Positions 1 to 64,000 of a stretch of DNA of 64,000 bases are shown piece after piece. Location of the stretch: NCBI GenBank assembly GCA_963810095.1, contig CAWEMM010000008.1, forward strand, positions 1-64,000, given 5' to 3'. The notes beneath the pieces were generated by a model, which saw only the letters and a program-made list of their open reading frames with translations, did not search any database and was not told where the DNA came from. The position numbers and the translations under genes are program-made. The stretch is from an uncultured Chloroflexia bacterium (GTDB lineage: Bacteria > Chloroflexota > Anaerolineae > CG2-30-64-16). Each line of letters opens with the position of its first letter. Within the stretch, counting starts at the first letter, position 1.

Positions 1-614
1 TCGGGGACGGAGCAAGAGGAACGCCAGCCCGGGGGTAGCCGTAGCCGCAGCGGGTTCCTGCGCAGCCGGTCCCGGGGTGGCGCTCGGCGTGCCCACCGGC
101 TGGGTGCGGCCGCCGGGTCGCTTGAAAAATCACCTCTGCGCTGTTCGACGTAGCAGCAAGCCTCATGCCGTCTACATCTGCCAGGATGAACGAGTCGACG
201 GCAACCAGCGCCGGACCACCGGCAATGGCGCGGAACTGCATCGAATAACGTGCCCGAGCCCGATACCGGTTCATGCGGGCTGATCGAGTCGCGGCGCAGT
301 TCACACCACCCCCGCAGCATTATCGAAGTTATTCTGCGCTACAAAGTCGTGGGCAACAAACGCGCCGGGAACGCGGCTTTGCCTTCGGCGGTGGGTAACT
401 AGCTGCAGCAGCGCCGGATCTACAGTAGGTGGACCTCGAAGGCATACAGGTTGTCGATGCTGTCAACAGAGGCCGTAAGCGTGAGTGTGTCTCTGCCCGG
501 CCGTACCTGAGCCGGACTGCCGGCCAACGGTTGCAGAACAGCTGCCGCGTCGGCATATTGCGGCGACAGCAGCGACAGACCGATAATCAGCAGGCCAGCA
601 AGGAAGATACGCAC
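1..614 (-). CDS. Secreted cohesin-domain protein with Pro/Thr/Ala linker (frameshifted, runs off the left edge)
   Basis: Signal peptide MRIFLAGLLIIGLSLL; cohesin-like LTASVDSIDNLYAFEVHL, PVSGSGTLF, FRAIAGGPALVAVDSFILADVDG pieced across frames; then TPSATPGPAAQEPAAATATP. Confidence 0.65.
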
Positions 615-623
615 GAGAAACCC

Positions 624-1436
624 CTATCGCGCCGACCTGCGCCGGACCCACCATCCGATGCCCCCAACGACCACCGCGCCCAGCCCGACAAGCGCGAGCC
701 GTGGCCGACGCACAGAGTGGTGGCAACCGCGCTCCCGGCAGTGCGGGGGTCGCAGAAGCGCCGGGCGCCACCTGGATCACAGGGGGAGCGGCGGTTGCGC
801 TGGAACAGTGGTCGCAGGGGCTCCGGTGGGGGCCGCCGTGGCAACCCCAACCGTAGCCGGCGCCGGGGCTTCGATAGCAGTGCTGGCATCCGCCGTCGCG
901 TTGTTCTCCGGTAACCGCCGCGATGGCCCGTCCTGTACGGTCCGCAAGTTCGTAAGAAGTGATCGTTACCGGCGACCGCTAACATCAGCCTTCGCCAGCA
1001 GCACGGCCGAAAACAAAACGCCGGTCCCGCTGACAGGTAAGGTAGGGCTGATCTGCGTGCCGGCGAACCAGACCGTGCCGGCCCGATTGTCTGCCACAGA
1101 ACGTACCACGAAGTCGGGCTTGAAGAAAAGAACCGACCTTGATCTGAACGTCCGGCGTACCCGGGTCGGCATCCACAACCTCAAGCACTGCGGGGTCGAA
1201 TTGCGCTCGCACGTCGGCTGCGTAGAGGCTGTTCACACTTTCCACGACGAAGTCGACGGTCACTGTCTGCCCCTTTGAGGCTCGTAATGACGCCAGGATC
1301 AAGGCCGGATCATGACCTCCCGCGAGTCCTGGGCGACGCCTGTTGTTGCGAAGAACGCAAGGGCAAGCAGCGCGAACGGTGCCGGCGCCTGATAGCATGC
1401 GGATAATTGACTTGAAAACACGTTTGGAATTTCGCA
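624..1436 (-). CDS. Cohesin-domain protein with Pro/Thr linker and C-terminal membrane anchor (frameshifted)
   Basis: GQTVTVDFVVESVNSLYAADVRAQFDPAVLEVVDAD, FFKPDFVVRSVADNRAGTVWFAGTQISPTLPVSGTGVLF; C-terminus LPPLCAS...LALVGLGAVVVGGIGWWVRRRSAR*; start approximate. Confidence 0.7.
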
Positions 1437-1538
1437 CGATTTGGGTTCCAAAATGGTGATGGAGCATGGCGGGCAGAGCATCCGTCGCCCGCCATGCTCG
1501 TAAGGCGCTATACGATCAGCGCTCGGGCATTCGGCCGC

Positions 1539-2020
1539 TTACCAGGCTTGCGGCGTCGCCTTGTCGTAGTTGCCGCCGGCGATCGCCAGGTCCTGGATGT
1601 TCGTCACGCCGTCCTTGTTGATGTCCGTGCTGCCGCCCGGTCCACCGCAGCCGGCCGGTAGGATCTGCCACCGAATGCACCGCCGATGCAGCCCAGGTCG
1701 GTCGAGTTCACCCTGCCGCTGTTGTCCGCATCGCCGCCCTTCAGCGTCGTCTTGTCAAGCGTCACGTTCCCCGCCACGGGTACCGCCGTTTTCTGGTTCC
1801 CCAGGTACAGGGAGTGCGACGCATCCACCGTGTAGTTGCTACCACCCGGCAGGTACTGCACGTTCGCTGTCCACGCACCGGTCGTCGCGTTGAAGGCCAC
1901 CGTGACCGGCGCAAACGTCGGGCTCGGGTCCGCGTTCGTCAGCTTCACCGATCCCGCATCCATCGGCGTCAGCCGCCCTTGCAGCGCTACAACACCGCTC
2001 ACCGTCGCATTCCCGCACAC
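1539..2020. repeat. ~480 bp direct repeat, copy 1 (X-dockerin coding module)
   Basis: Nearly identical to 3616-4092 by direct comparison. Confidence 0.9.
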
Positions 2021-3476
2021 TGTGAGGGGCAATGTCGTCGTGCGGATTAGCATCTTGAAGCCGTCGATGTCGCTAAGGATGGCTTCGGTGACGGTTACGT
2101 CGAACGAGCCCATGCCGGTGGCGGTCAGCTTAAAATGACCCGATCTTGCCCGATCCTGCGAGCGGCGCCGCCGGCGACACCTTCGAAGCTCCGAAAGCAC
2201 ACGTCCCCGAGCTGCAGACAGCGCCGTAGCCCGCTGGGACCGCCGCATTGTTCGTCGTGTCGAACCAGTTATTGTCGAACTTGGCTTCCGACGCCGTTGC
2301 CTTTGCCGAATCGAAGTCCACCTTCACCTGGTACCCGTATAGGTTTGTCACATCGTTCAGATCGAAGGTTCACGGTCGTGTTTCGCCGACGCAGAAGAGG
2401 CCATCCGCAGTTGCGAGGTCGACCGCCGCCGACGCCTCCACGAAGTCGTACGTCTTCAGTCCGACCGTCACCTTGTCGACCCAGCCGACCGTGCCCACGC
2501 CGGGGCTAACATTCGAGAGTCGCCCATGCCGAGGGTCAAGTAGACGCGAATGACCTTTGCGCCGGGGTTTCCTGCAGCCACATCGCTTAGCGGCATCCAA
2601 GGCCCGATCCCGTTTCCGCTAGGAACGTCCACTCTGCTGCCACTGGCCAGCAGCCGCTGATCGTGTTCCAACCCACCCCATACGGGGTCGGGATAAACTG
2701 GTACTGTTTCTCGTTGTCGAGCCTGATACGCGCCCAAACCGGATTCGTTCCCGACTGGTTCTGCACGTCGTAGGTGAGAGCCTGTGTGGCGAAGGTTGCG
2801 ACGTCGACGTTGTCGGCCATCAAGGCCAAGAGACCTTCATCTTCGTAGTTGCCGTCCGGATCCGGTGCCAAACCCGCCTTAATGATGCCGGGCCTCGTGA
2901 CCGTCATAGACCTGCGTGATGCCCGGGGACACGGGCGTGTAGCTGGCCGGACCATAATACCCGGCAAACACCCCGCCACCACCCTGAGCCGTGAAGCTCG
3001 GCTACAAGTTACTCACCTGCACAAGTTGTTCAACATCAAACCGCGTCCAGTTGAAGCGCTCATCACTTTCCGGCACCGAAGACCGACCGCACTTCAACGT
3101 ATTCACGCGGCGCAAGGCTTCGGGATGTTGTGCTGTTGTCCACGCAGAGCGACGGATACAAACCATCCGTGATGGAGGGATTCCAGTTGGCCATGGGGTT
3201 GCCGTTTGCATCAAGACGTCGCTGGGTCGTATCACCATCGGTCCGATACTCAAAATATTTTCCTCCATGCCCTAGGAGCCTGGTGCTGATGAACTGCAGG
3301 GTAATCTCGAACCGCCCCTACGGCCGCCTGATCGAACGGCCCAGCCTTTGGTTCGATTGACTACATGGGTGCTGGGTGTGGCCGGGTTCACATTGCCATT
3401 ACCGGATCCCGAACACACCGAGCACGAGACTGGCCATGACTATGGCCATTGCGATCCTTACAACGTACTTCTTCAT
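1539..3476 (-). CDS. Secreted protein: unknown N-terminal domain + cohesin + beta-sandwich (X) + dockerin-like C-terminus (multiple frameshifts)
   Basis: RBS AGGAG and signal peptide MKKYVVRIAMAIVMASLVLG; cohesin NLYGYQVKVDFDSAK...PLAGSGKIGSFKLTA...ILSDIDG; duplicated Ca-binding loops GDADNSGRVNSTDLGCIGGAF and DINKDGVTNIQDLAIAGGNYD. Confidence 0.75.
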
Positions 3477-3615
3477 TTCCCCAGATCTCCTTTGATTGGA
3501 AACTAGAAACTTTCGTGACCCGCCTGTGAAAGGGCTATTTGGAAAACAACGCAGTAGAACTGCGATCAGGGAGACGGCAACCGCCGCCCCCTGAGTAGCG
3601 TTACCTCGTTACTAA

Positions 3616-4092
3616 CTACCAGGCTTGCGGCGTCGCCTTGTCTGGTAGTTCCGCCGGCGATCGCCAGGTCCTGGATGTTCGTCACGCCGTCCTTGTTGAT
3701 GTCGGGCCGCCCGGTCCACCGCAGCCGGCCGGGGCGCCACCGAACGCACCACCGATGCAGCCCAGGTCGGTCGAGTTCACCCTGCCGCTGTTGTCCGCAT
3801 CGCCGCCCTTCAGCGTCGTCTTGTCAAGCGTCACGTTCCCCGCCACGGGTACCGCCGTTTTCTGGTTCCCCAGGTACAGGGAGTGCGACGCATCCACCGT
3901 GTAGTTGCTACCACCCGGCAGGTACTGCACGTTCGCTGTCCACGCACCGGTCGTCGCGTTGAAGGCCACTGTGACCGGCGCAAACGTCGGGCTCGGGTCC
4001 GTGTTCGTCAGCTTCACCGATCCCGGTCGATCGGCGCCTCAGCCGCCCTTGCAACGCTACAACACCGCTCACCGTCGCATTCCCGCACACGG
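3616..4092. repeat. ~480 bp direct repeat, copy 2 (X-dockerin coding module)
   Basis: Nearly identical to 1539-2020. Confidence 0.9.
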
Positions 4093-6277
4093 TCAGCGGG
4101 ATCGTGGTCGTGTGGTGCGCGAAGTTCAAGCCATTAATGTCCGTCAAGATGCTCTCACTGATCGTCACGTTCACCGTGCCCGGTGCGGCACCGGTGAGCT
4201 TGAACGAAGCAATCTTGCCCGATCCTGTCAGCGGCGTCGCCGGGTCAACCTTGGATGCGCCGAACGCAACACGTCCCAGCAACGCTGCAGTCGCTGTTGT
4301 AGCCCGTCGGGACGGCCGCGTCAACTTGTCGTTCGAACCAGTTGTTGTCGAAAGCCGCTTCCGATGCGGTGACCTTGGTCGAATCGAAGGCCACCTTGAT
4401 CTGGTAGCCGTACAGGTTCGCCACATCGTTCAGCTTCCATCGATGGTCGTGTTCTCGCCCACGCAGAAGAGGTCGTCGGTCATCTCCACGACGATGGTTG
4501 TGTTCGGGCTCAGCGTCGTGCCGCCGCAGCCATTGGTCACCCAGGGGCTGAAGTCGACGTTGTCGCTCACGGCCGGCGTCGCGCCGCCGAGTTCTGGGCC
4601 GCGTTGTAGGTCCAGTCCCGCCGTCCCACCAGTTCGCCTGAGCATGCACAGCCGTGGCGGTAACGTTCGCCACGCCGTAGTTCACGCCCGCGAGCAGTTC
4701 TTCTGGATGTTGACGGTGGCCGAGTTCGGGTAGCCGACGAAGACACCCACCGCGTCGTTGTACGTGTTGCGGTTCACGACGTTGCTGATCTTGTTGCCTT
4801 CGACCAGGGCGTTAAGGGTCGGGCCTTCGAGGCCGATCGCATGCGCCCACCAGCCGTCCAGATTCGAGATCTGGTTGTTCAGGACCTTCAGGTTTGACCG
4901 CCGGCCTTGTTGTTGACGATGATGCCGTAAGCGCCCTTGTTAACGTCCTTCACGCCGTCGATCACGTTGTCCTGGATCGTCACGTCGGTGCTCACGTCGG
5001 CGCTTACGTATCTAGCACGCCCACCGCGCTGACACTCTTCGGGCCGCCGTTGAGGTTGGTGAAGCGGTTGCCCGCGACGGTCACCTGGTCGGGGCCCTGG
5101 TAAACCAGGAAGGCGTGCACGTTCTCGGGGTAGGTCGAGCTGCCAACGTGTCTACCAGGTTGTTCACCAGGTTGATGTTGGTGTAGCTCGGCGTGGATTG
5201 TTGACTACGACCGCGTCGGCTGGCCCGGATTCGTCATGTAGAACCCGTCGACCGTGACGTTGCTGGCCAAGACGTTCATCACGCCGGTGACCGCGGAAGG
5301 TACGCCGCGGGATTGTCCGACTTTGTCAGGAAGTTGTCCCAGTAGACGTCGTAGTCCGCGCCGTAGTTGTAGGCGTTGAGGATGACGTTGCCTAGCGTCT
5401 TCGTGTTCGGATCGGCAAAGTTGAGCACCGAGACGCCGTCGACGAAATACTGGAATGCCAGTCCCAACAGTCAGGACTAGGGAAACGCTATGCCACTTCC
5501 CATAGTCCCCGCCTGCGGCCATCTTAGCGGGCATCCAGCCTGCCGTTCCGAGATAGTCGAACACATAGAAACCAGGCGTGGTACCGCCCCGCCAGCCGAT
5601 GATTGGATACGCCGAGACAGACGTGCCGTCAAAGCCCGTTGCCCACAAAGCCGCATTGCGATCCGCGCCATTCCACGAGCTATCGACCCACATGTCGATA
5701 GACATTGCTTGCGTAGCGCCAGTCAGATTCGTATCCAGCTTACGGCCCTGGGAATTGAGGAACCCGTTCGACTGGACGTCTGCCGCGGGGGTACGCCGTG
5801 CTTCAGCACGGACTGACCATTGAAGGTTGTGGCCTCGAACACGGCCGGCGCATAGCGATCGGTGTACCACACGCCAGGCGCAGCCGGGCCGAGGTTGACG
5901 GCGGTGGAGAAGTTGCCGTTGCCTGCGAAGGACTTCAAGGTAAGGCCCTTGCCCACTGTCACGTTCTCGGCGTAGCTGCCCGGGTAGACCAGCACGGTCT
6001 TCCCCTCGGCAGCCGCGTTGACACCGCCCTGGATGGTGTCGAAGGCGGTCACATTCCAGCCAGGGGTGGCGCTGGTGTAGTTGCGGTCGACGAAAATGTC
6101 GGCGGTCGCCAGGGACGATTCGGAGGCAGCCCCGGACATTGCGGCCGCCGGCGTGGCGCCGGACTGCATGTCCGGGCTGACCGGGCCGCCGTTCGCCGCA
6201 AGGGTCGCGGAGGCCGGCAGAAGGAAGGCGATCACGAGCAAGACGACCGCAAGTCGGGACAGGGTTCTGCGATTCAT
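3616..6277 (-). CDS. Secreted protein: pectin-lyase-like parallel beta-helix with inserted beta-sandwich + cohesin + X + dockerin (multiple frameshifts)
   Basis: Signal peptide MNRRTLSRLAVVLLVIAFLLP; beta-helix cap FDTIQGGVNAAAEGKTVLVYPGSYAENVTVGKGLTLKS; AQANWWD...NVDFSPW helix end; cohesin NLYGYQIKVAFDSTKV; same dockerin as the downstream gene. Confidence 0.75.
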
Positions 6278-6358
6278 GGTTTACTCCTCGAAAAGGTGGA
6301 ACTGATAGGGTGAATGGAAACAATGGCTTGTTCGGATCTCGCTGTGCTTATTCTCCTT

Positions 6359-7390
6359 TCAGCCGTGCCTCGAGATTGCCCGCCGCGTTGGGTGACGGCT
6401 GCGCGGTGTTCTCTCCAGGATGTGCAGACTGCGGTCGCGCCCTCGAACCGGGCCAGCCGCCGCTTCGCCAGGGCGAAAAGTGCGACGATAAGCAGCGCGC
6501 CGGCGCCGAGCAAAGGTAATGGCGCCCGAGCCTCCGGCCTCCCCACGAAGCGGGTCAGCGTCAGCGCGTTCGGGCCTGTGCCGGCGCCCCGTAGGGACCG
6601 TACCTCGTCCGCTGCCCGGAGAGGGTGACAGCTTCGAGCCAGTAAGCGCCGGCGGTGCGGGCCGGCTGGATACGATAGGTGTAGCGGCTTCCGGCCGCGG
6701 CGCCGGGTGCGGTCGAGGGTACGAAGGCGATCCAGGCCGGCTCGCTCGCTGCGGACCGGCCGGCATAGACGTTGAAGCCGGCGTTGTCTGCTTCGGAACC
6801 GGTCTCCCACGAGAGAAGTGCCCCGTCGGCCGCCACCGTGCAGCCCGCACGTCGAGCAGGTCGACCGCCAGCGGCGTCTGGAACTCGACCGTGCAAGACT
6901 GGGTCGTGTTGGGGCAGCTTCACGCCGTCGATATCGACCAGGTCGTGGAGCGTGAAGGCGATGGTGAACGTGCCCACGGCTAACGGGTGAAACGTGACGC
7001 GGAACAGCGGGCCCGAGCCGCTCACCGGCTGCGAGGGGCGACCTGGGTGGCCGCATAGCGGAAAGACCCCGCCGTGTTATCCGCGCCGTCCCGTGCGACG
7101 AAATCAGGGGCCAGTGAAAAGTCGACCAGCGGCTGGATCTGCACGCCGTTCTTCGACGTGTTCGCATCCACTACCTGCCCGACCGCGGGGTCAAAGGTGG
7201 CAGCGATGTCGACGCCGTAGAGCGCCGGTCACATCGTTCACGCGTATGTCGATGCTCAAGTCGGCGTCGTTTCCCCGTGGGCCGCCACCGGGTCGCACGT
7301 GACGACGGGGCCGGCAGCCAGGGCCGCAGGTGGGACGGCGGCGAACAGGACAACAACGAGCAACAGGCTACTGATCAACCAGGGGCGCAT
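6359..7390 (-). CDS. Cohesin + FN3-like (WETGSEADNAGFNVY) domain protein with C-terminal sorting/TM tail (frameshifted; 3' end approximate)
   Basis: Signal peptide MRPWLISSLLLVVVLFAAVPPAALA; cohesin SGSGPLFRVTFHPLAVGTFTIAFTLHDLVDIDG; tail TGPNALTLTRFVGRPEARAPLPLLGAGALLIVALFALAKRR. Confidence 0.65.
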
Positions 7391-7711
7391 AACTGCTCCG
7401 AGCGGCTATCGGGAAAACAGGCGGGCACGTGCAAGCGCAAGGCGCACGGGGGCCTGTGTCAGGACTCGAGAGAACAAGATGGCGTTTTGTCGGCCTTCTT
7501 CAAACGGAGTCTGTCCGGATGCTCGGCGACCGCTAGATTTGCCCGCCTGTGGCAATGTCGTCGATTAGGCGTGCCCGGCCCCTCATCACCCCTAGCGGGC
7601 ACAAGGCACGTTGGCAATTCTACCAAGGATATCCCGCAAGAGATAGTGTCAAAAGTCCCTATCTTTAAGCAGATTATCCACGTGATTCGGTACTTTAGTA
7701 CGGTACCCCCG

Positions 7712-8377
7712 TCACCTTCTGGGTTTGACGATCCCCCGCTGCACGGCTTGCAGCACGGCCTCCGTCCGGTTCTGCACGCCCAGCTTGTGGTAAATGCTGG
7801 TCAGGAGGTTCTTCACGGTCTGTTCGGAGAGGTATAGCTTGTCGGCAATCTGCCGGTTCGACAGGCCGGCCGCGAGGTGCTCGAGCACGTCGAGCTCACG
7901 GGGCGCGAGCGGCGGGCTCATGGGCAGGCTGCGCCCGGCTTCCAGCGCGAGCCGGCGGTACTCGTCGAGCAGCCGCGACCCGACGTGCGGCTCAATCGCG
8001 ACCCCGCCCGAGGCCACCGCCCGGATCCCTTCCACCAGCACGGCCGCCCGCTCGTCCTTCAGCATGTACCCGCGCACCCCGGCCAGCACCGCGCCTTCCA
8101 CCAACTCGGGATCCTGGTACATGCTGAGGGCAATCACGCGTGCCTCAGGTCGCCGGCGGATGATCTCCCGTGTCGCCTCCACCCCGTCGCGGCCGGGCAT
8201 GTGCAGATCCATCAGGATGACGTCGGGGCGCAGCTGCTCGGCCAATTCGATGCCCATCTCGGCATCGCCCGCTTCGCCCACCACCGCCAACCCCTCCTGG
8301 CGCTCGAGCAGCGCGCGCAGCCCGTCGCGGAACAACGAGTGGTCATCGACAATCAGGACCGTGATTCTCTCAATCAC
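7712..8377 (-). CDS. NarL/FixJ family response regulator (REC + LuxR HTH)
   Basis: VLIVDDH, DVILMDLHMP, GYMLK; LAPRELDVLEHLAAGLSNRQIADKLYLSEQTVKN; GTG start overlaps the kinase stop. Confidence 0.95.
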   Translation of the reverse strand: MIERITVLIVDDHSLFRDGLRALLERQEGLAVVGEAGDAEMGIELAEQLRPDVILMDLHMPGRDGVEATREIIRRRPEARVIALSMYQDPELVEGAVLAGVRGYMLKDERAAVLVEGIRAVASGGVAIEPHVGSRLLDEYRRLALEAGRSLPMSPPLAPRELDVLEHLAAGLSNRQIADKLYLSEQTVKNLLTSIYHKLGVQNRTEAVLQAVQRGIVKPRR

Positions 8378-10049
8378 CAGGCTGTCCTCCGCCAAGTGGC
8401 AGCACTGCCGTTACCGTCGTCCCCGATCCGATTTTCGAATCGATCCGCAACAGGCCGCCCAGTTCCTCCATCCGCGATCGCATGCTGACGATCCCGAAGT
8501 GACCGGCTCTGGCTCCTGCAACCTCTAAGTCAAAACCGTTTCCATTGTCTTGAACGCTCAATTCGATTGTTTTCTGGCACGACGCGTTCAAATATACACA
8601 AACCCGCGTCGCGTTCGCATGCTTGCGCACATTGGTCAGCGCTTCCTGGGCCAGCCGCACCAGGGCCGTGTGCTGCCCAGCCGAGAGGCGCCGCTCCTCG
8701 TCGCCCACGCAGACGATTTCCACCCGCTGCCCCACCTGCTCCTCGAATTGAGTCGCCAGCAGCCGCAGCGCATCGAGTAGGCGGGTGCTGCCCGAAGCCG
8801 AGTCGTGCAGCGAGGCAATCGTCCCTCGGGTCTCGCGGATGGCCCGCTGGAGCCCGTCCGCGAGCGTGTCCAGCTCCGCCGCCAGTTGGGGCGCACCCGA
8901 CTGCGCGAGGTCGTGACACAGCTCCGCCTTGAGCAGGAGCGAGGCGAGATTCTGCGCCAGGCCGTCATGCAGCTCGCTTGCCAGCCGCGAACGCTCGCGA
9001 TGGATCGTCAGCGCCTGCTCGCGCATCCGGCCGTGCACCTTCTCCAGGATGGCACCCCCCGCCTGGGCCAGCAGCTCGACCGTCTCGATGTCGTCCCGCG
9101 TGAACTGGCGCACGGCAGGATCGTCGCCAACCGCCAGTACCGCCGCCGGAACGCCCTGAACAAACAGGGGCACCGCAATCAGGGCGGTGCGCAAGCCCGC
9201 GTTCGAAGCCGCACCCTCGGGAAACACGTACTCTGGCAGATGCAGCGTCTGCCCCGACTGCATCACCCTGGCCGACAGGCCTTTGCCGGGAGGCAGCCGA
9301 TAGCCGATCATGGGCGCCGGCGCGCCGTCGCGATAGGCTACGGTCACGACGACTTCGCCGGTGACTTTGTCGATCACGCTCAGGCTCCCGCCGCGGGCGC
9401 GGAGCAGACGAATCGTACGCTGCACGAGTTCGTCGAGCAATTGATCGCTGTCCATCACCCGGGTGAGCGATACCGCCAGTTCGTAGAGCGCAGACCACCG
9501 CTCGTTGCGCTCGCGGAGTCGCTCTTCCACCCCCTGGCGCAGGCGGAGGTGCGCCGTGGCGAGGCCGATCTCGAGGGCGGCCGCGGCCAGCCCCTCCTGG
9601 TGCCACGGGGTGCGCGGGGTATCAGGCAAGCCGAACAGGCACACGATCCCGATGTCATCGTCTCGCACGGCCAGGGCGGCCGCGCCCAGCACCTGCAAGA
9701 CGCTGCCCTGCGAAACCACTTCCGCCCATCCCACGGCAAGCGCGTGGCGATCCGGGTCGACCGAGGGGCAGAAGCAGGGCAAGGTTGCCAGGGTGAGGCC
9801 AGGGGAGACCGGGGGCACGTTCCCGCTGCTCGCGACGCGGGCCAGGTCGCGGCTTTCGGGATCACAGAGACCGATCAGGACGCCGTCGGCGCGCAGGTGA
9901 ACCCGCAACGTCTCGAGCACGGCCGCGAGGAAGGCATCCAGGTCCATACTGGCGGCGCGCGCCGAAATCAACGCCCGGTGCAGCGCCAAAATGTCCTGAA
10001 GCGGTATGATCGTTGCATCCGTCGAGGTGAGACCGAGAGATTGCGACAC
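8370..10049 (-). CDS. GAF-domain sensor histidine kinase (HisKA_3)
   Basis: Two GAF-like regions; ERSRLASELHDGLAQ, QEALTNVRKHA, DNGNGF, GHFGIVSMRSR, GSGTTV. Confidence 0.93.
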   Translation of the reverse strand: MSQSLGLTSTDATIIPLQDILALHRALISARAASMDLDAFLAAVLETLRVHLRADGVLIGLCDPESRDLARVASSGNVPPVSPGLTLATLPCFCPSVDPDRHALAVGWAEVVSQGSVLQVLGAAALAVRDDDIGIVCLFGLPDTPRTPWHQEGLAAAALEIGLATAHLRLRQGVEERLRERNERWSALYELAVSLTRVMDSDQLLDELVQRTIRLLRARGGSLSVIDKVTGEVVVTVAYRDGAPAPMIGYRLPPGKGLSARVMQSGQTLHLPEYVFPEGAASNAGLRTALIAVPLFVQGVPAAVLAVGDDPAVRQFTRDDIETVELLAQAGGAILEKVHGRMREQALTIHRERSRLASELHDGLAQNLASLLLKAELCHDLAQSGAPQLAAELDTLADGLQRAIRETRGTIASLHDSASGSTRLLDALRLLATQFEEQVGQRVEIVCVGDEERRLSAGQHTALVRLAQEALTNVRKHANATRVCVYLNASCQKTIELSVQDNGNGFDLEVAGARAGHFGIVSMRSRMEELGGLLRIDSKIGSGTTVTAVLPLGGGQPGD

Positions 10050-10202
10050 CGTTGACGCCCCATATTAAAAAGAGTCTTCTGCGGGCTTTGCCAACGGGAA
10101 TTATACTCGGTCGCCCCCGTCACAGCAATTCACGACAACGTTCAAAAATCGCTGCACGCGTAAATGTCCTGATGGCGCCGGCGCGGCTCCCAAGGCCGCG
10201 GC

Positions 10203-11571
10203 CTACGGCATGGAGAACTCCGCAAACAGGCGCCCGATGACCTTCACGCCCTCGACAAAATCCGAGATGCGCATGCTTTCGTTCGGTGCGTGCGCGTTGC
10301 TACGGGGCCAGCCCACCCCCAGCGAAACCGCGGGGACGCCATACGCCTGGCACAGCTGGTACATCGGACCGCTGCCCGGAGAGGTCGGCTGCACGACCGG
10401 CGGTTGCCCGTGCACTCGGGCGAGCGCACGGATGGCAGCCTGCACGATGGGTGCGGTCGGATCCGTGCGGGCGGGCATCAGACCCTCCTCCTCTTCGAGC
10501 ACCTCCACGTCCGCAAAGCCCCGGTTGTCGAGGTGGGTGCGCACGAGGTCGAGCACAAGCGTGGGCGTCAGGTTCGGCACGAGGCGAATATCCAGCTTCG
10601 CGAAGGCCTGGGCGGGGATCACCGTCTTCGAACCCGGGCCGGTGTACCCGCCCCAGATGCCGTTGATCGTGCAGGTCGGCTCGAACATCAGGCGTCGCAG
10701 TGCGGCTTGGCCGGTCAAGCCGCCGAGGAAACCGCTGAAGCCCAGCTGGCTCTGGACCGCGGCCTCTTCGAAAGGGGATGGTGCGCAGCGCGTCTTCTTC
10801 GGCCGGGCTTGCAGGCAGCACGTTCTCCCACAAGCCGTCGATGGTCACATGACCGTCGGGCCGGCGCAGCGTGCCGAGCGCGTCGACGAGCCGCCAGGCC
10901 GCATTCGGGTACAACCCACCGTTGCCCGAATGGGCGTCCGCGTTCATCACTCGCACCCGCAGCAGCAGCGACTCGACCCCTTTCAGCCCCAGCATGATTA
11001 CCGGACGCTCGGCTTCATCTTTATAGCCGGCCTCCCACACGCACCCATCAAGCGTGCGCAGCAGGGCCGCATGGTCGGCCGCGAACTCGGCGAGGTGGGG
11101 GCTGCCGACCTCCTCCTCGCCTTCGAAGATGCAGGCCAGGCGCAGCGGAAGCTCGCCGATGGTCGCGCGGTACGCCTGCACCGCAGCGAGGCGAGCGACC
11201 ACGTTGCTCTTGTTATCGGCAACGCCGCGCGCATACAGGATGCCGTCGACAATCGCCGAGTCAAACGGCGGCACGTGCCACTCGTCCAGGGGATCCGCCG
11301 GCTGCACGTCGTAGTGGTTGTAAATCATCAGGCCGCGTGCGCCCGAGCCCCCTTGCGCCAGAACTACGGGTGGGCCGCCGCGGGTCGGCACGAGTTCGAC
11401 CTTCAGCCCGACGCCGGCCGCGAGCTGGGCGACGTACGCCGCGGCCTGGTCCATCGCCGCCCCACCTACCGCCGCGATGCTCGGGATGCGGCACAGCGCC
11501 TGCAGCTGCGCAATAAACTCGCCGGCATGCTCTTCCACATACGCATCAAAATGCGCAAAGTCGCCCTTCAT
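10203..11571 (-). CDS. M20/M25/M40 family metallopeptidase (one frameshift near 10770)
   Basis: YNHYDVQP, LYARGVADNK, EGEEEVGS, DAHSG; C-half PTCTINGIWGGYTGPGSKTVIP, NAHAPNE. Confidence 0.92.
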
Positions 11572-11765
11572 GGTTGTTGCCACCTCTCCCGAATCAAATC
11601 CCGGTCGAAAACACATGCCGGCCCGGCGCCCCGGCGCTCGCCAGGTGGGCGATCCCACTCCGGAACCGGTCTCGTTTCGCATGGATACTACCCGTGATGC
11701 TGCAGCCGTGTCAACCGCCGGCCCCGCCACGGGCGCGTTCCAGCGTCGGGGCAAGGTCAGCGGAG

Positions 11766-11858
11766 CATCCTGAGCGGATGGGCGACCCGCAGGTCGCACG
11801 CAGTCGAAGGATGCGGAGCGGCTTCGCGCTGCGAGGGCAGCATCCTCCGCTCAGGATC
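11766..11858. repeat. REP-like palindromic element (ATCCTGAGCGGA...GAAGGATG family)
   Basis: catcctgagcgga...tccgctcaggat inverted ends; related copy at 49144-49330. Confidence 0.6.
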
Positions 11859-11905
11859 CTTTCGCACCCAAACTGAAACGCACCCCCCGCCACAGCCGGA
11901 CGCGA

Positions 11906-11953
11906 CGGCGCGGAGGTGGGCCCCTGGTCCATGGAGCCGCCCACCTCCGCGCC
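11906..11953 (-). terminator. GC-rich hairpin downstream of the subtilase
   Basis: ggcgcggaggtgggc...gcccacctccgcgcc. Confidence 0.55.
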
Positions 11954-11982
11954 TGCCGCAGAATCTGCCGCTGGGGGGTTGC

Positions 11983-13185
11983 CTATTGGATAAACAGCTC
12001 GTACAGCAGCCGGTTCGGCGAGTTCGAACCCGCGCCGCCGACCTTGCCGGACGTCGAGTTGTTCACCAGCGCATCGCGCACCTGCTGGGGCGTCGAGCCG
12101 GCGTGGTTCTGCAGGTACAGCGCCGCGGCGCCCGCCACGTGCGGCGTGGCCATCGAGGTCCCGCTGATCGTGTTGGTGGCCGTGTTGCTCGTGTACCATG
12201 AGGAGGTGATCGACGAGCCCGGCGCGAAGATGTCGAGGCACGAGCCGTAGTTCGAGTAGGACGCTCGGGCATCCGAGGAGGTCGTCGCGCCGACCGTGAT
12301 CGCGCTGCCTACGCGGGCAGGCGAGTAGTTGCAGGCATTGGCATTGCTGTTGCCCGCGGCGATGGCGAACGTCACGCCCTTGGCGATGGCGTTGCTGACC
12401 GCGCTGTCGAGCGACGACGAGATGCCGCCGCCCAGGCTCATGTTCGCGACGGCCGGCTTCCTGGCGTTGTTGGCCACCCAGTTGACCCCTGCGATGACGC
12501 CGGAGGTCGAACCGGAGCCGCTGCAGTTCAGCACGCGCACGGCCACGAGGCTGACACCCTTCGCGATCCCATAGGTGCTGCCGCCGATCGTGCCCGCGAC
12601 GTGGGTGCCGTGGCCGTTGCAGTCATCCGCCGAGCCGCCGTCGACCGCATCGTACCCCGACGTCGCCCGGCCCCCGAACTGGTTGTGGCTGAACCGAATA
12701 CCGGTGTCGATCACGTAGGCCGTCACGCCGGCGCCGGTCACGTTATAGGTGTAGCTGTTGCTCAGCGGCAGGCTGCGCTGGTCGACCCGGTCCAGCCCCC
12801 AGGTCGCCGGCGACTGTGTCGCGTCGAGCTCCACCGACTGATCGGCCTCGACGTATTCGACGTTCGGATTGCGGCGCACGATCTCCAACGCCCGGTCGGG
12901 CAGCGTTACGGCAAAGCCGTTCAGCGCGGCATCATACCGGTAGAGGATGTTGATATTGGGTGAAGCAGCGATGAGTTCGGCGATGAGCGGCTCGAGCTGC
13001 GCCGCAACGTCGGGCTTGAGGACGACGATGTACTGGCCGGGGATCGCCCGCGGCGAGTCGGCGCCCAGCAGCGGCGCGGGCGTGAGCGGCGCGGCCGTGA
13101 GTGGCGCGGCAGCGACGGGCAGTGCCGCCACTAGAACGGCGGCGAGGACTGACACCAGTGCGAGGATTCGGACCTTGCGTGACAT
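11983..13185 (-). CDS. Secreted S8 serine peptidase, aqualysin/proteinase K type, with I9 propeptide
   Basis: Catalytic motifs YVIDTG, NGHGTHVAG, SGTSMATPHVAG; signal peptide; ATWGLDRVDQR. Confidence 0.97.
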   Translation of the reverse strand: MSRKVRILALVSVLAAVLVAALPVAAAPLTAAPLTPAPLLGADSPRAIPGQYIVVLKPDVAAQLEPLIAELIAASPNINILYRYDAALNGFAVTLPDRALEIVRRNPNVEYVEADQSVELDATQSPATWGLDRVDQRSLPLSNSYTYNVTGAGVTAYVIDTGIRFSHNQFGGRATSGYDAVDGGSADDCNGHGTHVAGTIGGSTYGIAKGVSLVAVRVLNCSGSGSTSGVIAGVNWVANNARKPAVANMSLGGGISSSLDSAVSNAIAKGVTFAIAAGNSNANACNYSPARVGSAITVGATTSSDARASYSNYGSCLDIFAPGSSITSSWYTSNTATNTISGTSMATPHVAGAAALYLQNHAGSTPQQVRDALVNNSTSGKVGGAGSNSPNRLLYELFIQ

Positions 13186-13359
13186 GGGTGCCTCCTGGGG
13201 CTAGACAGAATGGATAGGTGGACTGGAGGAACACGGAGCTTTTGCGGCCGTCGATGAGGTGCGTGGACGGCGAAAAGCGTGTGCTAGACAAAACGGATAA
13301 CCGGACGAAAAGATACCTTGCCGGAGAAATTGATAACACGCGTTGGGTCGCAGACGCGA

Positions 13360-13644
13360 ACAGGCCCCTGGCTTGGGAACCAGGGGCCTGTCGCTCACCT
13401 ACCCAGGTGACGGGGCGGACCAGGGGTTGAGGGATTAAGTTTTATGAATCGGTCAGGGGTAGAGCCATAGATGCTGCTACTACTGCATCACAACCCGCAT
13501 CGCGGGATGACGAAAGCAATACGTTGTGCCTTTACCGATACCTACATCCGCCACGTCAGGCGTTCCGACCGAAGTCGGCGACCTTTGACAATTCCTCACG
13601 CAACAATGCTGAACCCTTGTCGAAGGTCATCATTTGTAAACACG
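13360..13644 (-). ncRNA. Candidate structured ncRNA or regulatory leader upstream of the subtilase
   Basis: Bounded by a consensus promoter and a strong hairpin (13360-13392); internal stems including a UUCG tetraloop; no credible ORF. Confidence 0.45.
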
Positions 13645-13650
13645 ACTCCG

Positions 13651-13678
13651 ATTATACACGACTTTTGTCGCGTGTCAA
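13651..13678 (-). promoter_or_regulatory. Sigma70 consensus promoter TTGACA-N16-TATAAT
   Basis: Reverse complement reads TTGACAcgcgacaaaagtcgtgTATAAT; spacer is a partial palindrome. Confidence 0.75.
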
Positions 13679-13821
13679 TAGCCAAATACTCCAAATGACG
13701 TAGGAATTAAAACCTTTAAGGTCCCGGTAAAGCCCGTATCTTAATACCCCTCCATGCGTTGCACCCTCCGTTGGTTTTTCAGGGAGCGAACGTATCTCGT
13801 TAATGAAACCAGCGAAAGAGA

Positions 13822-13830
13822 TGCTATAAT
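13822..13830 (+). promoter_or_regulatory. Extended -10 promoter for glgB
   Basis: TGCTATAAT about 40 bp before RBS GGAGG and the ATG. Confidence 0.6.
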
Positions 13831-13868
13831 CGGGTATCGGTTGGCTTTCGTTGTTGTATGGAGGATTC

Positions 13869-16094
13869 ATGCGATCGACTGTCCCGCAAGAACAGATTAA
13901 CCGTATTGTCCACGCCTATCACCACGACCCCTTCCAAGTCTTGGGCGCGCACCTTGTAGAAGCCGGCGGCACGACGATGGTGTCGATCCGCGCCTTCCTG
14001 CCCCTGGCCGAGCGCGCCTGGGTGGTGCGCCCGCAGCAAGATGGGGACGAGCACGAGGCGAAGGAAGCCGGCGAGTTGGTGCGACAGCCAGGCACGGACT
14101 TCTTCGAAGCGCAGTTTCCAGGCCAGGCCGAAATCTTCCCCTACGAGATTTGCACCGAGGACAAGGACGGCGTGGTCCGCCAATTCAGGGACCCTTACAG
14201 CTTCCTCCCGGTGCTGGGCGACCTGGACCTGCTGCTGTTCAACCAGGGCAACCATTACCGCACGTACGAGAAGCTGGGCGCGCAGGTGATGATGCACCAG
14301 GGCGTCGCGGGGACGTGCTTCGCCGTCTGGGCGCCCAACGCGGCGCGCGTGAGCATCATCGGCGACTTCAATGGGTGGGACGGCCGCCGGCACCCCATGC
14401 GCCAACGCGGCAACTCGGGCATCTGGGAGCTCTTTATGCCCGGCCTGGGCCAGGGCACGTTCTATAAGTACGAGATCAAGACCAAGGGCGACGAGATCCT
14501 GCAAAAGACCGACCCGCACGGCTTCTGGGCCGAGCCCCGGCCGAAGACCGCGTCGGTGGTCTGGGACATTTCGCAGTACGAGTGGACCGACGCCGACTGG
14601 CTGACCGAGCGCACGACCAAGAACCCGCTGCGCGAGCCGATGGCGATCTACGAGGCCCACTTGGGGTCGTGGATGCGCGTGCCGGGCTCGAACGGCTACC
14701 TGACGTATCCCGACCTGGCAGAGCGCCTCGTGGCCTTCCTGACGCAGGAAGGGTATACCCACATCGAGCTGCTGCCCCTCACCGAACACCCCCTCGACGC
14801 GTCCTGGGGTTACCAGGTGACCGGCTACTTCGCGCCGACCAGCCGCTTCGGCACGCCCGACGAGTTCATGGCGTTCGTCGACACCATGCATCGTAACGGC
14901 ATCGGCGTCATCATGGACTGGGTGCCCGCGCACTTCCCGAAGAACGATTATGGCCTGGTCAACTTCGACGGCACTGCCCTGTACGAGTACGCAGATAACC
15001 GGCTGGGCGAGCACCTGGAGTGGGGCACGAAGGTGTTCAACTGGGGCCGCAACGAGGTGCGCGAGTTCCTGATCAACAGCGCGCTCTTCTGGATCGACAA
15101 GTACCACATCGACGGGCTGCGCGTCGACGCAGTGGCGTCCATGCTCTACCGCGACTACGCCCGCACCGACTGGCTGCCCAACGAGCACGGCGGCCGCGAG
15201 AACCTGGACGCCATCGCGTTCCTCAAGCAGATGAACGAGCGCATCGGCATCGAGCACCCGGGCGTGGTGACGTGTGCGGAGGAATCGACGTCCTTCCCCG
15301 CGGTCAGCCGGCCCGTGTACCTGGGTGGCCTCGGCTTTACCTTTAAATGGAACATGGGCTGGATGCACGACACGCTCGAGTACATCGCCAAGGACCCGGT
15401 GTACCGCAAATACCACCACAACAAGATGACCTTCGGGCTGATGTACGCGTTCAGCGAGAACTTCATCCTGCCCATCTCGCACGATGAGGTGGTGCACCTG
15501 AAGCACTCCATGCTCGACAAGATGCCCGGCGACTTCTGGCAGCGCTTCGCCAACCTGCGGGCTTACTACGGCTTCATGTGGACGCATCCCGGCAAGAAGC
15601 TGCTGTTCCAGGGGCAGGACTTCGGCCAGTGGACCGAGTGGAACGAAAACAAGAGCCTGGACTGGCACCTGACCGAGTTCGAGCCGCACGCGAAGATGCT
15701 CAAGTGGGTGGCCGACCTGAACCGGGTCTACCGCTCCGAGCCGAGCCTGTACCAGCAGGACTACAACTGGGAAGGCTTCGAGTGGATCGACGCGAACGAC
15801 TGGGAGAACAGCGCGCTGGCGTACATCCGCCGGGCGGTCGACCCCCGCGATCACCTGGTGGTCGTGTGCAACTTCACGCCCGTCGTGCGCCAGGCCTACC
15901 GGGTGGGCGTGCCGGCCTTGACCACCTACAAGGAACTGCTGAACAGCGACTCGGAGTACTACTTCGGGAGCAATGTGGGGAATGCGGGCGCGCTGCAGGC
16001 GGAGGCGGTGAACTGGCAGACGCAGCCGTACTCGGTGACCATGACCCTGCCGCCGCTGGGCGTAGTGGTGCTGAAGCCAGAAAATGACAGCTAG
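13869..16094 (+). CDS. glgB: 1,4-alpha-glucan branching enzyme (GH13)
   Basis: HDPFQVLGAH, FAVWAPNA, SWGYQVTGYFAPTSRFG, HIDGLRVDAVASMLY, AEESTSFP, FKWNMGWMHD, LPISHDEVVH. Confidence 0.98.
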   Translation: MRSTVPQEQINRIVHAYHHDPFQVLGAHLVEAGGTTMVSIRAFLPLAERAWVVRPQQDGDEHEAKEAGELVRQPGTDFFEAQFPGQAEIFPYEICTEDKDGVVRQFRDPYSFLPVLGDLDLLLFNQGNHYRTYEKLGAQVMMHQGVAGTCFAVWAPNAARVSIIGDFNGWDGRRHPMRQRGNSGIWELFMPGLGQGTFYKYEIKTKGDEILQKTDPHGFWAEPRPKTASVVWDISQYEWTDADWLTERTTKNPLREPMAIYEAHLGSWMRVPGSNGYLTYPDLAERLVAFLTQEGYTHIELLPLTEHPLDASWGYQVTGYFAPTSRFGTPDEFMAFVDTMHRNGIGVIMDWVPAHFPKNDYGLVNFDGTALYEYADNRLGEHLEWGTKVFNWGRNEVREFLINSALFWIDKYHIDGLRVDAVASMLYRDYARTDWLPNEHGGRENLDAIAFLKQMNERIGIEHPGVVTCAEESTSFPAVSRPVYLGGLGFTFKWNMGWMHDTLEYIAKDPVYRKYHHNKMTFGLMYAFSENFILPISHDEVVHLKHSMLDKMPGDFWQRFANLRAYYGFMWTHPGKKLLFQGQDFGQWTEWNENKSLDWHLTEFEPHAKMLKWVADLNRVYRSEPSLYQQDYNWEGFEWIDANDWENSALAYIRRAVDPRDHLVVVCNFTPVVRQAYRVGVPALTTYKELLNSDSEYYFGSNVGNAGALQAEAVNWQTQPYSVTMTLPPLGVVVLKPENDS

Positions 16095-16122
16095 CGGGCT
16101 GACAAGGCTTGTTTGCGCCCAT

Positions 16123-16155
16123 AGACCTTCGGGGTTTTGGAAACCCTGAAGGTCT
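16123..16155. terminator. Palindromic hairpin between convergent genes (REP-like/terminator)
   Basis: agaccttcggggttttggaaaccctgaaggtct. Confidence 0.55.
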
Positions 16156-16178
16156 GCCTTTTCCCAGACCTCTTCTCC

Positions 16179-17303
16179 TCAATCTGGCAGCGTGACGTCC
16201 TGCCAGGACGCGCCCAGGTCCAGAGAGCGGTGCAGGTAGCACGTGCCTGTGGTGGCTTCGCGAGCGACCAGCCACAGCTCGGGAGCCTCCGCGCCCCGCT
16301 CGACAAGCGGCAGATACATCCGATACGGGCCGGCTGTAGGCGGGCTTGAGCCGAAGGCGTGCGGTGAGGTCATGCCCCATGTGACGAGCGTAGTCTGGGG
16401 GCGCTCCCAGCTCGCAGTCAGCGTGCGGCCGTCGTCGCGGGAGAGCAAGAGCTTGGTGGCCCACCAGTCCGAAACGATGAGGGTGTGATCCGCCGGGTAA
16501 CGCGGCGACAACGCCGGCGGCCCTCCCGCGTGCGCGTCATTCACCTTCACCCAGGTCGTGCCGCGGTCCGGCGACTTGAACAGGCCCCACTCCCCTTCAT
16601 CGATCGATCCGCCGCCGGCAAACGCGACTCCGTCTTGCGGGAAACTCGGGGACAGTGCCAATGGCGGCTGTGTCGCCTGAACACCCTGTGGCAGGCCTTC
16701 AGAAGAAGCGTTCCATGTCTGGCCGCCGTCGCTACTCTTATAAATCCCCAGCGCGATGTGATAGTCCGACAGATCAACGAACGCGGTGGCGTCCTGCGCA
16801 AAGGCGGGCGAGAAGACCGCCTTGCCGATCCACCCGCCCTCTAGCGATTGACTGGTCCATGTTTCACCCGCGTCTGTGGAGCGCCAGAGCTTGTCGTTGG
16901 GGACGCCTCTAGGGCTGCTCACCAGCAGGAGCACGTTCGGATCGGGGGAAGGATAGAGCCGCGTCCGCACGTCGTAGTCCACGGACGCGCGGCCGTGCGG
17001 CTGCCAACTCACACCCATGTCGGCGGAGCGCGAAATGTCGCCGGTCTGCGGATCATAGCTGTAGATTGAGCCATCCTGCGTCGCCTGAACCTGCTGCCAG
17101 CCGGCCGGCGGGAACAACTCGCGCCACCCCTCTGCCATTGCGGCGAAAAGCCGGCCGTCTGCGGTGGTCGCGAGCAGCGGCTCCTGCCGAAAGCTGAATT
17201 GATCGTACGCACAACTGACCGGTGTGGACGCCGGGACCGCGTCTGCCCCCGGCGCTCCAAGTGATGACGCCAGCAGCATGATGGATATCGCTAGATGCAG
17301 CAA
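16179..17303 (-). CDS. Secreted BNR/Asp-box repeat beta-propeller protein (sialidase/VPS10-like)
   Basis: Repeats RSADMGVSW, RSTDAGETW, KSSDGGQTW, KSPDRGTTW, SRDDGRT, RSLDLGASW; SPAFAQD repeats; YLPLV motif. Confidence 0.85.
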   Translation of the reverse strand: MLHLAISIMLLASSLGAPGADAVPASTPVSCAYDQFSFRQEPLLATTADGRLFAAMAEGWRELFPPAGWQQVQATQDGSIYSYDPQTGDISRSADMGVSWQPHGRASVDYDVRTRLYPSPDPNVLLLVSSPRGVPNDKLWRSTDAGETWTSQSLEGGWIGKAVFSPAFAQDATAFVDLSDYHIALGIYKSSDGGQTWNASSEGLPQGVQATQPPLALSPSFPQDGVAFAGGGSIDEGEWGLFKSPDRGTTWVKVNDAHAGGPPALSPRYPADHTLIVSDWWATKLLLSRDDGRTLTASWERPQTTLVTWGMTSPHAFGSSPPTAGPYRMYLPLVERGAEAPELWLVAREATTGTCYLHRSLDLGASWQDVTLPD

Positions 17304-17324
17304 TGTTCAGAACCTCCAGGGGTA

Positions 17325-17684
17325 TTATTCGTACTCACAGGTGAACGCTATCGGTTTGTACTCCACGATCGGAAGGTACGCTTGAGGTGATACGCTGCCA
17401 ATGCCGACCTGCCCCCCGGGCCCCGACGTGCTGGTTGGCGTCGGCGGCGGAGAGGTGGGAGGGCCATAGTATGGTCTTTCAAAGCCGGAGATAGGCGTCG
17501 GAGTGTGCAGTGGGGAAACGAATGGACTAGCCACAGGCAGTGCACGAGTCGGCGTCGGTCGAATGGGAGAGTCGTTGAAGCCACTACCTGCAACCTTCGA
17601 ACCAGTCGAGAGGACGACTACCAGAAGAGCGGAGAATGCGGCCACAACCAGCGGGGCAGCGAGCACCAACCAGATCCGTTTCAT
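17325..17684 (-). CDS. Small exported Pro/Thr-rich protein with YLPIV motif (possibly truncated)
   Basis: N-terminal hydrophobic segment, SPLHTPTP repeats, QAYLPIV. Confidence 0.55.
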   Translation of the reverse strand: MKRIWLVLAAPLVVAAFSALLVVVLSTGSKVAGSGFNDSPIRPTPTRALPVASPFVSPLHTPTPISGFERPYYGPPTSPPPTPTSTSGPGGQVGIGSVSPQAYLPIVEYKPIAFTCEYE

Positions 17685-17823
17685 TTTGCACTCCATCGTG
17701 CTGAGGATAAATAGTTCCCCACTGCAGGCTTGCAATACTATCCAACGGCTGAATCGTCAATCGGTTCCGCGCTCCTCGAAAGCATACTCGTGTCTGGACT
17801 CGGCCGACTATCGAAATTGCGCC

Positions 17824-18097
17824 GGCGTACATCCGGCGGGCGGTCGACCCGCGCGATCACCTGGTGGTCGTGTGCAACTTCACCCCGGTCGTCCGCCAGG
17901 CGTACCGGGTGGGCGTGCCGGCCTTGACCACCTACAAAGAACTGCTCAACAGCGACTCGGAGTACTACTTCGGGAGCAATGTGGGGAATGCGGGCGCGCT
18001 GCAGGCGGAGGCGGTGAACTGGCAGACGCAGCCCTACTCGGTGACGATGACCCTGCCGCCGCTGGGCGTGGTGGTGCTGAAGCCAGAACGCGAATAG
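17824..18097 (+). pseudogene. glgB: Displaced duplicate of the glgB 3' end (265 bp repeat of 15818-16082)
   Basis: Same peptide AYIRRAVDPRDHLVVVCNFTP...LKPE with only third-position changes; ends KPERE* versus KPENDS*. Confidence 0.93.
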
Positions 18098-18171
18098 AAC
18101 GCACACGGGGCGAATTCTCCGCATTGGCAGATTTGACATCAGGTGGAAATGCCGATTCGGAGGACGCTTAC

Positions 18172-18200
18172 TTGACAGATTCGCGTTTTCCGGGCATAAT
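18172..18200 (+). promoter_or_regulatory. Sigma70 promoter TTGACA-N17-CATAAT
   Basis: ttgacagattcgcgttttccgggcataat. Confidence 0.7.
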
Positions 18201-18206
18201 CCTTCC

Positions 18207-18392
18207 TGTGATTGGGGAGCGCAAGCGAACCAGCACCTAATAAATCGCCATCCTATTGCCGGGGAGGTGATGCGAATGGACCAATGTAGTACTAAACGTG
18301 GCGTCGTAGCATCACCTCGGTTTACCAAGTAGGTGCTACGACGCCCAACAGAGCCGGAGGTGGGTCCGATCCCCACTTCCGGCTTTGCTTTT
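18207..18392 (+). ncRNA. Candidate ~185 nt structured small RNA containing an 18-codon sORF (18276-18332)
   Basis: Own promoter, several hairpins, SD GGAGGTGA, intrinsic terminator 18350-18392. Confidence 0.55.
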
Positions 18393-18409
18393 AACCACCT
18401 CAGATCGAA

Positions 18410-18480
18410 CCACAAAGACACCAAGACACGAAGGGTTGCAAAGAGGCCGAGGCGTTCTTTGTGCCTTTGTGCCTTTGTGT
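18410..18480. repeat. REP-like 9-bp-periodic inverted repeat (CACAAAGAC family)
   Basis: ccacaaagacaccaagacacgaag...ctttgtgcctttgtgcctttgtg; sister copy at 41677-41762. Confidence 0.7.
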
Positions 18481-18493
18481 TATCGTCCGCTTC

Positions 18494-19270
18494 ATGCAGA
18501 TAGCGCTCGATCCGCTTCAATACGTCCTCATTGCACTCGCCGCCGTCGCGGCCGGCGCGGTCAATGCGCTGGCCGGCGGGGGCACCCTGATCACCTTCCC
18601 CACCCTCACCGCGGTCGGCATCCCGCCCGTCGTCGCCAACATCACGAACACCGTCGCGCTGCTGCCCGGCTATTTCGGCGCCACGCTGGCGCAGCGCAAG
18701 GACCTGAAAGGCCAGGAGCACCGCCTGACCTGGGCCCTGCCTGCGGGCGTCATCGGCGGGCTGCTCGGCGGCTACCTGCTGCTGCAGACCGGCGAGCGGC
18801 TGTTCCGTGACCTGGTGCCCTACCTGATCCTCTTCGCGTCGCTCCTGCTGGCCCTGCAAGACCCGCTCCGCAAATGGGTTGCTCGCCGCACCGCGGGCCG
18901 CACGACGACGGGCCGCTCGCACGAGCGTTGGGCCGCCATCCCGGTGGGCCTGGCCGCGGTCTACGGCGGCTACTTCGGCGCAGGGCTCAGCGTCATCATC
19001 CTGGCCGTGCTGGCCGTGGTGCTCGACGACAGCCTGACTCGCCTCAACGCGCTCAAGCAGTTCGTCGCGTTCGCCACCAACACCGCGGCCGCGGTCTTCT
19101 TCGTCTTTTCCGGCCAAGTCGTCTGGTCCGCCGCCGCAGTCATGGCCGTCGGCGCGCTGGTCGGCGGCACGCTCGGCGGCAGGCTGGCCGGCCGCATCAA
19201 GCCCTCGGTCCTCCGCTATGTTGTCGTCGCCATCGGGATCATCGTCTCAATCATTTACTTTGTGAGGTAA
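18494..19270 (+). CDS. Sulfite exporter TauE/SafE family membrane protein
   Basis: [40 protein letters not shown]. Confidence 0.93.
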
Positions 19271-19276
19271 GGCTTA

Positions 19277-19361
19277 GGACGCTGATCGCACTGATGCGAC
19301 TGATTCACCTGATCTCTCCAAAGATCACAGGAATCAGTGGGATCAGTTCAATCAGCGTCCC
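19277..19361. repeat. REP-like 9-bp-periodic inverted repeat (CTGAT family), left of MFS-TetR
   Basis: ggacgctgatcgcactgatgcgactgat...atcagtgggatcagttcaatcagcgtcc. Confidence 0.75.
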
Positions 19362-19370
19362 ATTCGCAAT

Positions 19371-19431
19371 TTGACATCCCCCGTTTCTCGTGGTAGCTTA
19401 CCGACCGTTCAGTAACTAACCGAGCGGTAAG
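19371..19431 (+). promoter_or_regulatory. MFS-TetR promoter with probable TetR operator
   Basis: TTGACA-N17-TAGCTT overlapped by imperfect palindrome ttaccgaccgttcagtaa; RBS AGGAGG. Confidence 0.6.
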
Positions 19432-19440
19432 GAGGAAACC

Positions 19441-20850
19441 ATGACCGCAACCAACAACAAGACCAACAACCGCATTCTCGGCGTACTCTTCGTCGGCGTG
19501 CTGATGGGTGCGCTCGACATCGCCATCGTCGCGCCCGCGCTGCCCGCCGTCCAGTCCCAGTTCGGCGTGGGCGACCGCATGCTGGCGTGGACCTTCAGCA
19601 TTTACGTCCTGTTCAACCTGATCGGCACGCCCTTGTGGGCCAAGCTGTCCGACGTTTCGGGCCGCCGCACGATTTACGTGCTCGACGTGCTGCTCTTTGC
19701 GATCGGCTCGCTCGTCGTCGCGCTGGCGCCCTCGTTCGGAGTGGTGCTCCTCGGCCGGGGTCTGCAGGGCCTGGGCGCGGGCGGCATCTTCCCCGTGGCC
19801 TCCGCCGTCATCGGCGACACCTTCCCGGTCGAGAAACGCGGGTCCGCGCTGGGCCTGATCGGTGCGGTGTTTGGCCTGGCCTTCCTGGTCGGCCCGATCC
19901 TCGGCGGCGTCCTGCTCGGCATCTTCGGCTGGCGCTCGCTCTTCCTGGTCAACCTGCCCATCGCGGCGGTCGTCATCGTGCTGAGCCTGGCCTTCCTGCC
20001 GTCGACCCGGCCCGCGACCCGCAAGCCATTCGACGCGCTCGGCATGGTGGTGCTCGGTGTCTCGCTGGCCAGCCTCGCCTTTGGCATCAACCAGATCGAC
20101 ACCACCCGCTTCGGCGCGAGCCTGACCAGCACGCCGGTCTGGCTCCCGCTGCTGCTGGCGCTTGTCCTGCTGCCCGTCTTCGCGGCCATCGAGCGCCGGG
20201 CCGCGGACCCGATCGTCCGCCTGTCCATCCTCGGGCCGCGGCAGTCGAAACTGGCGGCCGCGCTGTCGGCCGGCGCGGGCCTGGGCGAGGCCGCACTGGT
20301 GTTCATGCCGACGCTCGCCGTGGCCGCGCTCGGCGTCGCAAAGTCGACTTCGAGCTACCTGCTGATGCCGGTGGTGCTGGCCCTGGCGTTCGGCTCGCCC
20401 ACGGTCGGCCGCCTGCTCGACCGGCTGGGGTCGAAGACCGTCATTACGGCCGGCACGGCGCTCCTGGCCCTCGGCATGGCCCTGCTGGGCCTGTTCAACA
20501 GCAGCATGGCGCTGTTCATCCTTGCGGGCGTGATCATCGGCCTGGGCCTCTCGGCCCTGCTTGGCGCGCCGATCCGCTACATTATGTTGAGCGAGGCCGC
20601 GCCGCAGGACCGGGCCGCGGGCCAGGGCGTGATGACCCTGTTCACCAGCACCGGCCAACTGCTGAGCGGCGCGATGGTGGGTGCGGTCGCAGCGTCGCAA
20701 GGCGGCGGTGCAGCGGGCTACAGCACGGCCTTCCTGGTGATCGCGGGCGTCGCGCTCGTCCTGACGGTGCTCTCGTTCGCGCTGAAGTCGCGCAGCCAGG
20801 AACTGGCGACCATGCAGTCCAACGCGACGCCCGCGCCGGCAGAGGCTTAA
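19441..20850 (+). CDS. MFS drug:H+ antiporter, DHA2 (14-TM) family
   Basis: LDIAIVAPALP, AKLSDVSGRR motif A, GRGLQGLGAGG, WRSLFLVNLPI. Confidence 0.95.
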   Translation: MTATNNKTNNRILGVLFVGVLMGALDIAIVAPALPAVQSQFGVGDRMLAWTFSIYVLFNLIGTPLWAKLSDVSGRRTIYVLDVLLFAIGSLVVALAPSFGVVLLGRGLQGLGAGGIFPVASAVIGDTFPVEKRGSALGLIGAVFGLAFLVGPILGGVLLGIFGWRSLFLVNLPIAAVVIVLSLAFLPSTRPATRKPFDALGMVVLGVSLASLAFGINQIDTTRFGASLTSTPVWLPLLLALVLLPVFAAIERRAADPIVRLSILGPRQSKLAAALSAGAGLGEAALVFMPTLAVAALGVAKSTSSYLLMPVVLALAFGSPTVGRLLDRLGSKTVITAGTALLALGMALLGLFNSSMALFILAGVIIGLGLSALLGAPIRYIMLSEAAPQDRAAGQGVMTLFTSTGQLLSGAMVGAVAASQGGGAAGYSTAFLVIAGVALVLTVLSFALKSRSQELATMQSNATPAPAEA

Positions 20851-20854
20851 GGCG

Positions 20855-21448
20855 ATGGGTCGCGGAACCGACGAGGCCGATACCCTGCACCGCATTCTGC
20901 AGGAAGCGGGCAGCCTGTTCGTGGCGAAGGGATACGAGGGCGTGTCCATGCGCGAAATCGGGGAGGCCGTCGGCATCACCAAGGCGGCCCTCTACTATCA
21001 CTTCGAGGACAAAGAAGCCCTGTTCATGGCGATCCTGAACGCCAGCCTGGAGGAAATCGGCGCCGTCCTCGACCGGTCCGAAGCCGCCGGACCCACCGCA
21101 CGCGGCCAGGTCGACGCAGCCATCCGCGGCCTGCTGGGGCTGCCGGCCGAGCGCCGGGCGCTCATCCGGGTGGCGAGCCAGGAAATCGTCCACGTCAGCC
21201 CCCCGTCGCGGACCGCGTTCAACGAGGTCTATCACCGGAAGTTCGTGGGCCGCATCGCGGCGATGCTGGCAGAGGGGATGGAGCGCGGTGAGGTGCGGCG
21301 AATGGACCCGCAGCTTGCCGCCTGGCTTCTCCTCGGCATGGCCTACCCGTTCTTCCAGCCCGCGTACTCACCGGGGGAGATGGACGAGATCGCGGGGACG
21401 CTGGTCGGCGTCTTTTTCGAGGGGCTCGGGGTGCGGAACGAGTCATAG
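20855..21448 (+). CDS. TetR/AcrR family regulator
   Basis: LFVAKGYEGVSMREIGEAVGITKAALYYHFEDKEALF. Confidence 0.96.
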   Translation: MGRGTDEADTLHRILQEAGSLFVAKGYEGVSMREIGEAVGITKAALYYHFEDKEALFMAILNASLEEIGAVLDRSEAAGPTARGQVDAAIRGLLGLPAERRALIRVASQEIVHVSPPSRTAFNEVYHRKFVGRIAAMLAEGMERGEVRRMDPQLAAWLLLGMAYPFFQPAYSPGEMDEIAGTLVGVFFEGLGVRNES

Positions 21449-21537
21449 GACGCAGATCGAACTGATAGGACTGATCTGCCTGATGCGCTCCATAATCGAA
21501 TCAGGTGAATCAGTCCGATCAGTCAGATCAGCGTCCC
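21448..21537. repeat. REP-like 9-bp-periodic inverted repeat (CTGAT family), right of MFS-TetR
   Basis: ggacgcagatcgaactgataggactgat...atcagtccgatcagtcagatcagcgtcc. Confidence 0.75.
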
Positions 21538-21545
21538 ATTACCGC

Positions 21546-22049
21546 TCAGTTATACACGTACTTGCGCCAGACTTCCTTGGAGCTCGCCTCGGAGAGCAGC
21601 AGGAACGCCACGTAGTGCGGGCGGCCGGGCGTCTTGCGGAGCGCCATGTGGGCCTCTTCGGGGGTGCGGTCGCCCTTGTGCATGTTGCACGACCGGCAGG
21701 CGGCCACCACGTTCTCCCAGCTGGTCACGCCGCCGCGCGAACGCGGCACGATGTGATCCAGCGTGAGCAGGCCGCGGCCGGGCGTCGCCCCACAGTACTG
21801 GCAGGTGAAATTATCGCGCAGCGCGACGCTGCGGCGGGTGGGCGCGAGCACGACCGGATGGGGGATGCGGACGTAATAGACGAGGCGGATGACCAGGGGC
21901 ACGGGGACGCTCGTGTGAGACGCGTGCAAGCGTTCCGCTGCCGCCTCGACCAGCTCGGCCTTCTCCTTCAGGAGGAGAACCACCGCCCGCTGGACGGAGA
22001 TGATGCTCAGCGGCTCGTAGGTTGCATTGAGAACCAGAACGCGCTGCAC
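21546..22049 (-). CDS. HNH endonuclease (McrA-like family)
   Basis: VLVLNATYEPL, RDNFTCQYCG, LTLDHIVPRSRGG, WENVVAACRSCNMHK. Confidence 0.93.
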   Translation of the reverse strand: MQRVLVLNATYEPLSIISVQRAVVLLLKEKAELVEAAAERLHASHTSVPVPLVIRLVYYVRIPHPVVLAPTRRSVALRDNFTCQYCGATPGRGLLTLDHIVPRSRGGVTSWENVVAACRSCNMHKGDRTPEEAHMALRKTPGRPHYVAFLLLSEASSKEVWRKYVYN

Positions 22050-22066
22050 TGTAGTTAATCCGTTAA

Positions 22067-22100
22067 CAAAAACGCCCGGACGCCAAAAAGGGGTCCGGGC
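22067..22100 (-). terminator. Intrinsic terminator after tRNA-His
   Basis: Minus strand gcccggac-loop-gtccgggc followed by GTTTTTGTT. Confidence 0.65.
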
Positions 22101-22113
22101 AATTTCTGCGAAG

Positions 22114-22188
22114 GGGTGGCCAGTGGGGCTTGAACCCGCAACCTTCTGGGCCACAACCAGATGCTCTGCCTATTGAGCTATGGCCACC
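22114..22188 (-). tRNA. tRNA-His (GTG)
   Basis: GGTGGCCATAGCTCAATAGGCAGAGC-ATCTGG TTGTGGC CCAGA-...GGTTCAAGCC; extra G-1. Confidence 0.95.
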
Positions 22189-22255
22189 ACGTATTCGTAG
22201 GCTGGAATCGGGTGTCGCCCCAACGTCTGCGGCGGCGTCCTGATCCTGCCCCCGA

Positions 22256-22326
22256 CTCGGGGGCAGGGATTCGAACCCCGATACGCAGCTCCAAAGGCTG
22301 CTGTCCTGCCGTTGAACGACCCCCGA
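22256..22326 (-). tRNA. tRNA-Gln (TTG)
   Basis: TCGGGGGTCGTTCAACGGCAGGAC-GCAGC CTTTGGA GCTGC-...GGTTCGAATCC. Confidence 0.95.
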
Positions 22327-22343
22327 ATGCCCGACCTATCAGG

Positions 22344-22416
22344 TGCCGAGGCCCAGACTTGAACTGGGGACACCGCAATTTTCAGTCGCGTGCTCTACCA
22401 ACTGAGCTACCTCGGC
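22344..22416 (-). tRNA. tRNA-Phe (GAA)
   Basis: GCCGAGGTAGCTCAGTTGGTAGAGC-CGCGA CTGAAAA TTGCG-...AGTTCAAGTCT. Confidence 0.95.
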
Positions 22417-22612
22417 GTTTAGACCCCGGTCGTGCGTTTTGGTGTCCTGCTGTCAGACACACGCCCACACCCAAACACAAGACTGCGGACCCTTGTAAAG
22501 AAAACGGCTGATGGCAGAAGGCCGATCATACGACCCCGGCATCTCGGATGATGCCATCATCTTTGATGATGCGCAATCATCTCGCCGATCTGCTATCAGC
22601 CATCGAACTCAG

Positions 22613-22684
22613 AGCGGGTGACGAGATTCGAACTCGTGACCTTCTCCTTGGCAAGGAGACGTACTACCACTGTACTACACCCGC
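22613..22684 (-). tRNA. tRNA-Gly (GCC)
   Basis: GCGGGTGTAGTACAGTGGTAGTAC-TCTCC TTGCCAA GGAGA-...GTTCGAATC. Confidence 0.95.
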
Positions 22685-22781
22685 AGGCGCTCTAGGTTTG
22701 TTATTACGGAGGGCATTATATCGAAATCCCGCCGGCTGTCAAAAATCGAGCGGCTTGTTGTCGTGTGGTCAGCCGCTGCAG

Positions 22782-22853
22782 TGGACCCGGCCGGATTCGA
22801 ACCGGCGATCTTCTCCGTGCAAGGGAGACGCCTTCCCGCTAGGCCACGGGCCC
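22782..22853 (-). tRNA. tRNA-Ala (TGC)
   Basis: GGGCCCG acceptor with G3:U70; TCTCC CTTGCAC GGAGA; GGTTCGAATCC. Confidence 0.93.
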
Positions 22854-23172
22854 AATAGAGCTATTGTACCCGGCGCCACGCAGTTTGCAAAATTGAGCGC
22901 AGCGATAGGTCGGGCCTGTCCTGAAGTACAGTCAGAGCGTGGAGAAGACTGTACTTTTCTTGCCCGCAATTCGCCATATAGTACATTCCCTACGCGCCAC
23001 GATCCGTGTACCCTTACGCATGGCGTTGCGCCGATCCTTGCCTCGCGTTCAACGATCGGCCCCGGTGCTGCAGCATGGCCGGCGCCTCGCGTCAGCCGCG
23101 CACGAACCGGGTCACCACACTCAGAGCCCACCTGCAAGAAGCGCAGACAGCCACAGACGGAGGGAGCGATTC

Positions 23173-25620
23173 ATGAAGATCAAGCGTCGGGATTTTCTCA
23201 AGGGTGTTGTCGCCGCCACGGCGGCGGTCGGGGCAAGCAGCGCAATCGGCGGGGAGGCGCTGGCCGCGCCGGCCCGGCCGGGCGGCCGCGAAATCCTCCC
23301 CATCCCTGACATTCAGCAGCCCTACCCCTCGGCGCTGTACGGGAAAGACGTGCCGCCAACGCCGGCCAAACCCCTGCGCCCGCCCGACGGTGCGCCCAAC
23401 ATCGTCATTATTCTGATCGACGACATGGGCTTCGGCGCCACCAGCGCGTTTGGCGGTCCGATCAATACCCCCACGCTCGAGCGCGTCGCCAGCGAAGGCC
23501 TCAAGTACAGCCGCTTCCACACCACCGCGCTCTGCTCGCCGACCCGGCAGGCGCTGCTCACCGGCCGCAACCACCACTCGGTCGGCATGGGCAGCATTAC
23601 CGAGACGGCTACGACTGCCCCTGGCTACAACTCGATCCGCCCAAACACAGCAGCCACGATCCAGGAGACGCTGCGCCTCAACGGCTACAGCACGGCCGCG
23701 TTTGGCAAGAACCACGAGACGCCGGTCTGGGAGGTCAGCCGCTCGGGCCCGTTCGACCGCTGGCCGACCGGCGGAGGCTTCGAGCATTTCTACGGCTTCC
23801 TGGGCGGCGAGACCAACCAGTGGGCGCCTACCCTCTACGAGGGCACCACACCTGTCGAACCGCCGGCAGACCCGAACTATCACCTCACACCCGACCTGGT
23901 TAACCATGCCGTCGAATGGGTGCAGGCGCAGCATTCGCTGACGGCCGACAAGCCATTCTTCGTCTATCTCGCGTTCGGAGCCACCCACGCACCACATCAC
24001 GTCCCGACCGAGTGGAGCGACAAGTACAAGGGCAAATTCGACCTGGGCTGGGACAAACTGCGAGAGCAGACCATGGCCAACCAGAAGAAGCTGGGCGTCG
24101 TGCCGCAAGACTGCCAGCTCACCACTCGCTCGGCGGGCATCCCCGCGTGGGACAGCCTCGACAGCGACACGAAGAAGGTAGCTGCGCGCTTGATGGAAAT
24201 CTACGCGGGGTTCGCCGAGCACACAGACCACTACGCAGGGGTATTCCTGGATGCCCTGGAGGGCATGGGCGTCCTCGACAACACACTGGTCTTCTACATT
24301 GCGGGCGACAATGGCGCCAGCCCCGAAGGGCTGAAGATGGGCGTCTACAACGAGATGTTGACCTTGAACTACGTCGCAGATACGCTGGAGAACATGCTGG
24401 CGCACTACGACGATCTGGGCACCGTCCGGGCGTACAACCACTACCCGATCGGTTGGGCGCACGCGATGGACACGCCCTACCAGTGGACGAAGCAAGTGGC
24501 CTCTCACTGGGGTGGCACCCGGAACGGCATGGTGGTTCGATGGCCGAAGGGCATCAAGGCCAAGGGCCAGGTGCGCAACCAGTGGCACCACGTGATCGAC
24601 ATCACGCCGACCATCCTGGAGGCCGCCGGGCTCCCCCAGCCGGTACAGGTGCACGGCGTCACGCAGAAGCCGATCGAAGGGGTGAGCCTGAACTACACCT
24701 TCGACGATCCCAAGGCCGCAGACCGTCATGTGACCCAGTACTTCGAGATGTACGGCAACCGGGGCATCTACCACCAGGGCTGGAGCGCGCTCACGCTGCA
24801 TCGCAGCCCGTTGAGCAATCAGCCGGCCCCCTGGGAGGACGACGTTTGGGAACTGTACGATGGTTCGACCGACTGGAGCCAGGCGGTGAACGTGGCGGAC
24901 AAGTATCCCGAGAAGCTCGACGAGCTGAAGCAGCTCTTCATCGCGGAGGCCTCCCGGTATAACGTCTTCCCCCTCGACGATCGCAGGACCGAACTCATGA
25001 ATCCCGAAGTGTCCGGCCGGCCCGACCTGCTGGGGGATCGCACCGCGATGACCCTTTATCCGGGCATGATTCAATTGGCCGAGAACACGGTGCCGAATGT
25101 GAAGAACCGGTCGCACACGATCACGGCCGACATCGAAGTCCCGCAGGGCGGCGGAACGGACGCTAACGGCGTGATCGTGGCCCAGGGCGGCCGGTTCGGC
25201 GGCTGGTCGCTGTACGTGAAGGATGGCGTGCTGAAGTACGTCCACAATTTTCTGGGGATCGAGGAGTATCCGGTCGTCGCGGCGCAGCCCCTGCCCGCAG
25301 GCCGGTCGACGGTGGAGTACAAGTTCACCTACGAAGGCGGCAGCGAGACCGGCAAAGGCGGCGTTGGTGCGCTCTATGTGAACAACAAGAAGGTGGGCGA
25401 AGCGCGCATCGAGCAGACGGTCCCCTTCCAGTTTTCGCTCGACGAGACGCTGGACGTCGGCCGCGACCTTGCGACGCCGGTGACGGATGACTACGCCGCA
25501 GGGAGCGCCAACGCCTTCTCCGGCACGATCCATTCGGTGACGCTCGACATCGGCGCGGCTGCGGCCGCTTATTACGAGCCGGCCGAGAACGCTTGGAACC
25601 GGCTGATGGCAAATCAGTAG
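23173..25620 (+). CDS. Tat-exported arylsulfatase (Cys-type, formylglycine-dependent; AtsA/AtsD-like with C-terminal beta-sandwich)
   Basis: KRRDFLK Tat motif; PNIVIILIDDMG, LCSPTRQALLTGRNHH, GKNH, HAPHH, DNG. Confidence 0.95.
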   Translation: MKIKRRDFLKGVVAATAAVGASSAIGGEALAAPARPGGREILPIPDIQQPYPSALYGKDVPPTPAKPLRPPDGAPNIVIILIDDMGFGATSAFGGPINTPTLERVASEGLKYSRFHTTALCSPTRQALLTGRNHHSVGMGSITETATTAPGYNSIRPNTAATIQETLRLNGYSTAAFGKNHETPVWEVSRSGPFDRWPTGGGFEHFYGFLGGETNQWAPTLYEGTTPVEPPADPNYHLTPDLVNHAVEWVQAQHSLTADKPFFVYLAFGATHAPHHVPTEWSDKYKGKFDLGWDKLREQTMANQKKLGVVPQDCQLTTRSAGIPAWDSLDSDTKKVAARLMEIYAGFAEHTDHYAGVFLDALEGMGVLDNTLVFYIAGDNGASPEGLKMGVYNEMLTLNYVADTLENMLAHYDDLGTVRAYNHYPIGWAHAMDTPYQWTKQVASHWGGTRNGMVVRWPKGIKAKGQVRNQWHHVIDITPTILEAAGLPQPVQVHGVTQKPIEGVSLNYTFDDPKAADRHVTQYFEMYGNRGIYHQGWSALTLHRSPLSNQPAPWEDDVWELYDGSTDWSQAVNVADKYPEKLDELKQLFIAEASRYNVFPLDDRRTELMNPEVSGRPDLLGDRTAMTLYPGMIQLAENTVPNVKNRSHTITADIEVPQGGGTDANGVIVAQGGRFGGWSLYVKDGVLKYVHNFLGIEEYPVVAAQPLPAGRSTVEYKFTYEGGSETGKGGVGALYVNNKKVGEARIEQTVPFQFSLDETLDVGRDLATPVTDDYAAGSANAFSGTIHSVTLDIGAAAAAYYEPAENAWNRLMANQ

Positions 25621-25656
25621 CTCAAACCCAAACCACCACTTGACAGAGAGGTCACG

Positions 25657-27840
25657 ATGAGCGTCAAAAGGCGTACGTTCCTCAAAGGCTGCGCGGGGGC
25701 AGCCGCCGCAATCGGCCTGGGCGGTCGCGTCTCGACGTCCGTTGAGGCGACTCAGGGCGCGAGCCCTGCGGCCCGGCGAGCCGGGGTGCTTGCTCGCACG
25801 GTCGCTGCGGGCACGCCTGTCTTTGGCAAGGAGGCAGAACCGCTTACCCGGCAGATCAACGCGGCCGTGCTGGATGAACTTCCCTTCAACACGGACCGGC
25901 AGGACTATGCCGATGCGCTCAAAGGGCTGATCGCGCCGCTGCCGCCCGAAGCGGCCACAATCCCGAATCCACACCCGAACTACCCACCCATTTGGGACTT
26001 GACGAAATACGACTTCCTGAAGGCCGCCGCCGACCCCGAGCCCCCCGGCGCCGACACGCTGTGGGCGGCGGCCCCGCCCGAGGCCAACCCCAGCCTGTGG
26101 CGCCAGGCCCAGGTGAACCTGTTCAACGGGCTGTTCGAGATCACGCCGGGCATCTACCAGGTGCGCGGCGCCGACCTTTCGAACCTGACCGTTATCGAGG
26201 GCAAGAAGGGCATTATCCTCATCGACCCGGTCGTTAGCTGCGAGACGGCCGCGGCTGCGCTCAAGGTCTACCGGCAGCAGCGCGATCCGCAGTCTCAACG
26301 TCCCGTCCTCGCCCTGATCTATACGCACAGCCACAGCGATCACTACGGCGGCGTCCGCGGCGTGGTTGACGAAAAGGACGTGCAAGCGGGCAAGGTCGCG
26401 ATCATCGCACCCAACCGCTTCATCGAGAAGGTGATCAGCGAGAACGTGCTGGCCGGCACCGCCATGACGCGGCGGGCGAACTTCTCGTACGGCTTCTATC
26501 TGCCGCGCGGACCCCGCGGGCAACTCGATGCGGGCCTGGGCAAGGCGACGTCGATAGGCACGATCTCACTCATCCCGCCCACCGATACGATCATGAAGAC
26601 GGGGGAGCGGCGCAAGATCGACGGGGTCGACATCGTCTTCCAGATGACCCCGGACACTGAGGCGCCGGCCGAGATGATGATGCACTTTCCCCAGTTCCGG
26701 GTGCTCGATGCGGCCGAGCTGGCCTGCTCGCTGCTGCACAACATCTACACTCCCCGCGGCGCGGAGGTGCGCGACGCCACCATGTGGTCGCACTACCTGG
26801 ACGAAGCCATCGACCTGTTCGGCAAGCAGAGCGACGTCGTAATCAACTCACACAACTGGCCCACCTGGGGCAGCGCCGCGGTGCTCGACTACCTTGCCGC
26901 ACAGCGCGACCTCTACAAGTACCTGCACGACCAGACCCTGCACCTGACCAACCAGGGCCTGACCATGAATGAGATCGCCGAGGAACTGGCGCGCAAGCGC
27001 CGGCTGCCGGCCGGCCTCGATCAAGAGTGGTATGCCCGCGGCTATTACGGCACCGTGAGTCACAACGTGCGGGCGGTGTACAACAAGTACCTGGGCTATT
27101 ACGACTCGAACCCTGCGCACCTCGAGCCGCTGCCCCCCGAACCGGCCGCCAAGCGGTACGTCGAATACATGGGCGGCGCCGACGCGATCGTCGCGAAGGC
27201 GCAGACGCTGTACGACGACCCGAGCAGCGCCGACGACTACCGGTGGATCGCAGAGGTCATGAGCCACGTCGTCTTTGCCGATCCGACGAATGCGGCGGCC
27301 CGCAACCTGGGTGCGGACGCGCTCGAGCAACTCGGCTATCAGGCCGAATCGTCGATCTGGCGCAACCAGTACCTCACCGGCGCGTACGAGCTGCGCAATG
27401 GGAACCCCAACCAGGGCGGCAGCGGCGTGGCGAATGCCGACACCATCGTTGCAATGCCGGTCGGCTCCTACTTCGACTACCTGGGCGTGCGCCTCAATGC
27501 GGACCGGGCCGCGGGCCTCAAGTCGGTGATTAACTGGCTGTTCACAGACACCAAAGAACGCTACGTACTCACCCTGTCGAACTCGGCCCTGACCTACCGC
27601 CCCGACAAGCAAGTGGCCGATGCCGACGCGACACTCCGGCTGACGCGGGCCGCGCTGAACGCGGTCAACCTGGCGCCCAACGAGCAGTATCCGAAGATGA
27701 CACCCGAGCAGGCCTTCGATGCGGCCGTCGCCAATGGTACAATCCAGGTCGTTGGCGACAAGGAGCAGGTGCATGTCCTGCTCGGTGAAGGGGGATTGCT
27801 GGACACGTTTACGACCCGCTTCAACATTATCGAACCGTAA
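25657..27840 (+). CDS. Tat-exported alkyl sulfatase (SdsA1/BDS1 family metallo-beta-lactamase fold + dimerisation + SCP2-like domain)
   Basis: KRRTFLK; NPSLWRQAQVN, YTHSHSDHYGG, TEAPAEM, HNIYTPRGAEVRDA, HNWPTWG, RGYYGTVSHN. Confidence 0.95.
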   Translation: MSVKRRTFLKGCAGAAAAIGLGGRVSTSVEATQGASPAARRAGVLARTVAAGTPVFGKEAEPLTRQINAAVLDELPFNTDRQDYADALKGLIAPLPPEAATIPNPHPNYPPIWDLTKYDFLKAAADPEPPGADTLWAAAPPEANPSLWRQAQVNLFNGLFEITPGIYQVRGADLSNLTVIEGKKGIILIDPVVSCETAAAALKVYRQQRDPQSQRPVLALIYTHSHSDHYGGVRGVVDEKDVQAGKVAIIAPNRFIEKVISENVLAGTAMTRRANFSYGFYLPRGPRGQLDAGLGKATSIGTISLIPPTDTIMKTGERRKIDGVDIVFQMTPDTEAPAEMMMHFPQFRVLDAAELACSLLHNIYTPRGAEVRDATMWSHYLDEAIDLFGKQSDVVINSHNWPTWGSAAVLDYLAAQRDLYKYLHDQTLHLTNQGLTMNEIAEELARKRRLPAGLDQEWYARGYYGTVSHNVRAVYNKYLGYYDSNPAHLEPLPPEPAAKRYVEYMGGADAIVAKAQTLYDDPSSADDYRWIAEVMSHVVFADPTNAAARNLGADALEQLGYQAESSIWRNQYLTGAYELRNGNPNQGGSGVANADTIVAMPVGSYFDYLGVRLNADRAAGLKSVINWLFTDTKERYVLTLSNSALTYRPDKQVADADATLRLTRAALNAVNLAPNEQYPKMTPEQAFDAAVANGTIQVVGDKEQVHVLLGEGGLLDTFTTRFNIIEP

Positions 27841-27912
27841 CAGCCCGGTCGGCTCCACCGGCGACCATAGCGGGCAGTTGTGGGCTGCACCGGCCCGACC
27901 GAGGAGGTCGTA

Positions 27913-29592
27913 ATGTCTCCACTCCGATATCTGATTCTGTGCGCAGTGCTGCTGCTCGTAGCGGCCTGCGCCCCTACCCCGCTCGTTCCAGCGCCGGCGG
28001 CGACATCCGCCAGTCCCGCGCTTGCGACGAACCTCCCGCTCGCCACGCTGCCGCCCGGCACGCTGCCGCCCCCCACGCTGCCGCCTGCCACCGCGACCGA
28101 GCCGGCCGCGACTGTCGCGCCGGCCGGAAGCCCGGCGCCCAGCGGCTGGCAGACCTACACCAACAGCCAGGCCGGCTTCAGCATCAGCTACCCGCCCGGC
28201 TGGACCCTGACGCCGACACAGTCCGACCCGGCTCAACCGATGCAGGAAGCCATGCTCGAGGGGCCGGAAGGTTCGTTCCAGATGCAGTGGGGCACGGGCT
28301 TCGGCGGCGCATGCCAGGCCTACTCCGCCCTGCACGTGGCCCAGGGCCAGATCTGGGCGTGCCACAGCCTCATGGCAGACGGCCAGCAGCGATGGGCGCT
28401 TTCGGGCACGAAGCTGCCAACCGTCACGTTTGGCGGCTTTGCAGGCACGAAGGATGCGAGCCAGGCCAGCGTCGATGCGGTGCTCGACGTACTGGCGACG
28501 ATCACCTTTGACGATCCGGCAGTCTTCCCGCCCGCGCCCGCGGCCGGGGCGGGCGAGATCGTGGTGGATAACGCAGGTCCGGACTTCTGGCCGCAGGGCG
28601 ACTGGTACCTGCTGGAATCCGAGCAGAAGTACGGGCAGGACTGCTATCAGGCGCTGCCCGGGCTGACGACAAGCGCAGAGGTGCGCCCCGCGCTCAGTGC
28701 GAGCGGCCCATACGAGGTGTTCGTGTGGCCGTGCGGCAACCCCAACTGGACCAATACCAGCCGGGGCGTAATCGAGGTGCACCGCTCTGCGGGGGACAGC
28801 GCACCCGCATCCGTCGGCCTTAACTACCAGGCGGTGGATGCCGGCCAGTGGCAGAGCGTCGGCACGTACAACCTGCAGCCGGGCGCCTTTCTGAACATCA
28901 AGGGCGTGGTGAGCGGCGCGACGGTCGCCGACGCCTACCGCTTTGTGCCTCAGCCGCAAGCAGCGGCCGAGGTCGTGCCGACGCCCCTGCCCAGTGGGCC
29001 CCTCGTCTCCAACCACCCGCCGCCGCCCGAAAGCCAGGTTACGTCCGGCGACCTGGCCGTCCGGCTGGGGCTCACCGATCCCTGGTACAACCCCGTGACC
29101 GCAACGATCACCCAGATGTCGTTCGACGACTGCGAGGCTTTCCCGCGGGACGGCTGCAGCGGCACCCGCGACGGCTTCCAGTCCATCGTGGCGTACGAAG
29201 GGATCACGCTAACCTACGACGTATCGAGTGACTATCAATTGGTCGGGCTCACGGGCGCCGACCGGCTCGACCCGTGGCTGATGGGCCAGGACCACCCGCA
29301 GCGGGTCTTTCTGGGGGGTCTGGACAGCGCCCGGGCCTACTTCTATCCGAACGGGTCGTGGCGCTACCTGCGCTACGCCATGGACGGCCGGCCCGAGAGC
29401 GATATGCCCCTCACGCACGACGAGGCGGCCACGCTGCAGGCGCTTGCGGCGAAGTACAGCACGCTGTTCATCAAAAACGCCAACGGCCAGCGCATCACGT
29501 TCTACGGCCTCGGCCCAACCGTCGCGCCCACCGAGGAGGACAAGGCCGCCTTGCTGGCCGTGGCAGAAGGACTCGCGGGGAGGCAGCCGTAA
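27913..29592 (+). CDS. Lipoprotein with PsbP-like and golvesin/CBM-like domains
   Basis: Lipobox VAAC; WQTYTNSQAGFSISYPPGW; IVVDN...GPYEVFVW...GQWQSVGTY...VADAYRF. Confidence 0.7.
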   Translation: MSPLRYLILCAVLLLVAACAPTPLVPAPAATSASPALATNLPLATLPPGTLPPPTLPPATATEPAATVAPAGSPAPSGWQTYTNSQAGFSISYPPGWTLTPTQSDPAQPMQEAMLEGPEGSFQMQWGTGFGGACQAYSALHVAQGQIWACHSLMADGQQRWALSGTKLPTVTFGGFAGTKDASQASVDAVLDVLATITFDDPAVFPPAPAAGAGEIVVDNAGPDFWPQGDWYLLESEQKYGQDCYQALPGLTTSAEVRPALSASGPYEVFVWPCGNPNWTNTSRGVIEVHRSAGDSAPASVGLNYQAVDAGQWQSVGTYNLQPGAFLNIKGVVSGATVADAYRFVPQPQAAAEVVPTPLPSGPLVSNHPPPPESQVTSGDLAVRLGLTDPWYNPVTATITQMSFDDCEAFPRDGCSGTRDGFQSIVAYEGITLTYDVSSDYQLVGLTGADRLDPWLMGQDHPQRVFLGGLDSARAYFYPNGSWRYLRYAMDGRPESDMPLTHDEAATLQALAAKYSTLFIKNANGQRITFYGLGPTVAPTEEDKAALLAVAEGLAGRQP

Positions 29593-29866
29593 CGGGAAAC
29601 GGAGCGGCGGCCCGCAGGGAGCAGTCCCAACCCCATATCAGGCGCACCGGCGGCAGTCGGCGGTGCGCCTGATGTGCCTCTTGGAAGCGCTCTCACACGA
29701 GCGTCCCGAAATTGACCGCCAGCGCACTCGGGGCTAGAATCAGCCACAGGACCAACGGCGATGACGACGTTGAGCGACCGTATTCCTTGCACCATCCGCG
29801 TAGCGTACCTCCGTCATCGCGCACCAGATCCCACAGATCCCAGGCAACAGACGAAAGGAGACGCAC

Positions 29867-31153
29867 ATGACAAGCCGCAGTCTAGCCAAGAGGCTCCCCA
29901 TCCTGGGCCTCCTCCTCATCTTGCTCCTGTCGGCCCTGCCCCTGGCCGCGTCCGCAGGCAGCTTGGACCCAAACACCCGGTTCTATGTACCCAAACCCAA
30001 CCAGGGCGCGGTGGACCAGATCAACGACCTGGCCCGCAGCGGCAACGTGAGCGATGCAAAGCTGATCGCCCAGATGGTCGCCCTGCCGCAGGCCGTGTGG
30101 TTCACCGCCGGTGAGCCGCGGCGCGTCAGGCAGGAAGTGGCCCTCACCGTCCAGAACGCGACGCAGAAGGGCACGATCCCCGTGCTCGTCGCCTACAACA
30201 TCCCCTTCCGTGATTGCGCGCAGTACTCGGCCGGGGGCGCAACGTCGCCCGCTGAGTACAAGGCGTGGATCGACGCCGTTGCCCAAGGCATCGCCAACCG
30301 CCAGGCCGTAGTCCTGCTCGAACCGGACGGCCTGGGCATCATTCCCTGGTACAACCCGTTTGGCGACCGTGACACCTGGGCGAGCAACCCGAACTACGAA
30401 TGGTGCCAACCCGCGGAAGCGAACAAGGACACGGCCGCGGCCGACCGGTTCGCCATGCTCAACTATGCCGTTGACAAGCTGAAGGCCAACCCCGGCACCA
30501 AGGTCTACCTGGACGGGACGCACAGCGGCTGGCTCGGCGCCGGCGACTCGGCAGACCGGCTGATCCAGGCGGGCGTCAACAAGGCCGACGGCTTCTTCAT
30601 GAACGTGTCCAACTACGAGCTGGACTCGCACCTGACGAAGTACGGCGCGTGGGTGTCCAAGTGCATTGCCTTCGGCTCAAACCCGGCCTCCTGGGGCAAG
30701 GGTCACACCGAGTGGTGTGCAAGCCAGTACAACCCGGCCAGCCCGAACGACTTCAGCACCTGGGGCTTGAGCGACCAGTGGTACAAGGACAACGTCGAGA
30801 GCCAGACGTGGTGGTACTCGACCGCCGTGCTCAAGCACTTCGTGATCGACTCGAGCCGCAACGGCCAGGGACCCTGGACTCCCACCGTCAGCTATCCCGA
30901 CCCCATGACCTGGTGCAACCCACCGGACCGAGGGCTGGGCGTGCGGCCGACCGCGAACACCGGCAACGAACTGCAGGATGCGTTCTTGTGGATCAAGCTG
31001 CCCGGCGAGTCGGACGGCGAATGCACCCGGGGGCTCGGACCTGCGGGCCAGACGATTGATCCGGAGTGGGGCGTCATCGATCCGGCAGCGGGCAAGTGGT
31101 TCTCGCCGATGGCGCTGGACCTGGTGCACAACGCCAACCCGCCGCTGAAGTAA
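29867..31153 (+). CDS. Secreted glycoside hydrolase family 6 (endoglucanase/cellobiohydrolase)
   Basis: LVAYNIPFRDCAQYSAGG, LLEPDGL, YLDGTHSGW, FVIDSSRNG, WCNP, WIKLPGESDG. Confidence 0.95.
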   Translation: MTSRSLAKRLPILGLLLILLLSALPLAASAGSLDPNTRFYVPKPNQGAVDQINDLARSGNVSDAKLIAQMVALPQAVWFTAGEPRRVRQEVALTVQNATQKGTIPVLVAYNIPFRDCAQYSAGGATSPAEYKAWIDAVAQGIANRQAVVLLEPDGLGIIPWYNPFGDRDTWASNPNYEWCQPAEANKDTAAADRFAMLNYAVDKLKANPGTKVYLDGTHSGWLGAGDSADRLIQAGVNKADGFFMNVSNYELDSHLTKYGAWVSKCIAFGSNPASWGKGHTEWCASQYNPASPNDFSTWGLSDQWYKDNVESQTWWYSTAVLKHFVIDSSRNGQGPWTPTVSYPDPMTWCNPPDRGLGVRPTANTGNELQDAFLWIKLPGESDGECTRGLGPAGQTIDPEWGVIDPAAGKWFSPMALDLVHNANPPLK

Positions 31154-31175
31154 GCGACAGGGCTCGCAAAATGGC

Positions 31176-31206
31176 AAAGAGCAGGCGGTTATCGCCTGCT
31201 CTTTTC
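31176..31206. terminator. Bidirectional terminator between GH6 and GH3
   Basis: aaagagcaggcg-gttat-cgcctgctctttt. Confidence 0.75.
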
Positions 31207-31228
31207 GTTCCCGGCCAGTCCGACCGCC

Positions 31229-33645
31229 TCATGCCCCCTTCGTGCGAGGCTTTCCGGCGAGTGCTCGGATGCCTTGCAGAATCCTCCCGTTGGCCAGGTG
31301 CACGATGCCCTCGGCGGTATGTCTGGGCATCTCCTCGGGCCCGTTCAGGATGATGCTGCGGAGCGGCATCGTCAGCGCACTGGCCCGCATCATCTTGTAA
31401 GTTGGATTGCTCTCGTCGGCGCCGCCGGCCGCCTTCGCAATCCGCGCCTCGACCGACTTGATGACCTGGCGCACCACGAAGCTGCCCCGCATGTCCTGGA
31501 ACGAGCAGTCGAGCGTATACTCGCCCCTGGCAGGGGGCCGGATGGGCGCGATTGGCCGGCCCAGCAGGGCTTCAAAGTCCGCCTGCGAAACCCCGCCCGT
31601 GGGGTTGAGATACCAGGGCGGCGCTTCGCCCAGGGCAGCAGGCGTGGGACATCCTTCGACGCTGACCTCGGCCTGCAGCCGTATGTCCCGGCTCGACGAT
31701 CCGACCGAGATCGCGTACTTGCCGGATGGGACCACCCACTCATTTCCTCCGGGGTCATAGCAGGCGAAGGCCCGCGCGTCGAGGGTGAAGCTGAGCCGCT
31801 GCGCCGCGCCCGCCGCAAGGAACACCTTGGCGAATGCCCGCAGCTCCCTGGCGGGCCGGTGCAAGGCGTCGCCCACCTGGCCCACGTACACCTGCACCAC
31901 CTCCGCGCCGTCCATCGCTGCCCGTGTTCCGAACCGTTATTCCCAGGTCGAGCGCAGGGCGGCGCAGTGAGCTCGACGGCCGAAAGCACCAGGTCCTCGT
32001 ACGCGAAGCTGGTGTACGAAAGGCCGTGGCCGAACGGAAACAGGACGTCTTGCTGCGCCTTGTCGTAATAGCGATACCCGACATAGACCCCCTCGCGGTA
32101 CTGCGCCTGCTTCCCGCCGGTCTCGTAGAACCCGGCAGACGGCACGTCGGCGTAACGGCGGGGATAGGTCTCCGCCAGCTTCCCGCTCGGATTCACCTTC
32201 CCGGCCAGCAGCTCGGCTGCCGCCAGCCCACCCGCCTGGCCGGCAAGATAGAGATTCAGCACCGCCTTGACCTTGGGCAGCCAGGGCATCTCGACCGGCG
32301 CGCCACCAACGAGCACGACGACCGTGTTCGGGTTCAGGCTCGCGACCTGCTCGATCAGCGCGTTGTGGGGGGCGGGCATAGCCAGGGTAGAACGGTCGTA
32401 ACCCTCCGACTCGCATTCCTCGGGGAGACCCGCGACGATCACGGCCGTGTCTGCGGCGGCCGCGCCGGCGAGCGCTTCGGCCAGCAGCGCCCCATCATCC
32501 GCACCCTTGAGCGCGTAACCTGCGCAATACCGGTAGTCGAGGCCCACTTGGTCGAACCCGTCGACCAGGGTGGAGAGCCGCGTCGGATTGATGTGCGAGC
32601 TGCCCGCGCCCTGGTAGCGGGGCGCTTTTGCCAGCGCGCCGATCAAGGCAATTTTCTGGCCGGACCCGAGGGGGAGGACGCCGCCCTCGTTCTTGAGCAG
32701 CACGGCGGAGCTAGCGGCGATCTTCTGCGCGAGCGTGTGGTGCCCGTCCACATCGTAACGGCAGTCGGGCCGGCGATGCTTCACCGCGGCGAAGACCAAC
32801 TCGAGCACCCGGTCAACGCTCTCATCCACCCGCGCCTCTGGAAGTTGGCCGCTGCGGACCGCTTCGATCACAGCGTCGTCAAAGTAGCCGCGGCTGCCGG
32901 GCATTTCCAGGTCGAGCCCGGCCGCGAACCCGGCCACCCGGTCGTTCGTCGCGCCCCAGTCGGTCACCACGACCCCCTGGAAACCCCACTCGCGCCGCAG
33001 GATCTGCGACAGCAGGCGCTCGTTGTCGCTGCAGTGGACGCCGTTGAGCTTGTTGTACGCGCACATGACCGTCGCAGGCGCCCCATTCTTGACTGCAGCC
33101 TCGAACCCGGGCAGGTAAATCTCGCGCAAGGTCCGCTCGTCGACGATACTGTCGGAAGACATGCGCTCGGCTTCCTGGTTGTTCGCGGCGAAGTGCTTGA
33201 GCGATGCACCCACGCCCCGGCTCTGAATCCCGGCAATCCAGGCCGCGGCCATCTCGCCGCTCAGGTAGGGGTCCTCTGAGAAATACTCGAAGTTGCGCCC
33301 GCACAACGGGTTGCGCTTGATGTTCGCGCCGGGGCCGAGCACGATGTCAATCCCTTCCTGCAGCGCCTCTTCCGCGATGGCTGCGCCCATCTCGGAGAGC
33401 AGCTCCGTATCCCATGAACAGGCCGTCAGGCTGGCGGTGGGGAAGCACGTGGCCGGCACGCTGACGCTGAAACCCAGCGGATCGGCGCCGGCCGCCTGCT
33501 TCCGCAGCCCGTGCGGCCCGTCGGCCAGGACGATGCTTGGGACGCCGCGCTTCTCCAGCGCCTTCGTGCGAAACATGTCGGCGCCCGAGCACAGTGCGAC
33601 CTTCTCTTCGAGGGTCAGCGTCTGGATGATGGCTTGATGCTTCAT
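31229..33645 (-). CDS. Beta-glucosidase, GH3 with FN3-like C-terminal domain (frameshift near 31920-31960)
   Basis: DGPHGLRK, GRNFEYFSEDP, KHFAANNQE, VVTDWG, FPFGHGLSYT, EVVQVYV...RELRAFAKV. Confidence 0.95.
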
Positions 33646-33877
33646 ATAATGAGGGCCATTTCGTGCTTCAGGTTGGGGCGGCCGCAGTAGTTGGTTGGAT
33701 GCCAATACCGTGTTGTGATCGGCCGGATTCCACGTCATTTTACGCGATTGGCGCACCGCTGCAATTGGAGCGGGTCCGTGCGATGCCCCGAGCGGATGAG
33801 GGCACGAGTTTAATCGCAGAAGCTCGCTGGGACCTTCGGTTCCCAACGAGCTTCTGCGTCGCTTATCCAGAGACTAA

Positions 33878-33959
33878 TGCCGACGGGGGGATTTGAACCC
33901 CCACGCCTTGTGGGCAGCAGATCCTAAGTCTGCAGCGTCTGCCATTCCGCCACGTCGGC
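33878..33959 (-). tRNA. tRNA-Leu (TAG)
   Basis: GCCGACGTGGCGGAATGGCAGACGC-GCAGA CTTAGGA TCTGC, long variable arm, GGTTCAAATCC. Confidence 0.95.
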
Positions 33960-34094
33960 GTAGGACGGCGCGCGACTGGCGTCGCCTGGCCGTCAACCTG
34001 CGACGGGTGTACCGTCGGCGCGCAGTGGTGGCGACCTCTCGCCACAACTGCCAAGTGAGCGAAGCTGTGCTTCGCAGGGTCACCGAAGGTGACA

Positions 34095-34607
34095 CACTTG
34101 CCGGATCATACCCCCGATTCTGTGGACCCGTAGGTCTGCCGCCATCTATCTCACTCGGATTGCTCCAAGTGGCCGCGCCTGGCCTGGTGGGTGTGACCCA
34201 CCCTCACCGGTGCGGCTGCGATGAGACCGAACGCGCCGCGCAACGCAACGCGCCGAGCGTTAGCTCGGCTAACGCCAACGAAGTTGGCGCGCTCAGCCCA
34301 CTCACCTTGCTCCTGGCTGTACGCTCGCCTGGCCGGCCGCATTGCTGCGGACCGCCGGTGGGCTCTTACCCCACCGTTTCAGCCCTCACGGCTCGCTTGG
34401 AGGCTCGCGCCTCGCCCCGAGCTTTGCGGGTATGCTTTCTGTTGCGGTTGTAGTCGCACGGCTGTCTCCGGCCGCACGCCCCCACTTGCTGTTTCATGGG
34501 GCAGCTTTTCCGCGCCACCTTGCGGCTCGCGGATAGGAGTCGGGAAGTTCCTCCCCCGGCGCGCTTCTCGCGAAGCAAAACCAGAGGCGACGGCTCACCG
34601 GCAAGTA
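34095..34607 (-). ncRNA. rnpB: RNase P RNA (long, variant P4)
   Basis: P1 acttgccgg/ccggcaagt; GAGGAAC-TTCCCGACTCC; GGGCTGAAACGGTGGGGTAAGAGCCCACCG; GAGCAAGG; GAGATAGATGG; ACAGAATCGGGGGTA. Confidence 0.88.
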
Positions 34608-34660
34608 GAGTCATTTTACATGGCGGAAGAGGCGAAGTCAAAAAGGGGTCGAAACGAGGG

Positions 34661-35347
34661 TTAACCCAGCTCTGCGATGTCCTGCAGCGCGTCGACGTCG
34701 ATCAGCACAACCTTGCCGCGGCGAGTCAGGATCAACTCCTCCCGGCGGAACTTGCTCATCACGCGAATTGCAGTCTCCACGGTGGTGCCGGTCATGTCTG
34801 CCACGTCCTGGCGCGTCAAGGGCAGCTCGATAACCCGGCCCTCGCTGGTGTCTGCGCCGGCCGTCTGGCCCAGCTTGAGCAGGGTGCGCGCGATGCGCTG
34901 CTCCACCCGCTCGACCGCAAGGCTGCGGATCTGCTCGGCCGAGCTGCGGAGACGGATGCCCATGTCGTTGATGACGGTCAGCGCAAACACCGGGAAGCGT
35001 GTGACAAGGGTGAGGCAGTCGTTCCGGCTGATGACCAGGACCGTACAATCTTCGATGGCCTGGGCTGTCCCCGGATACCCGCCACCGTCGAAGACGGCGA
35101 CGCTGCCCAGCAGGTGCCCTGGACCGGCCATCCGCAAGACCACATCCTTACCGTCCGGGGAATGGCGGAGGACCTTGACCTTGCCGGCCTTCACCACGTA
35201 CAAGGCTTCGGGCGCCTCGCCCTCCAGGAAGATGTAGTCGTCCCGCTGGTATTGCCGCTCGCTGAAGATGTCAGCGACCTTTTCCCAGTCGCGGTCCGAC
35301 AGCCCGGCGAACACCGGCAGCGCGGCCAGTATCTCGCGCCGATCCAT
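34661..35347 (-). CDS. Crp/Fnr family transcriptional regulator
   Basis: IFLEGEAPEALYVVKAGKVKV, VEQRIARTLL, LTRQDVADMTGTTVETAIRVMSKF. Confidence 0.96.
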   Translation of the reverse strand: MDRREILAALPVFAGLSDRDWEKVADIFSERQYQRDDYIFLEGEAPEALYVVKAGKVKVLRHSPDGKDVVLRMAGPGHLLGSVAVFDGGGYPGTAQAIEDCTVLVISRNDCLTLVTRFPVFALTVINDMGIRLRSSAEQIRSLAVERVEQRIARTLLKLGQTAGADTSEGRVIELPLTRQDVADMTGTTVETAIRVMSKFRREELILTRRGKVVLIDVDALQDIAELG

Positions 35348-35493
35348 CTACATCTCCGAGATAAAGGTAAGCCAGCGGATGTATGGCACTAGTTGGTGCA
35401 ATATGATGCAGGTCATAAACAGGGTGATTATAGCATGCGCCGGAAGGGTGCGCAATTATGAGGGGCGCTTATGAATTAAGGTACAGACGCGCA

Positions 35494-35533
35494 CGGGTGG
35501 GGCCACGGTTCCCGGGGACCGTGGCCCCACCCG
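35494..35533 (-). terminator. Hairpin downstream of the VIT-vWA gene
   Basis: cgggtggggccacggt-tcccgggg-accgtggccccacccg. Confidence 0.6.
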
Positions 35534-35538
35534 CAGGG

Positions 35539-37695
35539 TCAGGGCTGTATGGAATACGCCTTGCCCTGAAGGACGACCGTCAGCTGGTCACCCAGGGCGA
35601 GGTAGCGTGCAATCTCGGGACGCTCCGTGAGGAGCTTGAAATAGCGCTCGCTGCCGAACTTGATGAGCTCCGGCTTCAGCTTCTTCGCGTCGAAGGCCGT
35701 GTCGACCCATGCGCCGTTTTGCAGGACGAACGTCTTGTCGCCCACCTGGCGCAGGGCCGAGCCGTCCGGCGCTTGCGGCGCACTGTCGGCCTGCTGCATG
35801 GCCGCCTCGCTCTGAGACTTGGCCACCGCCGCCGCACCCGAGCGGGCTCCGCCCGCGTCAGCGGCAGCTCCCATCGTCGGCGCAGCAGACGGCCCGCCGC
35901 CCATGCCAAAGCCGGGCAGCGGACGCAGACCGGGCTGGACCGTCACGCCGGGTTCCTCGACCAGGAACGAGGTGTACGGCGTGGCGATGCCGTACTTCGT
36001 CGCCAGGTCCTTTACTTCCTGCACCAACTCGGGGTTCGAGCCCTTCAGCCGGATCTGCGTCAGCAGGTAGCCGATCTTGCGTTGGGCCCACAGCCGCGGG
36101 ATGAACTCGCTGCCGCCTCGGTCCACAAAGGTCAGCCCGGTGTAGCGGTTGCTGCGCGCTTTCCCGTCGACCGTCCCCGAGAGCCGGAGGTCGGCCGCGC
36201 CGCCCGCCCGGTAGCGTCCGGCCACCACCAGTTGCGAACCGGCGAACAGGTCGGGCAGCGGGTAGGGATACAGGTCTTCGACCTTCACCCCGCTGAAGAC
36301 CGCCTCGACGTCGACCAGCACCGGCGAACTCACCTTCTGGTAGAAGCCGGACACTTCTTCCTGGATGTCCTGCTCGGGGGCCACGTAGGCGCTCGTGCCG
36401 CGCTGCTTGCTGCTCAGTTGGTCGAGCAGGACGGTGTCGACATCGTAGCCGACGCCGAACGCAAACAGGCGGACCGACTTCGGTGCGCTGGCGCCGATGT
36501 TGGCCACGATCTGGTCCGGGTTGGTCTCGCCTGCGGTGGGCAGGCCGTCCGTCAGGAAGATAACGACCGTTGGCCGGGCAGGGTCTGCGCCGGCGATGGC
36601 CTCCAGCAGGGCCCGGTTGATGTCCGTGCTGCCCGCTGCCCGCAGGCTGTCGACGAAGTCACGGCCCGCCGCCCGCTGGCTCGCCGGCACAGGCTTGTCA
36701 GAGAACAAGCGCGTTGCCGTGCTGAAGGACACGATGTTGAACCGGTCGCGCTCGCCCAGGTTGTCCAACACGTACCTCGCCGCGCCCTTCGCCTGGCCGA
36801 TCTTCTCGCCGTCCATGCTGCCCGACGTGTCGAGCACCAGCACGACGTCCTTCGCGACCGCCTCGCCCTCGGCCTCGGCCGGCGGCGTCACCAGCAGCAG
36901 GAAGTAGCCGTCCTCGTCGAAGGGCTTGTAGCTGAGAAGGTTCACCGCGATGGCATCGGTCGAGACGCTGTAGTAAAGGTCGAAATCACGGTCCGGGCGG
37001 ACGTCCCGGGCTTCATACCCCACCGTCGCTGCCTGATCCCCGCCGCGCACCACTTGCACCGGGTGCGTCGGAGAATAGATCGCGCGCAGCGGCGCACGGT
37101 CCTTCACGTCGACGCTGATCGCCACCTCGGAGAGGGGCCGCGCCGAGAATTTCTCCGTGTTGAGCGGGTAGCGATAGTGAACCAGGCCCGACTGCTGGGG
37201 CAGAACCTGCGTATAGGTCAGCTCGATCCGGCGTTCGCCGTGGGGCGGAATGGGGAAGATGCGGGCCTGGAACGCGCCCCGGCCGGCATACTCGAGCAGC
37301 GCCGGGTCCTTCTGGCGCCGCACGATGTCCTCGTAGATGCGCCGGGCCTCGTCGCGGCCCAACAGCTTTCCCTCCAGCTTTTTCCCGTCCACCCACATAT
37401 CGAAGCTGGAAACCGCCGCGTCCTCGGGCAAGGGGAAGATGTAAGTCCCCTCGACGGCAAAATCCGCGTCGTTGACAAACAGCTGATCCACCCTTGTCGT
37501 TGCCACCTGGTTATCGATCGTGACATTGACCCGGTGGTACTTAACGGTGAGGGGGATGTCGCGCCAGGGAATCGGGCGATCAATGGGGGGCTGCGGAATG
37601 ATAAAGCCGTCGGCCGAGACCGGATGGGCGGCGAAGGCGAGCATCAGCAGCAGCAGGAGAAACAGCAGCCCGAGCGCCAGCAGGGGCCGCTCCAC
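35539..37695 (-). CDS. Secreted VIT + von Willebrand factor A domain protein (inter-alpha-trypsin inhibitor-like)
   Basis: ADGFIIP, EGTYIFPLP, KDPALLEY, VLDTSGSM (MIDAS), FLTDGLPT, FGVGYDVD, ATPYTSFLV; true start may be the RBS-led ATG at 37759 via a frameshift. Confidence 0.93.
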   Translation of the reverse strand: MERPLLALGLLFLLLLLMLAFAAHPVSADGFIIPQPPIDRPIPWRDIPLTVKYHRVNVTIDNQVATTRVDQLFVNDADFAVEGTYIFPLPEDAAVSSFDMWVDGKKLEGKLLGRDEARRIYEDIVRRQKDPALLEYAGRGAFQARIFPIPPHGERRIELTYTQVLPQQSGLVHYRYPLNTEKFSARPLSEVAISVDVKDRAPLRAIYSPTHPVQVVRGGDQAATVGYEARDVRPDRDFDLYYSVSTDAIAVNLLSYKPFDEDGYFLLLVTPPAEAEGEAVAKDVVLVLDTSGSMDGEKIGQAKGAARYVLDNLGERDRFNIVSFSTATRLFSDKPVPASQRAAGRDFVDSLRAAGSTDINRALLEAIAGADPARPTVVIFLTDGLPTAGETNPDQIVANIGASAPKSVRLFAFGVGYDVDTVLLDQLSSKQRGTSAYVAPEQDIQEEVSGFYQKVSSPVLVDVEAVFSGVKVEDLYPYPLPDLFAGSQLVVAGRYRAGGAADLRLSGTVDGKARSNRYTGLTFVDRGGSEFIPRLWAQRKIGYLLTQIRLKGSNPELVQEVKDLATKYGIATPYTSFLVEEPGVTVQPGLRPLPGFGMGGGPSAAPTMGAAADAGGARSGAAAVAKSQSEAAMQQADSAPQAPDGSALRQVGDKTFVLQNGAWVDTAFDAKKLKPELIKFGSERYFKLLTERPEIARYLALGDQLTVVLQGKAYSIQP

Positions 37696-37838
37696 GAACG
37701 GACTATGTAACGATCACAGTGCGAGCACCGGTCATGCGACCGTCGGGCAGATGTCTCATGGGCTCCTCCTCGGTGCGACGGGCCAGTTCTGCTGGCTCGT
37801 TCTGCCCTCGTGACGCCCGTTATGGCAAGGGGGTTCCT

Positions 37839-38357
37839 TTACGGCTCGAGGTTGTACGTGAGGGAGCCAATCCACCAGCGGCCGTCGCGCTTGACGAAGG
37901 TCCAGCGGTCGCCTGCCTGGCTGACTTCGCTGCCGATTGCGGTGGTGCTGGTGACGGTGGCCTTGTCGCCGGTCACTTGTACCTGTAGGTCCTGACCGCC
38001 GGCAGACTGGGGGTTGCCGGGAAACACAAGCACAACATAGCGGGAACGGATCGCGTCGCGGCCCTGCCAGGTCGCATCGTCGGACGTGTCGTTCGGGGTG
38101 TGCTTCGCGTCGGTCACCACGGCATCGTCAGCCCACAGCTCCATCAGGGCGCCAATGTCCTGGCCCACAACTGCCGCGCCTTCCGCTGCAACCAGTTGGC
38201 GGATCGCATCCTCGTCGTTCGCAGCCTGCGGCGTCAGGGCCCGCGGCGCGTCGGTGGGCTTGTCACCAAGCGTCGATGCCCGGGGTGCCGTGCACGAGGC
38301 CATGCCGAGGAGCACGAGGAGGGCAATGGAAAAGCAGTAGCGCCAAAGGTGATGCAT
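37839..38357 (-). CDS. Lipoprotein with NTF2/SnoaL-like domain
   Basis: Lipobox MASC; DEDAIRQLV, LWADDAVV, WQGRDAIR, WTFVKRDGRWWI. Confidence 0.8.
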   Translation of the reverse strand: MHHLWRYCFSIALLVLLGMASCTAPRASTLGDKPTDAPRALTPQAANDEDAIRQLVAAEGAAVVGQDIGALMELWADDAVVTDAKHTPNDTSDDATWQGRDAIRSRYVVLVFPGNPQSAGGQDLQVQVTGDKATVTSTTAIGSEVSQAGDRWTFVKRDGRWWIGSLTYNLEP

Positions 38358-38825
38358 GCGTCCTCCGGCTGCGGCAGGCCGGGAGAAGTCTATGTGCCGC
38401 GGGCTTGGCCGGCGACGTGGTCGCTGGCGACGGCGATCATAGCACTGCGGCGAACAGCTCACAAATCTGCAGGTCGGCCCTTTGACGTAGAGCCGTTGCC
38501 GGAAGCGCCGGCCCGAAACGGGTCCCTTGTCTGATGCGCTGCGCCAGCGAACATGTTAGTCTATGAGCAAGTCTGGTGGAGTTGTATTGAGTGTGCCGGT
38601 TGTAGTGGATGGACACCAGGCAGGATGCGTACTGTCTGTATTGATCGTTTCCGCGTTACCCCGTATTGACCCGTAGTGACTGTATTGACAATTGTACCGG
38701 CTGGATGGGCTGACTGACGTTCGTATCGACAGAGTGGAACGAGTTTGGGCTGCGCAGAGTCGAGAGTGTGTAATGAGACTGCGAAGTGTGTGATGGGATT
38801 GCAGGCAGAAGGGCCAGGGTGGATC

Positions 38826-39416
38826 ATGCGAGTGCTGATTTCCATCGGCGCTTTCATCCTCGTGTTCCTGGTCGGCGTCAAGACGGAGTGGGTGTCGGTA
38901 TCCAACGCCGCGCTAACCGGGAGCGATGATCGCGCATACCAGGCCCTCGTGCTGGGACAGACGAGGCCCGACGCAACCAGTGGAGAGTTGATCGACGCCG
39001 CAGCAACTCGCGGCGAGATCAGCTCCGAGCAGGCGCTGCTATATGGCGTCTACCTGGCCTGCGACGACCCCCGGTTACCGGCCCGGTTCCGCGGCGCGGA
39101 CCCGACGCCGCCCGAAAAGAATATCCTGTGGGAAGCGGACGTCGATTGGGCGTCGCTCTCGCCGGATATCCAGCGGGCGCTGAGCGAAGTTCTTCGTCGC
39201 TGCCCCGGCTACTGCCCTGGCATGCAGCGACGACCTCGCCCGCCTTGCGTCAGACGCCACGGTATGGTGGGCGCCGGCGCTGGGCAGCGGGTTTGCGACA
39301 GTCGCAACGGCGCGGTGAGGCACGCGAGACAGCCCAGACCTCTCGGACTTACCCAAGCCCGAGAGGTCTGGGCTGCTCATTGCAGCGCAGTACCCTTTGC
39401 GGCTTCCGAACGTTAA
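38826..39416 (+). CDS. Hypothetical exported protein (possibly a fragment)
   Basis: N-terminal TM; LIDAAATRGEISSEQALLYGVYLACDDPRLPARFRG; C-terminal part looks out of frame. Confidence 0.45.
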   Translation: MRVLISIGAFILVFLVGVKTEWVSVSNAALTGSDDRAYQALVLGQTRPDATSGELIDAAATRGEISSEQALLYGVYLACDDPRLPARFRGADPTPPEKNILWEADVDWASLSPDIQRALSEVLRRCPGYCPGMQRRPRPPCVRRHGMVGAGAGQRVCDSRNGAVRHARQPRPLGLTQAREVWAAHCSAVPFAASER

Positions 39417-39658
39417 TTTGCACAGGAGGGGAGGTTAACGTATAATCGGGCTATCAGAGCCGTCTAGTCATTGACGGCGTTCTTTATTGTTCAGCCCCGC
39501 CCGCATCGAAACGCCACGGCCGTGCGCGACATTGTGTGAGACAAGTCGCTCTGCCGTCGGCGCTTTTTTATGGGCTTACTGCAGCCAGGGCCGTCAGACA
39601 GGCATGGGCAGGGGACTGAACGATCACACCCCAAGGGGATTTCGAGGCACTACCCGCG

Positions 39659-40132
39659 ATGGACGAACCCAACAGCAACTATCTGACCTCAGACGGGATC
39701 CAGAAGCTACGAGAAGAACTGGACTACCTGATCAACGTCCGCCGACCTGAGGTGGCGCGTCAGATTGCCGACGCGAAGGCCGACGGGGACGTGTCAGAGA
39801 ATGCGGGATACGACGAGGCCAAGAACACGCAGGCCTTCGTCGAAGGACGCATCCTGACGGTCCGTAGTATCCTCAGCAACGCCAAGGTCATCAACCAGAA
39901 TGGCCACAAGGACACGGTCGACGTCGGCTGCACGGTTACGATTCGCGATGCCAAGTACGGCGACGAGGAAACCTACATCATCGTCGGCTCGACCGAAGTG
40001 GATCCGGGCAACGGCCGCATTTCGCTCAAGTCGCCCATCGGCCACGCGTTGATGGGGCACCGTAAAGGCGAGATGGTCGAAGTGCAGACTCCGGGCGGCT
40101 CGGCCGAGTTCGAGATCGTCAAGATCGCATAG
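39659..40132 (+). CDS. greA: Transcription elongation factor GreA
   Basis: YLTSDGIQKLREELDYL, DGDVSENAGYDEAK, ISLKSPIGHALMG. Confidence 0.97.
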   Translation: MDEPNSNYLTSDGIQKLREELDYLINVRRPEVARQIADAKADGDVSENAGYDEAKNTQAFVEGRILTVRSILSNAKVINQNGHKDTVDVGCTVTIRDAKYGDEETYIIVGSTEVDPGNGRISLKSPIGHALMGHRKGEMVEVQTPGGSAEFEIVKIA

Positions 40133-40169
40133 ACTCGATCCCGGCAAGCTCAACCTGAAAGACCCAACC

Positions 40170-41664
40170 ATGCCAGATACCGACCTTGACCTCAACGACC
40201 AGCAGTTGGTGCGCCGTAACAAGCTGACCGAGCTGCGCGACCTGGGCATTGACCCCTACCCGCAGCGCCTGGCCCAGCCGCGCACGCACACCGCTGCCGA
40301 AGCCATCGCCGCGTACCACGCCGGGCAGCTTGCCGAAGGCCAGAACGTCACCCTGGTCGGCCGCATGGTGTCGGTCCGGGTCATGGGCAAGGCCGCGTTC
40401 GCGCACATCGAAGACGGCAGCGGGCGCGTCCAGATCTACCTGAAGCGTGACGTCCTTGGCGGAGCGCACGTACGACGAGTTCTTCAGAAAGCTCGTCGAC
40501 ATCGGCGACTTCATCGAAGTCACCGGGCCGATGTTCGCCACCCGGACGGGCGAAGTATCGTGCGAGGTCCGCGCGATCGCGCTCCTCTCCAAGACGCTCA
40601 ACCCGCTGCCCGACAAGTGGCATGGCCTGAAGGACGTCGAGACCCGCACCCGACAGCGCTATGTCGATTTGCTCGCCAACCCCGAGGTACGCGAGGTCTT
40701 CCGCACGCGTACCCGCCTGGTTGCCGCAGTGCGCCGCTACCTGGATTCGAACGGCTTCCTCGAAGTCGAGACGCCGATCCTCCAGCCGGTGTATGGCGGC
40801 GCAGCGGCCCGGCCGTTCACCACATTTCACAACCAGCTCGAGCAGGAGCTATTCCTGCGCATCAGCTTCGAGCTCTACCTGAAGCGGCTCATCGTGGGCG
40901 GCTTTGAGCGGGTGTACGAAATCGGCCGCGACTTTCGCAATGAGGGCATCAGCTTCAAGCACAACCCCGAGTTCACGCAGCTCGAGTTCTACGAAGCGTA
41001 CACCGATTACAACGGCATGATGCGCCGGACCGAGGAAATGGTGTGTGCGATCGGCGAAGCTCTAAATGGGGGGCTGAAGGTCACGTACGACGGGCAGGAG
41101 ATCGACCTGACCCCGCCTTGGCGGCGGATCACCATGTGCGACGCGATTCGCGACGCCACCGGAATTGACTACACGCAGTATCCCGACGCGCCCTCGCTCG
41201 CCGAAGCGATCAGGGCCCGAGGGCTGCGCTTTGAGCCGAAAGCCAGCCGGGGCAAGCTGATCGACGGCCTGTTTGGCGATTATGTCGAGGCCACCCTGAT
41301 CCAGCCGACCTTCATCACGGACTACCCGGTCGACATCAGCCCCCTGGCGAAGAAGCGGGCGGACGATCCGACGACGGTCGAACGGTTCGAGTATTTCATT
41401 GCCGGCATGGAATTGGGCAATGCGTTTACCGAGCTGAACGACCCGATCGACCAGCGCGCCCGGTTCGTCGAGCTGCACGCCGCGATGGCGGGCGAGGACG
41501 AGAACGTGCATCCGCTGGACGAGGACTTCCTGAACGCGCTGAGCTTCGGCATGCCGCCCACCGGCGGGTTCGGCACGGGCATCGACCGGCTCACCATGCT
41601 CTTCACCGACCGCCAGTCGATCCGAGAGGTCATCCTCTTCCCGCACCTCCGCTCCATCGACTGA
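40170..41664 (+). CDS. lysS: Lysine--tRNA ligase class II (frameshift near 40455, probably a sequencing error)
   Basis: RVMGKAAFAHIED, PLPDKWHGL, RQRYVDL, GGAAARPF, FRNEG, HNPEF, GMPPTGGFGTGIDRL. Confidence 0.97.
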
Positions 41665-41676
41665 AGCGAAGACCAG

Positions 41677-41762
41677 AACACAAAGACACAAGGGCACGAA
41701 GAGACCTGGTATCCGACAAGGACCAGGTCTTCGTTTTCTTGGTGCCTTTGTGCCTTTGTGTT
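41677..41762. repeat. REP-like 9-bp-periodic inverted repeat (CACAAAGAC family)
   Basis: acacaaagacacaagggcacgaag...cttggtgcctttgtgcctttgtgt. Confidence 0.7.
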
Positions 41763-41775
41763 TAGAATAGTCGCC

Positions 41776-43974
41776 ATGCATCCGCTCTATCTCGCCCTGG
41801 TCTGGCACATGCACCAGCCCTACTATCGCGATCTACACGATGGCGGGATCCCGCTGCCCTGGGTCCGGCTGCATGCCGCCAAAGACTATCTCCACATGGG
41901 CGAGGTGCTTGCCCGCCATCCCGGCGTCCACCTCACCATCAACATGGTGCCGTCGCTCGTCGAGCAGATGCTGGACTGGGCCAACGGTGGGCCCGAGGGC
42001 GTGGACGACCTGGCGCGCGTCGCCGAGCAGGAGACGTGGATCGACGCCGACCGCCGCTTCCTCCTCAACCTCTGTTTCAGCGTCAACTGGGACAAGATCA
42101 TCCGCCGCCACCCGCGCTATTCGGAGTTGCTCGACCGGCGGCCGGCCGCGCTTGCCGACCCAGCGGCCTTCACCGATGCCGACTACCGCGACCTGGTCAC
42201 CTGGTTCAACCTGGCCTGGATCGACCCGGGCTGGCGCGAGCGCGACCCGGTCCTGAGCGGGCTTGTCGCAAAAGGACGGGGGTTCACGGTCGAGGACGTG
42301 CGGGCCGTGCACGACAAGCAGCGGGCGATTGCAGCCGCCGTGCTGCCGTTGTACCGCAAGCTGGAGGCGGCCGGCCAGCTCGAGGTGATCTGCAGCCCGT
42401 ATTTCCATCCCATTCTCCCGCTGCTCCACGACAGCGACAGCGCGTGCCGGCCCAGCCCGGGCCTCCCCGTGCCCGAGCCGCCCTACCGTGCGCCCGAAGA
42501 CGTGGCGGCGCAGCTTGCGCTTGCGGTCGAGGCGCACACCCGGCATTTTGGCGCAGCCCCCCGGGGCCTATGGCCCTCCGAAGGCGCTGTCTCGCCCGAG
42601 GTGCTGCCCCTCATCCGGGCGGCCGGCTTCACCTGGCTGGCCAGCGACGAAGCCATTTTGGCACGCAGCCTGGGCCGGAACGTCGATCGGGACGCGGGCA
42701 ACCTGCTGACCGATCCGCGGATGTTGTACCAGCCCTACCGGGTGCTGGCCGGCAGCGAGCTGGGGCCCTACGTCATATTCCGCGATCACGAGCTGTCCGA
42801 CCGGATCGGGTTCCTGTATCAGCATCTGCCGGGCGCGCAAGCTGCGGAAGACATGACCTACCGCCTGCTCGAAATCCGCCGCCGCATCGACGATCCGGCC
42901 TCGCCTTATCTCGTCAGCGTCATCCTCGATGGGGAGAACTGCTGGGAACACTACGAGGCGAACGGCGACGTCTTCCTCGACGCTTTCTACGGCGAACTCG
43001 AGCGGCGCACGGAGCTCAGCGCGGTCACGGTCGGCGAATACATCCAGGGCCGGCGGCCTGCCGCCACACTGGCCCGGCTGGCAACCGGATCGTGGATTCT
43101 GGGCGACCTGACGACGTGGATCGGCGACCCGGAACACAACCGGGCTTGGGACGCGCTGCGCCGTGCGCGCGAGTACCTGGTGGGCCGGGAGAAACCTGGT
43201 TTCTCGTCGGGGGCGTGGCGGGCATTGTATGCGGCCGAGGGCAGCGACTGGTTCTGGTGGTACTCGCACCGCAATAGCTCGGACCAGGACGCCTTGTTCG
43301 ACCGGCTGTTTCGCCACAACGTCGGGGCCATCTACACCGCCCTGGGCGACGAGCCCCCCGTCTGGCTCGCCGAACCGATCTACCAGGCCAGTCTCGCGGC
43401 CGACCACCGGCCGGCGACCGGGTACGTGGCGCCCAAGCTCACTGCTCCGCCACATCCCGGGGAGGCATGGGCGCCCGCCGCCAGCCTGCGTCCAGCCGGG
43501 GCTTCCTCCGGAACCATGCAGCGGGCGTCTGGCCTCATCGAGCGCTGCTTTGTGGGCCACGACCCGACCCGGATCTACCTAAGACTCGATCTGCGCCAGC
43601 CGCTGGACCGGTTCGACACCTTGATCTACCTCAGCGGCCCGGCAACCGCGACGGCCAATCAGCGCGTCGACGCGACCTTCCCCGATCCGGACATGGTCCC
43701 GCGCGAGTTCGCAGCCGCCTGGCAGATCCGCCGCGACGCGGGCCAAAGCTCGCCCTTCCTTTTCGAGGCGCTGGGTCAGGGTGCGTGGCGCGCAGTGGGC
43801 CCGGCAAACGCCGCGGCGGGCGAAAAGGTGCTGGAAATCGAGCTGCCTCTCGCCGTCCTGGGCCTGCACCTGGGCGAAGATGTCAGCGTCTTCGTCGTGC
43901 TGGCGGCGGGCGGCCAGGTGGTCGCCTCGCTGCCCGAACGAAACGCTGCGATCATCCCTCTGCGCACGTTCTGA
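41776..43974 (+). CDS. Glycoside hydrolase family 57 (amylopullulanase-like)
   Basis: WHMHQPYY, PWVRLHAAKDY, HPILPLL, WPSEGAVS, LDGENCWE, AEGSDWFWW. Confidence 0.95.
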   Translation: MHPLYLALVWHMHQPYYRDLHDGGIPLPWVRLHAAKDYLHMGEVLARHPGVHLTINMVPSLVEQMLDWANGGPEGVDDLARVAEQETWIDADRRFLLNLCFSVNWDKIIRRHPRYSELLDRRPAALADPAAFTDADYRDLVTWFNLAWIDPGWRERDPVLSGLVAKGRGFTVEDVRAVHDKQRAIAAAVLPLYRKLEAAGQLEVICSPYFHPILPLLHDSDSACRPSPGLPVPEPPYRAPEDVAAQLALAVEAHTRHFGAAPRGLWPSEGAVSPEVLPLIRAAGFTWLASDEAILARSLGRNVDRDAGNLLTDPRMLYQPYRVLAGSELGPYVIFRDHELSDRIGFLYQHLPGAQAAEDMTYRLLEIRRRIDDPASPYLVSVILDGENCWEHYEANGDVFLDAFYGELERRTELSAVTVGEYIQGRRPAATLARLATGSWILGDLTTWIGDPEHNRAWDALRRAREYLVGREKPGFSSGAWRALYAAEGSDWFWWYSHRNSSDQDALFDRLFRHNVGAIYTALGDEPPVWLAEPIYQASLAADHRPATGYVAPKLTAPPHPGEAWAPAASLRPAGASSGTMQRASGLIERCFVGHDPTRIYLRLDLRQPLDRFDTLIYLSGPATATANQRVDATFPDPDMVPREFAAAWQIRRDAGQSSPFLFEALGQGAWRAVGPANAAAGEKVLEIELPLAVLGLHLGEDVSVFVVLAAGGQVVASLPERNAAIIPLRTF

Positions 43975-44138
43975 ACGCCCCTCCCCGTTTGTGTTCCTCA
44001 AGACAGAACCCGCCGGACCCTCCGTGTATGCTTCCCGAGTGAATGATATTTGTCGAGACACAGAAGAAGGTCATTCACAAATGCGATACTCACATATTCA
44101 CTAACGAAGTTCGTCACGATCGGGGAGCGAGAAGAAGA

Positions 44139-46015
44139 ATGCAGTACGGGGCAGAGACCGGCCGGCCGCTCGGCGCGACGTTAATCGACGGCGGGTGCCG
44201 GTTCAGGGTGTGGGCGCCCGCCGCGACCTCGGTCGAAGTCCACGTCGTAGGCTCCGAGGAACGTCTTGTGCCGCTGGTGCGCGGCGCAGGGGGCTACTGG
44301 CAGGCGGATGTGCCGGGGTGCGCTGCGGGGACGCGCTACTTCTACCGGCTGGACGGCTCGACCGACCGCCCCGACCCGGCGTCTCGCTACCAGCCCGACG
44401 GCGTTCACGCGGCCTCCGAAGTCGTCGACCCGGCATTTCGGTGGACCGACGAAGCATGGTGCGGCCTCCCGCTTCAGAAGTACATCATTTACGAGCTTCA
44501 TGCCGGCGCCTTCACGCAAAGCGGCACCTTTGACGGGGTGATCGAGAGGCTGCCATACCTGGCCGACCTCGGCGTGACGGCGCTCGAGATCATGCCCGTC
44601 GCGCAGTTTCCCGGCACCCGCAATTGGGGTTACGACGGCGTGTTCCCCTTTGCCGTTCAGAATTCCTACGGCGGACCCGCGGGCCTGCAGCGCCTCGTCG
44701 ACGCGGCGCACGGCGCAGGACTCGCCGTCATCCTGGATGTCGTCTACAACCACCTGGGGCCCGAAGGCAACTACCTGGCCGACTTCGGCCCCTACTTCAC
44801 CGAGCGGTACAAGAGCGCGTGGGGCGCAGCGATGAATTTCGACGGCCCCGGCAGCGACGATGTGCGGCGTTACTTCGTGGAAAACGCGTTGGTTTGGCTG
44901 CGCGACTTCCACATCGACGCGCTGCGGCTGGACGCTGTGCACGCCATACTGGATTTCTCGGCCGAGACCTTCCTCGAGGAGTTAGCCGCAGCGGTCGAGC
45001 GCGAGGCGGTGGCCCTCGGCCGACCGGCGTACCTGATCGCCGAAAGCGACCTGAACGACCCCCGGATTGTCCGCACGCCCGAGGAGCATGGCTTCGGGCT
45101 CGACGCGCTGTGGGCCGACGATCTACACCATGCGCTCCACGTGCTCCTGACGGGCGAACGGCAGGGCTACTACGAAGACTTCGCCGGCGCCGGCGCACTG
45201 CCCGCTCCGCTCGACTACCTGGCGCTGGCCCTGCGCGACGGGGTCGCCTACAGCGGGCAGTACGCACCGGGGCGTGGGCGGCGTCATGGCAACTCGTTTG
45301 CCGGCATCCCCGCGCACCGCTTTGTCGTCTGCACCCAGAACCACGACCAGGTGGGGAACCGCATGCTGGGCGAGCGCCTCTCGACGCTGCTCTCGCCGCA
45401 GGCCCTCCAGTTAGCGGCCGCCGTGCTGCTGCTCTCCCCCTACCTGCCCCTCCTCTTTATGGGCGAAGAGTACGGCGAGACCAACCCCTTTCTCTACTTC
45501 GTCGACCATACGGACGAAGCACTTGTCGAGGCCGTGCAGAAGGGCCGTGGGGAAGAGTTCGCAGCGTTCATGGCCGGATCCGGGCAGCCGGGGCCCGCAG
45601 GCGGCCCGCCAGATCCGGCGAGCGAAGCCACGTTCGAGCAGTCGAGGCTGAACTGGGAGCGGGCGGACGAAGGCTGGCACACGGACCTGCACCGGCTCTA
45701 CAAGGAGCTGATCGCGCTGCGTAAAGGGGTCCCGGCGCTCAGGCACCTCAGCAAGGCGCATCTCGAGGTGGGGGCATTCGACGACGAGCGTGTCCTCGCC
45801 CTGCACCGGTGGCTCGGAGAGAGCCGGGCGCTGGCACTCTTCAACTTCGCCACCGCGCCCCAACGCGTGGCAGTGTCCCTGCCGGCCGGCCGCTGGGCCC
45901 GGGCTGCCGGCTCCGACCCCGCCCTGCCCCCGCGTTCGTGGTCGACGGTGCACCGGCGGCCCTCACCCTCGCGGGCCAGAGCTTCGCGCTCTACCTGCAG
46001 GAGGTGGTGGAGTGA
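44139..46015 (+). CDS. treZ: Malto-oligosyltrehalose trehalohydrolase (frameshift near 45935)
   Basis: FRVWAP, RPDPASRYQPDGVH, RNWGYDGV, YNHLGPEGNY, LRLDAVHAI, QNHDQVGNR, LFMGEEYGE. Confidence 0.95.
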
Positions 46016-49000
46016 CGTCGGGCGCCCGGCCAAATGCTCCCGCCGCCGGCACCCCGGCGACCTTCCAGCGCCTGCTCGCGCAGGTGCTCGGGCAGCGCCG
46101 TCCGCCCTCGGCAACCTACCGCATGCAGTTCAACGCGGACTTCACGTTGGACCACGCGGTGGCGCTCGTTCCCTATCTCCACGATCTCGGCATCAGCGAC
46201 CTCTATGCGTCGCCCCTGTTCGCCGCTCGAGCCGGCAGCACGCACGGGTACGACGTGTGCGATCCGACACGGATCAGCATCGCCGTCGGGGGCGAGGAGG
46301 CACTGGACCGGCTGGCCCGGGTGCTGGGCGAACACGGGATGGGCCTGGTGCTCGACATTGTGCCCAACCACATGGGGATCAATGACCCCTGCAACACCTG
46401 GTGGCTCGACGTGTTGGAAAACGGGCCGAGTTCCCTGTACGCGCCGTTCTTCGACGTGGCCTGGGAGCCCTCGAAGCCCGAACTGAAGGACCGCGTCCTG
46501 CTCCCGGTGCTCGAGGATCAGTACGGCGCGGTGCTCGAAGCGGGAAAGCTGAAATTGGCTTTTGCGGAGGGCGGCTTCCGAATTGAGTATTATGACAACC
46601 GCTTCCCGGTGGCGCCGGGCACCTATGCGCCGGTTCTGCAAGAGTGGTTGGTCCAGCTGCGAGCGGCCGGCGATGGCGACGCCGGCGGCCGGGACGAAGC
46701 CGCGCTGGAGCTGGAGAGCATCATCACCGCAGTCGGGTATCTGCCGGGCCGGAACGAACGCGACGAAGAACGGAAGCTGGAACGCGCCCGCGAGAAGGAA
46801 AGCATCAAGCGCCGGCTGGCAGCCGTCTGGCAGTCAAGCCCGGCCGCCTTCGGCTCCCTCCAGCGGGCCCTGACCTACTTCAACGGCGACCCGCACGACC
46901 CCCAGAGCTTCGATCCGCTGGACGCGCTGCTCGAAAAGCAGCCTTACCGGCTCGCCTACTGGCGGGTGGCCGGCGAAGAGATCAACTACCGCCGCTTCTT
47001 TGACATCCGCGACCTGGCCGCGATCCGGGTCGAAGACCCCCGGGTGTTCGAGGCGACGCACGGGCTGGCGCTGCGCCTGCTGGCCGAGCGCAAGGTGACG
47101 GGGTTGCGCATCGATCACCCGGATGGCCTGTACGATCCGAGGGCGTACTTCCGCCGGCTGCAGCTGGAATACCTGCTCACGGCGCTGGGCCAGGACGGCG
47201 GCGATGGTGAAGCAGCGGCCCGCACGGCCGCAGAAGCCTGGCTCGATGCCGCGCTCGACGCCGCAGGTGAGGGCCGGCAGCAGGACTGGCCCCTGTACGT
47301 GGTGGCGGAGAAGATCCTGTCAGACACGGAGCCGCTGCCGCTCGACTGGGCCGTGGCGGGCACGACGGGCTACGATTTCCTCGCATCGGTCAACGCAGTG
47401 CTCGTGGATCCTGCGGCCGAGGACAGCTTCACGCGAATATATGCCGATTTCGCGACCCCGGCCGGGGCTGGCGCAGGGGCGGATTTCGAGGCGCTGACCG
47501 TGCAAACGCAGCGCCTGATCATGCGCGAGGCACTGGCCAGCGAGATCAACGAACTGAGCCACAGTCTCGAGCGGGTCGCGGAGCGGAACCGGCACACCCG
47601 CGACTTCACGCTCAACAACTTGCGTGACGCCATCCGCAGCCTCGTCGCCTCGCTCGGCGTGTACCGCACGTATATCGACCCCGAGACCAGGACGGTTTCG
47701 GAGCGTGACCGGCACTACGTCGTCGAGGCGGTCCAGCGGGCCGGGGCGCTCTCGCCACACATCGACCCGTCCGTGTTCCGATTTCTGCAAGAGACGCTGT
47801 TGTTGCAGAACCACGAACAGTTTCATGCGGAGGACCGGCTTGCTCTCGGCACCTGGGTCATGAAGTTCCAGCAGATGACCGGACCGGTGATGGCCAAAGG
47901 GGTCGAAGACACGGCCTTCTACCGCTACAACCGGCTGGTTTCGCTGAATGAAGTGGGCGGACACCCGTCGCTCTTTGGCATTGACCCCGGCCAGTTTCAC
48001 CGGGACAACGAGCGCCGGGCACGCCTGTGGCCCCACAGCATGCTGGCAACCTCGACGCACGACAACAAGCGCAGCGAAGATGTCCGCGCGAGGATCGACG
48101 TCTTGAGTGAAATGCCGGGCGAATGGGGCCAGCGCCTGCTGGAGTGGTCCAGCCTCAACGTCGGGCAGAAGGCGCGTGGCGGGGGGGCCGGCGAGCTGCT
48201 CTTGCCCGACCGCAACGACGAGTACCTGCTCTACCAGACGCTCCTCGGCGCGTGGCCGTTTGCCCAAGAGCCAGAACCCGGTTCGCCGTGGGGTCCGCTG
48301 CTGCCGCCCGGCGACAGCAGCGAGTACAGTGCGTTCGCCGCACGCATCGCCCAGTACATGAACAAGGCCGTCAAGGAAGCCAAGGTCCACGGCAGCTGGA
48401 TCAACCCGGACGAGGCGTACGATCGTGGCGCTCCACAGTTTCACCGCTGCACTGCTTGCGCCCGGCCCGGAGAACCGCTTTCTCCAGGCATTTGCGCCCT
48501 TTGCGGCCCGCATCGCGACCCTCGGGCAGGTCAACTCGCTCGCCCAGGTCGCGCTCAAGCTGACGTCGCCGGGCGTGCCCGACACTTACCAGGGCAGCGA
48601 GCTGTGGGACTTCAGCCTGGTCGATCCCGACAACCGGCGGCCGGTGGATTACGAGCGGCGCCGGGAGCTGCTGGCGGGGCTGCCCACGGCGGGGCCGGTC
48701 GGCGACGGGTTCCTGGCCGGGCTGCTCAGCGCGAGCCACAACGGCCGGATCAAGCTGTTCGTCACCGCCCGGCTGCTGGCGCTGCGCCGGGCCGAGCCGG
48801 GCCTGTTCGACGCCTCCGACTACGTGCCGCTCGAGGTGACGGGCAGCGGGGCGGAGCACGTCGTCGCTTTCGCCCGGCGCAGCGGCGGGAAGACGCTGCT
48901 CGTGATCGTGCCCCGGCTGGCGGCGGCGCTGGCGAATGCGGACGGCTGGCCGCTGGGGCCCGCTGCCTGGGGCGACACGGCCGTCATGTTGCCCAATGGG

Positions 49001-49120
49001 CTGCCCATGGACGGGCCGGTCGACGCGCTGACAGGGCGCCCCCTCCGACTCGACGGAGGCCACCTGCCCGTTGGCGAGGCGCTCCGGTCGCTGCCCCTGG
49101 CCGTGCTGGTGGGAGGATAG
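46012..49120 (+). CDS. treY: Malto-oligosyltrehalose synthase (frameshift near 48425)
   Basis: ATYRMQFN, GSTHGYDV, DIVPNHM, INYRRFFDI, LRIDHPDGL, AKGVEDTAFY, STHDNKRSED, PGVPDTYQG, LVDPDNRRPVD. Confidence 0.96.
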
Positions 49121-49143
49121 CGGGAGCGCCGTCGCCCGAGAAA

Positions 49144-49330
49144 ATCCTGAGCGGAGGGCGGTCCGCAGGAGCGCACGCTCGAAGGATGCCGCGCTCTTCA
49201 CAGCGACTGCTTGCGCTCAGATGCGCCAGACGTGGCGACTGCGGCACCCAGCTAAGCTGGCGCTCCGCTCAGGATGCCTGCGCTTGAAGCATCCTTCGAC
49301 TGCAGGCGGTCCGCAGGAGCGCACACCTTC
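49144..49330. repeat. REP-like palindromic element cluster (ATCCTGAGCGGA family)
   Basis: atcctgagcggagggcggtccgcaggagcgcacgctcgaaggatgc...tccgctcaggatgc...gcatccttcga; similar to 11766-11858. Confidence 0.6.
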
Positions 49331-49619
49331 CGGTTGGGGGGCGAGGCACCCGAGGGGTGCCTCGCCCCTACACGACCGGGTTGCGTTCTTGGGTGCGAAT
49401 GCAAGCGCATTTGAGGGTGGCCTGGACGAACGCGCCCTGCCCGTGCTTCGCTCCCACGAGGTTGGGGGCAAACAGTCAAAACCGCCAACATTCTAGGCCC
49501 GTGCCCGTAACCTTCTGAAATCTTGTGCGTTTAGATACACAACGCTCACCGCCACCTGATGCCCTTGTCCCAGGTAGTCCCTCGAAGGTGCATCAGGCCC
49601 AACGCATGAGGAGAACCAG

Positions 49620-51458
49620 ATGGACGAACAATCCCCGCGTGCGCCACGCCGCGCCCAAGCCGGTGGCACGGTCGCGCTCCCACTGTTGATCATCACCCTC
49701 GCCGTAAGCATGCTCATAATGGGCGGCCTGCTGCTCCCGTCGGGTGCAAGCGAGGCTGCGGGCCCCGATGACGGCCAGCTGAAGTACAAGGTGCTCATCC
49801 CGCTGGTGTCGTTCAGCCCCTTGCGCCCGAACCCAGGCGGCACGCCAACCCCAACACGGCGGTTTACCCGCACGCCGACCGTACAGGCGGGCCAGACGGC
49901 GACTCCGACGGGCACGGCCACGGCCACCAGCACGGACACGCCGGCTAACACGCCGACCGCAACTGCGACGGCAACGGCAACGCCATCGCCAACCCCGACC
50001 AGCCCGCCGCTTAACACATCGCACGCCGGCCGCTTCACAACCTATGAGGGCAGCAAGACGTGCATGGCCTGCCACCTGCAGCAGACGAAGGACGCTCACG
50101 GCAGCCAACACTATCAATGGAACGGGCCTGCGCCCTACGCCACCGGCCTGACGACCGGCGGCAAGCTGGGTGCGATCAACGACTTCTGCGGCTACCCCGA
50201 CATCAATTGGCTCAGCGTGCTCACGAACATCGACGGCCAACCGACCGACGGCGGGTGCGCCACCTGCCATGGGGGGATGGGCGCCCGGCCGAGCAAAGAC
50301 CAGACCCAGGCGCAGCTCGAAAACGTCGATTGCCTGATGTGCCACTCCGAGACGTACAAGCGCAAGGTGATCAACGACGGCGGCGTATTCAAGCTGGTGC
50401 CTGCGCCCGAGCGGATGACCGTGCCGCTGCTGCAGGCGATTACCGACATCAAAAAGCCGACGAAGGCCAACTGTCTGACCTGCCACGTTAGCTCGGGCGG
50501 CGGCGCCAACAACAAGCGCGGCGACCTCGAACCGAGCCACGTCGACCCACCGCGCACGTTCGACGTGCACATGGCGTCGAAGGCGAACGGCGGGCAGGGC
50601 TTCACCTGCCAGAGCTGCCACATCACGCAGAACCATCACATTGCGGGCCGCGGCTCCGACATCCGCGCCACAGACCTGGACGTGCCGGTGAAGTGCACGA
50701 ACTGCCACAATCAGAAGCCACACGGCAACACGAACATCGACAAGCACACGACCAAACTCGAGTGCAGCGTCTGTCACATCCCGGCGTTCGCCAAGGTGAC
50801 CTCGACAGACATGTTCCGCGACTTCAGCACCGTGGAGGTCAACGAGCCCCGGCGGCTGTACGAGCCGAAAATCACCCGGGGGGCCAACGTGGTGCCGCAG
50901 TACGCCTGGTTCAACGGCACGTCGACGTTCTACGAGTTCGGCCAGCCGATCACGTATGGCCCGAACGGCCGGGTAGTTATGTCGACCCCGAACGGCGGAG
51001 TGAACGATGCGAAGGCCAAGCTGTTTGCCTTCAAGTACCACCAGGCGAGCCAGGCGCACGATCCTGTCAGCAACCGCATCCTGCCGATGAAGATGGGCAT
51101 CCTCTTCCAGGACGGCAACGTCGACCTGGCGATCAAGAAGGGCGTCGAGGCGCTGGGCTGGACCTTGCCGCAGGGGTATGACTTTGTGCCGACCGAGCGG
51201 CTGCTCTCGATCAACCACGAGGTGGCGCCGCACGAGCAGGCCCTCACCTGTGACACATGCCACGCCACCAATGCGACCCGGATGAACTGGGCCAAGCTGG
51301 GCTACACCCCGAAGACGACGCGCAACGGCAAGCCGCTGTGCCAGAGCTGTCATGGTGCGGAAAACGAGGACTGGAGCAACTACTTCTACGGGGTGCACCA
51401 GCAGCACGTGAGCGAGGAACGCATCGCCTGCTCCGAGTGCCACAACTTTAGCCGGTAG
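49620..51458 (+). CDS. Exported multiheme c-type cytochrome, octaheme tetrathionate reductase-like, 10 CxxCH motifs
   Basis: CMACH, CATCH, CLMCH, CLTCH, CQSCH, CTNCH, CSVCH, CDTCH, CQSCH, CSECH; GKLGAINDFC, FDVHM, HHIAGR, INHEVAP; Pro/Thr linker. Confidence 0.88.
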   Translation: MDEQSPRAPRRAQAGGTVALPLLIITLAVSMLIMGGLLLPSGASEAAGPDDGQLKYKVLIPLVSFSPLRPNPGGTPTPTRRFTRTPTVQAGQTATPTGTATATSTDTPANTPTATATATATPSPTPTSPPLNTSHAGRFTTYEGSKTCMACHLQQTKDAHGSQHYQWNGPAPYATGLTTGGKLGAINDFCGYPDINWLSVLTNIDGQPTDGGCATCHGGMGARPSKDQTQAQLENVDCLMCHSETYKRKVINDGGVFKLVPAPERMTVPLLQAITDIKKPTKANCLTCHVSSGGGANNKRGDLEPSHVDPPRTFDVHMASKANGGQGFTCQSCHITQNHHIAGRGSDIRATDLDVPVKCTNCHNQKPHGNTNIDKHTTKLECSVCHIPAFAKVTSTDMFRDFSTVEVNEPRRLYEPKITRGANVVPQYAWFNGTSTFYEFGQPITYGPNGRVVMSTPNGGVNDAKAKLFAFKYHQASQAHDPVSNRILPMKMGILFQDGNVDLAIKKGVEALGWTLPQGYDFVPTERLLSINHEVAPHEQALTCDTCHATNATRMNWAKLGYTPKTTRNGKPLCQSCHGAENEDWSNYFYGVHQQHVSEERIACSECHNFSR

Positions 51459-51477
51459 CAGCGCCTCGGGCCACAAA

Positions 51478-51507
51478 GGGCTGCGGGACACATTCTCCCG
51501 CAGCCCC
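51478..51507 (+). terminator. Hairpin after the cytochrome gene
   Basis: gggctgcggga-cacattc-tcccgcagccc. Confidence 0.55.
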
Positions 51508-51509
51508 GT

Positions 51510-51884
51510 GCATGTGCCATACATATCATAAAAATAGACATATGCCGGCCCGCAGTCGTTCGTCGGGCCGGTTTTTGCTTTGCGAGCGCCTGGCGGCGAA
51601 GCCAGTTGCACCGCCTGTAGTCAAAGGATGTGTATACTTTTATGATATGTATGCCATATATCAGCCCTGTCTTGAACTTTCTATAGCAGGAAAAAGTGCC
51701 AGACTCGGCTGTGAGTAGCCAGGCTCGCTGGCGCGCCAGCGTAGCTCGCGAAGCCAGTTGCACCGCCTGTATTCGAAGGATTTGTATACTTTTATGATAT
51801 GTCTGCCATATATCAGCCCTGTCTTGAACTTTCTATAGCAGCATAAAGTGCCCGATTCGGCTGTCAGGAGCCAGGCTCGCTGGC
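51510..51884. repeat. AT-rich ~137 bp tandem direct repeat (51596-51732, 51748-51884) plus an inverted partial copy (51510-51545); ori-like
   Basis: gcgaagccagttgcaccgcctgta...tatacttttatgatatgt...gccaggctcgctggc twice, period 152 bp; catacatatcataaaaatagaca is the inverted core. Confidence 0.88.
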
Positions 51885-53261
51885 ACCCGGCACCCGCAAG
51901 CGGTAGGGCACCTGGCGGCCCGTCTTGGGCAAGCGCTCGACGGCGCCCTGGGCCACCAGGTCGTTGAGCAGCGGGTGCAGGTTCGAGTGGCTGATGCCCA
52001 CCGCCTTCGCTAACTCGGTAAGGGTCAGCGGTTGCCCGCTTTCCCCCAGGGCTTCGAGGATGCGGCCCCGGTTCCCCTGCTGCGCCACCTCTTCGCTCGT
52101 ACCCAGGCACTGCCACAGGCTCGTGGCCGGGTCCCACGACAGCACGAGGTCTTGCCATTCCACGTCGCGCCCGACGACCTTCAGGCTCACGTTGCGCTGT
52201 CCCTGCTCGCGCGACAGCCCCAGCGCTCCGTCGGCCACGGCGCTCTTGGCCGTGGAGCCGATCAGGTCGTCGATTGGGTTGGCTTCGCCCAGGCCGGTCG
52301 GTTTCTTGTGGTGGTCGATGGCCAGGACGGCCAGGTCATGCTCCAGGGCCAGGGCCTGGAGCTGGCCCAGCACCATCGTCATTTCCGACAGGTCCTGCTG
52401 GTCGACCGGGCCCAGCAGGCGGCCCAGGGTGTCGAGCACGACGAGCGCGTGGGGGTTGTCGGCGATGGCCTGCGCCAGCAGCTCCAGCCCGCCGTGGGTC
52501 AGGTAGGGCCAGGCCAGCTCGAAGCGGATGGTGGCGGTGGGCGGCATGTGCAGCCTGCGGGTGCGTTCCTGGAGCCGCCGGGCGTTGTCCTCCAGCGCGA
52601 CATAGAGCACCCGGCCCTGCTCCACGGGCCGGTCGAGCACCTGGCCGCCCGTGCTGACGGCGATGGCGGTCTGCAGCCCCAGCCACGACTTGCCGATTTT
52701 GGGACGCCCGGCCAGGAAGGTGAGCCCGACGGGAATCAACCCGGCGACCAGCATGTGGGCCTCGCCAAGCTTGGCCGCCAGCAGCTCGGCGGCGTCCCAC
52801 GACGTCTGGCGCTTGGGCATGTCGGACGCCGGCTTGGGCGTGACGTACTTGAGCAGCTCCGCGCCGACGTCGGCCAGCGCCTGTTTCCACATTTCGTTGG
52901 GGGGATAGAGCGCCTGCGCCTGCCGCTGGATCAGGGCGAGCGCGTGGCGGCGTTGGGCCAGCTCGCGCACCTCAGCGGCCCAGATGGGGGCGTTGCCGCT
53001 GTAGACATCGCGCGCCATCAGGAGGGTCAGCGCGGTCAGGGAAACCTCGCCGTCCTGCTTGCTCAGTTCGTGGTGCAGCACTTCGGGGTCGATGTAGGTC
53101 CCGCTGCGTGCGAGCTGCTGTCCGGCGGCCCAAATGCGGGCGTTCTGCTCGCCGTGGAAATCGTCCGGGGCCACGTCGAGCAGGAAGTTATCGCCGTCGA
53201 CGAGAGCGCAGGCCAGCAGGTTTGCTTCGGCCTCGGGGTCGTAGAGCTTCGGTTTTGCCAT
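51864..53261 (-). CDS. Mobile-element replication helicase: DnaB N-terminal-like + AAA_25 ATPase + C-terminal winged HTH
   Basis: DPEAEANLLACALVD...PDDFHGEQNARIW; Walker A GRPKIGKS; VLYVALED; VVLDTL; IDHHKK; LTLTELAKAVGISHSNL. Confidence 0.85.
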   Translation of the reverse strand: MAKPKLYDPEAEANLLACALVDGDNFLLDVAPDDFHGEQNARIWAAGQQLARSGTYIDPEVLHHELSKQDGEVSLTALTLLMARDVYSGNAPIWAAEVRELAQRRHALALIQRQAQALYPPNEMWKQALADVGAELLKYVTPKPASDMPKRQTSWDAAELLAAKLGEAHMLVAGLIPVGLTFLAGRPKIGKSWLGLQTAIAVSTGGQVLDRPVEQGRVLYVALEDNARRLQERTRRLHMPPTATIRFELAWPYLTHGGLELLAQAIADNPHALVVLDTLGRLLGPVDQQDLSEMTMVLGQLQALALEHDLAVLAIDHHKKPTGLGEANPIDDLIGSTAKSAVADGALGLSREQGQRNVSLKVVGRDVEWQDLVLSWDPATSLWQCLGTSEEVAQQGNRGRILEALGESGQPLTLTELAKAVGISHSNLHPLLNDLVAQGAVERLPKTGRQVPYRLRVPGASEPGS

Positions 53262-53529
53262 CGCTTCGCCTCCCAGAGCGGAATTAACAAAAAAAGGGGC
53301 GTCCATCTCCGACGCAAATGCGTCAGGATGAACGCCCCGGAAATCTCTCATCGCCGGCGGGCGCAGGTGGGTGTTCGGGGAGGCAGGTCAGTGGCGGCTC
53401 GGCGGGCCTCGCCGTGCGAGTGCGCCGGTCCTTGCCGTGAGGGGGTTGCTCCCGTCACCCGGCAGGGAGAATAACACAAGTGTTCTGATCGCGCAAATCG
53501 GCGTTGGGGGGTTGAGGGGGGCGTGCATT

Positions 53530-53557
53530 TTGACAACGTGCGGCAGTGGATTATAAT
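53530..53557 (+). promoter_or_regulatory. Sigma70 promoter for tRNA-Gly
   Basis: TTGACA-N16-TATAAT. Confidence 0.7.
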
Positions 53558-53588
53558 GCCAGCCGTGTCTGGCCGAGGCCGGACCGAT

Positions 53589-53660
53589 GCGGGTATAGTT
53601 CAGCGGTAGAACGTCAGCTTCCCAAGCTGGATGTCACCGGTTCGAATCCGGTTACCCGCT
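53589..53660 (+). tRNA. tRNA-Gly (CCC)
   Basis: GCGGGTATAGTTCAGCGGTAGAAC-TCAGC TTCCCAA GCTGG-...GGTTCGAATCCGGTTACCCGCT. Confidence 0.95.
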
Positions 53661-53740
53661 CTTCACTACGATCCGGTAGTGGTTCTCGGCTACCGGCGCC
53701 ACGTATCTAGTGGCACGGCGCTCAAATCAGGGAGGGAACC

Positions 53741-54680
53741 ATGCCGCATGACACTCAGCTTCGGCAAAACGGTGAACCAGCTGTTCGTGCTTCGCCAGAC
53801 CGCAACCCCTCGATCTGACCCTCGACATTTTCATCACGGCGAAAGAAGGCCGAGCGCTGCACGCCGCGCACCATCGAAACCTATCGCTTGACCCTCGGGC
53901 GGTTCCGCGACTGGCTCCGCGATCAGGAAGTGACGCAGGCCGAGGATCATGCCCGCACCACATCCGCCTGTTCCTGGCCGAACTGGACAAGACAGGGTCT
54001 GGCCGCATGCCTACATCCACATCCATGCCCGCGCCATCAAGACCTGGGTGCGCTTCCTGCATCGCCGAGGAGCTGATGCCGACCGACCCATGGCGAAGGT
54101 CGCGATGCCCCGGCTGGACAAGACGATCCTCCCGGCATTCACACCGAAGACGTAGGCAACTGCTGAACGCTTGCGGCACCGAGCGGGATAAGGCCCTGGT
54201 CGTACTTCCTGCTTGATCGGGCTGCCGCGCAGCGGAGCTCGTGCGCGCTGAACGTTAGGTGACGTGAACAGCAAGAGCGGCAGCGTCATGATCCGGCAGG
54301 GCAAGGGGCGAAAGGACCGCGTCGCTTTCCTGGGGTCAAAAGCGCGCAAGGTACTGATGAAGTACATGATGACCCGTCCTGATGCTCCCGACGATGAACC
54401 GCTGTTTCCGTCGAGCAAGACCGGCGGCGCCTTGACCCCCGATGGCTTGCTTTTGCTGCTGCGCCGCCTGGGCAAGAAGGCCAACGTCCCGCACTGCCAT
54501 CCTCACACTTTCAGGCGCAGCTTTGCCTTGTGGTCCTTGCGGGCGGGCATGAGCGTGTACGCATTGCAGCAGATTATGGGGCACTCCGATTTGAGCGTGT
54601 TACGCAAATACCTCGCGCTGGTCGACCAAGACCTGCATGAGGCACACCGGAAGCATGGCGCGGTGGATACGATGCTGTGA
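53741..54680 (+). mobile_element. Tyrosine recombinase/integrase (XerC/D-like; several frameshifts) immediately downstream of tRNA-Gly
   Basis: RBS GGAGG; IHARAIKTWVRFL, QGKGRKDR, HPHTFRRSFA, MGHSDLSVLRKY catalytic motifs. Confidence 0.85.
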
Positions 54681-54774
54681 CCGCCGAACTCGCAGCGATG
54701 AAAGGGGCAGATGAGCCGGCTGGTGCAAGGGTGCCAAGGGTGCGTACGGCCCTTCGGCTGACCTGGGGCAAAGT

Positions 54775-54806
54775 GGGAGCGGCTCCGGCAGTTCCGGAGC
54801 CGCTCG
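54775..54806. terminator. Hairpin between convergent integrase and sulfite oxidase genes
   Basis: gagcggctccgg-cagtt-ccggagccgctc. Confidence 0.55.
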
Positions 54807-54830
54807 CGTTGTGGCCACGCGTCGCTCAGT

Positions 54831-56525
54831 TCATTTCAGCGGGATGTCCTTCAGGCTGCTTTGCGACAGCTGCGTATTCGGCTGGACGAACTGGTTTTGC
54901 AATAGCAGGTACGCTGTCACCTGCATGTACTGATCATCGGTGAGCGAGCCGGGCGCATCAAAAGGCATAGTGCGGTGGATGAAGCTGTACATCTCGCCCG
55001 CATCGCCGTATTTCTTCAGGTTCTCCTTCGTGCCCCAGAGGGCCGGCGCGGTGACACCTTGCCCCTCCGGCCCGTGACACGCAACGCACCGCTGGTACAC
55101 CGTCTTGCCCGAGGCGGCAAGCACGGCCGCCGTCTGTCCGCTGGCAGTCGCTCCGGCAGCAATTGGCGTGCCGCCAGTTGCCGCGGCTGCGGCCGGTTGG
55201 ACCGTCGGAACCGGCGTGGGCGTGGGCAAGGTCGCCGTCACGACGATGGGATGCGGCACATACGCGCCGTACACATATCCCTGCTGGTTCCACTTCTGCT
55301 TGGCGACGTCGTACTGCACGTTACCCTTGCTGTCGATCGCCCGGGGCGTGATCGTGCCTTGCCCTTCCTTCAGGTTTGCTTCAAACGTCCAGTGCACGCC
55401 CGCCTTCTCCGTGTTCGGCGTCTCCAGTTTTGCCAGCTGCCAGGTCTTGCCGCCGTCCAGGCTGACCTCCACCTTGGCAATCGTCCCGTTCGGCGACCAA
55501 GCCATGCCTTGGATTATCTGCCTGCCGGGCTGCAGATAGGCAGGCCACGGAAGCGCCACCGCACTCTTCATCACCTGCTCGTTCACGGGCGGCCCCTTGG
55601 CAGGCGTGCCTTGCGGGGGCGTGTAGTCCGGCCCAATGAAAACATAGCTGTTGGTGTTCTTATCCGTCCAGATAGGCTTTTCCGACACAGTGATCGACCC
55701 CACCCACTTGATGTTGTTGACGCCGACCCAGCCGGGTACAACAGTGCGCACGGGAAAGCCGTGGTCCCGCGGTAGCAACTCGCCGTTCATGAGGTAGGCC
55801 AGAATGACGTCCTCCTGCATGGCCTTGTCGACGGGGATCGGCCGCTCGACCTTAGGGCCATCCAGGCCGGTTGCCATGACCTGGATCGCGCTCTTGCGGA
55901 TCTTCGCACGGCTCAGAATCGCCGACAGCGGCACGCCCGTCCATTCAGCCACGCCGTAGGCACCAAAATGCCACTGCCCGCCTTGCGCGGGGTTGTTCAT
56001 CTGCGAGGTGTAGAAGGACCGGCCGTTGCCCGCGCACTCGACGTACCGCGTCACTTTGACGGAAGGCATGGCCAGGATGTCGTCGTAGGTGAGCTCGAGC
56101 GGGTTGTCGATACCGTCGCCCTTCACGATGAGCCGCCAGTTTGACACGTCGACAAACGGGGTGCTTTCGTGGCTGCGAACGAAGAAGAGCGAGTCAGGAG
56201 TCCGGTAGCCCTGGTCCACCGCTCGTTCGAGCCGGGTCTCGTAGTTTGCGCCGCCAATCGGGATGAAGAATTGCCCTGGTGTCGGTTTGAGGGTAGGTGG
56301 TCGGGACGGCGCCGCGTGCTGAGCTGCCGTCGTCCCGGCTGTCGCCGCAGCCGTTGGCGTTCCGGTTCCTGCCGCCGTCCCTGCGGCCGTCGTTCCGCTT
56401 GCGGCGGGCGCGGCAGTCTGCGCTGCGCTCGAACCTACCGCCAGGCCGGCTGCCCCGATCGCGGCGCCTCCGGCGCCCAGGGCAGTCAAGAAGTTTCGTC
56501 TGGATACGCGCTTTCTCTGTGCCAT
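54831..56525 (-). CDS. Tat-exported sulfite oxidase family molybdoenzyme fused to a C-terminal cytochrome c
   Basis: SRRNFL Tat; FFVRSH, ECAGNGR, WTGVPL, HGFPVRTVVPGW, IKWV, VEVSLDGGKTW; CVACHG...MPFDAPGSL. Confidence 0.92.
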   Translation of the reverse strand: MAQRKRVSRRNFLTALGAGGAAIGAAGLAVGSSAAQTAAPAASGTTAAGTAAGTGTPTAAATAGTTAAQHAAPSRPPTLKPTPGQFFIPIGGANYETRLERAVDQGYRTPDSLFFVRSHESTPFVDVSNWRLIVKGDGIDNPLELTYDDILAMPSVKVTRYVECAGNGRSFYTSQMNNPAQGGQWHFGAYGVAEWTGVPLSAILSRAKIRKSAIQVMATGLDGPKVERPIPVDKAMQEDVILAYLMNGELLPRDHGFPVRTVVPGWVGVNNIKWVGSITVSEKPIWTDKNTNSYVFIGPDYTPPQGTPAKGPPVNEQVMKSAVALPWPAYLQPGRQIIQGMAWSPNGTIAKVEVSLDGGKTWQLAKLETPNTEKAGVHWTFEANLKEGQGTITPRAIDSKGNVQYDVAKQKWNQQGYVYGAYVPHPIVVTATLPTPTPVPTVQPAAAAATGGTPIAAGATASGQTAAVLAASGKTVYQRCVACHGPEGQGVTAPALWGTKENLKKYGDAGEMYSFIHRTMPFDAPGSLTDDQYMQVTAYLLLQNQFVQPNTQLSQSSLKDIPLK

Positions 56526-56796
56526 CGTCGCGGTTCTCCTTGTGCCATCACTACATTCACGAACGCGCCTATACGATCGCTGAATCGGGACAGGGCGACT
56601 GCTTCGATCGCCTCTTCATCGTTAGATCATACTACGCGTCAGTGCCCTCGTCATGCTGCGATTGTCGCATCTGCGATCCGTCGCCGCCTAAAAACCCCAC
56701 CGGCGCCGAATACGCGCGTAACGCAAAGGCCAGCGTTGCATCTTAGTCTACCAGGACCCAGATCTCATTCGCGATGATTACCTGGAGGAGGGCAAG

Positions 56797-57390
56797 ATGA
56801 GTGTCAGAGCTGACGGCACCGCATCCTGCAAAGAAGCTGGCCGCCGCAAAGCGGAACCCAAGTTGTTGATTCCGCTGATCGTTGCCTTCACAGGCATCGC
56901 CGTGGTGCTCGCCGGCCTCGTGCTTCTCGGACTCAACGGCTCCTCGTCGTCAGCCGCCGTCTCTGCGCCCCAGGTCGGCCGCCCGCTCGCTGATTTCACC
57001 TTGACCGACCTCTCGGGCAAGCAGGTGCACCTAAGCGACTACGCGGGGCGGCCGGTTCTGATCAATGCGTGGGCCACGTGGTGTCCGCCGTGCCGCGCCG
57101 AAATGCCAGATCTCCAGCAGTTGTACCAGCGGCACGAAGAAGAGGGGTTCGTCGTGCTTGCGGTCAATGCAGGCGAGGACGCCTCGATCGTAAAGAGCTT
57201 CATCCAGCAGAGCATGTTCACCTTCCCGGTGTTACAGGACCCGCAAATGGCGCTCCTCGATGGCTTCGGCGTCCGCAGCTATCCGACGTCGATCGTCGTC
57301 GGCAGGGATGGCAGAGTGAAGCTGGTGCAGGTGGGCATGCTCACGCCCGACGCGATCAAGGGCGTCGTGGAGCCGATGATAAGCCAGTAA
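56797..57390 (+). CDS. TlpA/ResA family membrane-anchored thiol:disulfide oxidoreductase
   Basis: N-terminal TM; INAWATWCPPCRAEMP; YPTS. Confidence 0.93.
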   Translation: MSVRADGTASCKEAGRRKAEPKLLIPLIVAFTGIAVVLAGLVLLGLNGSSSSAAVSAPQVGRPLADFTLTDLSGKQVHLSDYAGRPVLINAWATWCPPCRAEMPDLQQLYQRHEEEGFVVLAVNAGEDASIVKSFIQQSMFTFPVLQDPQMALLDGFGVRSYPTSIVVGRDGRVKLVQVGMLTPDAIKGVVEPMISQ

Positions 57391-57402
57391 GGGGCCCGAC
57401 CC

Positions 57403-58298
57403 TCAGACGCTCTGCGTCTCGGTGAGTACATCGCGAAAAGCGCGCGCGGCCGGGCTGAGAGTACGACCGATAAGCCGCACCCGCGTAAAGGTGCGGCGCA
57501 TATCGAGGCCTTTAATCGGCAGAATCACGAGTCTGCCGAGGCGGAGTTCATCGACGATCGTCGCGCGCGAGACGATCGCCAAACCCAGTCCGGCGGCAAT
57601 TGTTTCCTTGATCGCCTCCGTGCTGCCCAGCTCTACCGTATGCTTCAACTGAATCCCTCTCTGGGCGAGCGCGGCTTCGCCGACTTCGCGCGTGCCTGAA
57701 CCCACCTCGCGAATTAGGAACAGCTGGTCTTCCAGCATGCTGGCCGGCAACGGTTCTGCAGCCGCGGTGCGGACAAGGGGATGGCCTGGGGCTGCGATTA
57801 GGACCAACTCGTCAGGCCGCCACGCTTCACACTCGATGCGTTCGTCGGCGACCGGTCCCTCTACCAGCGCGACGTCCAACTGGTACTCGAGGAGCAGGCC
57901 CAGGATGGTCTGCGTGTTCTGGATCGTGAGGCGCAGGTCGATAGCCGGATGGCTGCTCAGAAAGGCCGCAATGACCGGCGGCAACAAGTAGGCCGCAATC
58001 GTCGTGCTCGATCCGACGCGGAGAGTGCCGCGGTGCAAGCCCCGCAGTGCCTGCAAATCCTCTTCGGCAGTCTGCTCGACAGATAGGATCGCGCGCCCCG
58101 CTCAGCCAGCAGCGCACCCGCCTCGGTAAGAGTCAGCTTGCCCGCGGCGCGCTCGAACAACGGCACACCCAACTGGTTCTCGAGTTCCTTCACGGCCTTA
58201 CTCACGGCGGGCTGACTGATGTACAGAACCTCGGCAGCGCGCGAGAAGCTCATGTGCTGAGCCACGACGGTGAAGATCCGCAGCAGATGCAGCTTCAT
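57403..58298 (-). CDS. LysR family regulator, CysL/YeiE-like (frameshift near 58090)
   Basis: SFSRAAEVLYISQPAVSKAVKELE; LRVGSSTTIAAYLLP; REVGSGTR; GSTEAIK. Confidence 0.92.
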
Positions 58299-58414
58299 GC
58301 CATAACCTCTTCTCATACCCCCATGAAAAAGATGTATTTGAATTATACCTGTTGTTGGAGTAAATTGTCACGAGCACTGCAAGTGGCGTGTAGCGAGTGA
58401 AGGAGTGAGTTGAC

Positions 58415-59246
58415 GTGCATCCGGTACTGTTGTTCCTCGTATCGATTGCGGCAGGGTTCGTCGGGGCGATGAGTGGGATGGGCGGCGGCGTGGTCCTGGT
58501 GCCCGCGCTGACGCTTCTTGGAATAGATATCAAGCATGCCATTGCGATCAGCATCGTCTCGGTGATCGCGACCTCAAGCGGCTCAGCGGCGGCCTACGTC
58601 CGCGACCACATCACCAATCTCAAGGTCGGCATGTTCCTGGAGATGTTTACCATAGTGGGGGCGCTGGTCGGCGCGGCTATCACCGTGGCGATCAACCCGA
58701 ACCTGCTGTTCCTGGCCTTCGGCCTCGTCCTGCTTGCATCATGGACCGCGCTGTTCCTGCAACGCAACGTGGCGTGGACGCCCGTCGCTCACGTGGACGG
58801 CTTCTCGCGCTGGCTGGAGCTGAGCGGCTCGTACTACGATCAGGCGGCGGACGAGCAGATCAGCTACCACGCCGGCCGGGCCTACTGTCGGCGGCCCGTT
58901 GATGATGGGCGCGGGGCTCATCGCCGGACTGCTCGGCATCGGTGCCGGCGCGCTGAAGGTCTTGATCCACGACCTGGTGATGGGTCTGCCTCCGAAAGTC
59001 TCCACCACGACCAGCAATCTGATCATCGGCGTCACCGCGCTGGCCGGCACCAGCGTCTACCTGGCTGCGGGCATGATCGATCCGGGTCTTGCCGCGCCGA
59101 TCATCCTGGGCATCGTCATCGGCGCATTTATCGGCACGCGGGTGCTGGTGCGGCTGCGCAATGAAGCAGTGCGCCGCTTCTTCCTGGTCGTGCTCTTCGT
59201 GCTCGGCGCGCAGATGCTGCTGCGTGGACTGGGGGTGCGGCTATGA
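58415..59246 (+). CDS. TauE/SafE family membrane protein (frameshift near 58885)
   Basis: GMGGGVVLVP, SVIATSSGSAAAYV, GLLGIGAGALKV, KVSTTTSNLIIGVTA. Confidence 0.9.
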
Positions 59247-59760
59247 ACCGGAAGAACGAACCCGACGGAGTTAGTCGAGCAGGACGAGGTCCGGTCCAGG
59301 GCGCGCGGCAACGGCCACGAGACGATCGCACCCGATAACGGCCAACCGGCCGCATCGGAAACCGAGCCAAGCCGCGCGCCAAGGATAAGGGCCGCGAAGC
59401 AACTCAACATGGATGTCCTCGTCGGCTACGTGCTGGCGGGCGGCGTCATCACGGCGATGGTCCTCATTACCGCCGGCCTTGATCTGGCACTGGGCCGCGA
59501 CAGGCTCGCTGGGCCTGGAATATACGATGGGCGGGATGAACTTCTTCCGGTTCGTCGTGTCTGACGTGGCGACCGTCATCCGCACGGGCTTCGGCCCGCG
59601 GCGCATGATCAACCTCGGCATTGCCGTCCTGATGCTCACGCCCTTCATCCGGGTGGCATCGTCTATGGTCTACTTCGGCGTGATCGAGCACAACTGGAAG
59701 TACACGATCTTCACAGGCTTCGTACTCGCCGTTCTGACGTACAGCCTGTTCCTGAGGTAA
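59243..59760 (+). CDS. DUF1634-like membrane protein (frameshifted; start uncertain)
   Basis: MDVLVGYVLAGGVI; INLGIAVLMLTPFIRV; YTIFTGFVLAVL; typical partner of this TauE subfamily. Confidence 0.7.
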
Positions 59761-59767
59761 TTGACGA

Positions 59768-60661
59768 ATGAATCCGGTCTTGCTGCAACTCGGTCCCTTC
59801 CAGGTCCACTGGTACGGGATCCTTATCGTATTCGGCGCCGTCCTGGCCGCCTGGCTCGCCACGCACGAGGCGCGTCGCCGCGGGGAGAACCCGGAGCACG
59901 TCTGGAACCTGCTCACCTGGGTGCTGATCCTGGGCATCATCGGCGCCCGGCTGTACCACGTCTTCTCCACCCCCACGGGTGACTTCGCCAACTGGGCCTA
60001 CTACCGGCAGCATCCAATCGAAATCATCGCGTTCTGGAACGGCGGGTTCCGGGGTCTGGGGATCTATGGCGCAGTGATCGGCGGACTGATAGCCGTGGCG
60101 ATTTATGCGCAGCGCCACCAGCTCAAGCTCTTGCGCTGGCTGGACATCCTGGCGCCGGGACTGATCCTCGCGCAGGCAGTCGGCCGGATGGGCAACCGCA
60201 TCAACCAGGAGTTGTACGGTCCGCCCACTACCTTGCCCTGGGCGTTCCATATCAACCCGACCTACCCCTGCCAGGAACCGGCCGGGTCACCCCAAGCTTG
60301 CGGGACGCCCGCAGGCTTGACGGACACCGCCCGCCAGTGGTATGCGACGCACGGCTTCCATCCCACCTTCTTCTATGAGGCGGCCTGGAACATCGTGGGT
60401 TTCGGGTTGCTACTGCTCGCCGCGCGCAAAGGGCCGCGTTGGCTGCGCGATGGCGACGTTTTTTTCCTGTACCTGATCTGGTATCCGCTGGGCCGTTTCT
60501 GGGTGGAGATGTTCCGGCCCGACGCCTGGCGCATGGGTACTTTGGCCACCGCGCAATGGTTTGCGCTGGCCGGCATGGCGCTCGGCGTGCTGGGGTTGGT
60601 CCTCAACCACTGGGGCCGCAGGACGCGGCTGGAAGCAGAAGCCACGAGTTCCGGTGGCTAA
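59768..60661 (+). CDS. lgt: Prolipoprotein diacylglyceryl transferase
   Basis: VHWYGILI, GARLYHV, GLGIYGA, QAVGRMGN, ELYG, HPTFFYE, RFWVEMFR. Confidence 0.93.
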   Translation: MNPVLLQLGPFQVHWYGILIVFGAVLAAWLATHEARRRGENPEHVWNLLTWVLILGIIGARLYHVFSTPTGDFANWAYYRQHPIEIIAFWNGGFRGLGIYGAVIGGLIAVAIYAQRHQLKLLRWLDILAPGLILAQAVGRMGNRINQELYGPPTTLPWAFHINPTYPCQEPAGSPQACGTPAGLTDTARQWYATHGFHPTFFYEAAWNIVGFGLLLLAARKGPRWLRDGDVFFLYLIWYPLGRFWVEMFRPDAWRMGTLATAQWFALAGMALGVLGLVLNHWGRRTRLEAEATSSGG

Positions 60662-60802
60662 GACGAGAGAGCCCTGGCTTAGCGCTCGCAGGGTCTCGTT
60701 CAAGCTGACCGAAGACAGCGTCGCCGCTTCAGCACCTATCCCGTTGCTGAAGCGGCGATGTGATCGGCCGACGAGTCTCGCCTATGCCCAATCGGCGCGC
60801 CC

Positions 60803-61378
60803 TCAGCCAGCCGCCAAGCGATAGAAATCCATCTGATCCAGTTCGATGTGTTCGACCTGAGAGAAGCCCGCCCGTGTCGCTAGCTCAATAACCTTCGCAG
60901 GCGCGACGCGGTGCGCCAACGGCGGCCCGTAGGGCTGCTCGCGGTACGGCCACTCGAGGATAGCCACCCGCTGCCGAGCCACCCGCCGGGCTTCCCGCAA
61001 GGCAGCCAGCGGATCGTCGGTCTCGTGCAGCACGTGGCCGAGAAACACCAGGTCGAATGCGCCGTCGTCAAAGGGAAGTTGCTCTGCAGGCGCTTCTTCG
61101 AACCGGGCGCCCGGGGCATATTCGCGGGCGTGAAGCAGCAGTTCCGCATTGGTATCGATACCGGTCACGACGAGCCCGTTGTTAGCGAACGCCTCGGCGA
61201 AGATACCCGTGCCTGTCCCCGCGTCCAATACGCTCTCCACAGCCAGGCCTTCCAGGCTGAGCGCCACCACTCGCGGCACCTCGAGCCGTGCAACTCGCTC
61301 AGGAGCCCGCAAGCGATCGGCTGCTCCACTAAAACGGCGCTCGTGAAGAGCGCCCTCGGTCAATTCATCTGTCTTCAT
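60803..61378 (-). CDS. Class I SAM-dependent methyltransferase
   Basis: VLDAGTGTG, AEQLPFDDGAFDLV, LHETDDP, GPPLAHR. Confidence 0.9.
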   Translation of the reverse strand: MKTDELTEGALHERRFSGAADRLRAPERVARLEVPRVVALSLEGLAVESVLDAGTGTGIFAEAFANNGLVVTGIDTNAELLLHAREYAPGARFEEAPAEQLPFDDGAFDLVFLGHVLHETDDPLAALREARRVARQRVAILEWPYREQPYGPPLAHRVAPAKVIELATRAGFSQVEHIELDQMDFYRLAAG

Positions 61379-61562
61379 AACTCTTCCAGACCTACCCTTC
61401 CTGTCGATCACTAAGATGCAGCCAGTCGTGCGGCGTTACGTTCTTCCGCGCTCCAGCCTGCAACCTGGGCTCTGTAACCGCTGATGGGCTGTCAGGCTCT
61501 AATACTCCGCGGACAAAGCGTGCGCTATCATGTACAAACAGATCGACCAGGTTGGAGGGATG

Positions 61563-62036
61563 ATGAATCGTCTGTCAGTCGGCGACCTTGCACCGGACTT
61601 TGGGCTGCCAGATCACGAGGGTAATGTAGTCAGGCTATCCGAGGTCCTTCGTTCGGGCAGAGTCCTGCTGGTGTTCAATCTCGGTTTCATCTGACCGCAT
61701 TGCACCAATCATATGGCGCAGTTGCGTCACGACTACCTACAATTCAAGGCTGCAGATACCGAAGTCCTGGTGATCGTGCCCAACGGGCAGAGGATGATCG
61801 CAAAGCACGTCCAGGAGCATAAGCCGCCTTATCGGATCTTGAGCGACAAGGGTGCTGAAGTCGCCCGGCAGTATGGCGCACAGCCGAAGAACCTCCCGTT
61901 CCTGAGCGCTTTCAGGCCGACGGTGTTTCTTGTAGACAAGGCGGGTAAGATCCTTTACACCAACTACACAGGTTCCTACATCGCGGAACCCGATAACAGG
62001 GAGCCGCTTGCCGTGTTAATACAAGCTGGGATCTAG
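61563..62036 (+). CDS. AhpC/TSA (peroxiredoxin-like) selenoprotein with UxxC motif; in-frame TGA at 61692
   Basis: MNRLSVGDLAPDFGLPDHEG...VLLVFNLGFI-U-PHCTNHMAQLR continuous in one frame; PTVFLVDKAGKI; hairpin directly after TGA. Confidence 0.8.
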
Positions 62037-62114
62037 CCGACGATTAGATCGGCCTGGAGCGACCCGTTCATCAAGACACTGTGGACTTGCCTGATGTCGG
62101 TCTTGCTTGCGCGG

Positions 62115-63324
62115 TCAAGGTCGAGGGCCTCCCGGATTTTGGCCTGGTCCTGGTGCCTGGGGTGTCGACTCCGGTCCTGGTCCCTGGGGTGTCGACTCCG
62201 GCCCTGGCCCTTGGGGGGTTGCCTCTTGTCCTGGCTTCTGCGGCGTTGCACCCTGAACGGGTCCTCGGGCCGTGGGATTAGGACCGGGTCCCTGGGGCGT
62301 ACTCGCCCCTGCTCCCTGAACGGTCGCGCTCGCGCGTGAACCTTGCGGCGTGGAGGTCGCATTTGGTCCCTGGGTCGTAGCCTTCCGACCCGGGCCCTTC
62401 GGTGTCGCACCAGAGATGCCCCCACCGGGAACGGGGGTGTTGCTCGGTGACGGCGTGTGACTGGTAACCGGTGCACGGGTCGGCCCCACTTGACTCCGCG
62501 CGGTTGATCCTGGCGTTGGCGTCGCGTGGACACCTCGCGTGGCGGTTACCGTCGGACCTGCCGTCGCCGGCTTACCGGGCGGCTCAGGCTGCCACATCCG
62601 GCCCGCTGTCAGCCGCACCCGCAGCGCAGCCGCCTGCAGCAACGCCCGGCGCGCAGTCTGTCCCCGCCGCCTCGCCCAGTCGTTCAAGATGCTGGGCCTG
62701 CTCCTGCAGCCGTGCCGCGAGCTCCTCCCGCTGAGGGCCGGACAGACCCGCGGCCTGCGCCGCGACGTCGTCGACGCCCTTCAACAGGGCGGCGACCGCT
62801 CGCTCATCCACTGCCTGCCGCTGGACCGTGCGGTCCAGGTCGCTAAGGCGCCGCTCCACGATCCCCATTTCAGCCCGCGCCCGGCCCTGCAGGCTCGCGG
62901 ACGAGCAATGCCGGGATCTGTTCGGCTGCCACCCTATGCCGTAAGCGAGGTCGCCCGGCTGGCTCGCGGCCACCGCGGCTGTGCTCACCACAAGACACAA
63001 AGAGCGCGACGGCGAACCCGGTCGCAAGACGCGGCATGCCGACCACAACAGCCGGCCAGCGCCACCAAGGAGCAGCACCCGGCTGGCTGCGCCGCTCGTC
63101 GCGCATGATCTCAGCGTTGAGAATTTGCGCCCGCATGCGCTGCCGGCTCGCATTGCTGATCGCATAACTGCGTAACGCGCTCACCTCCGTGGCTGCGGCC
63201 AGCAAAGGCGCCAACTCAGAGTCGCGTGCTCCGGATAGTCGGCCAGGCACGTCGCAGCCGCCTCGCCCACAGCAATGCGGTCGAGACAATGGCCCAGGAC
63301 CTGGCCAAATTCTTCCTCGTTCAT
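62115..63324 (-). CDS. Probable anti-sigma factor (TM + DUF5667-like helical domain + Pro/Thr/Gly-rich repeat tail; frameshifted)
   Basis: ATG overlaps the sigma stop; ELAPLLAAA, AASQPGDLAY; STPQGPGP repeats. Confidence 0.7.
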
Positions 63325-63908
63325 TCCCTACCCTGCTTTGTGCCTAACAAGCGGGATAACGTACGCAGCGCCCGATGCTGCAGCCCCTCGATCGCACCTT
63401 CTGTCTTGCCCAAGAAGGCGGCCGTCTGCGCATTGCTCAAGCCTTCGCCGAACTTGCTGATCACCACCAGCCGCTGCTCTTCGGTGAGCTCCTCCAGGGC
63501 CGCCGCTAGCCGGCTCAACGCCTCCTGGCGCTCGACCTCCTCGCACGGATCGGGGCTCTGTAGGCTCACCGGTGCATTGTCGTCAAGGTCCACTTGCGGA
63601 CGCCTTCGCCGGGACCGATGATGGTCCGCGACAAGGTTCGCGGCAATCCGGTACAGCCAGGCGCTGACCGACGAAGCCGGCCGGCTTGCGTCCAGTTTGA
63701 AGCTGTGCACGTGCGTGACAACGCGCAGGAAGACCTCGCCTGTGAGATCTTCCGCCGTGCCGGGATCGCCGGTCCGCGCCAGAATGTAATGGTAGATCCT
63801 GTCGGCATAAAGGTCATACAGGCGCGCGACCGCCCCGGCTTCACCCTCCTGGCAAGACGGGATGATGGACAGCACCTGCGCATCGTCAATGGCTGCGTAC
63901 ATGATCAA
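63321..63908 (-). CDS. ECF RNA polymerase sigma factor
   Basis: LYDLYADRIYHYI, AEDLTGEVF, AWLYRIAAN, LTEEQRLVV, GKTEGAIEGLQHRAL. Confidence 0.95.
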   Translation of the reverse strand: MIMYAAIDDAQVLSIIPSCQEGEAGAVARLYDLYADRIYHYILARTGDPGTAEDLTGEVFLRVVTHVHSFKLDASRPASSVSAWLYRIAANLVADHHRSRRRRPQVDLDDNAPVSLQSPDPCEEVERQEALSRLAAALEELTEEQRLVVISKFGEGLSNAQTAAFLGKTEGAIEGLQHRALRTLSRLLGTKQGRE

Positions 63909-64000
63909 TGCTCATATCAACGAGTTCCGGGGACAGGGCATACGGCCCCTCGTCTGCCACTTTCGCGCTGAGTTGTGAAGTATTCTTGAAGAGCGGGTGT

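Follow-up and report, generated by a model that had tools for sequence, protein, structure and literature searches.

What does a set of cohesin and dockerin modules do in a bacterium of the Chloroflexota if, as a sequence-only reading of this DNA proposed, no cellulases accompany them? We address this question for the window (the whole stretch of 64,000 nucleotides analyzed, beginning at base 1 of contig C8), in which five same-direction genes, every one of them split by frameshifts, occupy the minus strand of positions 1–7390 at the contig start. The locus most likely represents a known kind of kit (cellulosome-like, plug-and-socket) that here carries non-cellulase proteins, and we consider it probable that this cohesin-dockerin operon is of a non-cellulosomal type and serves to display proteins at the surface of a Chloroflexota (Anaerolineae-type) cell. 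Its genes, and a repeat shared by two of them, are as follows.

1..614, minus strand: gene A1; GTG start at 614, signal-like N-terminus, weak anchor-class cohesin and the beginning of a Pro/Thr/Ala-rich linker
624..1481, minus strand: gene A2, putative anchoring socket; start at about 1398–1481 (blurred by frameshifts), hydrophobic signal-like stretch, anchor-class cohesin (~987–1293), Pro/Thr/Ala-rich linker (~700–965), stop at 624–626
1539..3476, minus strand: gene B; putative signal peptide (start 3476), head (~2440–3400), cassette of cassette-class cohesin (~1994–2440), X module (~1760–1993) and dockerin with two Ca-loop motifs (1542–~1760), stop at 1539–1541
1540..2021, minus strand: first copy of the repeat, lying in gene B and coding for its X-dockerin
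3616..6277, minus strand: gene C; putative signal peptide (start 6277), head (~4500–6190), cassette of cassette-class cohesin (~4064–4500) and X module plus dockerin (3617–4026)
3617..4091, minus strand: second copy of the repeat, lying in gene C and coding for its X-dockerin
6359..7390, minus strand: gene E, second putative anchoring socket; putative signal peptide (start 7390), anchor-class cohesin (~6903–7225), stop blurred by frameshifts

Frameshifts conceal these genes in the list of open reading frames, which are fragmented here. Profile HMMs made from intact relatives and run on positions 1–7700 recovered matches on the minus strand only, and in all five genes, bearing out the earlier description of five adjacent, co-oriented cohesin genes. 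Anchor-class cohesins are matched at 988–1515 (68 bits) and 969–1232 (53 bits) in A2 and at 7025–7228 (75 bits) in E; the A1 match is weak (304–462, 19.6 bits, E 4e-5), and tblastn with the 350-aa anchor of contig C11 as query aligns to A1 at 420–310 and 280–98. Cassette cohesins are matched at 2133–2369 (96 bits) and 1607–2323 (43 bits) in B and at 4248–4811 (56 bits) and 3911–4429 (79 bits) in C, and X-dockerins in B (127 bits; 1542–1754, 52 bits) and in C (3685–4038, 117 bits; 3569–3823, 26 bits). Gene C, which contains at least 11 frame changes, is also aligned by tblastn to residues 49–83 of the relative P0003 (6037–5933) and 412–541 of P0010 (4694–4269). The check with Pfam Cohesin and Dockerin models that had been suggested succeeded for A2 (Cohesin PF00963, 31 bits where the cut-off is 24.1), but the models found nothing at E ≤ 0.01 in the other 32 of 33 window fragments; among 58 cassette relatives, no more than 9 reach the Dockerin_1 cut-off.

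Each gene had been credited with a signal peptide. Read by eye, the starts at 7390, 6277, 3476 and 614 do begin hydrophobic signal-like N-termini, but the start of A2 is blurred and position 1436 is no start codon, although the hydrophobic stretch is nonetheless present. A1, with at least three frame changes, extends into base 1 of the contig and is cut there at its 3′ end, as had been recognized. The C-terminal anchors were likewise read by eye: A2 ends in a hydrophobic helix and an RRR tail (627–698, followed by its stop codon), and E in a hydrophobic helix and KRR (6457–6519, in a shifted frame), with an ~85-residue domain of no assigned family (L-x-W-E-T ... G-F-x-V-Y motif, ~6600–6850) upstream. 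The dockerins of B and C contain two 12-residue Asp/Asn-rich loops apiece, each followed by a helix motif.

Profiles and predicted folds, the latter modeled on an intact relative, identify the cassette as cohesin, X module and dockerin, in agreement with the original description of B and C. A profile of 50 intact cassette relatives matches type II cohesins (3l8q_A, E 4.5e-14) as well as chains containing an X module and type II dockerin (2b59_B from CipA, 1.4e-8; also 3kcp_A, 4u3s_B and 4wi0_B), and the anchor-cohesin profile matches the same type II cohesins (3l8q_A, 4.7e-12). The AF2 model of a relative's cassette (pLDDT 95.6, pTM 0.87) has the CohI9-X-DocII chains of CipA as its best Foldseek matches (4fl4_C and 3kcp_A, E ~1.5e-15). 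Structural comparison (VIA) gave Z 17.5 for the whole cassette against 3kcp_A (269 aligned, rmsd 9.5), Z 16.9 for the cohesin part against 6kgd_A (138 aligned, rmsd 2.5) and Z 14.9 for the X-dockerin part (model residues 145–305) against 4wi0_B (138 aligned, rmsd 2.1).

At E ≤ 1e-3 the cassette search returned 995 representatives, with 112 clusters left at the stricter limit of ≤1e-30, and in nearly all of the full-length matches listed (proteins of ~300–1560 aa) the cassette lies at the C-terminal end. The heads that precede it are diverse. Among 58 members, 12 have beta-helix families, 7 beta-propeller repeats and 4 GH130/GH32-like heads, and others have cadherin/Ig or PKD domains. One X-dockerin protein encoded in the window's own genome has an M12B metalloprotease head. 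No known family was found for the head of gene B, of which a 101-residue stretch shares 51% identity with the N-terminal part of another cassette protein, P0048. In the head of gene C, both the N-cap and the C-cap are of the parallel beta-helix type, and reading by eye suggests an inserted jelly-roll-like stretch.

Gene order in related genomes links these cargo proteins to the anchors. Among 19 Chloroflexota-titled loci, 17 have one or more cassette genes followed on the same strand by one to four anchor-class cohesin genes, which end either in a hydrophobic helix with basic tail or with a Y-L-P-L-I-like tail; of the two exceptions, one is a truncated stretch whose anchor gene appears when a longer stretch is taken. 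Clusters with these parts intact are found in the closed 2.6-Mb genome G116 (same class) and, in the window's own genome, at C11:352500–365400. The synteny survey called for by the sequence-only reading therefore supports a conserved operon in Chloroflexota, as judged from gene order.

We hypothesize that A2, E and probably A1 are exported and tethered to the cytoplasmic membrane by the C-terminal helix and basic tail, each presenting one type II-like cohesin (the socket) held off the membrane by a Pro/Thr-rich linker or extra domain. Genes B and C would encode secreted proteins with different heads, each followed by cohesin, X module and Ca-binding dockerin as a single rigid cassette; the X-dockerin (the plug) would dock in an anchor cohesin and so display the head on the cell. 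The cohesin within the cassette would form a second socket, which may accept a further X-dockerin protein and give the subunit an adaptor function. The binding partners, the dependence on Ca and the surface location are thus all proposed, the last from signal-like N-termini and membrane helices picked out by eye.

Conservation of the plug is consistent with such docking. The two repeat copies share 96.4% DNA identity (455 of 472 aligned bases, 5 indel events), and the cohesin-coding parts just upstream are 70.8% identical; in seven of eight within-locus paralogue pairs the cassette cohesin has diverged more than the X-dockerin, which fits one shared docking partner. The co-folding that had been suggested hints in the same direction: an anchor cohesin and X-dockerin scored 0.48 (runs 0.48, 0.50 and 0.47, sharing at least 96% of contacts, partner pLDDT at least 89), and the best of three controls scored 0.01. 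This passes a mark also reached by 58 complexes in a set of 80 with solved structures and by 2 pairs in a set of 110 mismatched ones, but at scores of 0.60 or under it is passed by only 7 of the 80 solved complexes and by both of those mismatches; moreover, the input alignments were built for this analysis, and structures of comparable complexes exist that the model may simply be reproducing. Each locus has three cohesin clades (cassette, anchor-1 and anchor-2) for one kind of dockerin, and the X-dockerin could instead pair with the second anchor or with the cassette cohesin.

The modules might assemble nothing between proteins at all, with the dockerin resting on its own cohesin or all three modules serving as a structural stalk. 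The prediction of the cassette as one rigid body and its domain arrangement, unlike that of CipA over the 269 residues aligned, speak for such intramolecular pairing, but it leaves unexplained both the separate anchor-cohesin genes that follow cassette genes and the existence of X-dockerin cargo that lacks a cassette cohesin (the 2041-aa protein of C11 and the 1587- and 1412-aa proteins of G116), and the anchor-cohesin co-fold stands well above its controls, weak though that support is; we regard intramolecular pairing as highly unlikely. A head-to-tail polymer, the bolder suggestion of the sequence-only reading, in which the X-dockerin of a B or C subunit enters the next cassette cohesin so that chains or a lattice of heads extend from the anchors as a filament, sheath or adhesin layer, is somewhat easier to envisage, but still improbable. 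Every cassette combines socket and plug in one rigid unit, the relatives P0011, P0016 and P0020 have two to three cohesins, and headless proteins (a 334-aa cohesin-X-dockerin protein of G116, and 7041–8162 of locus L028, an anchor-class cohesin plus X-dockerin) resemble adaptor scaffoldins, making stacking architecturally possible. However, the cassette cohesins are separated from the anchor cohesins in a clade of their own (26 of 26 rows fall to one side of a branch with support 100/99) and may differ in specificity, and the cargo without a cassette-class cohesin implies that polymerization is not general.

Display of non-cellulase proteins must also be weighed against a true glycan-degrading, cellulosome-like complex, in which beta-helix and GH130/GH32-like heads would be carbohydrate-active enzymes acting on plant or microbial glycans. 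The beta-helix heads could be polysaccharide lyases: one such relative has a sub-cut-off Pectinesterase match (26.3 bits vs 27), the G116 heads include one match to a pectate-lyase-like family, and gene C has a head of the same general type. We nevertheless consider such a complex very unlikely: by reading of the matches listed, a cellulase family or CBM is attached in 0 of 58 cassette relatives at E ≤ 0.001, upholding the claim that cellulases are missing, binding-type propellers and cadherin/Ig or PKD domains make up many of the heads, one cargo encoded in the window's own genome is a metalloprotease, gene B has a head without known family and no window protein has several cohesins. It is likewise doubtful that the locus has decayed, its five genes being pseudogenes and the system working only in relatives and in the paralogous C11 cluster; if the frameshifts were real, the window copy of the operon would be dead. 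A codon-usage Viterbi path places at least 15 shifts in positions 1–7500, against two in 7500–13300 (one true frameshift and one gene junction), and at 2.92 shifts per kb the C8 start is the most shift-dense among 26 measured contig ends (mean of 28 interior windows, 0.54). However, shifts occur genome-wide and peak at other contig ends too (C2 end 2.46, C14 end 2.44, C11 end 1.79), which, in an assembly of 16 contigs with 88.5% completeness, is the pattern of an indel-rich consensus at poorly covered ends. Beyond each shift the sequence continues to resemble its paralogue and intact relatives closely, as in the X-dockerin repeat, and shift-caused stops are the only ones seen; the frameshifts are probably assembly errors.

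Among known systems, the closest structural counterpart is CohI9-X-DocII of Clostridium thermocellum CipA, together with the type II cohesins of the anchoring scaffoldins (3kcp, 4fl4, 2b59); there too, a secreted protein closes at its C-terminal end with these three modules in this order, and a cell-bound cohesin is supplied by a separate gene. Partners of CipA are anchored by SLH domains; here, a C-terminal membrane helix takes that place, and the anchors scanned gave no SLH match. The cassette further differs from CipA in its single cohesin (nine in CipA), which is nearest to type II by sequence profile and not type I, in its domain packing, in its non-cellulase heads and lack of a CBM, in conserved Cys pairs within the cohesin and the dockerin linker, and in its host, which belongs to the Chloroflexota and not the Bacillota. 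The ScaA/ScaB adaptor scaffoldins of Acetivibrio cellulolyticus (3l8q, 4u3s, 4wi0) provide the best sequence-profile matches for both cohesin classes and a close X-dockerin fold match, and they too link cargo to anchor through a cohesin and X-dockerin in one protein; the adaptor here, by contrast, usually has a head of its own and a single cohesin. We know of no dockerin-borne glycoside hydrolases that load onto this adaptor.

Non-cellulosomal cohesin and dockerin modules are reportedly widespread, according to a 2009 survey by Peer and colleagues. The cohesin fold outside cellulosomes is seen in Archaeoglobus fulgidus (2xdh, Z 15.9) and in glycoside hydrolases of Clostridium perfringens (2w1n, 2jh2, 2o4e), but as isolated modules or toxin-enzyme complexes, without a tri-modular cassette and dedicated membrane-anchored sockets in one operon. 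A nearer parallel to the anchors comes from passages of PMC11557425, which report predicted non-SLH anchoring scaffoldins that have a single Coh2 plus one transmembrane helix at the C-terminus, presumed to be the cell anchor as here, and “scaffoldin-containing” Bacillota that are non-cellulolytic, so that cohesin-dockerin kits occur there too in seemingly non-cellulolytic organisms. Those passages leave the partners of these scaffoldins unclear and describe no conserved operon with a cohesin-X-dockerin cassette, whereas in 17 of 19 Chloroflexota loci the plug-bearing genes are immediately followed by anchor genes.

The sequence-only reading had placed five adjacent, co-oriented cohesin-type genes in 1-7390 and had held that frameshifts hide them from the ORF track, and both claims are borne out. 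In the ORF list of this region the five genes appear as fragments only, and in stop-to-stop translation the coding sense changes frame every few hundred bases. From intact relatives we derived one HMM each for the cassette cohesin, the X-dockerin and the anchor cohesin, and searched both strands of 1-7700 with them; every match lies on the minus strand, at the positions of the five proposed genes. Herein, the cassette is the cohesin, X module and dockerin at the C-terminal end of genes B and C and their relatives (its X-dockerin part being the plug), the head is whatever precedes it, and an anchor is a cohesin protein with a C-terminal helix or tail. The genes, with bit scores from our own HMMs, are:

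1-614, minus strand: A1, weak anchor-class cohesin (19.6 bits, E 4e-5)
624-1481, minus strand: A2, anchor-class cohesin (68 and 53 bits)
1539-3476, minus strand: B, cassette-class cohesin and X-dockerin (X-dockerin up to 127 bits)
3616-6277, minus strand: C, cassette-class cohesin and X-dockerin (X-dockerin up to 117 bits)
6359-7390, minus strand: E, anchor-class cohesin (75 bits)

Searches with intact relatives by tblastn agree with this layout, with frame changes between the pieces, and the HMMs place a single cohesin in each window protein. Hydrophobic, signal-like N-termini, recognized by eye, open at the starts 7390, 6277, 3476 and 614, and the start of A2 is obscured by frameshifts. The two genes proposed to encode membrane anchors do end in a helix: A2 in a hydrophobic helix and RRR tail (627-698, stop at 624-626) and E, in a shifted frame, in a helix and KRR (6457-6519). 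A1 is truncated as had been supposed; the contig stops where its Pro/Thr/Ala-rich linker has just begun, since the window starts at an end of contig C8 in the source genome, G000 (6.13 Mb in 16 contigs, estimated completeness 88.5%). The proposed check against Pfam found the cohesin in one window fragment and listed no dockerin there: Cohesin (PF00963) scores 31 bits on an A2 fragment (988-1515) versus a gathering cut-off of 24.1, the other 32 of the 33 minus-strand window fragments match no Pfam family at E<=0.01, and Dockerin_1 (PF00404) matches none of the 33 at that threshold.

A codon-usage Viterbi path takes at least 15 shifts in 1-7500. Over 7500-13300 it takes two, one at a gene junction and one true shift, near 10773, that splits an M20-family peptidase gene (10203-11799), and indels therefore occur outside the five-gene locus too. 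The start of C8 has the highest shift density of 26 contig ends (2.92 per kb), followed by the ends of contigs C2 (2.46), C14 (2.44) and C11 (1.79); by this measure, 28 interior windows of the genome have 0.54 per kb. The shifts could be real and the genes decayed, which we consider improbable; the sequence past each shift remains close to that of intact relatives, and we infer that the shifts reflect a consensus rich in indels where the contig end is poorly covered.

Because the window genes are broken, we sought intact relatives. A gene B fragment has matches in 11 of 41 related genomes, among them a 556-residue open frame in G022, a genome of the same family (51% identity), and it also matches ten longer database proteins. 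Of 1.84 billion cluster representatives, 995 match the last 306 residues of the G022 protein at E<=1e-3 (267 at E<=1e-10 and 112 at E<=1e-30), and in nearly all of the listed full-length proteins (~300 to 1560 residues) the cassette match reaches the C-terminus. A cassette profile of 50 relatives matches solved type II cohesins (3l8q_A, E 4.5e-14), and its second half matches chains of X module and type II dockerin (2b59_B from CipA, 1.4e-8; also 3kcp_A, 4u3s_B, 4wi0_B and 5k39_B). Fold comparisons were made with the cassette of an intact relative, not with the broken window genes. Its AF2 model (pLDDT 95.6, pTM 0.87) has as top Foldseek matches the CohI9-X-DocII chains of CipA (4fl4_C and 3kcp_A, E ~1.5e-15), and VIA-align superposes it on 3kcp_A with Z 17.5 over 269 residues. 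Taken separately, model residues 2-144 align with cohesin 6kgd_A (Z 16.9, rmsd 2.5, 138 aligned) and residues 145-305 with X-dockerin 4wi0_B (Z 14.9, rmsd 2.1), and many further cohesins match the model at Z 14-16.

The dockerins of B and C each retain two readable 12-residue calcium loops (D-x-[DN]-x-[DNS]-G...D) followed by helix motifs; the loop Asp/Asn columns are invariant in the 50-relative alignment, and the helices occupy residues 253-261 and 288-296 of the AF2 model. Cysteine pairs, within the cohesin and between the dockerin helices, are nearly invariant in the same alignment, as would suit an extracytoplasmic protein. Pfam sees these domains close to its thresholds: Cohesin is listed for 30 of 58 cassette relatives at E<=0.001 and scores 25.5, 31.4 and 31.3 bits in intact paralogues on contig C11 of the same genome, and Dockerin_1 is listed for 25 of the 58 (nine above its cut-off) and reaches 22.0-22.1 bits in own-genome paralogues versus a cut-off of 22.9. 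Profile, relative's fold and calcium loops thus uphold the cohesin and dockerin identities originally proposed. The beta-sandwich that had been placed between them exists too, and the profile and fold matches identify it as an X module; the modules of the cassette stand in the same order as at the C-terminus of a primary scaffoldin.

The anchor cohesins form a separate family (59 database proteins at E<=1e-3) with a consensus of signal peptide, cohesin, Pro/Thr-rich linker and hydrophobic helix with RRR, and their profile is likewise closest to type II cohesins (3l8q_A, 4.7e-12). In a tail-type anchor cohesin the core is modelled at pLDDT >90; the whole protein (AF2, nine-row alignment) has pLDDT 76.7, with tail residues 241-250 at low confidence.

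To survey the operon we ran a pattern scan based on a 10-row alignment over one genome per prokaryote species, which returned 52 loci. Nineteen cover most of the cassette, all 19 titled Chloroflexota and spanning Anaerolineae/Anaerolineales, Caldilineaceae, Chloroflexia, Thermoflexales, Ktedonobacterales, Promineifilum and Ardenticatenia; the remainder are mostly dockerin-only matches in Poribacteria. The synteny across Chloroflexota that the sequence-only reading had wished surveyed is conserved: in 17 of the 19 loci, between one and four co-oriented genes for anchor-class cohesins come directly after the cassette gene or genes. One exception was fetched short, and an anchor gene is visible in a longer fetch; the other is a single, differently built protein of 2055 residues. 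Read in transcription order, the window genes (E, C, B, A2, A1) conform to the common arrangement, in which two anchor-class genes come after the cassette genes, with E as an extra upstream socket. The closed genome G116 (2.6 Mb, same class) has an intact cluster; it encodes two large proteins with an X-dockerin, one headless cohesin-X-dockerin protein and three cohesin proteins, of which two have a C-terminal helix and one a short C-terminal tail. The system is nonetheless patchy: of 301 genomes sampled across the phylum, 15 match the cassette profile at E<=1e-10. In a tree built with 64 cohesin domains of these 19 loci, all 26 cassette cohesins fall on one side of a branch with support 100/99, and recurrent anchor sub-clades follow gene position: a first-anchor sub-clade (15 rows, support 99/97), a second-anchor sub-clade with helix (8 rows, 100/100) and a mostly tail-bearing sub-clade (5 rows, four with tail and one with helix, 99/90).

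The heads attached to the cassette are diverse. A Pfam scan of 58 full-length cassette proteins found beta-helix families (Beta_helix, DUF1565, NosD) in 12 heads, beta-propeller repeats (FG-GAP, RCC1, PD40, DUF5122, Rax2/Reg_prop) in seven and GH130/GH32-like domains in four; Ig, PKD, cadherin or LTD domains occur in a few others, many have no Pfam match, and a few of the relatives carry two or three cohesins. One X-dockerin protein of the window's own genome (2041 residues) has an M12B metalloprotease head. By our reading of the listed matches, no head among the 58 belongs to a cellulase family or CBM at E<=0.001, and the claim of an assembly without cellulases holds for what was examined, the window heads being of beta-helix type (C) and unassigned (B). 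The gene C head shares its N-cap and C-cap with the beta-helix relatives P0003 and P0010, and phmmer searches of two of its fragments against PDB sequences gave nothing of weight (0 matches for one, 2 at E ~0.8 for the other). The gene B head matches no Pfam or NCBIfam family, has no match in the 200 other genomes of the class that were searched (own genome alone matched, 1 of 201) and has a best ESM Atlas score of 0.85, which is a lead only. We rejected its status as an orphan, since a word-index search found two longer relatives, P0048 and P0218; a 101-residue stretch of it is 51% identical to the N-terminal part of cassette protein P0048. An NCBIfam scan of 13 proteins and fragments, four of them tail-bearing, gave no match above a cut-off.

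Type II systems would predict, by analogy, that the partner of the X-dockerin is a cohesin bound to the cell. In seven of eight within-locus paralogue pairs, conservation is higher in the X-dockerin than in the cassette cohesin, and in B and C the X-dockerin coding parts are 96.4% identical (455 of 472 bases) versus 70.8% for the cohesin parts, a pattern that would fit one common partner for the plugs. The co-fold proposed by the sequence-only reading was run for one anchor pair, the G022 anchor cohesin and X-dockerin with alignments for both, and scored 0.48 (runs 0.48, 0.50 and 0.47) versus 0.01 for the best of three controls, a range (<=0.60) in which only seven of 80 solved complexes, and both of the mismatched pairs that passed, reach the mark. 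The mark itself is reached by 58 of the 80 solved complexes and two of 110 mismatched pairs; the runs share at least 96% of contacts, with partner pLDDT of at least 89. Since type II cohesin-X-dockerin complexes have already been solved, the pass may reflect memory, and the model lends weak support to the predicted pairing.

Polymerization head-to-tail from membrane anchors had also been suggested. In such a scheme, two conserved classes of cell-bound sockets, one on a membrane helix and the other often on a short C-terminal Y-L-P-L-I-like tail, would nucleate chains in which each cassette receives the next, so that beta-helix, propeller and protease heads would be arrayed together rather than displayed singly. 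Cohesin-X-dockerin adaptors that are headless or anchor-class do occur; the cassette cohesins form their own clade, and some cargo has no cassette cohesin. We regard a hierarchical, possibly self-extending protein layer of this kind, a modular coat or sheath on Chloroflexota cells, as a long shot.

The locus would work like the anchoring end of a cellulosome; however, it is not one. Whereas a cellulosome has dockerin-borne cellulases or other plant-cell-wall glycoside hydrolases, the 58 cassette relatives match no cellulase family; whereas its scaffoldin combines several cohesins with a CBM, each window protein has one cohesin and the 58 relatives no CBM; and whereas it is anchored by SLH domains or sortase, the anchors here end in a helix with a basic tail or in a Y-L-P-L-I-like tail, with no SLH domain in Pfam scans of the anchors and no LPXTG-type signal seen in them by eye. 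To our knowledge, cohesin-dockerin assembly is known almost only from Bacillota cellulosomes. Our findings extend both the known distribution and the probable age of type II cohesin-dockerin pairs: the end-piece of a scaffoldin (cohesin, X module and type II-like dockerin) has been put to another use, as a portable cassette behind dozens of non-cellulase heads that are unrelated to one another, and several classes of Chloroflexota conserve it in one operon with sockets anchored in the membrane. They offer a testable model for the surface dressing of poorly understood, often filamentous bacteria and new orthogonal plug-and-socket pairs for protein engineering.

Non-cellulosomal cohesins have already been solved (e.g., 2xdh), and one study predicts, for Bacillota, both anchors that combine a single cohesin with a C-terminal helix and "scaffoldin-containing" bacteria that are not cellulolytic (PMC11557425). 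A passage of a paper on five Anaerolineae genomes and strain UNI-1 reports neither cohesin nor dockerin in them (PMC4877987), which suggests that the presence of such systems in Anaerolineae is not common knowledge, and, by a term count, the words cohesin and dockerin are both absent from an activated-sludge secretome paper (PMC11495043). Among the papers listed by full-text literature searches, we found no description of a Chloroflexota cohesin-dockerin operon.

Genome-wide in G000, many large secreted-looking proteins, cohesin-only ones included, carry a tail motif at the extreme C-terminus (a hydrophobic residue, Y/F/W, L/M, P and two aliphatic residues, usually with R or a few more residues before the stop). 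Of 30,365 six-frame ORFs of >=100 aa, 30 have the motif within their last 12 residues, versus ~2.7 expected from its internal density; a Pro/Thr-rich linker often precedes it and no membrane helix follows. Sites include C11:354152 and C6:141242 (C11 and C6 being other contigs of G000) and, among the loci, L013:6682-7434, L024:10690-11259, L024:16387-17520, L035, L041 and L044. The tail may be a so far undescribed Chloroflexota sorting or attachment tag. Between the cohesin or other head and the C-terminal helix or tail there also recurs a domain of ~85 residues (window 6600-6850; L015:506-1273; L016:1243-2166; L024:16387-17520) with the motifs L-x-W-E-T, G-F-x-x-x-R, Y-T/W-x-x-D and Y-x-Y-x-L. 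It matches no Pfam or NCBIfam family, and our guess is that it is Fn3-like.

A second, larger cohesin-dockerin cluster occupies the end of C11 (C11:344950-365400, or 352500-365400 by a narrower delimitation; loci L014 and L015). It includes five genes for anchor-class cohesins and, broken by frameshifts, two giant genes of the head-cohesin-X-dockerin type. Three of the anchors are intact, of 350 aa (membrane helix), 382 aa (SdrD_B-like domain and tail) and 215 aa (a tail-like ending outside the motif pattern), and the M12B metalloprotease with X-dockerin lies ~1.4 kb from the last anchor gene. We considered adjacency of the C11 end to the C8 start and found no evidence for it: the last 480 bases of C11 are not coding-looking on the minus strand, and there is no DNA link. 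Compared with all other contigs, C8:1-7500 has no DNA similarity, the sole match being an internal repeat. A third region, C6:141242-167090 (loci L016 and L017), has more distant matches, in a 1109-aa protein (Cohesin, 57.6 bits), a 2084-aa protein (Dockerin_1, 31.9 bits) and a 232-aa weakly cohesin-like protein below the Pfam cut-off with a tail-like motif at its end. Our X-dockerin HMM does not match the C6 dockerin, and a LuxR-type regulator, noted by eye, adjoins the region.

Directly upstream of E on the same strand lies a NarL/LuxR-type response regulator (7712-8395), its end overlapped by a GAF-HisKA_3 histidine kinase (8370-10049, same strand). The flanks of 18 related loci have no consistently common neighbour; response-regulator or histidine-kinase families flank five of them (L028, L029, L041, L042 and L044), and the pair are possible regulators. 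An intact secreted subtilase (11983-13185; Peptidase_S8 with I9 inhibitor propeptide, 400 aa) lies on the same strand ~4.6 kb upstream of the cluster. Five ordinary tRNA genes (His, Gln, Phe, Gly and Ala) lie at 22113-22853 on the minus strand, and two further tRNAs are found in the window at 33878 and 53589.
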